In this document: positions 1 to 64,000 of the stretch, piece by piece
How the letters are laid out: each line of letters opens with the position of its first letter
How positions within the stretch are numbered: the stretch's first letter is position 1
From: Octopus vulgaris
Taxonomy: Eukaryota
NCBI GenBank assembly: GCA_951406725.2
Contig: OX597825.1
Span: 13,578,001 to 13,642,000, forward strand
Reading direction: 5' to 3'
Length of the DNA stretch: 64,000 nt
Translations under genes and position numbers: made by a program
Notes under the pieces: generated by a model
The model's input: the letters and a program-made list of their open reading frames with translations, nothing else
What the model was told of the DNA's origin: nothing
The model's database searches: none

Positions 1-214
1 GAAAGGCTTCCAGCCATAGAAAATCTGCCTTGACAAATTCTGTCTGACCCATGCCAGCATAGAACAGTGGTCATTAAATGATGATGATGAAGGCATCTAT
101 TTAGTTCTTCACCATCAACAGCTGGAGTTCTCAACCAGTTTTTAGTCTATGGACCTCAATTCATTGCTATTCTGTTCTTGTTGATGATGACTGTCCCCTA
201 CCATATCCATTTAA

Positions 215-586
215 CCCTTTTGTTGCTGTATTTATTTTGAGATGCTCTGTGTTTCTTTCAACTACTTTAAATATAACAAAGAATTTAGTAAAATAACTTA
301 GTTATCATTCAGCTAGTGTTAGGAACATAAATTGTGACTAAAGTCTGATAGATTTTAGTTCAAAACTTATGAAAACAAGAGAGTCAAGACTATTGAAAAG
401 GTTGCAAGATACAACGAAAATTTTAGGAAAATAAAAATAAGAAATAAGTGGAGATTTTATTGGTGAGTGTGTTAAATTATAAGGCACAAAAAGAAAATGA
501 CTCTCCCCAGACACAACAGAATATGAAAACAAGACATTTGTTTCACAGAGTCAGAGCTGGTTTCAGCTGGGTTGGTAATGAAAGGA
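215..586. mobile_element. piggyBac-like MITE (TTAA-flanked) with internal insertion
   Basis: TTAA at 211-214 and 587-590; ends CCCTTT...AAAGGA; internal ~140-bp insert flanked by direct repeat TATGAAAACAAGA. Confidence 0.5.
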
Positions 587-1488
587 TTAATGTTTAAAAA
601 CTAGCTTTACAGATATTTCTTTTAAGTTCTTGTATTGTTTCACACACATTAACCTGTGTAGGTTGAACTATGTAAAATGTCAGAGAAAGAAACCAAGCTG
701 TTTTTTCCAATAAAGACATCAAAAGCAAAATTTTTCGTAAAATCTTAAAATATTTCTGTGAAACCCCAATTTACAATTTTTACTATTTACTATTTTGGAT
801 CCCAAAAATCTTACACGGGCCCACCACGGATCATACAGAACCACTGATCTACACCTTAAAAAGGATGCAATTAAGTCACTGAATCATCGTCCTCATCATC
901 ATCATCATCTTCATCTTTGTTTTACATCCATTTTCACTGCTAGCATGGGTTGGACGTTTTTTAACAGGAGCTGGCCAGTCGAAGAGCTGTTCAAACTTTA
1001 ATTACCTGTTTTGGCATGGTTTCTGTGGCTGAAATGCACACCTAATGAGAGCATATGGTGACAAAGATGGTTGGAGTGGCTTTGATTTCAGAGATGAAGA
1101 CAGAGGAAAGCATTAATGTTGATAGCCGTAATACCAACGATGGATGTAACGGCGATACAATGGAGATGTAATAATTAAGATGATACCGATAAGTTTGTAG
1201 AATTCTTTAGTAGTATCTAAATTATCATGTTTATTATCTACAACTTGCCATCTTAAAAAAAAAAAAATTAAAGATAATTTGGTTGAAAATAAAATTGTTA
1301 TTAAAAACTAAAAATAAACAAATGTTGGTTTTAATGAAGCTAAATTTTTCTTAACAGACTCATTTATAAGTATTATTTTGAAGTATTTTCGACTATAACT
1401 TTAATCTGTTAAATAGAGTTTTTTTATATTGTGTAACCTTGTTGAATCGGAAGGTTATCACCTTAAGAGTTATTTATTTCTGTACGTG

Positions 1489-1490
<2 letters not shown>

Positions 1491-1552
<62 letters not shown>

Positions 1553-1557
1553 TGTGT

Positions 1558-1644
<87 letters not shown>

Positions 1645-1657
1645 TGTGTATGTGTGT

Positions 1658-1728
<71 letters not shown>

Positions 1729-1772
1729 TGTATGTGTGTGTATGTGTGTGAGTGTGTGTGTGTGTGTATGTA

Positions 1773-1812
<40 letters not shown>

Positions 1813-1827
1813 AATGTGTGTGTGTGC

Positions 1828-1881
<54 letters not shown>

Positions 1882-1924
1882 GTGTGTGTGTGTGTATGTG
1901 TATGTGTGCATGTGTGTGTGTGTG
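1491..1924. repeat. (TG)n microsatellite, ~430 bp
   Basis: Read directly from sequence. Confidence 0.98.
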
Positions 1925-3133
1925 TTCCTAATATCGCCATAAACAACTTACAAGAGCTTCCATCCAGTTGTGTGATACCAGCTTGATTAGTTTTCGGTAC
2001 TTATCTTGTTTCGATGCCGGCATTGATTTTTTTTTTACCGTCGTCTTTGTGTTTGTTGTTTGTTTTATGTTTTGTTGGGTTTTTTTTCCTTTCCTTTTTT
2101 AGCTTTTTTTTTTCGCCCTCTGATCATTTACTTCCTTCTTGAATAATCTAAAATGTTATTCAGCCGCTTGTAATTTCACTTAATTTATTATTAACAGCGT
2201 TAATGTTTCTGTTATCAACGGTTATGTTATGTAATCACCGATGATGTTAGAAATAGTGGGGGGGGGAGGAGGAAAAAGAGAAACCACAATTACCATAGCA
2301 AGGAAAAGAACACAACAAACATTACCTTTTATCGCAGTTTATTTCTTCTCTCTCTTGATGTTAGTTTTAACGAACTTGTCAAGAGAGATCGTTTAGATTT
2401 CCTTTCGCTTTTGATGTTCACTTAACTCGTAAATGGTTTTAACTTTATCATTTTGTTATCATTTGCTAATTTTTCCTGTTATATCTATAGATTTCTTCTA
2501 TTTTCTTTGGAGTTTTTGGTTTAGCTAAGGTAGAGAAGGCATTCTCTCTTTACCTTTCTCTCTCCTTTGTCGTTCCTTCTTATTTATATTTTTTTTCAAT
2601 TAAAGGCTGGTTTACTTTATTGGCAGAAACTGTGGTGAAGTTATCTCTAAAATTAGAAGAGACAATAATATCGCTATATATTTGTTGTTGTATTTGATTA
2701 CAGACATTAATAAGTCTCCATTTCTGTAAGCAATTCCTGTGATCGTCAAAAGATACCGATGTTGTTCAGGGACAGGGAGATAAAACACAGAGCATCTTCT
2801 TTCCAAAGAAGTTTTTCCAATGTGACAAACAAGACTGTATATTATTTTTGCAACCGAAAACTATGTCACAAGAAAACATTAAATTTAGTCAATATTTGCA
2901 CAGAATGCGGAGAACCAGACAAACATTACTTTTCTTTCGGTAATGACATAAGCCTAAACCGTTCTTACACCGTGTTCTCATTTTTAAATTACATTAGCAA
3001 TTTTACATTAATTTGATTTCCTAATGATATGAAATGCTAAAGTACTACAACGTAGGGCATTTATGATTGATTGGTTAACCATGCATCCCCTCCACAGCAA
3101 CACATCTGTATCTGTCCTCCTGCCATGCCTTAA

Positions 3134-3354
3134 CCCTTTAGTGTTCACATTATTCTGCCAAAATTAATCCTTTTTCATCCACATTGTTTTGAACTAATCA
3201 TGCATTATCTTGTAGTTTTGAGATTCTGATGAGGTAGCTGTTAATTTTTAAAACGATATTGTAGGGTTGGTGTGAGAGACCAGATCTGGCCAGTTTGAAC
3301 ATAAAACAGGCAGAATACTTTTGGCCGGATATGTCCAGTTTAAATGCTTAAGGG
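3134..3354. mobile_element. piggyBac-like MITE
   Basis: TTAA TSD (3130-3133, 3355-3358), CCCTT...AAGGG termini; related copies near 7351-7820, 11905-12000, 31754-31981, 32028-32340. Confidence 0.65.
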
Positions 3355-4444
3355 TTAATTTCTCAACATCTCATAGAAGAAGTTTCGTGGGAATACTGAA
3401 TTCACAAGTGGTCCCCGACATCCCGCATGCATATCCTGAGTGACAGGACGCCTGTTTGCCATGGAGTCTCCACAGACACAGGGACAGAATGACCTCAAAG
3501 CCGCCGGATGCCGATCAGATGCCTCTTGGAATTTTCACCAGTTGGCCAGGCTGCGGTCCTAATACCACTTGGGTGGCCCTAACAGGAACCAAAGTTCCTG
3601 ACGGCATAGCTCTGACACTGCCCGTTTACACCACCATACCACTTTGAGAAGGGGTTGAACTTTAGGGATGGACCAGAGAAGAAGCTGGCTCAACCCGCCC
3701 TGAGTGAACGCCGTCACATGTACAAGAACAAGTCTCAACATCTGGTACCAAGCCATTATCTTCAATTCTACATCACCATTCTCTTGCAAATTACCTGGTG
3801 ACTTCACCAGTGCTTGGTGCCATGAAAAAATGCACCTAGTGAACTCTAAGTTGTTGGCATTAGGAAGGACATGCAGTCTTAGAAACCTTGCCAAAATAGA
3901 CATTAGAGACCAACACAGCTTTCTGGTTGGTCAGATCTCAAAACTTCCTTCCCATTTTAGCATGGAATACAGACATTAAAGGATGATAGTGATGATGATG
4001 AGGAGGAGGATGGTCTGCTTTGAGTTCTAAAGAATTATTTTGCACCAATCTATCCAAGGCTGCATAGTAGTCAAACTACTTTTTATGCCCTTCCTACTGG
4101 GAACCACTCAACCTTGAAATAGAAGCAGAGCAAGTTTAGGAGCATAATTTGTTTTCTTCTTCATTCAAGCAGTTTGGAACAAACTGTTATCTGCTTTGCT
4201 TGAAGATACAACATAATGACAATGGTAAAAATTTTAGTTAAAATCAGGAAGAAATTATGAATCCATTTTTACTGAGTTGGAAGAAATGCCGCCAAACCCT
4301 TAATTTGATGTGGTAATGATTCTTCTTGGTCATGTCTTTGGCTTATTTTGAATAATTAATCCAAATTATTATTTCAGCTAAAATTTCTGACAATGTGGAC
4401 AAAACACAAGAGATTGCTAACATTTGTCAGACAACAAATTTATA

Positions 4445-4672
4445 TTAGTTTCAAATTTTGGCACAAGGCCAGCAAGTTCTGCTTAGTGGGTGGGGAGGGG
4501 GCAAGTTGATTACATCAACCCCAGTATTCAACTGGTACTTATTTTATCAATGTTGAAAGGATGAAAGGCAAAGTCAACCTCAGCAGAATTTGAACTCAGA
4601 ACGTAAAGATGGACGAAATGCTGAAAAGCGTTTGGTCCAGTCTGCTAATGATTTGGCCAGCTTGCTGCCTTT
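4445..4672 (-). mobile_element. tRNA-derived SINE, Nin/Deu-like central domain
   Basis: Matches the window's ~240-bp family (A box GGCAGAATCGTTAG, B box GAGTTCAAATTCC, GCCTTTCATCCTTTCGGGGTCGATAAATTAAGTACCAG). Confidence 0.75.
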
Positions 4673-4682
4673 ATCAAGCATC

Positions 4683-4689
<7 letters not shown>

Positions 4690-4717
<28 letters not shown>

Positions 4718-5180
4718 TTAATATCCGCTTTCCATGCTGGCATGGGTTGGATGGTTTGACTGAGGGTTGACGAACCAGAAGGCTGCACCAGGCTCCAGTC
4801 TTATCTGGCAATTTTTCTACAGCTGGATGCCCTTCCTAACGCCAACCACTCCGTGAGTGTTGTGGGTGCTTTTTACATGCCACTGGCATGAGGGGACAGT
4901 CAGGCAGTACTGACATCAGCTATGCTTGAATGGTGCTTTTTATGTACCACCAGCATGGGCCAGTTAGGCAGTACTGACATTGGCCATGCTCCAATGGTGC
5001 TTTTTACATGCCACTGGCACAAGGGCCAATCAGGCAGTACTGGCGTTGGCCATGCTCGAATGGCGCTTTTTACGTGCCACTGGTATGAGGTCCAGTCTGG
5101 CAGCACTGACATGAACCACACTCGAATGGTGCTGTTTACGTGTCACCAGCATGGGTGCCAATAACTTCACTTGCCTCAAC
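4690..5180 (-). mobile_element. Meta-domain-like SINE 3' part with (ATG)n tail and ~62-bp internal repeats
   Basis: GGTTGGCGTTAGGAAGGGCATCCAGCTGTAGAAA motif on - strand; more than 10 copies in window. Confidence 0.75.
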
Positions 5181-5547
5181 GACTTCCCTTGCCTCAACGA
5201 CTTCCCTTGCCTCAACGACTTCCCTTGCCTCAACGACTTCCCTTGCCTCAACGACTTCCCTTGCCTCAACGACTTCCCTTGCCTCAACGACTTCCCTTGC
5301 CTCAACGACTTCAACCTTCCCTTGCCTCAACGACTTCCCTTGCCTCAACGACTTCCCTTGCCTCAACGACTTCCCTTGCCTCAACGACTTCCCTTGCCTC
5401 AACGACTTCCCTTGCCTCAACGACTTCCCTTGCCTCAACGACTTCCCTTGCCTCAATGACTTCCCTTGCCTCAACGACTTCCCTTGCCTCAACGACTTCC
5501 CTTGCCTCAACGACTTCACTTGCCTCAACGACTTCCCTTGCCTCAAC
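5164..5547. repeat. 18-bp minisatellite ACTTCCCTTGCCTCAACG, ~21 copies
   Basis: Counted directly; 7-nt interruption at 5308-5314. Confidence 0.97.
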
Positions 5548-6121
5548 AATATTGGTTTCGAATTTTGGCACAAGACCAGCTATTGTAGACGAGGCTGCAA
5601 GTCGATTACATCAACCCCAGTATGCCACTGGTACTTAATTTATCGACATCGAAAAGATGAAAAGCAATGTCAACCTCAACATAAAGACAGACGAAATGCC
5701 ATTAAGCATTTTACCAAATGTGTTAGCACTTCTGCCAGTTTGTTGCTTTGAAAGAATAATCAGAATGGTGAAAGGTTAATTCCTTTTATGCATCTAAATT
5801 TGGAAGTTTTGTTTTATTTCCACGAAGACAAAACTGTAAAAAGCAAAAAAAAATTTATATTGGTTCCATGTAAAATTGTAAAAGACTGACATCAATGGTT
5901 GAGCAAGTTTTTCTGTTATACGTCCATATATTTTTGCCTGAAAGCACAAGAATGATGGATGGCATCGTTTACACTGAATGACTGACACAATGATAAACTA
6001 GATGCAGATAGATATTTTATGATTGCTTCGTATTCTGAGTTCGAAATCTCTTGGGTTTTGGTAAGAAATTGTCAGGAAGTTATTGGAAGTTAGATTGAAA
6101 AGTTTGGCTAAATTCAGAATA

Positions 6122-6604
6122 CTCTTTACTCTTTTACTCTTTTATACTTGTTTCAGTCATTTGACTGCGGCCATGCTGGAGCACTGCCTTTAGTCGATCA
6201 AATTGCCCCCCAGGACTTATTCTTTGTAAAACCCGGTACTTATTATATCAGTCTCTTTTGCCGAACCGCTAAGTGACAGTGACGTAAACTCACCAGCATT
6301 GGTTGTCAAGCAATGCTAGGGGGACAAACACAGACACACAAACATGCACACATATATATATATCATCATCATCATCATTATCATCGTTTAACGTCCGTTT
6401 TCCACGCTAGCACGGGTTGGACGGTATATATACATATATACGACGGGCTTCTTTTAGTTTCCGTCTATCAAATCCACTCACAAGGCTTTGGTCGGCCCGA
6501 GGCTATAGTAGAAGACACTTCCCCAAGATGCCACGCAGTGGGACTGAACCCGGAACCATGTGGTTGGTAAGCAAGCTACTTATCACACAGCCACTCCTGC
6601 GCCT
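6122..6604 (-). mobile_element. CORE-like tRNA SINE (~400 bp, abundant octopus-type family)
   Basis: Head GGAGTGGCTGTG...GGTTCAGTCCC, CORE-like CTTGGG(C/G)AAGTGTCTT, internal (TG)n, GTAAAAGA-type tail; small nested Meta-SINE tail at ~6363-6424. Confidence 0.8.
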
Positions 6605-6989
6605 ATTTAACTTCTTAGAAATATTTTTTGCAAATATTCTTTTGCCTTACATTTATCGATGCCATAGGTTAGGTTTGATAGATTAATTCTCACTTCACTG
6701 ATTAAATTTTTGTTGGTGATGTAACATGCTAATCATATGCAAATCAGTTCTTAAAACCCCTTTCTGTTGGCCTGTATAAAGTAAACATGCGTACTACATC
6801 ATATAAAATGTAGAGAATTATGGAAAGTACCCCACAATAAAAAAATTAGTTTAATCAGTTCCTGTTTCTCAAATGCACAAGGACAGAACCAAATATATTT
6901 GATTCCCAAACGGTAAGAGTTCACCCTTATGTTACCAATCAGGTGAAAACTGCTCCTGGTTCCATTATAAAACCTTCTTCTTTTAAAGT

Positions 6990-7285
6990 GACTCTCCATC
7001 AGTTACTACAATGAGGGTTCCAATTGATCTGATCAACAGAACAGCCTTCTCATGTGGCTGAGTATTCCTCAGACACATGAAGTTCTTGGGGAGATTCGGT
7101 GTGACATAGAATGTGACAAGGCTAACCTTTTGAATTGCAGGTAAAACTCATTTTTACCAGCTGAGTAGACTGGAGCGACATGAAATAAAGTGTCTTGCTC
7201 AAGGACACATGTTGCCGGGGAATTGAACTCATGACCTTACAAACACGAGCTGAATGCCCTAACCTCTATGCCACGCACATTCACA
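6990..7285 (-). mobile_element. tRNA SINE with CORE-like and distinct 3' domain
   Basis: TGTCCTTGAGCAAGACACTTTATTTC motif; homologous segments at 44120-44237, 44560-44790, 54950-55225. Confidence 0.6.
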
Positions 7286-7563
7286 GTTTTAAAGTAATCT
7301 CAATTAAAACCTTCCTTTAAAATTTCATATTCCTATTATGTTCCAAACATTAATCCCTTTGGCTTTCAGATTATTCTGTCAACTATAATGCTTATTTATT
7401 CGAATTAGTTGGAATCAGTCCAGTAGTGTCATGCTGCTTCAAGATTTCAATGATGAGAGCATGTATTTTTAGAATGATATTGTATGGTAGGTGTGAGAGG
7501 CCAAATCTGGTCAGTTTTAACATAAAAGAAGCGAAATATTTGGGCTTGATATGGCCAGTTTAA

Positions 7564-7795
7564 AGCGGCGAGCTGGCAGAATCGTTAGTACGCCGGGCGA
7601 AATGCTTAGCGGTATTTCATCTGCTGCTATCTCTGAGTTCAAATTCTGCCGAGGTCGACTTTGCCTTTCATACTTTCGGGGTCGATTAAATAAGTACCAG
7701 TTACGCATTGGGGTCGATATAATTTACTTAATTCGTTTGTCTGTCATTGTTTGTCCCCCCTGTGTGTAGCCCCTTGTGGGTAGTAAAAAAATAAT
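7564..7795 (+). mobile_element. Full-length Nin/Deu-like SINE inserted in a MITE
   Basis: A/B boxes; flanked by ~16-bp TSD ATATGGCC(A/T)GTTTAAA. Confidence 0.85.
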
Positions 7796-8511
7796 ATGGC
7801 CTGTTTAAATACTAAAGTATTGAAGTAGCACTGGTTCATATCTATCTATCGATCTATCTGTCTGTCTGTCCATCCATCCATCCGTTCATTCGTCCCTCTG
7901 TCTGTCTGTCTGTCTATCTGCCTGTCTGCCTGTCTGCCTGTCTGCCTGACTGTCAGGTTAAGGGAATATAAATACACCAACACCCGTTGTTAAAAAGTGG
8001 TGGTAGAAAACCACACATACACATAGATACACACACACACACACACACACAAAGACACACACACATGTACAACGGGCGTCTTTCAGTTTCCAGTTACCAA
8101 AATCCACTCACATAGCTTTGGTCAGCCGAAGACTATAGCAGAAGACATTTGCCCACGGTGCTACACAATAAAACCGAACCCACAACCATGCAGTTTGCAG
8201 GCAGACTTCTTATGACACAGCCAGCCACGCCTGTGGCATACATTTCAATTTCAAAGAATTTTTTTTAGATTTCTAAATTTCTAAAACAAAACACCCTTCT
8301 CACTCATAGCATCTGTAGCAGCACATTTCTTCGAAAGATCTGCTTATGTTTCCATCCTGACGACCAGCTTATAATTCCATATCAAAACACTAATTAAAAT
8401 ATCCACCATCACACATACTCTTAAACTGCATCTGTCTAATGTTCAAAGACCTACATTAACTAGTTTTGCTTCCTCATCTCTCAGACTGATGAATGGAATA
8501 AATAATATTAT

Positions 8512-8927
8512 ATATCTTTACTACTCACAAGGGGCTAAACACAGAGGGGACAAACAAGGACAGACAAAGTGATTAAGTCGATTACATCGACCCCAGTGCG
8601 TAACTGGTACTTAATTTATCGACCCCGAAAGGATGAAAGGCAAAGTCAACCTCAGCGGAATTTGAACTCAGAACGTAACGGCAGACGAAATACTGCTAGG
8701 CATTTTGCCGGGCATGCTAACGTTTCTGCCAGCTTGCCGCCTTATAATATTATATATCTTTACTGCCCACGAGGGGCTACACACAGAGGGGACAAACAAG
8801 GACAGACAAAGAGATTAAGTCGATTACATCGACCCCAGTGCGTAACTGGTACTTAATTTATCGACCCCGAAAGGATGAAAGGCAAAGTCGACCTCGGTGG
8901 AATTTGAACTCAGAACGTAACGGCTAT
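8512..8927 (-). mobile_element. Two tandem Nin/Deu-like SINEs (8512-8743 full, 8752-8927 5'-truncated)
   Basis: Near-identical to other family copies; flanked by ~200-bp direct duplication. Confidence 0.85.
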
Positions 8928-9384
8928 GCATCTGTAGCAGCACATTGCCTCGAAATATCCGCTCACGTTTCCATCCTGACGACCAGCTTATAATTCCATA
9001 TCAAAACACTAATTAAAATATCCACCATCACACATACTCTTAAACTGCATCTGTCTAATGTTCAAAGATCTACATTAACTAGTTTCGCTTCCTCATCTCT
9101 CTCAGACTGATGAACGGAATAAAAATAATGCTATAAAGATGAGCAGTTTCATATCAGACTCGTCTACACTGCCTTATTATCACTGTGAACTATCGGTTTA
9201 TTTGAGTATTTTATTGTGACTTCCACATTGATTTTTCCCTCTACACACACTCACGGAGCAACTACGCAAGCCAAGCACTCAGATGTCTGCTGTATACTTT
9301 TCACTACATTCAGGCTATATAGCTGATAGAGCGGTGATAAGCAAGTCGATGTGTATCTATGTGGTTAGATGCATACGTATGTGT

Positions 9385-9506
9385 GTCTGCAGGTGCGTGT
9401 GTGCGTGTGTGTGTGAGTGTGTGTGTGTGTGTGTGTGTGTATGAGTGGGTGTATGTACGAGTGGGCGTATGGGTGTATAAATGAATGTGTATATATTGAT
9501 GTATAT

Positions 9507-9542
<36 letters not shown>

Positions 9543-9822
9543 ATATATGTATGTACATATTTATACTATACATACATATACATGTATACACACACACATG
9601 CACACACACACACACACTCACACACACACGCACACACACACACACATGCACACACACACACATACACACATATGTATGTATGTAGATGTCTATATACATG
9701 TGTATATATACAGATATATGCATATATCCGTGCATGCACATGTCTATATATGTGTGTCTAAATACATATGTAATATATGAATGTGTATATGTATGTGTGT
9801 GTGTGTATACATATATATGTAT

Positions 9823-9909
<87 letters not shown>

Positions 9910-9910
9910 C
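9385..9910. repeat. Mixed (TG)/(CA)/(TA) microsatellite
   Basis: Read directly. Confidence 0.95.
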
Positions 9911-10667
9911 CTCGAGCAACAAAAATAATCAACCACAACTCTTTCCTTCCTTTCCTTCCTTCCATCCTTCCTTCTTTCCTTCTGCGTCTTCTTTCTTCTT
10001 ACCTTCATCTCCTTCACTTATCTCCTTCCATTCTTCCATCCTCTCAAACTCCTTCCTTCCCATCACTTGCTTCTATTCATTCACAACGTCTCTTTTCCTC
10101 TTTCCTTCTAATCTCTTTCCTCTCTGACGTAAATACTTTTATGAATTAGTAGTGACACCAATAACTATTCGAAACAAGCACCTACCTAGATATCAACTAG
10201 GCAGTTACTAGTAGCAACTGTCATCTAAATTCTTAGTTACTGTTGGCGCTTGGAACTCGGTGTTACCTTCATTTTTTCAGACCATTCTGTCAAATATGAA
10301 GGTGCATGGCTTAGTGACACTTGCCCAAGGTGGCACACAGTGGGACTGAACCCAAAAGCATGTGGTTAGGAAGCAAGCTTCTTAGCTCACAGCCACGCCT
10401 GTGCCTCAACATCATCATCATCATCATCATCGTTTAATGTCTGTTCTCCATGCTAGCATGGGTTGGACGGTTCGACCGGGGATCTGGGGATCCAGAAGGC
10501 TGCACCAGGCTCCAGTCTGATCTGGCAGCGTTTCTACAGCTGGATGCCCTCCCTAACACCAACCACTCCATGAGTGTAGTAGGTGCTTTTTACTTGCCAC
10601 CGGCACAGAAACCAGTCAAGACACCGCTGGCATTGGCCACGTTTGGATGGTGCTTTTTATGTGCCAC

Positions 10668-10703
<36 letters not shown>

Positions 10704-10704
<1 letters not shown>

Positions 10705-10913
10705 TTTATTTAAAGCAGCAGAAAATTCAACAAAACCTGTTACTCTGAGTTTCACATTACCGTTCGTCGGACAGTTTTTGCTAGAATGGTAACGTGAAAC
10801 TCAGAGTAACAGGTTTTGTTGAATTTTCTGCTGCTTTAAATAAAGCATATTACTCTACCACTGGTATTTGAGTACTCTTTTTCCACCTTGTTTCACATTT
10901 ATGTGTTTACTCC

Positions 10914-10915
<2 letters not shown>
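10704..10915. mobile_element. Fold-back non-autonomous element (family C) in (TA)n, PLE-like
   Basis: 62-bp inverted arms 10704-10765/10784-10845 (60/62 match); homologues at 47190-47325 and 55930-56112. Confidence 0.7.
10737..10774 (-). ncRNA. Minimal type-I hammerhead ribozyme-like motif (family C)
   Basis: CUGU-CCGACGA-ACG[GUAA]UGU-GAA-ACUC[A]GAGU-A-ACAG: stems I/II/III all pair; U4C core variant. Confidence 0.6.
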
Positions 10916-11005
<90 letters not shown>

Positions 11006-11244
11006 TATATATACATAGCCACATAAAAGCACCTCTCCACCTCTGCTGACGCCCTCATCATCATATATGACATAGTGCCAGTTATTCTGTCAGATGTAAT
11101 ATTTTTCCATTCACATTCCCCTCCTTCCTCCTCCTCCTCCACCTCCTCCTCATCCACCTCCTTCTCCTCCTCCTCCTCATCATCATCATCATCATCATCT
11201 TCATCATCATCTTCATCATTATCACCACCACCACCACCACCACC

Positions 11245-11630
11245 ACCATTCAACATTTGTTGTCCATGCTGGCATGGGTTGGACAGTTTGACCAGGGCTG
11301 GTAAGCTGAGAGACTGCACCAGACTCCAGTCTGATTCAGCATGGTTTCTACTGCTGGATGCCCTTCCAAATATCCCCCACTCCAAACGTGTAACACATTG
11401 CTTTTACATGCCACCTGCATGGGTGACAGTTGCCTGATGCCAGTATCTGCCACATCTACAATTTCGCTTGGTTTAATGGGTCTTCATGAATCTCAAGCAC
11501 GATATATTGCCAAAGATCTCAATCCTTTGCCACTGGCTCTGTGAGGCCCAACACTTGGAAAGTGCTTTTTGTATGCCACCAGCATGGGTACCAGTTATGT
11601 GACGCCAGCATCTGTCACATTGCCTCCATG
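11245..11630 (-). mobile_element. Decayed Meta-domain-like SINE
   Basis: Homology to other copies (GCTGGATGCCCTTCC, CCATGCTGGCATGGGTTGGA). Confidence 0.65.
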
Positions 11631-12051
11631 CAATATCTCATAGCTTCAAAATTTTGACGACAAGATTGTTAATTCTTTGAATGTCATTCAAAGTGTTGTA
11701 TTGCATGTTTGATTTACGATATCACGAGATAATAACAATGTCCTTGCAAATCATTCTGCTCAAGTTACTGGTAATAACCACCAACAATATGCAACTCTCG
11801 GCTGTAGACCACTCAAATGATTCTCTGCGCATGTCCATTTATATTGTGGCACAGTCCATTAGCAGCCAACCAACAGGGGTGTTCTACTTCCACACAACAC
11901 AAAGGTAGGTGTGATAAGCTGGATCGGGTTGGTTTGAGCATAAAACAGATAGCATATTTGGGCCAGATATGGTCAGTTTAAATGTTAAAATGCTAAAAGT
12001 AACCATTATTGATTCCAGTGTGTTTAAAGAATCCTGCTTGATTGGAATAAA

Positions 12052-12302
12052 GCAGCTTCTGGATCACTTTGATGATATTTTTGAGAGCTTTGGTAGAGGG
12101 GCTGAATACTGATGCTTTGATGGGGTTGATCATAAGATCCTCTTGAGAAAATTATCCAGCATTGGTGTCTCTAGAAAGTAACTACAATGGACCGAGTGTT
12201 TCCTGACAGGCAGAACCCAACACATCGTAGTTGAAGGAGTAAAATCAAGCCCAGTCAAAGTCAGGAGTGGTGTTCCACAAGGCACTGTGGAACACCACTA
12301 CT
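12052..12302 (+). pseudogene. CR1/L2-clade LINE reverse transcriptase fragment
   Basis: Translates AFDGVDHKILLRKLSSIGVSRK*LQWTECFLTGRTQHIVVEGVKSSPVKVRSGVPQGTV (non-LTR RT AFD..H and SGVPQG motifs) with a stop. Confidence 0.85.
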
Positions 12303-12362
12303 TTCTGTGTTGATTGAGTTGAAGGTGGTTTTGTCCCTAAAACTTCTTTTGTATATATGTAT

Positions 12363-12755
12363 ATCATCATCATCATCGTTTAGCGTCCGCTTTCCATGCT
12401 AGCATGGGTTGGACGGTTCAGCTGGGGTCTGGGAAGCCAGAAGGCTGCACCAGGCCCAGTCTGATCTGGTAGTGTTTCTACGGCTGGATGCCTTTCCTAA
12501 CGCCAACCACTCCGTGAGTGTAGTGGATGCTTTTTACGTGCCACTGGCACAGGTGCCAGACAAGGCTGGCAAACAGCCACAGTCGGATAGAGCTTTTTAC
12601 GTGCCACCGGCACAGGGGCCCATTGGGGTGACACTGGCAACGGCGATGTTTGGATGGCTCGCTTACATGCCACTGGCATTGGTATCGCAGCTGCAATTTC
12701 CATTGATGTCGATCGATTTCGATTTTGATTCTCATTTTTACTTGACTCAACAGGT
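12363..12755 (-). mobile_element. Meta-domain-like SINE
   Basis: (CAT)n tail, Meta-like motif, three ~62-bp subunits. Confidence 0.75.
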
Positions 12756-12762
12756 ATATATA

Positions 12763-25630: not shown

Positions 25631-26420
25631 TCTTCGCCACTTGCAAGAAAGCAACGCCTAAAGCATCGTAAAAAACAACAACAACAACAACAACAATAAC
25701 AAATAAAGCCAAATTAACAAAATGGTAAAACTAAAAAAAACCCAGAAATAACAAAAACGAAAAAAAAAACCCCAAAAAAAACAACATAGAACGAGTCTCA
25801 TTGCAAATATTGCTCATTCGTGCCAGAGTCTATTACAATTTGTTCTAATTTTAGCTGCTGTCTGCTGCCAATAAGCATTTCATTGAAGAATGCACTTTTC
25901 AGCCATGCTTCATTGACATATGAAAAGAGAGTCTGCAGAGCTTTAGAATCAGATTCAAAAAAAAAAAAGAAAAAAAGAAAAAAATGCAAATAACAAAATT
26001 GCAAAAATTAAATCAAAATAAAATAAAATAAACTACGGTGATTCGGAAACCTGGGTACTTAGGTACTCTGGTGCTAATATTATTCAGGTTATACGCTCAC
26101 ATGCATTGCTTCTCTCCCGGATGTTCAGTCACACTTGTGATTTTCGTGATTGTTGCTGTGGCTGCGTGGTTAAGAAGCTTGTTTTCCATCTCTGTGGTTT
26201 GTGGTTCAGTCCCACTGTGTGGCACCCTTGGGCTGACTGAAGTTTTGAGACTGAATTTGGTTGAGAAACTGAAAAGAAGCCCATTGCTGATAATATTTGG
26301 TAAAATCTGTTAAATGTTTTTTTTGCTTCAGTCGATCAATTGACTAATTGCGTCAATGGAACTACAAACACACCGTAAAATCAATGGGAGCTATATGCCT
26401 ATCAACTTACATTAGCGGTT

Positions 26421-26602
26421 CAGTTCTATATTTAAGAGATGAGGAATTATGTACATTATTTACATTATTTACGTTTGACAGAAATTTGTCCTCATTTTGT
26501 TTGTTGTTAACACAATGTTTCGGCTGATATATCCTCCAGCCTTCATCAGGTGTCTTGGGAGAAATTTCAAACCTGGATTCTCAATTCCTAAGGTATTTTC
26601 CA

Positions 26603-26639
<37 letters not shown>

Positions 26640-26814
26640 ATTATTATTATTATTATTATTATTAAAGTAACAACCTGGAATTGAACTTGGAATCTTGGGG
26701 TTAGTAGCCTGTGCTCTTAACCGCTATGCCATATGCCCAACAAACAAGATGATGACAAATATCCTTCAAATGTAAATAGTGGAAATAATTCCTCATCTCT
26801 TAAATATAGAACTG
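26421..26814 (-). mobile_element. tRNA-headed, hammerhead-tailed element with inverted terminal segment (family A)
   Basis: tRNA-like head 26738-26666, (AAT/AAC)n spacer, HHR 26509-26554, inverted arms 26421-26505/26739-26814. Confidence 0.75.
26509..26554 (-). ncRNA. Minimal type-I hammerhead ribozyme motif (family A)
   Basis: GACAC-CUGAUGA-A-GGCUGG[AGGAUAUA]UCAGCC-GAAAC-AUU-GUGUU. Confidence 0.7.
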
Positions 26815-27509
26815 TATTATACTGGATGATGATGATTATTTGTGTTTTCTTGTATATCATTCCATGGAAACCTACCATATTAATTTGGTAATGCAACCAT
26901 AGATTTACAAAGTCAACTGCTGATGGTCTTCAACTTTGCAACTTGCTTTTGGATTACCTGGAGATATATACCAATCAGCAAACCTTTTGTTAGTCAGGTA
27001 TATTTGTAAGAGCAGAGAGCTTAAGAAGTATTTTCCTAGACTGATAATCTCTTCTTGATAGCTTTTTATTCTGATATTGTGTGCTTTGTGTGTGTGTATG
27101 TGTGTGTGTGTGTGAATGTGTGAGTGTATGTGTGTGTCAGTAGTGTGTGTATGCATATGCATGTGTGTGTTTGTGTCTCTTTGTGTCTGTTTGACATCGC
27201 ATGATTGTTATAAATAAATGTCATTCATTTCCAATGTTCTGCAAAAACATGTCTGGCCTTCGAGAAATATTACTTGGGACACAGACGAGGGGTAGTGACA
27301 GGAAGAGCATCTGGTTGAAGAAAATCTGCCTCCATAAACTCTGTTCTTCTTGTGCAAGCATGAAAAACTGGATATTAAAATGATGATGATGATGATGATG
27401 AAAGTGATTAATGAGTGATGATGATGATGATTAATCAATGTGTGTCTATAACTTTTCATTTTCCTTTCTTCATACGTGTTTTTTTTTTTTTGGTTTTGGA
27501 TTCATATAT

Positions 27510-28557
27510 CGAAATCGATCAACATCAATGGAAATTATAGCTGTGATACCAGTACTGGTGGCACGTAAGAGAACCATCTGAACGTGGCCGTTGCCAGTGC
27601 TGCCCCGACTGGCTTCCGTGCCGGTGGTACGTAAAAAGCACCATCCGATCATGGCCGTTGCCAACCTCGCTTGGCCTCCATGCCAGTGGCACATAAAAAG
27701 TACCATCCAATCGTGGCCGTTTGCCAGCCTCGTCTGGCACCTGTGTCGGTGGTACGTAAAAAGCACCATCCGATCATAGCCATTGCCAACCTCGCTTGGC
27801 CTCCATGCCAGTGGCACATAAAAAGTACCATCCAATCGTGGCCGTTTGCCAGCCTCGTCTGGCACCTGTGTCGGTGGCATGTAGCACCATCCGATCATGG
27901 CCATTGCCAACCTCGCTTGGCCTCCATGCCAGTGGCACATAAAAAGTACCATCCAATCGTGGCCGTTTGCCAGCCTCGTCTGGCACCTGTGTCGGTGGCA
28001 TGTAAAAAGCACCATCCGATCATGGCCATTGCCAACCTCGCTTGGCCTCCATGCCAGTGGCACATAAAAAGTACCATCCAATCGTGGCCGTTTGCCAGCC
28101 TCGTCTGGCACCTGTGTCGGTGGTACGTAAAAAGCACCATCCGATCATGGCCGTTGCCAACCTCGCTTGGCCTCCATGCCAGTGGCACATAAAAAGTACC
28201 ATCCAATTGTGGCCGTTTGCCAGCCTCGTCTGGCACCTGTGTCGGTGGTACGTAAAAAGCACCATCCGATCATGGCCGTTGCCAACCTCGCTTGGCCTCC
28301 ATGCCAGTGGCACATAAAAAGTACCATCCAATTGTGGCCGTTTGCCAGCCTCGTCTGGCACCTGTGTCGGTGGCATGTAAAAAGCACCCACTACACTCAC
28401 GGAGTGGTTGGCGTTAGGAAGGGCATCCAGCTGTAGAAATATTGCCAGATCAGACTGGGCCTGGTGCAGCCTTCTGGCTTCCCAGACCCCAGTTGAACTG
28501 TCCAACCCATGCCAGCATGGAGGACGGACGCTAAATGATGATGATGATGATGATGAT
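27510..28557 (+). mobile_element. Meta-domain-like SINE with expanded internal 125-bp array
   Basis: Six 125-bp units starting 27631, 27756, 27881 (121 bp), 28002, 28127, 28252; (ATG)n tail. Confidence 0.9.
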
Positions 28558-28757
28558 TTTAATGCAGTTTTGTTACTATAAATAAATAGAAGGTTTGAAA
28601 AGAGAGAAAAGCAACAAAACTAAACAAAAACAATAAGTACTGAGGTCAATGCCTTCGACTACTCATTCTTCAAGGTGGTGCCCCAGCATGACCACTGTCA
28701 AATGGCTGAAACAACTAACAGTTAAAATATGAGAGATACAATATTTATATATGTATT

Positions 28758-29146
28758 GCAGGCGTGGATATGTGGTAAGAAGCATGGTGCACAACCATAT
28801 GGTTCTGGGATCAGTTCTACTGCATGGCACCTTGGGCAAGTGTCTTCTACTATAGCCACGGGCCGACCAATGCCTTGTGAGTGGATTTGGTAGACGGAAA
28901 CTGAAAGAAGCCTGTCGTATATATGTATATATATATGTGTGTGTATGTGTTTGTCCCCCTAGCATTGCTTGACAACTGATGCTGGTTTGTTTACATCCCC
29001 GTCACTTAGCGGTTCGGCAAAAGAGACCGATAGAATAAGTACTAGGCTTACAAAGAATAAGTCCCAGGGTCGATTTGCTTGACTAAAGGCGGTGCTCCAG
29101 CATGGCCGCAGTCAAATGACTGAAACAAGTAAAAGAGAAAAAGAGA

Positions 29147-29147
<1 letters not shown>
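28758..29147 (+). mobile_element. CORE-like SINE, full length
   Basis: Family homology. Confidence 0.85.
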
Positions 29148-29188
<41 letters not shown>

Positions 29189-29499
29189 ATACATATATAT
29201 ACATACATATACATATATATACATGGAAGAACAGGTAGATGGTCTTCATTTCTGAGGTGTTATTCTTTAATGAGAAGAGACATAGAATGTAAGAAATATT
29301 TTTATTGATTGTTGTTAGAATTGATTTCTTTCTGAATGTAGATCTTTAACATAAGGTCAGCTCACACCATGGGGCCATTAGGAGTGTCTTGGCATTCTAT
29401 AAATAGGAAAAAAAAAATGCAGAATATATTGGAATACTTTTGATATATATTCAATTAAATACACACATACATGCTCACACACGTAGATTGAAATATGTG

Positions 29500-29950
<451 letters not shown>

Positions 29951-31025
29951 GTGGAGACGCATACAAGTATATCTACATCAACTAAATTGATGGGTTATTT
30001 TTTTTTTCGAAAACAACCTTAAACTGTAGACTCAAAGTCACAAGACAATAGAAAGTAGACTCTTCACCTCTTCGTCATCACATCATCATTATCGTCATAA
30101 ACATTACCATCACCACCACCACCACCACCACCACAACCACCATCAGCACCACCACCATCATCATCATCATCATCTATGTTTACAATTATACATTTTTGAG
30201 CATGTGCCATATATATATATACTCTCCAATTTCTTTGAAACATTGAAGTGGTCTTCTTTTTCTTAATGCTTTCCCATTGTCAAACATACTTGTATATGCA
30301 TATTGATATGTGTGTGTGAGTGTGTGTGCATATGTTGTGTGTGTCTGTGTGTGTGTTAGTACATCCCCACCATCACCACCACCTCCACTTAATAACCGGT
30401 GTTGGTTTATTTATGTCCCAGTAACTGGACAGTTTAAGAAAAGAGTTTAATCGAACAGGTACCAAGTTTTAATAATAAGCAACAGGGGTCAATTTCTTCC
30501 GTCTAACCGTTCATGGCCGTGCTCCAGCAGGGCCACAACCATATCACTGAAACAAATGTAAGATGAAAGGTATGTCTGACAAGGTTTTGTTTTAAATGAC
30601 AAATATGGATTCTTTCATCGTTGCATGAAAGGGAGATTTTCATTTGTTTTCCCAGTTGGTAAACAATTCTATTTTTAAGCCCTCACCTATTCTGGAGTCT
30701 CTTGTTTTTTTTTGGTTTTTGTTCAGCCTGGTAAACCAAGACAAATAGTTAAATACTTGCTCAGAGGCACAACATAACGACTGCTGTAAAATTAGAACTT
30801 ATCGTCCTAAGACTGTAACCTGATATTAGTTGCTCAGTTCGTTATCTCATTGCTATTATTCGTCAAGATTTGTTGAACATTTTGAAAAGAAAGGGTTACG
30901 GTTTTGTTTCTTTTTTTATCATTTTTTTTTTTGCAACATCCTTCATCAACGACTGCTCCATCAGCTGAAACAAGCTACTTAAGGTTTCAAATATTATGAA
31001 AGTGATTCATCAGTACTTGAAACAT

Positions 31026-31420
31026 AGGCGTAGGAGTGGCTGTGTGGTGAGTAGCTTGCTTACCAACCACATGGTTCCGGGTTCAGTCCCACTGCGTGGC
31101 ACCTTGGGCAAGTGTCTTCTACTATAGCCTCGGGCCGACCAAAGCCTTGTGAGTGGATTTGGTAGACGGAAACTGAAAGAAGCCCGTCGTATATATGTAT
31201 ATGTATGTGTGTGTTTGTGTTTCCCCCCAACATCACTTGACAACCGATGCTGGTGTGTTTATGTCACAACTTAGCGGTTCGGCAAAAGAGACTGATAGAA
31301 TAAGTACTAGGCTTATAAAGAATAAGTCCAGGGTCAATTTGCTTGACTAAAGGCAGTGCTCCAGCATGGCCACAGTCAAATGACTGAAACAAGTAAAAGA
31401 GTAAAAGAGTAAAAGAGTAA
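31026..31420 (+). mobile_element. CORE-like SINE, full length, young
   Basis: Intact head and (GTAAAAGA)n tail. Confidence 0.9.
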
Positions 31421-32154
31421 GTGATTAAATTGGTAATATAGTTTCTTTAGATTATTCGCCAATCAAAGAAATGTCACTCATAACAAAAAAAAATAATAAT
31501 ATTAATAAAATAACTCGTTAATTATCATGAGATAATTTTCAAAAACCTTTTGTTGTTTGGTTTCTAAATTATTTGTGAATTAAAGAAATGTCATTCACAA
31601 AATTATCCATTTCTGTTTTAATGTCAGATGGCTAATTGTTTAGCAAATTAAGTGAATGGCAATTGCAGCTGCATGGACTACTATTAGCCAATTTTTTTAT
31701 ATGCTTTCTGTGTCAAAGTGATTAGGTTTTTACGTGTCCCTTTTCCATATCATTTAACTCTTAAGCATTCAGATATTTCTGTCAAATGTAATGTTTATTT
31801 ATTCGCATTGTTCTGAATTAATCAAGTATTATTTTGTTAATTTGAGATTCTTTGATGTGATTGTATGTTTTTAGAATGACATTGTAGGGTTGGTGTGAGA
31901 GGCAAGATCTAGCCAGTCTGAATATAAAAACAGGCAGAATATTTTGGCCAGATATGATCGGTTTGAATGCTAAGGATTTAACCAGTACATTGTAGGACTA
32001 GTCACAGTGCTGGAGGAACTCTTGATCCCTTAACATTGGAACCGGCCATATCTGGCCAAAATATTCTAGTGAGAATTTACAAAAAACAAAAGACGAAGAC
32101 GGGTGTGTAAACAACAAACAGATGCATTAGTTTAATGCTTGGGAAGTGAGAAAG

Positions 32155-32192
32155 TCCTTTATGTTTCGAGCCTACGCTCTTCGACAGAAAGA
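32155..32192 (-). ncRNA. Minimal hammerhead motif (family B1) in element 32069-32267
   Basis: UCUUU-CUGUCGA-A-GAGC[GUAG]GCUC-GAAAC-AUA-AAGGA; element flanked by TATTCTA direct repeat inside a MITE. Confidence 0.5.
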
Positions 32193-32358
32193 AACACAGA
32201 AATAAACAGGTAGAGAAAATAAAATGGGCAGAGAAAATAAAAAAGGCTTAATGGATAGGGATCTATCTATTCTACCTGTTTTATGTTCAAACTGATCAGA
32301 TCTGGCCCTTCACACCTACCCTACAATATCATTCTAGATATTAACAGTTAAATATTAA

Positions 32359-32978
32359 CAGGTGTAGGAGCGGCTGTGTGGTAAGTAGCTTGCTTACGAA
32401 CCACATGGTTCCAGGTTCAGTCCCACTGCATGGCACCTTGGGCAAGTGTCTTCTACTATAGCCTCGGGCCAACCAAAGCATTGTGAGTGGATTTGGTAGA
32501 TGGAAACTAGAAAGCGGTGAGCTGGCAGAATCGTTAGCACACCGGGCGAAATGCTTAACGGTATTTCATCTGTCTTTACATTCTGAGTTCAAATTCCACC
32601 GAGGTCGACTTTGCCTTTCATCCTGTCAGGGTCAATAAATTAAGTACCAGTTATACGCTGGAGTCGATGTAATCGACTTAACCCCTTTGTCTGTCCTTGT
32701 TTGTCCCCTCTATGTTTAGCCCCTTGTGGGCAATAAAGAAATAGGAAACTGAAAGAAGCTCATATATTTGTGTGTCTGCATTTGTCCCCTCAACATCACT
32801 TGACAACCAATGCTGGTATGCTTATCTCCCCGTAACTTAGCGGTTTGGCAAAAGAGACTGATAGAATAAGTAAGAGGCTTACAAAGAATAAGTCCTGGGG
32901 TCGATTTGCTCGACTGAAGGCTGTGCTCCAGCATGGGCACAATGAAATGACTGAAACAAGTAAAAGAGTAAAAGAGAG
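32359..32978 (+). mobile_element. CORE-like SINE with nested Nin/Deu-like SINE (32513-32743)
   Basis: Host resumes at GGAAACT after the insert. Confidence 0.85.
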
Positions 32979-33445
32979 TTATTTTGTAAAAATCTAAACG
33001 GCACTCAGAGCAAGCTTCAAAATTGTAACCCGCTTCTCCCAACCAAAAAGTAGTACATGCATTTTGTGAGGTCAAGTAAGAATGCTTATTCTGTTCAGTA
33101 GTGTTGTGGATGGTGACAAGCAAACTAAACCATGCCAGAAAAGATTAAAAGAATTTTTTTTTAATTGCTCGATAAGAAAATGAGCTTGGCCAAAATTGCA
33201 CCCCAACTCAAAGTACCACCCAGGGCATGTGCTCTGCTTGCCCCACCCTAGCTATGCACCTGATTATGAGATAAGCAAATTAGAAAATAGTAATTTGATT
33301 GATTCCCAAAAATAGAAATACATCTGTAAGTGGAACTTCTCTCAATTTGAGAAAATATTTGAATTTTCAGTGCTATACTAAAAATAAATCCCTGACAAGC
33401 AATTATGAAATGAATGAGTGCATCATGTTATGAAATATACCCACA

Positions 33446-33914
33446 GGCATATGGCATAGTGGTTAAGAGCGCGGGCTACTAACCCCAAGATTCCGAGTTC
33501 GTTTCCAGGCAGTGACCTGAATGATAATAATAATAATTATTATAATAATAATTGGCAGAAACGTTAGCACGCCGAGCGAAATGCCAAGTGGTATTTCATC
33601 TGCTGTATATGTGCTGAGGTCAAATTCCGCTGCGGTCGACTTTACCTTTCATCCTTTTGGGGTCGATTAAATAAGTACCAGTTAATCACTGGGGTTGATG
33701 TAATCAAAAACTTAATCCCATCGTCTGTCCTTGTTTGTCCCCTGTGGGCAATAAAGAAATAAAATAATAATAACATCGAAACATACCTTTAGGAAGGAGA
33801 ACCCAAGTTCGAAATTTCCCCAGGACACCTGATGAAGGCTGGAGGCTATATCAGCCGAAAGGTTATGTTAACAACAAACAAAATGAGGACAAATATCCAT
33901 CAAATGTAAATAAT
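33446..33914 (+). mobile_element. Second family-A element, interrupted by a Nin/Deu-like SINE (33553-33761)
   Basis: A box TGGCATAGTGG, GGG-CTACTAA-CCC anticodon-like arm, B box GAGTTCGTTTCC; HHR 33824-33869. Confidence 0.75.
33824..33869 (+). ncRNA. Minimal hammerhead motif (family A), mutated stem III
   Basis: GACAC-CUGAUGA-A-GGCUGG[AGGCUAUA]UCAGCC-GAAAG-GUU-AUGUU. Confidence 0.6.
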
Positions 33915-34227
33915 ATTTATGAACTACTTGTTGTAGAAGTATGTCTTCTTGGTAAATGTTAATCAATTCTGTTGATGTGGAATGGAAACTTGAAGAACTG
34001 ACACCTTTTTCAAGGTCAAGCTACTGATCAGCAACAACTGTTCTTATGGGTGATTCCCAATATATATGATAGCACACACGTGTGCATGCATACACACACA
34101 CATGCACCAACACACACACACGCACAGAAGATATCTTTTAGAATAAGCAATGTACTAAAGTGGCTTCCCTTAAACAGCCAATAAATCTATATCTATCTAT
34201 CTCTCTATCTCTCTCTCTATCTATCTT

Positions 34228-34322
<95 letters not shown>

Positions 34323-34421
34323 GTCTGTCTGTCTGTTTGTCTCTATATAAATACATATATCTATATGTATATATATATATGTAAATATGAAAATATATAT
34401 ACATACACACACACACATATA

Positions 34422-34469
<48 letters not shown>

Positions 34470-35384
34470 TACATACACACACAGACACACACATGCACAC
34501 ACGGACACATGCACACGCGCACGCACACACATTGTGTATCTTTGCCTATTCTCCAGACTGTGCTTTATGAAACGGACAAATCACAAACCAGCTGACGAAA
34601 AAATTAAGATAGAAATATTAAAAAAAGACAAACCCCAAAACAAAAAAAAAATGTTAGTTCCGCCTTTTCGGAATATTGATGATTCTTGCAATTTCGCAGA
34701 AAGACTAATGAAAGTTATTTCTATCAAATATTAAAAAAATAATAATAATAATAAATAAATAAATAAATAAAATCAAAGATAACAAAATCAAAACAAAAAC
34801 ACACACAAAAGAAACAAAATAGTTGCCATTATAAATTCTCAAACTCTTTTTGTTTTAAATTTTTTTTATTAAATATTTTCATTTTCAATTTTTTTTTTTC
34901 TAAACTTTTTTCTTTTGATGGATTTTCTTTAAGTAATTATGTTTCTCCTTTCTTTGAAAATGTTTCTAAGAATCTTCTTCTTGGCCTTAATAGTTAAAAC
35001 TAGACACTTTAAATTGATTTCTTACTCTCTCTTCTTCTTCTTCTTCATCGTCACTTTCTTTAATTCTTCCTCCTTCTCCATCTCCTTTCCTCCTTCATCT
35101 CTTCCTCTTCTTGAACACTCCGGCTTTATTATTCTCTTTTCTCACCACTAAAACTCATTCTTTTATTTTCTTCTCTCCTATTCTCATATCACTTCCTTAT
35201 TTCATTCACTCACATCATCTCTCTCTCTCTCTCTTTCTCTCTTTTATTATGTAGTTTTCTCTCTTTCCTTGTTTTACTCCCTCTTTCTTCATCCTCTTCC
35301 TACTCCTCCCTCTAATCTTACTCTCCCTATCACGGCCTCTCTTGATATCCCCGCCCCTCTTTTATATTTCCCTTCTGCCTTAAT

Positions 35385-37033
35385 GTAGGTGTGTATATAG
35401 ACGTGTGTGAATCTGTGTGTAAGCGTCTATGTGTGTGTTTGTGTAGGCATATGTGTGTGTGTGTGTGCATGTGTGAGTGTATGTCTAAGTGTGTATGTAC
35501 ATTTGCATGTCTGTGATTGTGTGTCTGTTAGTGTAGACATATGTGTGTGTTTGTGTGTGCATGTGTGTGTATAAGTGTGTATGTGTAAGTTTATGTATCT
35601 GTATGTACATTTGTATATGTGTGATTGTGCGTGTGTGTTTGTGTGCATGTGTGTATGCACATGTGTGTGTTTGTGCGTGAATGTGTGTGTATGTATGTGC
35701 TTATGTATCTGTGTGTACATGTGTATGTGTGTGTTTGTTTGGGCATATGTGTGTGATTGTGTATCTATGTGCATGTGTGTGTGTGCATGCACATGTGTAT
35801 GTGGGTGATTGTTTGGGCATATGTGTGTGTGTGTGTGCGTTTGTATTTGTGTGCATGTGTATGCATGCACATGTGTGTGTTTGTGTGTGCAGGTGTGTGT
35901 ATGTGTAAGTGTGAATGTGTATGTTTATGTACGTATATGCACATGTGTGTGTGTTTGTGTGTATGTGTGTGTGTATGTGTGTGTGTTTGCCTGTGTTTGT
36001 ATGCATGTTTGTGTGTGTTTGTGAGCGTGTGTATATTTGTATGTGTGTGTATGCATGTATTTGCATGCATGGATGTATGTGTTTGTGAGCATGTGTGTAT
36101 TTGTATGTGTGTGTGATGCATGTGTTTGTATGCATGGTTATATGCATCTGTGTGCATGTGTGTATTTGTATATGTATTTGTGTGTGCTTGTGAGCATATA
36201 TGTGTTTATGTGCATGTATATGTGTGTGTGTTTGTGTACACATGTGTGTTTGTGTAGAGATGTGTGCATATCTATGTACGCCTGCGAAATTGCGAAATGC
36301 TAAATACACGCATTTTAATTTTCAATTGATTTCCCTCATTTTAGCAAAGCACTTTTGGATGATTGCTGTCAGAAAAATATAGCACCACCTTAACGAGTAC
36401 ACCTACGCGCACACCTGCATACATGTACAGTAATACAAACACAAACACACAAAAGAAAGTCTTAATTAAGGCTCATTTCTATGCATTATAATCAACAAAT
36501 AATTTTTTTTAGTGGACAAGACGTTTGTTATGTAAATGTGTCTATAAGAGCAGTTAGTTAAAAAGGAATAATATATATATTTGTATACATGTATATATAT
36601 ATGTACATATATACCTATGTTGTATATTTGTGTATATATGTATATATATAAATGTACATAGACACACACACACATATATATATATATGCATAAATTTATG
36701 TATATTTGTATGTATGTATATGTATTTATGCATAATTATACCTATGGAGTGTAAATATATATATGTGTGTGTGTATTGTATATATATGTGTAAGAATGTG
36801 TACGTATATATATGTATGTATGTGTGTGATTGTATGTATATGTGTAAATGTATGTGTGTGCATATATGTATAAAAGTATGCATGTATATGTATACATATA
36901 CCTATGTAAAATAAATACATATGCGTAAATGTATGTATCTATATGTATGTATATATGTGCATATATATATACATATATGCATGTATATGTATATACATAT
37001 ATATGTATACATATACTTGTGTTGTATAAATAA

Positions 37034-37068
<35 letters not shown>

Positions 37069-37380
37069 TGTATGTGTAATGTATATCACACATATATCTA
37101 TATATATATATATCTATGTATATGAATATATATATGCATATATGTGTATATATATGTATATATATTTATATAATTATATATATATATGTTTGTGTGTGTG
37201 TGTATGTGTATATATGTGTGTGTGTGTACGTATGTGTGAATAAATATACATATATGTATACATACATATGTGTATGTGTGTATATATATGTGTGTGTATG
37301 CATATGTATGTTTATATCCAGGTGTGTGTATGTGTGTATGTATGTGTATATGTATGTATATCTACATGTTTGTATGCATA
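35385..37380. repeat. Two degenerate (TG)/(TA) tracts (35385-36280, 36580-37380)
   Basis: Read directly. Confidence 0.9.
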
Positions 37381-37521
37381 AAAAATAAACGAACGTCCAT
37401 CCATATTTGCTAATTTCACTTAAGTACCTGCACAAAGCGAGTGGGCCTGGAAGAGACGCAAAAGGGAAAAATAAAAGGAGAGAAAAAGGAAACGAAACGG
37501 CTAAAAAAGTTTTTAAAAAAA

Positions 37522-37552
<31 letters not shown>

Positions 37553-38556
37553 TAAAAAAATAAAAAAAATAAAAGTGAAATAAAAGCCATGATGGAAACC
37601 AAAATTAAAACAAAGGAAAAATAACAAACAAATATTGATGAAACTGATAAAAAAAAATTTAAACGAACCAAAACTGCAAACAAACCTCGTTAGGTGTTTT
37701 AGAAGAAATGAATATCAAGATCCAAGATTTTTGAAATGTTGAGAAATTCTTTGGTAATTAGAATGGTTGAACACTAAAACATTGAATTGTTTGGGAATGT
37801 GTGGGAGGAAGATGAGGAGAGGGAAGCCGTGGGGGTGGGGCAAATATTTTGTTTGTTGTTGTAGAATGTTTTGTTATGTTGTATCTTTTGTTTTGTATTT
37901 GTTTTGTTATAAGGCTGCTCCCATGCTGGGGCATCATCGCCTAGAAGAATTTTTTTGGGGGGGGGGTTTGTTGAATGAATTGAATTGAACCCTTGGTTTA
38001 TGTGTTTACATGTTTTTTTTTAAGTGTGGTACTTGATCTATCGGTCATTTTTGCTGAAGCGCTAAGTTACTGGAATGTAGACACATCGATGTCACTTGTC
38101 AAATAGTGTTAGGGGATAAACACAAAGACACACACACATACAAACATATACACAAACATACACACACCACACTACACAAATACAAAAACACAATGACACA
38201 TAAACACTCAAGCACAAACATACACACACAAATACATATACACACACACACACACACCACATACAAATACATATACACAGACACAAATACAGATACACAA
38301 ACATACACACACACACACCACTCACATAATTGTTGATGGAAATGGAAAATGGATTTAGCATGAATCTTCATTGAATGCGATGATCATTTCGCCCCATCCT
38401 GCAGCTGTCTTTTACGAGCAGGATATTGTACACCAAATTGCATCAATCACTGGATGACACCAGGTTCCCCAAATGGTCAATGGGTTTTAACCAGCATATA
38501 AATATACTTATACCCAAAGTCCAAATAATTACTTATGTATATATGTATGTATGTAT

Positions 38557-38765
38557 AATGTAACCACATGTGTATCGTTGGCGATTTTTTTTCCTCCGTC
38601 TTCCCTTCCTTGGATCTTTCCTTTTCCTATGTTTCTGATGAAGAGCTCCGCTCGAAACGTTAAATCCTCCTTCTTTCTTTCCTTTCCTGAGTGTCCAATA
38701 ACACTATACTTGTTCCATGTCCTCCTGTTGCTGTGTTTTCTCTTTGTGTTTCATGTTTCGATTAT
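38557..38765 (+). mobile_element. ~210-bp PLE-like non-autonomous element (family B2)
   Basis: Colinear with 15001-15210 (-) and 53860-54410 (+); TA-rich flanks; contains an HHR. Confidence 0.7.
38631..38665 (+). ncRNA. Intact minimal type-I hammerhead ribozyme motif
   Basis: GUUU-CUGAUGA-A-GAGC[UCC]GCUC-GAAACGUU-AAAU; full core, palindromic ACGU stem III; predicted cleavage after 38661. Confidence 0.75.
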
Positions 38766-40104
38766 ACATATATAGTAGGGAATATAATTCTAAACTTACA
38801 GGGAAAAATTCAATTTGACAATTCTAAATCAAATTTCACAATATATAATATATGTATAAAATTTAGAGAAATAACCTCTATTAAACAAACAACTTAATAA
38901 TCATAGACGTTATTCACACCATATAGAAAAGTTAAATATACTATAAAAAACACTATTCTAAAAATCAATAGAGTACATAAACAATAAATAGTAAATAGTA
39001 TATATGTGCTTCAGTTTCTGTCTACCAAATCCACTCACAAGGCTATAGTAGAAAACACTTGTTTAAGATGCCACACAGTGGGACTGAACCCAGAGCTATG
39101 TTGTTTTGAAGCAAGCTTCTTACCACACAGCCATACCAGTGTCTGAACATTGTTATATTTTATTCTGAAGACAAAATGTGATTCTATATATATTTCATTC
39201 TTTCTTCGTCCTTTCATTCTTGCTTCTGCATATGGAAAAAAAAAAGCCTCTTGTGTCATTGTTTTGTTTTCCTTCTGTCCTTTTCCATGTTCTGTTCTAC
39301 AAGAATGGCTTCCTGATTCACTGTTCAGTTCTTCAAAGGAAGGATACTTCTATTCTGTCAGTTGGAGATGAGTTATATTCTGTAATAGACATCTAGGAAA
39401 CATTTAAAAGTTCTGCTACTTCAGTGATGAATATTTCTTAAGCCCTTCATTTCTCGTTGTGCATAAGCATCAGTGACCTTTTTTTCACATTTATCAACCC
39501 TGAGGTTGTCTCCCTGAGGGAAAGCTTTCTTCTCTCAAGTCTTTCTGGTTTTGAATTATCAGCCATACTTCAGTAACTTTGCCTTTTTTCTACGTAGGGT
39601 TGTCAGTCTTACACAAATCCATTAACTGTGAAGCAGGGGTCAATATTAGTTTGACTACTGTCCTTTGACCTTTCCTGCATAGGGAGCTCTACCTGGGGCT
39701 CGCACTTTATGGGCACAGTTCTCAGGGTCTTATTGAGGCATACAGACACCAAATCACGATGATGATGGAATCTTGTGGTAGGATTAATATTATGATATCA
39801 GCTTAGAGTTTGACAATAAGTAAGCTGTGACCTGCAAGCGCACCATGGAGGTTTTCTCTGTGGTCCTCATATCGGTTTTGGAAATTCATTGCCTTTGCAG
39901 ACATTGAACAGTTATTAGATTTTCAGCAAATGAATTAAGCTTGTGAAAATTTACATTCCATTTGAGGATGCAAGAACTTGGTAGAATGGTGCTTTAATAT
40001 TCTCAATATTCGATTTTATAGCATCTTTTGTGTCATAATTTGTTAAAGTGTTGCTTATATAAGCATTGGAAAAGGGGGTTATGTAGCAATATGTTTCTGT
40101 ATGT

Positions 40105-40501
40105 AGGTGGTCAGCTGGCAGAATTGTTAGCACACCGGGCGAAATGCTTGGCAGTATTTCATCTGCCGTTACGTTCTGAGTTCAAATTCTGTCAGGACTT
40201 ATTCTTTGTAAGCCTAGTACTTATTCTATCAGTCTCTTTTTGCCGAACCACTAAGTGATGGGAACATAAACACACCAGCATCGGTTGTCAAGCAATGCTA
40301 GCGGGGACAAACACTGGCACACATACATATATATATAAATATATACGACAAGCTTCTTTCAGTTTCCCTCTACCAAATCCACTCGCAAGGCTTTGGTCAG
40401 CCCAAGGCTATAGTAGAAGACACTTGCCCAAAGTGCCACGCAGTGGCACTGAACCCAGAACCATGTGGTTGGTAATCAAGCTACTTACCACTCCTGCGCC
40501 T
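40105..40501. mobile_element. Nin/Deu-like SINE head (+) fused to CORE-like SINE (-)
   Basis: Junction at ~40193. Confidence 0.7.
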
Positions 40502-41063
40502 ATCAATTTTCAAATCTTAGTGCATTCTCTTCAAAGGCTTCAACATCCCTTTGAACAATTTCAGAGAAATGGAAAGCCTATCTGTCTAAATACTTAGCAA
40601 TGACAGCTGCTATAGAAAGCTGAGGCAACTAATTTGCATATTGGGGCAACTAATTTGAATATTGTTACCACTTTATTTTTAAATATGTAAGATAAGATGT
40701 GATATACAGAGTGGCTGTAGGTAAACATTAAATGAAAAAGACAAAAAGAAAGTCCAAAGGAAGCCATTGCTAAACACAGTTACTGATCCCTTATAATAAG
40801 CTAAGGAAGTTTATCTGTTGGCAGGACGATATAAGATAGTGTTGTAATAGAATAATGGTCCTTTGTTTGTTATATGTAAATAAACCAATTTAACTAATCT
40901 TTCGAGCAACAAAATTAAAATTTATTTCTGTGAAGAAAGTGACTGTACTTTGTTTTTGTGTCTGGTTTGTAAGATTCTTAATGTGAATTTGTGTGTTGAA
41001 GTAAATTTTGCTGTGTCTGGGGAGAGTCATACTGCCTTAATGCTTTAATATGTAAAACATACA

Positions 41064-41475
41064 GGGTGGTGAGCTGGCAGAAATATTAGCATGACAGGCG
41101 AAATGCTTAACAGCATTTCGTTTGTCTTTACACTCTGAGTTCAAATTTCACTGAGGTCGACTATGCCTTACGTCCTTTCGGGGTCGATAAGTTAAGTACC
41201 AGTTACGCACTGGGGTCGATATAATCGACTTAATCCATTTGTCTGTCCTTGTTTGTCCTCTCTGTGTTTAGCCCCTTGTGGGTTGTAAAGAAATAAGTAT
41301 TTCGTCTGTCTTTACACTCTGAGTTCAAATTCCACTGAGGTCGACTTTGCCTTTTGTCCTTTTGGGGGTCAATAAGTTAATCATCAGTTGCTTACCATGG
41401 TCAATCTAATTGAATGGCCCCCCCCCCCATTCCCCCAAAATTTTGGGCCTTGTGCCTAGAGTAGAAAAGAGTATA
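41064..41475 (+). mobile_element. Dimeric Nin/Deu-like SINE
   Basis: Full unit followed by a unit starting at TATTTCGTCTGTC. Confidence 0.8.
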
Positions 41476-41557
41476 GATAATTCTCTCTCTCTCTCTCTCC
41501 CTCCCTCTCTCTTTTCCTCTCTCTCTCTCTCTCCATCCCTCTCTCTTTTCCTCTCTT

Positions 41558-41592
<35 letters not shown>

Positions 41593-42131
41593 GCACACAC
41601 ATATATATAAACACAAATACTCACACATATATACACACACACACATGTATATGTGTGTATACACACACATCAGTTATATACACAGACATATTGCTATTGT
41701 TTTGGTTCCTATGGGAACATTTCTCAAGATTTCTTGGTTTGAAAAGATAGGGAAGTAGACATTTAAACATTGAACTATGGCATTGACAAAAAAAAAATTC
41801 TTGAATCACCGAAGAATGTTTAAATTACGATGTCAACATTGGCACTACTTTATCAACATTCACCATAGAAGCCATTATTTCATGCTGAAGTTTTTCTCCA
41901 GAATTAGATTACGCATTGTTAACCTCATAGAATTACACAGAATACAAGAGAACATTTTTCCCTTTCAACTTAGATTCCCACCAAAAACTCAATTTTGATT
42001 TTCAAAGATTTCTTCCTTTAAAAAGAACCTTCTAGTTTTGAACAAAAATTTCCAACCATAATCCACTAATTTTTTTCCCTTCACCTAAATCTGAATTTAA
42101 TTTATAGATGAAAATCCTAATTAAATTTTAC

Positions 42132-42218
42132 CTCCTTGAAGCATTTTTAATCCTAATAATAATGATGTTTTATCTGAATGTTCATTTAACAATTGGTGTT
42201 GTTGTTGTTGTGAAACAT
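42132..42218 (-). CDS. Candidate 87-nt coding exon (phase 1-1)
   Basis: Acceptor TTTTCTCTTTCCCTACAG, donor GAG|GTAAAA; only the phase-1 frame is open: (D)VSQQQQHQLLNEHSDKTSLLLGLKMLQG. Confidence 0.35.
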
Positions 42219-42614
42219 CTGTAGGGAAAGAGAAAATGTTATTAACATTTAAATTGATTGTAGGACTGCATAAATTACATCTTCAACATTTCCTGCCTCG
42301 TTATCATTTCCTACCTCTTCCAGTATCATTCGCAGTATTTTCATCTTCTTTCCCGTATGATATGCCACCAATGCTATTATCGAAACTGGACACCAGAAGG
42401 CATAATAAGATTTTTGATTGGTGTTGATATTTGGTTAGCTATAAATCAATTCAGTCCTGGAAAATATCACAGTGTTTTCACGAATGTTTGATTGTGACTG
42501 AAACAATGAATCACTTTGCTTAGAAGTGTGACTGGCAAAGGACGAAAGAGAGAGGAAGAGAGAGAGGGAGAGAGGGAGAGAGGAAGATACAAAAACGTAG
42601 TCAAGAAGGTATAC

Positions 42615-43017
42615 CTATTTCTTTATTGCCCACAAGGGGCTAAATACAAACAAGGACAAACATAGGTATTAAGTCGATTACATTGACCTCAGTGTGCAAC
42701 TGGTACTTAATTTATCGACCCCGAAAGGATGAAAGGCAAAGATGACCTCGGCGGAATTTGAACTCAGAAAGTAAAGACAGACTAAATACCTATTTCTTTA
42801 TTACCTACAAGGGGCTAAACACAGAAGAGACAAACAAGGACAGACAAACGGATTAAGTCGATTATATCGACCCAGTGTGCAACTGGTACTTAATTTATCG
42901 ACCCCGAAAGGATGAAAGGCAAAGTCGACCTCAGCGGAATTTGAACTCAGAACGTAAGGCCAGACAAAACGGCTACGCATTTCGCCGGGCGTGCTAACGT
43001 TTCTGCCAGCTTGCCTT
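42615..43017 (-). mobile_element. Dimeric Nin/Deu-like SINE with 19-bp TSD
   Basis: CGTAGTCAAGAAGGTATAC at 42596-42614 and 43018-43036. Confidence 0.9.
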
Positions 43018-43319
43018 CGTAGTCAAGAAGGTATACTGAAATATAATCGGTTGCTTCAGGTGATGAAAACTAAAATTTCTCATTTTTCCAAACAAAAAAA
43101 AAAAGACACAATTGTGAAGATAAATTCTTCTGATTGCCCAGGTAGAAAAAAATGATAATATTCTCTCTCCTCCATTTCTGCAGATCAATGCTTCGTACGC
43201 CATATTTATATCTTCTTTAAATATTTCAAAGCAAACATTGGACATATTTTTATTCTAGAAAAGACAAAATTGTTTTCCTTGTTTATCGTTGTTGTCTCTT
43301 TGTTGCAGAGCTTATCAGA

Positions 43320-43935
43320 TAAGTGTGTATATGTGTGTGTGTGTACCTGTTTGTGTGTGTGCATGTGTGTGTGTATTTGTTTGTGTGTGTGTGCGTATTT
43401 GTTTGTGGGTGGGTGCACATTTGTTTGTGTGTGTGTGTCTGTATGTGTGTGTGTGTGTGCATATCTGTTTGTGTATGTGTGTATCTGTTTGTATGTGTGT
43501 GTGTGTATGTACCCGTTTGTGGGTGTGTGCATATTTGTTTGTGGGTGTGTGTATGTACCTGTTTGTGGGTGTGTATTTGTTTGTGGGTGTGAGTGTAGCT
43601 GTTTGTGTGTGTGTGTGTGTGTACCTGTTTGTACATGCCTGTGTATACGTGTATGTGTATGTGTATGTATCGGTTTGTGTGTGTATGAGTATGTGTGCAC
43701 CTGTCTGTATTTGTGTATGTGTGTGTGTACCTGTCTGTGTTACTGTGTGTATGTGTGTATGTTTACGTGTGTGTCTGTGCACCTGTCTGTATTTATGTGT
43801 ATGTATGTATATATGTATGTATGCATGTGTGTGTCAGTATGGGTGGGTGTTTGTGCATTGTGGGTCAATATCTGTATGAGTGTATGTGTGTCTTGGCCTG
43901 CGTGTGTCTGCGCATGTGTGTGTGTGTGCGTGTGC

Positions 43936-43969
<34 letters not shown>

Positions 43970-44025
43970 CTGTGTATGTGTGCATGTATGTGTGTGCCTT
44001 TGTGTTCTGTGTGTGTGTGTGTGTT
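43320..44025. repeat. Degenerate (TG)n tract
   Basis: Read directly. Confidence 0.9.
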
Positions 44026-44524
44026 AGCAATATGGCATCAATGAATAGTATATAGTCTATTAGCTCTCGTTAATCTGTGGATTTCTAACATTCTGTTCAA
44101 CCACATGTTCTGACCTTTAAACATACCTGCTTGCTCGTGAAATTAACGTGCAAGTGGCTGAGCACTCCACAGACACATGTACACTTCATGTAGTTCTCGG
44201 GAAGATTCAGTGTGATGCAGAGCGTGACAAGGCTAGTGTGACACGCGTACACACACACATATACAAATACACACATATACACATACACACTAACACATAC
44301 ACATACACATACACGTACATGCATGCTTAAACGCATTCACACATACACATATATACACATACATATACACACGTACATACATACACATATACACACATAC
44401 ACGTATATGCATACATATTCACACACATACACACGCATACACACATATATTCATATATACATACATACACACATATACACATACACACATATACTGGCAC
44501 TCTGTTGGCTAGATGACAGGGTTC

Positions 44525-44561
<37 letters not shown>

Positions 44562-44789
44562 TGGCACTCTGCTACAAAAACGAGATTTCCAGTTGGTCTA
44601 ATCAATAGAACAGCCTGGTCATGAAATTTAATGTTCAAAAGGCTGAGTGCTCCACAGACATGCATACCGTTAATGTAGTACCCAGGGAGATTCAATGTGT
44701 CGGCCCTTTGAATTACAGGTACCACTCGTTTTTGCCAGCTGAGTGGATTGGAACAACGGGAAATATGGGAAATAGAGAGTCTTGCTCAA

Positions 44790-45200
44790 GAGTGGCTGTG
44801 TGGTAAGTAGCTTGCTTACTAACCACATGGTTCCGGGTTCAGTCCCACTGTGTGGCACCTTGGGCAAGTGTCTTTTACTATAGCCCCGGGCCAACCAATG
44901 CCTTGTGAGTGGATTTGGTAGATGGAAACTGAAAGAAGCCTGTCGTATATATGTATATATATATGTGTATGTGTATGTGTGTGTTTGTGTGTCTGTGTTT
45001 GTCCCCCTAGCATTGCTTGACAACCGATGCTGGTGTGTTTATGTCCCCGTCACTTAACGGTTCGGCAAAAGAGACCGATAGAATAAGTACTGGGCTTACA
45101 AAAATAAGTCCCGGGGAGAGTTGCTCGATTAAAGGTGGTACTCCAGCATGGCCGCAGTCAAATGACTGAAACAAGTAAAAGAGTAAAAGAGAGTAAAGAG
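44790..45200 (+). mobile_element. CORE-like SINE, full length
   Basis: Family homology. Confidence 0.88.
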
Positions 45201-46667
45201 TATACAATGTCCTGCTGTGAATTGAACTCACTACCTTACGATCCGATCATGAGCTGAATACCCTAACCACACACATAAACATATGATGGGCTTCTATACA
45301 GTCTCCACTTACCAGATTCATCCACGAGGCATTGGGTGAGCCTTATGTTATGGAAGACACTTGCCCACTGGGAGCACAGTGGGACTGATCTTGAAACCCC
45401 CACGGTTGCAAAGCAGGCTTCTTAATTACACAGCTACTCATACATCATTCCTTTTCCCCCTTTTTCTTCCTGGGTCCCTCTGCCTTCTTGCCCATCCACC
45501 CAGCTGTCTGGGTGTCTGTTTTGTTTAGAAGCTGTTCCTGTCAAATCTCATTTTCCCTTCACATTGCAACTACGTAAACAATTTAGCTGTAAAGCAGGTC
45601 ATCCCAGTTGTTTTCGTAAATACCAACCTCATCACTGTGTCAGGGTGGGTGGCCAGTCTATGGAGAGAAGCAAATGAGGATTCCAAATTTTACTATACTG
45701 TCTCTATTTCTTCTGTTTTTTTTGGTTTTTTTATCTAAACTTATCTGTTTGGTGTTGGTTGTAACGATACTTCAAAACAATAATGGATGAGATTTTTTTT
45801 TTGATATGTAAATACAAACGGTATCAGGGCATCTATAAGTTTTGAAAAAATTACAAAAATCGATTCCAGGTGAGAATATGATCGATAAAGCCGTGGGAAC
45901 GTGCATTTGTGCAAGCAAGTACATCAGCTGTTGCGATCGATACTATGCATATGCAAGAAAAATGCACGTGCAGTTTGCGCAAAAAACTCATGAAGCTTTT
46001 CCATCTAGATTTACCTCCAGCTAACCCATTTGCACGTATGGTTTTTGTCCTGCTTTTCTTCCGTCAACCTGTACATAACTGCACCTTCCATTTTTTGTTG
46101 TTTTTGTACTGCTTAAAGGCACGTTTCTTTCCTGCCAAGCTTACTGTTTAAACCATGTTTGTGTTCTCCCAGTCAATAGCCTTATCATTACTGGTACTTT
46201 AAACTCTTCCGTTGCATATTTGTGTGAATAAAAATCGTTTTTCTTTGGAATAGAAAAAAAAGTCTATCTTTATTTCTTCTTTTGCTGATGTCTCAAATTT
46301 AGGTTAAATCAGTGTTTCTCAAAGGGGAGGCCTATGGGATGGTCAGACAAGTTGTTTTGAGAAAATTTGGTTTAAATGTTTGACAACTTAGTATCATCCA
46401 TTGGACAGGGGATGTTTTGCTCGTACACATATATATATATATGTGTGTGTATATACATATATATGTATGTGTACATATATATGTATGTATATATATATAT
46501 ATCATCATCATCATCATCATCATCGTTTAGCGTCCGCTTTCCATGCTAGCATGGGTTGGACGGTTCTACTGGGGGTCTGTGAAGCCAGAAGGCTTCATCA
46601 GGCCCAATATATATGTGTGTGTGTATATATATATATATATGTGAATATATATGTGTATGAATATATA

Positions 46668-46719
<52 letters not shown>

Positions 46720-47152
46720 TATATATATGTGTGTGTGTATATATATGTATATATGTATATATATATATGAAGTGTGGGTTTGTGTTTGTGTAGTAATGTC
46801 ATGTTTTAGCAGCTGTTATTAGCATAGGGTAGATAAATAAACCAGCAGGTGCTTTCCAGTAAATAGAAACACCAAATGTTTCTCACTGTGGCATGCTAGG
46901 AACATTGTTTGGCAATTTCAAAACATTTATTCTACTTTTATAGTTAATTTCATGTGCAGATTTTAGCAGTTTTACCTTGCAGAAAGAAGATGCCAGTCAA
47001 TCATTATACAGCCGAATTCGTAATTAAGATTGTTAGCGAACGACTGAATATCTAAGCTCATTTCACTGTTCTGAATGTGTGTGTATGTGTGTATGTGTGT
47101 GGGTGGGTGTGCATAAATAAATGACTAATTACCTGTAATGCTACATACCTGC

Positions 47153-47189
<37 letters not shown>

Positions 47190-47192
<3 letters not shown>

Positions 47193-47325
47193 AAAACTGT
47201 CCGAAGAATGGGAAAGTGAAGTTCTGAGTAACAGTTTTTTTGTGTTATTTTTGCTGCTTTTTAATGCAGTGTATTACTCTACCTGTTTTTTTCTACCTTG
47301 TTTCACATTTACGTGCTTACTCAGG
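47190..47325 (+). mobile_element. Decayed family-C element with degenerate HHR motif (47197-47234)
   Basis: CUGU-CCGAAGA...GAA-GUUC[U]GAGU-A-ACAG; follows (TA)n. Confidence 0.55.
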
Positions 47326-47339
47326 TATGTGTATGTATC

Positions 47340-47690
47340 ATAATCATCATCATCATCATTATCATCGTTTAACGTCCGTTTTTCCATGCTAGCACGGGTC
47401 AGACGGTTCGACCGGGGTCTGGGAAGCCGGGAGACTGCACCAAGCTCCAGTCTGATCTGGCAGTGTTTCTACAGCTGGATGCCCTTCCTAACACCAACCA
47501 CTCTGTGAGTGTAGTGGGTACTTTTTACGTGCCACCGGCACAGGAGCTAGGGGAGGCTGGCAATGGGCACAATCGGATGGTGCCTTTTATGTGCCACTGG
47601 CACAGAAGCCAGCCGAGGCGGCACTGGCATTGGCCACATCCAGACGGTGCTTTTCACGTGCCACCAGCACGGGTATCACAACTACAATTA
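47340..47690 (-). mobile_element. Meta-domain-like SINE
   Basis: Family homology. Confidence 0.78.
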
Positions 47691-47691
47691 C

Positions 47692-47734
<43 letters not shown>

Positions 47735-48473
47735 GAATGTTTGTCAATTTTTTAATTAATAAATAATAGTTTATTAATTACATCTCTATTTCCTTATCAT
47801 ATTATAATAAATAAATATATATATACGTTGGTTTATATAGTTACCTTGCAGTTGAGTATTAACTGTTCAATATTCTTTGTGTAGGTAACTAACCAGTATA
47901 TTCATAGCATTTTCCCTAAGGTGCCATGCAGTGGGACTGAACCTGGAACCATGTGGTTGGTAAGCAAGCTACTTACCACACAGCCATGCTTGCACCTATA
48001 TGATGCGAATAGAAGACAATGAGTGTTTGGTATGGCTGGATATGCAGCGTGAATAAGCAACGATTGTTCAGTGAAGATAGCTGATCCATTGATGGTGAAA
48101 AATATGCCAAGTAATGGAATATTGAAAGCTAGCAAGAATTTGTAATGTCATGTCTGTGGATGTTGAGCCTCACCCAATGAAATGACAAATGATAGCGGAA
48201 AGTAGAATTTAAAGCTGTAAAAGCCATTCTTGTGAGTGCTTTTATATTGGCTTGGAACAATGGATATTAAAATGTTAATATGGAGAAATATTGATAAATG
48301 ATGTTGGCATATCATCATCATCAGCATCACCACCATCACCATCACCATCACCATCATCATCATCATCATCATCATTGTCATCATAAATATTTTAAGTCTA
48401 TTTTCGACACTGGCTGGAGATGGACAGCATATCTCTACCTACTCTCACTCTCTCTTCTCTCTCTCCCCCCCCC

Positions 48474-48521
<48 letters not shown>

Positions 48522-48528
48522 GTGTATG

Positions 48529-48584
<56 letters not shown>

Positions 48585-48604
48585 TATATATATATGTATA
48601 TATA

Positions 48605-48996
48605 TTTCTGTTCTTTTATTCTTTTTGGTCATTGGACTGTGGCCATGCTGGAGCACCACCTTCAGTTGAACAAATTGTCCCCAGAACTTAATCTTTATAA
48701 GCCTAGTACTTATTCTATCGGTATCTTTTGCCAAACTGCTAAGTTATGGAAATGTAAACCCACCAACATCGGTTGTTAAAGCAATAGGTGGGGGGGACAA
48801 ACACAGATGTACAAAACTACACACACACACATATATGATAACTTTCTTTCAGTTTTCGTCTACCAAATCCACTCACAAGGGTTTGGTTGGCCTGGGGTCA
48901 AAGTGGAAGATACATGCCCAAGGTGCCATGCAGTGGGACTGAACCCAGAAGTATGTGGTTGATAAGCAAGCTTCTTACCACACAGCCACTCCTGCA

Positions 48997-48998
<2 letters not shown>
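48605..48998 (-). mobile_element. CORE-like SINE
   Basis: Family homology. Confidence 0.8.
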
Positions 48999-49039
<41 letters not shown>

Positions 49040-49667
49040 ATATATATGTATGTATGTATGTTTGTATGTATGTATAAAATATGTATTCATCTAAGCATAG
49101 GTGTATATATATATATATACATATGTATATATATATATATATGATCTTATAGAAGTTTGGTTAAACAAATAATAATTTCCAATCCTGTTTTAGAAGCGAG
49201 GAATCTTTGTTGAAATGCTTCAAATTCAAATGAATATATATGTGTGTATGTTTCTCTGTGTGTGTGCTCACATGTGTGTATGTATGTATACACACCCACA
49301 CACATCACATACACACATCACATACACACATACACACGATATTTTCTTAACTGTTCCGGTTCCTATGATGAGATATTGTGTCTCATCCAACTCATGCTAA
49401 CATGGAAAAAAACATAAGTAAAACACCAACAAGAGACATGTAAGAATCGAGTGCTTACACAACACAGAAGTGTAGTTATATAATTTCGAAGTTTATGAAT
49501 CAATAAATGAGATAAAAATAAATAATATATTACTGGAAACATTAATAACGATGTGATTACTTAAAACCTGCAATTTTCTTGGAAGCCACCAGAATATTTT
49601 TATTTATTTTTATTTTTATTATATTTCTAATTCTGAATGAAAAGATGAGTAAAGAAGGAAGACTACA

Positions 49668-49714
<47 letters not shown>

Positions 49715-49722
49715 TAATAATG

Positions 49723-49789
<67 letters not shown>

Positions 49790-49823
49790 GGATGATGATA
49801 ATATGATAATAATAATAATGATG

Positions 49824-49855
<32 letters not shown>

Positions 49856-49901
49856 GAGGAGGAGGAGGATGATGATGATGAGGATGATAATAATAATAAT
49901 A

Positions 49902-49947
<46 letters not shown>

Positions 49948-49970
49948 GGATGATGATGATGATGATGATG

Positions 49971-50005
<35 letters not shown>

Positions 50006-50071
50006 CATAATAATAATGGAGCCAGCTTGTGCAAATGTAAAGCAAAAGTCAAACATAGAATAATAATAATG

Positions 50072-50118
<47 letters not shown>
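49668..50118. repeat. (AAT)/(GAT)n tract containing a 42-bp insert (50017-50058)
   Basis: Insert matches the 3' end of 60993-61133. Confidence 0.9.
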
Positions 50119-50119
<1 letters not shown>

Positions 50120-50832
50120 GGCGTTAGGAGACAGAAAATGAAATCAAGACAAGAACATGTTCCTTTCAATCTTACTTCGGATAAATATACATCTTAATAA
50201 ATATACATGTGTCACTTACAATACTCTAGGAAAATCATCCTAATTTTACTGATAAAAACAATGTTCTCGACATTTCCGAAGCCTCCCCATTGTCTGCCAA
50301 CACAAATATTTTAGATATTTGATATATTTGTATAATTTTTCTTTGTATTTTTTTTTTTGAAATTCCAATTGCAATGTCTTACCGTTCTCTCATCATAGTA
50401 GTACAGTGTAGCAGATCGCTAAAATGCTTCTTTCTGGTTATCAATAATTCCGTATTGAGTCTCTAACGAATGAAGAATGAAAAGCTAAATCAACAATGCC
50501 AAAATCACTTCTTGTTACTTGTGATATGGGAATGGTTTTTGGGGGTCTTTGAAGCATCCTGAAGCATCCTGACCCATGTCTCATCTAATGAAAAGGGGAC
50601 ATTTTCTACATAACAAGCATAGACAGACACAAACACACCCTTGCAAAAAAAATACTCCATAAATACAGTATAAATATAAAATACTGCTGTGTGGTTCAGA
50701 AGCTGCCTTCCTATTCAGGTGGTCTCATGTTCAAAGTATTGTGTGGCAAGTGGGTAAGTGTCTTTGGCTGTAGATCATAATGATGATGATGATGATGGTG
50801 ATAGTAATAATAATGATAAATATAATAATAAC

Positions 50833-50876
<44 letters not shown>

Positions 50877-50908
50877 CGACGACGACGACGACGACGACGA
50901 CAATGATG

Positions 50909-51020
<112 letters not shown>

Positions 51021-52279
51021 TAATAATAATAATAGTAATAATAAAAAAATTAATAATAAATGTGTAAGTGTCTTTGGCTGTAAATTTGGAATGACCAAAA
51101 CCTTGTGAGTAAAATTGGTTGATAGGAATGGTAAGAAGCCCATCACACACACACACATATATGTGTGTATGTGGGTACATGTGTATCTGTGCCTCTGTCT
51201 GTGTGTGTATGTGTATGTGTTTGTTTGTTTGTGTGTGTTTGTGTGTGTCTGTGTGTGCCCTTGTCTTAATGTCACATATGGTGACACAGCAGTCAAAAAA
51301 TAGTAAACAATAGGGATTTTCATTGAAAAAAAGCACCTTTTTGATGTAAATAATTTTTGGTGTTAACATAGTCCGATTTGAATTTTTTCTTCAACGGAAA
51401 GAAGAGCTGGCCTTCTTCTATCACACTCTCAATTTTGGTCAACTTGCGCTGCAGGGTCTCAGAGGAGATTGTGTTAGTTGAAAGCTATCAAACCTGCCAT
51501 ACACAGACAACTTCAGCTTTACATATATAGAAAATTTGTTTTAATTTTTTTTACGTTGGTGATGAATATTTCGCTGTTAATTTCTTTTAAGAGTTACTTG
51601 TTGCTGTCTTTTTGTTATTGTAAATATTCATCTTTCCTTTCTGCAGCAGATATTCCATAGATATCAGGAATAACAATATAAAATGAACGAAAAAAAATAT
51701 CTGCTTAAGAAAAAGCTAAATAAAATCTTAATAACATTTACCATCCGAGATGATATTGCGATGAAATCAAACGTTATAGCTTTATATGTATAAGAAAAAT
51801 GTAAGAAATAATGAAAAAAGTTTGGACAATGTCATCATAAAACGACACTAAAATGGAAATTAGGAAAAAAAAAAATTTTTTAATGATAAAAAGGAAGAAT
51901 TTTTCTCAAACATTATATAGCAAGCTTCTGTCTTTATTATAACCTTATTAGATTCTTAGCTTATGATATTATTTTGTGAATGTTCTTGCGTGAATATGTG
52001 TTTGTGGTAGTAAATATTTATTATGTAAGACTTGTTGTGTCTATGTATGAGGGTTAGGGGACTAGAGGGGTGGCTTCGGGTTAAAAATATTATATAAGAT
52101 ATATTGTTATTATTAATATGGTTTTTTTGTTTTGTTTAGTAATTCTGATTTTTTAAAAAAAATTATTATTTCGGTTTTTCAATGTTTTCTCATAAAAAAA
52201 CCCAAACAAAACTTTACTTGCTTTAATTTCATAACTTGCATTGATATGAACAATAGATCAAGATTAAATGAAGGTGGTG

Positions 52280-52529
52280 GTCATAATTATGATGATGACG
52301 ACAATGATGATGATAATAATGATAATGATGATGATGATAGTGATAATAATAATAATAATGAGACTACTACTACTACTACTACTACTAATAATAATAATAA
52401 TAATAGTAATAATAATAATAATTATTATAGTAGTAGTAATAATAATAGTCATAATAATAATAATAATAATCATAGTCTTAATAATAATAATAATAATAAT
52501 AGTCATAATGTTAATAATAATCATAGTTT

Positions 52530-52560
<31 letters not shown>

Positions 52561-52573
52561 TATAATAATAGTA

Positions 52574-52638
<65 letters not shown>

Positions 52639-52640
52639 TC
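52280..52640. repeat. (AAT)n-rich tract
   Basis: Read directly. Confidence 0.95.
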
Positions 52641-52959
52641 AAATGAAATAATGGAATAAAAAACATAATCTCAAGAATGAAATTGAATTAGTAGCTTATT
52701 TTTGTTTTTAATTGTTCAGTAAAATGTTAGTGAAACATCGAGAGAGGATAATGCCATTCCTTCTACAAATATTAAATTATTTACTATTGTTTTGAAGATT
52801 AAATAACAGAAGCTTTATTAATAAGAAATTTGGGATATCATTTCGTAGCCTTCGGTGGTTCATATATAATGATGCTAAACTAAAAATACCAAAAATTTTT
52901 ATTGAATTCATCTAATTCTTTATTTAATTTATTTCTCTTGCAATTGTATTACTGTGTTC

Positions 52960-53054
52960 TTATATTTTTTTCTGTTTTTGTCTTTCAGGTAAGTTCTCAC
53001 CATTTTTCTGTTACTCGTGAAAATATCTTTTCTGTTTCCACCAGCCAGGTAAGA
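52960..53054 (+). other. Candidate recursive splice site with 60-nt cryptic exon
   Basis: Pyrimidine tract + CAG (52986-88) immediately followed by GTAAGT (52989-94); second donor CAG|GTAAGA at 53049. Confidence 0.5.

Positions 53055-64000: not shown

Follow-up and report, generated by a model that had tools for sequence, protein, structure and literature searches.

The feature at positions 26421 to 26820 of the window (the whole 64,000-nucleotide stretch of Octopus vulgaris DNA analysed here) is a detached terminal fragment of a highly abundant Penelope-type element. Its tRNA-like head, (AAT)n spacer, hammerhead and tail almost certainly constitute the terminal repeat (pLTR) of an autonomous Penelope/Poseidon-type Penelope-like element (PLE) in the same genome. 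A preliminary description of this DNA had recognized these parts and an inverted arm, reading along the minus strand, and all of them are present. It had interpreted them as a SINE in which a tRNA head is fused to a borrowed tail. Because the PLE shares the whole unit, head included, we instead identify the unit as the element's own pLTR. The unusual part is the tRNA-derived head with intact A and B boxes at the start of this pLTR. The parts of this copy, and a second copy in the window, are as follows.

26665..26738, minus strand: tRNA-derived head, the 5' part of the pLTR; its consensus is colinear with host tRNAs, and +1 lies at 26738
26731-26721, minus strand: A box of the head, fitting the type-2 promoter consensus
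26688-26677, minus strand: B box of the head, fitting the same consensus
about 26605..26664, minus strand: (AAT)n(AAC)n spacer, variable in length
26421..26604, minus strand: 3' part of the pLTR, comprising the end of the 5' UTR and the first ~50 codons of the PLE ORF
26509..26554, minus strand: minimal type-I hammerhead within the ORF start, with a predicted cut after 26514
26421..26446, minus strand: PLE 'tail' extension, between the family's two 3' end points (bimodal 3' ends; compare PMC11167929)
26738..26820, plus strand: inverted, 5'-truncated second arm, equal to positions 98-180 of the hammerhead/tail part
33443..33914, plus strand: second pLTR copy, with the short 3' end and another repeat inserted in its (AAT)n

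The two arms of the window copy join head-to-head and share one base at the junction. The inverted copy had been placed at 26739-26814 with its outer 30 bases perfect; its presence and those perfect bases stand, while the boundary shifts, as the arm extends six bases further, to 26820. These six additional bases match the continuation of the parent ORF, and identity between the arms is 80% over 86 columns. In the window copy an inserted base has eliminated the ATG (about 26586-26583), and the reading frame is interrupted. In its hammerhead an A replaces the family's G at position 16.2, and the ACGU palindrome is broken. The copy is also atypical in that both arms are long (one of three long+long pairings) and no TSD is found, the best flank repeat being 4 nt. 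Together with a 9-nt repeat in which the two arms differ, the long+long pairing suggests that this copy may be a rearranged compound insertion. A tandem array of about 125-bp units adjoins the element (window 27477-28379).

The parent element and its terminal repeats

The head and the hammerhead tail belong together, as had been proposed: in 27 of 30 loci selected by the head, the tail follows within 1.5 kb. Chance adjacency of head and tail was considered and rejected, the unit being a high-copy family. A free-standing SINE composed of the head and (AAT)n was also rejected; the three head-only loci among the 30 have a degraded tail or spacer repeat.

An autonomous PLE with a matching tail, which the preliminary description had called for, does occur in this genome. 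A consensus built from 32 copies holds a single open frame of 835 codons, its start lying ~30 bases ahead of the hammerhead, so that hammerhead and tail encode the first ~50 codons of the 835-aa ORF. The unit is linked to this ORF at both ends. At one locus (L012) the RT/endonuclease-type frame runs into the head. Among 21 independent loci selected by the ORF, 18 have the head ~25 bases beyond the stop codon; the count was 27 of 30 until the query was dropped and nine near-identical copies on contig C31 were collapsed. On the other side, hammerhead and tail lie directly upstream of the 5' part of the ORF, and in frame with it, in nine of 30 loci selected by that part, one of which begins at head +4. 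Three near-complete units were found, and the pLTRs at both ends hold the ORF start and the minimal hammerhead.

The nine contig C31 loci (L070, L072, L073, L075, L080, L081, L083, L084 and L090) carry one decayed PLE insertion with shared flanks and are a segmental or tandem amplification. In the consensus 3' UTR, the stretch from the stop codon to the head, ~30 bases ahead of the latter, looks like a degenerate inverted repeat of the first 30 bases of the head and can pair with them.

The encoded protein matches RVT_1 in a natural copy (L174; 39.7 bits against a cut-off of 29.6). A PDB sequence search returned weak RT matches only, and the C-terminal 140 aa gave no Pfam or NCBIfam match. From PLE motifs (Y-x-I-x-C-x-C, Y-x-G-E-T and R..EH), we take the C-terminus to be a putative GIY-YIG endonuclease, and placement in the Penelope/Poseidon clade is likewise our assumption, drawn from architecture and from general knowledge of such elements. 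An 847-aa relative is identical at 475 of 835 residues and keeps the hammerhead-coded peptide at its N-terminus; the protein relatives found are unnamed or 'uncharacterized'. No intact copy is present among the 150 best RT-core matches, all of which are decayed. Words of the family occur in sequencing runs of five organisms, for three of which contigs or reads were compared, and no DNA of distant relatives turned up in a metagenome scan.

The family comprises ~44,000 insertions (95% range 27,000-69,000) in the 2.8-Gb genome, an estimate from 120 evenly spaced 10-kb stretches on 25 contigs, 19 of which contain the element. Copies in the sampled loci are solo or inverted. Other repeats frequently break up the (AAT)n spacer and part head from tail (L007, L015, L021, L029, L043, L050, L062 and, in the second window copy, about 33556-33760), and some of these interrupting repeats are presumably pieces of R4/Dong-like LINEs.

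The head and the 5' ends of copies

The head is of tRNA origin. Its consensus aligns colinearly with host tRNAs, best with tRNA-Arg (z of 7.3 and 6.9 against shuffles), in a comparison with 25 distinct host tRNAs that covered only six isotypes and one Glu-labelled, Lys-like copy. The A and B boxes are perfect in the family consensus, measured against the type-2 consensus, and stand at tRNA spacing. ARAGORN at its default setting reported no tRNA in the window or in 40 loci and, at a 70% threshold, only a poor, mis-registered fold; Rfam gave neither a tRNA nor a hammerhead match.

The 5' ends of copies pile up at the start of this head. With one arm counted per insertion in tail-selected and sampled loci, 65 insertions carry the head and 52 reach +6. 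Among these 52, 45 stop in the interval -20..+6 and seven continue, against a stop fraction of 7% predicted from the upstream stop rate. The unbiased sample alone gives seven stops out of ten in the same interval. Starts listed at -20..-8 are mostly alignments that run through a quasi-palindrome, and the true junctions cluster at -7..+6. A tRNA-related head with A and B boxes, and copies that begin at it, are traits of SINE2-like repeats.

Since most copies start at the head, the element likely uses a tRNA-type polymerase and yields SINE-like short copies. The reading that we favor, from these sequence patterns, is that a tRNA-type promoter probably sets the start site, with the protein of the element acting in trans to copy short pLTR RNAs. 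In every copy with a retained head, transcription would begin ~6 bases upstream of the tRNA +1. From the 5' pLTR the transcript would run into the ORF, whose sense strand is without a TTTT run; from a 3' or solo pLTR, an RNA of ~300-400 nt would result. That Pol III makes the whole ORF is a more tentative suggestion from the sequence, one that we hold to be doubtful. The need to translate an uncapped RNA counts against Pol III use. In the ORF sense strand, no TTTT run occurs where synonymous shuffles predict 2.96 (P 0.023), and none occurs in the whole 2.9-kb consensus unit. Nineteen other retroelement ORFs, taken as single copies, hold 46 such runs against 46.8 expected. This result is one modest post-hoc test, and one control ORF (1,479 nt) is also without TTTT. 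RNA-seq of a related species (6% of two runs) counts against the favored reading: both strands are covered alike, and molecule starts do not accumulate at the head. What most often precedes the head in these data is upstream sequence of the PLE itself (agreement 0.62 and 0.56), and such libraries mostly show copies inside host transcripts.

Alternatively, these could be ordinary 5'-truncated PLE copies transcribed by Pol II, from a promoter in their own pLTR or by read-through, with the tRNA-like part as a captured relic. The pile-up at the head would then reflect cDNA stalling or fold-back at the palindrome, or a Pol II start there by chance. We regard this alternative as possible, if rather unlikely. 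It is favored by a hairpin that spans the head start, where ORF-linked copies show five deletion events against about 1.4 expected, and by the frequency of head-to-head junctions, which make up 18 of the 55 arms that stop at the head start (the partner lies deeper in the head in seven, in the tail in 14, and was not detected in 16). For other PLEs, palindromes at inverted junctions and self-priming have been proposed (PMC3846280), and an internal TATA-less promoter is described in the Drosophila Penelope pLTR (PMC2377424). The sharp 5' edge is moreover not specific to Pol III, as a second hammerhead family in this genome, with no obvious tRNA head, shows one as well, and rotifer pLTRs have palindromic 5' ends for which no tRNA part is reported (PMC3846280). 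Many of the stops in -7..+6, however, join flank or tail sequence rather than folding back at the loop, and a stalled cDNA would be predicted to end at the 3' foot of the stem, not beyond the loop. The perfect, tRNA-spaced A and B boxes and the consensus unit free of TTTT also argue against Pol II transcription and for the tRNA-type promoter.

The preliminary description had further implied a separate SINE, and we find no SINE-only variants. We consider it improbable that short head-start copies form an independent lineage, acting as their own master genes and spreading separately from the PLE. Among insertions reaching the head start, head-start copies do outnumber ORF-bearing ones ~6 to 1, and they are slightly less diverged (3.9% versus 5.0% outside CpG, in two sets that were selected differently). 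Yet the unit, including the head, is identical to the pLTR of the PLE, and once the 43 sites tested are corrected for, no variant tells the 31 short pLTRs apart from the 24 ORF-linked ones (smallest uncorrected P 0.023). Both the 9-nt repeat variant and the N7 variant of the hammerhead are present in the two classes. That short and ORF-linked pLTRs share one consensus thus argues against a separate lineage.

Insertion ends and the hammerhead

The PLE insertion signature that had been expected is found at the level of the family, with two 3' end points, inverted arms and TSDs of 9-17 bp. The 3' ends of 152 of 174 arms fall into two groups: 74 lie at 140-154 of the tail part and 78 at 170-184. 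The proposed tabulation of 5' inversions and TSDs gives 61 inverted pairings, in which some loci are counted more than once and fragments count as short. A long arm is paired with a short arm in 55 of them, and flank repeats of at least 9 nt, mostly 11-13 nt, are found in 33, against 1.8% of mismatched pairs.

By analogy with the anole element PAc, we propose that the RT/GIY-YIG protein would make nicks in the two strands about 11-13 bp from each other and that an uncleaved RNA would be reverse-transcribed from two internal sites. In PAc the hammerhead holds the start of the ORF, and two internal RT start sites flank the tail (PMC11167929). Synthesis of the cDNAs would end by run-off at the 5' end of the RNA, and the cDNAs would join head-to-head through a GCCC/GGGC palindrome or other microhomology. 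Pure self-fold-back as the origin of all pairs was rejected, as, out of about 200 non-CpG variants each, the two arms of an insertion have only 20 in common. These 20 shared variants exceed the shuffled mean of 5.5 (maximum 15), which fits a shared template without proving fold-back. Template-jump chimeras, in which internal ORF pieces are joined directly to the head start or tail, occur at L023, L050, L195/L244 and L017.

The hammerhead of the window copy has a stem I of 5 bp, CUGAUGA, a stem II of 5-6 bp and GAAA. The family consensus carries the features listed for metazoan minimal hammerheads (PMC4209133), namely the core boxes, a stem I of 4-5 bp, a long stem II, an extra base after A9 and a palindromic 15.2-16.2, and is thus of minimal type I. 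A descriptor of this motif gives 17 matches in 1.2 Mb of sampled sequence and none in 600 kb of base-shuffled sequence. The hammerhead stretch folds with z = -2.6, although its minimum-energy fold closes the core. Family copies decay neutrally, and the hammerhead motif is also coding. One common core variant lies outside CpG sites, N7 T>A in 23 of 182 copies; it is not independent evidence, since it is also a conservative Asp-to-Glu change.

Use of self-cleaving RNA had been part of the proposed element, yet self-cleavage cannot have produced the template: the ends of 152 of the 174 arms lie about 55-90 nt downstream from the predicted cut. With both 3' end points downstream of that cut, we infer that the templates are uncleaved. 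Retrozyme-like replication, in which a hammerhead-excised monomer circularizes and is then reverse-transcribed, has been proposed for PLE derivatives (PMC4209133; bioRxiv 10.64898/2026.07.22.740005). An intact minimal hammerhead in the consensus would suit it, as would the finding that the only common non-CpG core variant falls at the free position N7. We nonetheless consider this mode of replication highly improbable here, as copy ends do not match the predicted cut site, no head-to-tail array of the short unit stood out among the sampled loci, and cleavage is not needed for in vitro insertion by PAc (PMC11167929). In the mechanism that we favor, the hammerhead would be a legacy of the PLE that likely functions after template use or separately from it.

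Other hammerhead-bearing repeats were observed. A second abundant family of ~240 bp with a different minimal hammerhead is represented in the window at 38535-38775 (plus strand, core at 38635) and by another copy at about 15004-15224 (minus strand). This family is T-rich and (TA)n-flanked, and its 5' edge is sharp (of 27 arms shown, 11 start within 19 nt); it is likely the pLTR of another PLE family. At L307 (G000:C1:20000001-20010000), a tandem 359-bp repeat at about 3080-4900 (plus strand), along with two units on the minus strand, carries a canonical-looking type-I hammerhead in each unit, and a related unit lies at the start of L120. This repeat looks like a non-LTR retrozyme.

Relation to known elements and implications

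Like the PLEs PAc (PMC11167929), Pen2a_Av (PMC3846280) and D. virilis Penelope (PMC2377424), as described in those texts, the octopus element has one ORF of ~835 aa with RT and a putative C-terminal endonuclease-type motif. It also shares with them a pLTR that holds the first codons of the ORF, the hammerhead and the promoter, a predicted one in the octopus element, and a one-sided tail (30-40 bp), an inverted 5' arm and a short TSD. Those elements have TATA-less or TATA/Inr-like promoters in the accounts cited, whereas the octopus pLTR begins with a tRNA-derived A/B-box module. Palindromic 5' ends are described for the rotifer Pen2a_Av pLTRs, with no tRNA part reported in the sections consulted (PMC3846280).

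The schistosome Sm-alpha and Sj-alpha repeats resemble the octopus unit in that a tRNA-related Pol III promoter is followed by a type-I hammerhead at high copy number (PMC6765202, PMC2770079). They are non-coding and arranged in tandem, and cleavage is said to release the monomer (PMC6765202, PMC2770079); the octopus unit differs from them as the terminal repeat of a coding PLE, dispersed or inverted, with ends that are not set by the ribozyme. Non-LTR retrozymes and the non-autonomous Chlamys elements such as MRC1 are, like the short octopus copies, non-coding PLE-derived units moved by PLE enzymes (bioRxiv 10.64898/2026.07.22.740005; PMC8557442). Retrozymes are defined by tandem arrays in which each unit has a hammerhead, whereas octopus copies are solo or inverted. 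The terms 'tRNA', 'promoter' and 'Pol III' are absent from the main text of the preprint (bioRxiv 10.64898/2026.07.22.740005). A small-RNA-derived Pol III promoter in a terminal repeat, possibly acquired by SINE capture, is also described for Helenus and Cassandra (TRIMp3), which are non-autonomous LTR elements, whereas the octopus element is an autonomous PLE (PMC10886601).

The earlier view that this architecture is undescribed was therefore overstated, as SINE-like repeats with Pol III promoters and hammerheads and non-autonomous PLE derivatives are in print. In the portions of the literature consulted, we found no PLE with a tRNA-derived pLTR; the consensus may already be in Repbase or Dfam, and supplements could bear on novelty. 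The text seen of an octopus repeat annotation has no mention of a tRNA-headed PLE (PMC13282606), and SINEBase (PMC3531059) gave matches in reference lists only. The octopus SINE OR1 is listed as a CORE-SINE (PMC4824008).

If Pol III is not used, this would be an ordinary Penelope family with a captured tRNA relic. If the favored reading is true, the line between SINEs and autonomous elements would be blurred. One cassette would serve as the promoter of a coding element and, alone, as a complete SINE-like template, since PLE reverse transcription starts inside the pLTR. The family would then offer a direct route to the birth of SINEs and an opportunity to test whether a Pol III transcript can serve as mRNA. 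In annotation, such copies, which number in the tens of thousands, are easily mistaken for SINEs.

What the first reader, a model, noticed from the sequence alone, without database searches (positions are those of the whole stretch)
38631..38665. Intact 35-nt minimal hammerhead, the best candidate for an active ribozyme here
Seen: GUUU/AAAU stem I, canonical CUGAUGA, one extra A, GAGC/GCUC stem II, and GAAACGUU with a loopless palindromic ACGU stem III. Known: PLE-associated minimal HHRs of this form need dimerisation through the palindrome to cleave. Inference: it could cleave a + strand pre-mRNA after 38661 if partnered.
Basis: partly seen in the sequence, partly recalled or inferred. Interest (0 to 1): 0.75.

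Follow-up and report, generated by a model that had tools for sequence, protein, structure and literature searches.

The report
Lone hammerhead in Penelope transposon end
This motif has the shape of a self-cutting RNA, but it is one of thousands of copies left at the ends of a known kind of jumping gene; it has no intact partner nearby and is predicted to fold into an inactive shape, so this copy likely does not cut.

Summary
The motif is real. 38631-38665 is a minimal type I hammerhead with intact core, extra A, 4-bp stems I and II, loopless ACGU and a GUU site. It is the only intact one of 7 such motifs in 104 kb. It lies in a ~210-nt solo pseudo-LTR (38557-38764) between TA-like tracts. Longer copies join this end to a reverse transcriptase + GIY-YIG ORF with Neptune/Nematis-type motifs. 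The genome holds 2,077 exact copies of the 33-nt core. Stems covary across families, but after insertion the motif decays like its flanks (p=0.37), so being intact is common, not a sign of use. No partner, no host exon, and a predicted fold that blocks the core (P=0.86) argue against cutting a pre-mRNA here. The kind is published, and this scan noted it before on other DNA of this genome (e1-8669779). Side result: 30 of 36 copies that reach -99 stop within 12 nt upstream of there, and 1 of 58 starts at the cut site, so templates were mostly uncut.

The parts
38631..38665 (+). Minimal type I hammerhead motif (stem I, core, extra A, stem II with 3-nt loop, loopless ACGU, U17); predicted cut after 38661
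   Evidence: Sequence; family counts; covariation
38557..38764 (+). Solo pseudo-LTR (3' end of a Penelope-like element, family A); 5.2% from the majority of its 29 nearest copies, 7 of 11 changes at CpG
   Evidence: ORF link in longer copies
38629..38660 (+). Predicted inhibitory helix: AUGUUUC (38629-35) with GAAACGU (38654-60), stacking on stem II and hiding C3, G12-A14 and the palindrome
   Evidence: ViennaRNA: P(C3-G12 pair)=0.86, P(stem I)=0.004 in a 61-nt context; same MFE
38657..38660 (+). ACGU palindrome (AACGUU with A14 and U17) that would pair with a second copy to make stem III
   Evidence: Sequence; invariant in 11 of 11 representatives, (most were found with patterns that required it)
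38535..38556 (.). Degenerate TA/TATG tract at the 5' junction (insertion target); the copy starts at -105 from the cut site, inside the family's 5'-end cluster
38765..38774 (.). Short TA tract at the family's fixed 3' end, about 105 nt after the cut site

Best explanation
The motif is the minimal hammerhead inside a solo pseudo-LTR of a Penelope-like retrotransposon, one of thousands of dispersed copies, and this lone copy is likely an inactive passenger. Shown: it sits in a ~210-nt repeat with a fixed 3' end in TA tracts; longer copies carry a CA-rich 3' UTR and, further upstream on the same strand, an RT + GIY-YIG ORF; a young sister family has full pLTR-ORF-pLTR elements. Inferred from the literature and from covariation: in the active parent element the motif was kept by selection, and it would cut only after two copies pair through ACGU and swap stem I arms, probably with help from the element's own protein. 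Inferred for this copy: the parent's enzyme nicked a TA tract and copied an uncut RNA from an internal start about 105 nt after the cut site, through the hammerhead, stopping 105 nt before it. The copy has since decayed neutrally and its 35 nt stayed intact by chance.
For: Copy number: 2,077 exact 33-mers vs 0 control; 10,498 generic minimal cores vs 3 control. ORF link: in 19 of 20 loci picked by the ORF end, the pLTR lies downstream on the same strand (2 of them partial); 14 of 20 match the sister family's protein. Motifs DKGG, YIDD, CX4CXXC linker and CXXC inside GIY-YIG in a 949-aa sister ORF; linker and GIY-YIG also in family A frames. Neutral decay: non-CpG changes 33/1227 in the motif vs 217/6768 elsewhere, p=0.37; CpG 9.8% vs 9.7%. 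Intact in 14 of 48 rows and 23 of 44. Only 1 of 58 copies begins within 5 nt of the cut. No partner in 104 kb. Blocked fold, and active dimer 10 kcal/mol above two monomers. PMC4209133: single min-HHR showed no cleavage, dimers low. PMC11167929: PAc HHR cut only with protein, and unprocessed RNA was the dominant insertion substrate.
Against: No cleavage assay was possible. Nearest-neighbour energies omit the tertiary core, Mg2+ and proteins, so the 10 kcal/mol gap is not a rate. Thousands of compatible copies exist, so pairing in trans is possible in principle. The decay test has power only for average constraint and cannot exclude selection on one copy; no other individual or species was compared. 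No family A element with two pLTRs around an intact ORF was retrieved; that layout is shown for the sister family (about 75-89% protein identity). Pfam RVT_1 and GIY-YIG hits are below the curated cut-offs. The locus could lie in a large intron that I could not see.
Confidence: 0.9

Rival explanations
1. The copy is transcribed in a host + strand transcript and cuts it at a low rate by pairing in trans with one of the thousands of family copies, or with help from the PLE protein.
For: All core letters and both stems are intact. 2,077 exact partners exist in the genome. GUU is listed among cleavable NUH sites (PMC3138052, passage). Protein-assisted cleavage is shown for PAc (PMC11167929).
Against: No exon or gene found. 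The core is predicted to be blocked. Even linked dimers cut poorly in vitro (PMC4209133). PAc RNA-seq showed no reads ending at the cut site. That GUU is slower than GUC is recalled, not from a call.
Confidence: 0.07
2. The ~210-nt unit is a self-contained non-autonomous element (SINE- or retrozyme-like) that is copied from other solo copies, not a truncated end of the long element.
For: Most family A copies share both ends: 30 of 36 that reach -99 stop within -110..-99; only 3 of 58 run beyond -300.
Against: Longer copies show staggered 5' ends through the UTR into the ORF. No tandem arrays of the unit were seen among 50 loci beyond one partial doublet and local duplications. Ends do not fall at the cut site, as a cleaved monomer's would.
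Confidence: 0.12
3. The copy has been co-opted by the host as a regulatory ribozyme.
For: It is the only intact motif among 7 in 104 kb; its single change inside the motif is at the free position 7.
Against: 1 change in 35 nt fits its overall 5.2% divergence; 30-50% of sampled copies are intact; no gene context.
Confidence: 0.02

Closest known systems
Minimal type I hammerheads (min-HHR) of metazoan Penelope-like elements (Cervera and de la Pena 2014, PMC4209133; parts 1-2 of 4 read, supplements not seen)
   Same: Full core, no helix III or loop 3, palindromic 15.2-16.2, extra nucleotide after A9, G10.1-C11.1, 4-5-bp helix I, location in pLTRs, thousands of mostly single dispersed copies per genome.
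   Different: Helix II is 4 bp with a 3-nt loop, against 7-8 bp in the Schistosoma families described. This family is not among those named in the parts I read. U17 and the predicted core-blocking helix are specific to this family.
PAc (Poseidon of Anolis; Frangieh et al. 2024, PMC11167929; parts 1-2 of 4 read, supplements not seen)
   Same: Sense-strand HHR in the pLTR; AT-rich targets; genomic copies end at a fixed internal point downstream of the HHR; insertions made from uncut RNA.
   Different: In PAc the ORF starts inside the HHR. In the sister family here the first Met of the long frame lies about 450 nt after the HHR, the ORF has the CX2-5CXXC linker absent from Penelope/Poseidon, and a 1-3 kb CA-rich UTR separates ORF and 3' pLTR.
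Neptune/Nematis-type C-terminal EN+ PLEs (Craig et al. 2021, PMC8557442; passages and section 6 read)
   Same: RT then GIY-YIG, DKG motif, CX2-5CXXC linker, cysteines inside GIY-YIG, 5' truncation, direct and inverted pLTRs, microsatellite targets.
   Different: No tree was built, so Neptune versus Nematis is not resolved.
Dimer-cleaving small hammerheads of PLEs (Lunse, Weinberg and Breaker, PMC5785218; not held; seen only as a title and through review PMC6765202, section 11 part 2)
   Same: Per the review: palindromic, very short stem III; cleavage as dimers, at very low rates.
   Different: Could not check whether this exact family or a mollusc example was assayed there.
Animal non-LTR retrozymes (bioRxiv 10.64898/2026.07.22.740005, part 1 of 5 read)
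   Same: Type I HHR related to PLE pLTRs.
   Different: Retrozymes are tandem arrays with an HHR in each unit; this is a single end fragment of a coding element.

Membership tests
PLE minimal type I hammerhead (PMC4209133) | Conserved core C3-A9, G12-A14, A15.1-U16.1, H17 | tested here: met
   CUGAUGA, GAAA, U16.1, U17
PLE minimal type I hammerhead (PMC4209133) | No helix III/loop 3; palindromic 15.2-16.2 | tested here: met
   ACGU at 38657-60
PLE minimal type I hammerhead (PMC4209133) | Extra nucleotide between 9 and 10.1; G10.1-C11.1 pair | tested here: met
   A38642; G38643-C38653; G-C in 10 of 11 representatives
PLE minimal type I hammerhead (PMC4209133) | Compensatory changes in helices I and II across families | tested here: met
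   90.9% of cells paired vs 78.0 +/- 2.0 shuffled; 7 of the 8 stem I/II pairs have two-sided changes; slid controls 18-39%. 11 hand-picked, related representatives
PLE minimal type I hammerhead (PMC4209133) | Location in the pLTR of a PLE | tested here: met
   pLTR downstream of the ORF end in 19 of 20 loci; sister elements with an HHR in both repeats
PLE minimal type I hammerhead (PMC4209133) | Self-cleavage as a dimer | not testable with these tools
   Only folding energies, which disfavour the active form; no raw RNA reads were offered
C-terminal EN+ PLE, Neptune/Nematis type (PMC8557442) | Single ORF with RT followed by C-terminal GIY-YIG | tested here: met
   949-aa ORF in sister element L170 with YIDD and GIY-YIG; broken family A ORFs match it; Pfam RVT_1 E=0.001 and GIY-YIG E=0.011, both under cut-off
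C-terminal EN+ PLE, Neptune/Nematis type (PMC8557442) | DKG motif | tested here: met
   DKGG in the sister ORF; letters not read in a family A copy
C-terminal EN+ PLE, Neptune/Nematis type (PMC8557442) | CX2-5CXXC linker and CCHH motif with two cysteines inside GIY-YIG | tested here: met
   Seen in family A frames L142, L138 and in L170
C-terminal EN+ PLE, Neptune/Nematis type (PMC8557442) | pLTR layout, 5' truncation, microsatellite targets | tested here: met
   Staggered 5' ends and fixed 3' end in TA tracts; two pLTRs 5.9-6.2 kb apart in 6 sister elements examined
C-terminal EN+ PLE, Neptune/Nematis type (PMC8557442) | Placement in the Neptune group on an RT tree | not tested
   No named reference RTs were fetched
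Animal non-LTR retrozyme | At least two consecutive tandem units, each with a complete HHR | tested here: not met
   Single copy; no tandem repeat at the locus; no intact neighbour in 104 kb
Animal non-LTR retrozyme | Non-coding family with no ORF of its own | tested here: not met
   Longer copies run into an RT/GIY-YIG ORF
Rfam hammerhead families | Match to an Rfam covariance model | tested here: not met
   three unrelated chance matches at E 4.9-8.1, none a hammerhead

The most novel reading that the evidence does not exclude
Solo pLTRs like this one are the PLE equivalent of strong-stop cDNA: the enzyme starts at its internal site about 105 nt after the hammerhead cut site and runs through an uncut hammerhead to the 5' end of a pLTR-initiated mRNA about 110 nt before it. 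The sharp 5' edge would then mark the transcription start, and thousands of copies would be a genomic record that the ribozyme is off in the 5' pLTR of the template, in this family perhaps by a core-blocking helix.
Probability: 0.35. Interest if true: 0.4.

Novelty: new member of a known kind. Interest (0 to 1): 0.16.

Why it matters
As a single locus it matters little: it is ordinary transposon debris of a published kind. The family-level data bear on an open question, what PLE hammerheads are for. Covariation across families says they were under selection in active elements, while insertion ends say that the templates were mostly uncut. That fits the in vitro result for PAc. The 5'-end cluster gives a cheap, testable prediction of where these elements start transcription.

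Tried and rejected
Rfam scans of the window and of 38560-38760: no hammerhead model matched (only the best 150 of 343 rows were shown, all miRNA-like matches to simple repeats). Expression: no RNA holder listed (kinds are guesses, contigs only). Four runs laid on 38400-39030 show family-like contig pieces over 38554-38729 and no listed piece joining unique flank to the motif; this is no evidence for or against transcription, strand or cut ends. Host gene: 62% of the window masked as repeat; 138 of 138 unmasked frames of 45 aa or more gave no Pfam hit above cut-off (136, 2). Closely spaced direct copies (L031, L032, L034) had no ORF or shared body between them and look like separate insertions or local duplications. 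A guessed upstream pattern found nothing. The PLE ORF near the copy in L048 belongs to another family. Idea that the core-blocking helix is a conserved switch: rejected as general, since family C favours stem I (P=0.78) and family B misfolds differently. Idea that cleavage sets the 5' ends of copies: rejected, 1 of 58. Lunse et al. was not held. Paper searches for this family in cephalopods and for solo pLTR formation found no description of the hammerhead family or of a 5'-end cluster; PMC13282606 has no occurrence of hammerhead or ribozyme in its main text; its supplements and the supplementary HHR tables of PMC4209133 and PMC8557442 were not seen and may list it.

Full report
Observation. 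The 35 nt are as described: GUUU 38631-34, CUGAUGA 38635-41, extra A 38642, GAGC/GCUC with a UCC loop, GAA 38654-56, ACGU 38657-60, U17 at 38661, AAAU 38662-65. The loose core pattern is barely enriched in the window (7 matches, 2.9 expected, 4 of 100 shuffles as high) and Rfam has no hammerhead hit. The motif is real all the same. The exact 33-mer occurs 2,077 times in G000 against 0 for the reversed control, and a generic minimal-core pattern 10,498 times against 3. Among 7 hammerhead-like motifs in the window plus 20 kb on each side, it alone keeps core, palindrome and both stems.

What it sits in. The motif is the middle of a ~210-nt repeat (38557-38764) between TA-like tracts. The 40 best-scoring of 4,020 first-look candidates are 88-93% identical. 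All copies share the 3' end, about 105 nt after the predicted cut. Copies picked by upstream sequence have staggered 5' ends in a CA-rich region over 1 kb long, and one reaches the last codons of an ORF. Of 20 loci picked by that ORF end, 19 have the pLTR downstream on the same strand (2 partial), and 14 match a PLE protein by tblastn; ORF stop to hammerhead is about 1.0-1.8 kb. A young sister family (B) has complete elements: six examined carry two hammerhead repeats 5.9-6.2 kb apart, 98.8-99.9% identical, around an ORF. One has an unbroken 949-aa ORF with DKGG, YIDD, a CX4CXXC linker and CXXC inside GIY-YIG; family A frames show the same linker and GIY-YIG. Pfam RVT_1 and GIY-YIG hits are weak and under cut-off. 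By the motifs in PMC8557442 (passages, section 6) this is a C-terminal EN+ PLE of Neptune/Nematis type; no tree was made. No family A element with two pLTRs and an intact ORF was retrieved.

Selection. Across 11 hand-picked representatives of related families, 90.9% of cells pair (shuffled 78.0 +/- 2.0; slid 18-39%) and 7 of 8 stem I/II pairs change on both sides. The representatives are related and were found with patterns that fix the core, so this is support, not a probability. It points to selection in active parents. After insertion there is none to see. In 48 copies picked by sequence outside the motif (47 loci, one fetched twice; 11 subfamily-diagnostic columns left out), non-CpG changes are 33/1227 in the 35-mer and 217/6768 elsewhere (p=0.37); core alone 10/431 (p=0.39); CpG 9.8% vs 9.7%. 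14 of those 48 are intact, as are 23 of 44 in a second set. The window copy differs from the majority of its 29 nearest copies at 11 of 212 sites, 7 at CpG; the one change inside the motif is C to U at the free position 7. Being intact is therefore an ordinary state.

Can this copy cut? A loopless stem III needs a second molecule. PMC4209133 (parts 1-2 of 4) found no cleavage for a single min-HHR and low cleavage for dimers and trimers. PMC11167929 (parts 1-2 of 4) found that the PAc hammerhead cuts only with the element's protein, that cleavage is not needed for insertion in vitro, and that no RNA-seq reads ended at the site. Here no intact partner lies within 104 kb. Folding predicts AUGUUUC pairing with GAAACGU (P=0.86), stem I at P=0.004, and the strand-swapped active dimer 10 kcal/mol above two monomers at 37 C, 12 at 18 C. 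These energies ignore the tertiary core, Mg2+ and proteins. The site is GUU, which is cleavable (PMC3138052, passage) and, from recall, slower than GUC. The + strand pre-mRNA has no support: 62% of the window is repeat and 138 unmasked frames gave no Pfam hit above cut-off. A large intron is not excluded.

How the copy was made. I took 60 copies chosen by the 3' end only (60 of the first 62 listed; two already held were skipped) and mapped 5' ends; 58 could be placed (two pairs look like local duplicates). Only 1 of 58 starts within 5 nt of the cut site, so cleaved RNA is not the usual template. Of 36 copies that reach -99, 30 stop between -110 and -99, about 0.11 per nt against 0.0035 per nt further downstream; 3 run past -300. 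The window copy starts at -105. The edge lies just before a conserved ATG and, in family A, at TCATTC, which resembles an initiator (consensus recalled). My reading is that reverse transcription starts at the internal site near +105, as shown for PAc, and runs to the 5' end of a pLTR-initiated RNA. Penelope transcripts do start in the upstream pLTR (PMC2377424, passages). Against this: in family B only 5 of 40 copies start at the matching place (-121 to -115), 26 align beyond -150, 6 belong to a subfamily that does not align upstream, and the initiator-like word is not kept. Microhomology with TA/TG repeats could also favour these junctions. PMC3846280 (passages) explains solo pLTRs by recombination or deletion instead. 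I put this reading at 0.35.

Known versus new. It works like, and meets every testable feature of, the minimal type I hammerheads of metazoan PLEs; cleavage is untested. It is not a retrozyme. Searches found no paper naming this family, but supplements were not seen and the key dimer paper was not held. This scan already reported the same kind on other DNA of this genome (e1-8669779). The host is called an octopus in those unchecked notes; I did not test that.

Verdict. Observation confirmed, interpretation partly supported. Ordinary solo end of a Penelope-like element with an intact but probably silent hammerhead. New member of a known kind; interest 0.16.

Noticed in passing
L122, L124, L128, L170-L172 (G000); 1,467 exact 35-mers: The youngest sister family (pLTRs 98.8-99.9% identical, one unbroken 949-aa ORF) has a U4C core (CCGACGA), a GUC site and a stem I with a U-U mismatch; it is predicted to misfold. 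It spread with an altered core, which fits relaxed need for cleavage.
   Followed up: partly
L034:8255-8298 and about 15 other copies; window 32161-32187 (-): Family C has A6 changed to U (CUGUYGA) but a better 5-bp stem I; related copies keep CUGAUGA.
   Followed up: partly
window 14844 (+), 15130 (-), 26549 (-), 32187 (-), 33829 (+); L129:9456 (+): Six decayed minimal hammerheads of families A, C and D, each broken in the core or palindrome. 15004-15224 is a second family A solo pLTR, 84% identical to this one.
   Followed up: yes
family 5' ends, about -104 to -120 from the cut; window 38558-38560: An ATG sits just inside the 5'-end cluster in families A, B and C, followed at once by a stop (A) or by three codons and a stop (B, C). 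It may be a tiny upstream ORF, a promoter element or shared descent.
   Followed up: partly
window 38684-38693: A TTCCTGAGCG-like word 20-30 nt after the cut site is shared by families A, B and C while the sequence between differs. Role unknown.
   Followed up: no
L012, L021, L033; L167-L169: Inverted pairs of pLTR copies 0.15-1 kb apart, as is typical of PLE insertions.
   Followed up: no
L048:1-2100 and 4181-6410: A different PLE ORF (DKSG, GIY-YIG-like end) stops at a degenerate hammerhead-like word; nearby a LINE RT fragment (RVT_1 E=8e-30) splits a family A pLTR.
   Followed up: partly
window 27618-28388 and 5164-5547: Tandem arrays with periods 125 nt (6.2 copies, 96%) and 18 nt (20.9 copies, 94%).
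   Followed up: no
window 53648-54190 (+), 63453-63848 (-), 13026-13175 (-): Probable transposon protein fragments: weak C2H2 fingers, a frame resembling a LINE endonuclease end (by eye), and a weak DDE_3 hit.
   Followed up: partly
window 38777-38857: The sequence right after the pLTR is another repeat, 91% identical to 53767-53847.
   Followed up: no
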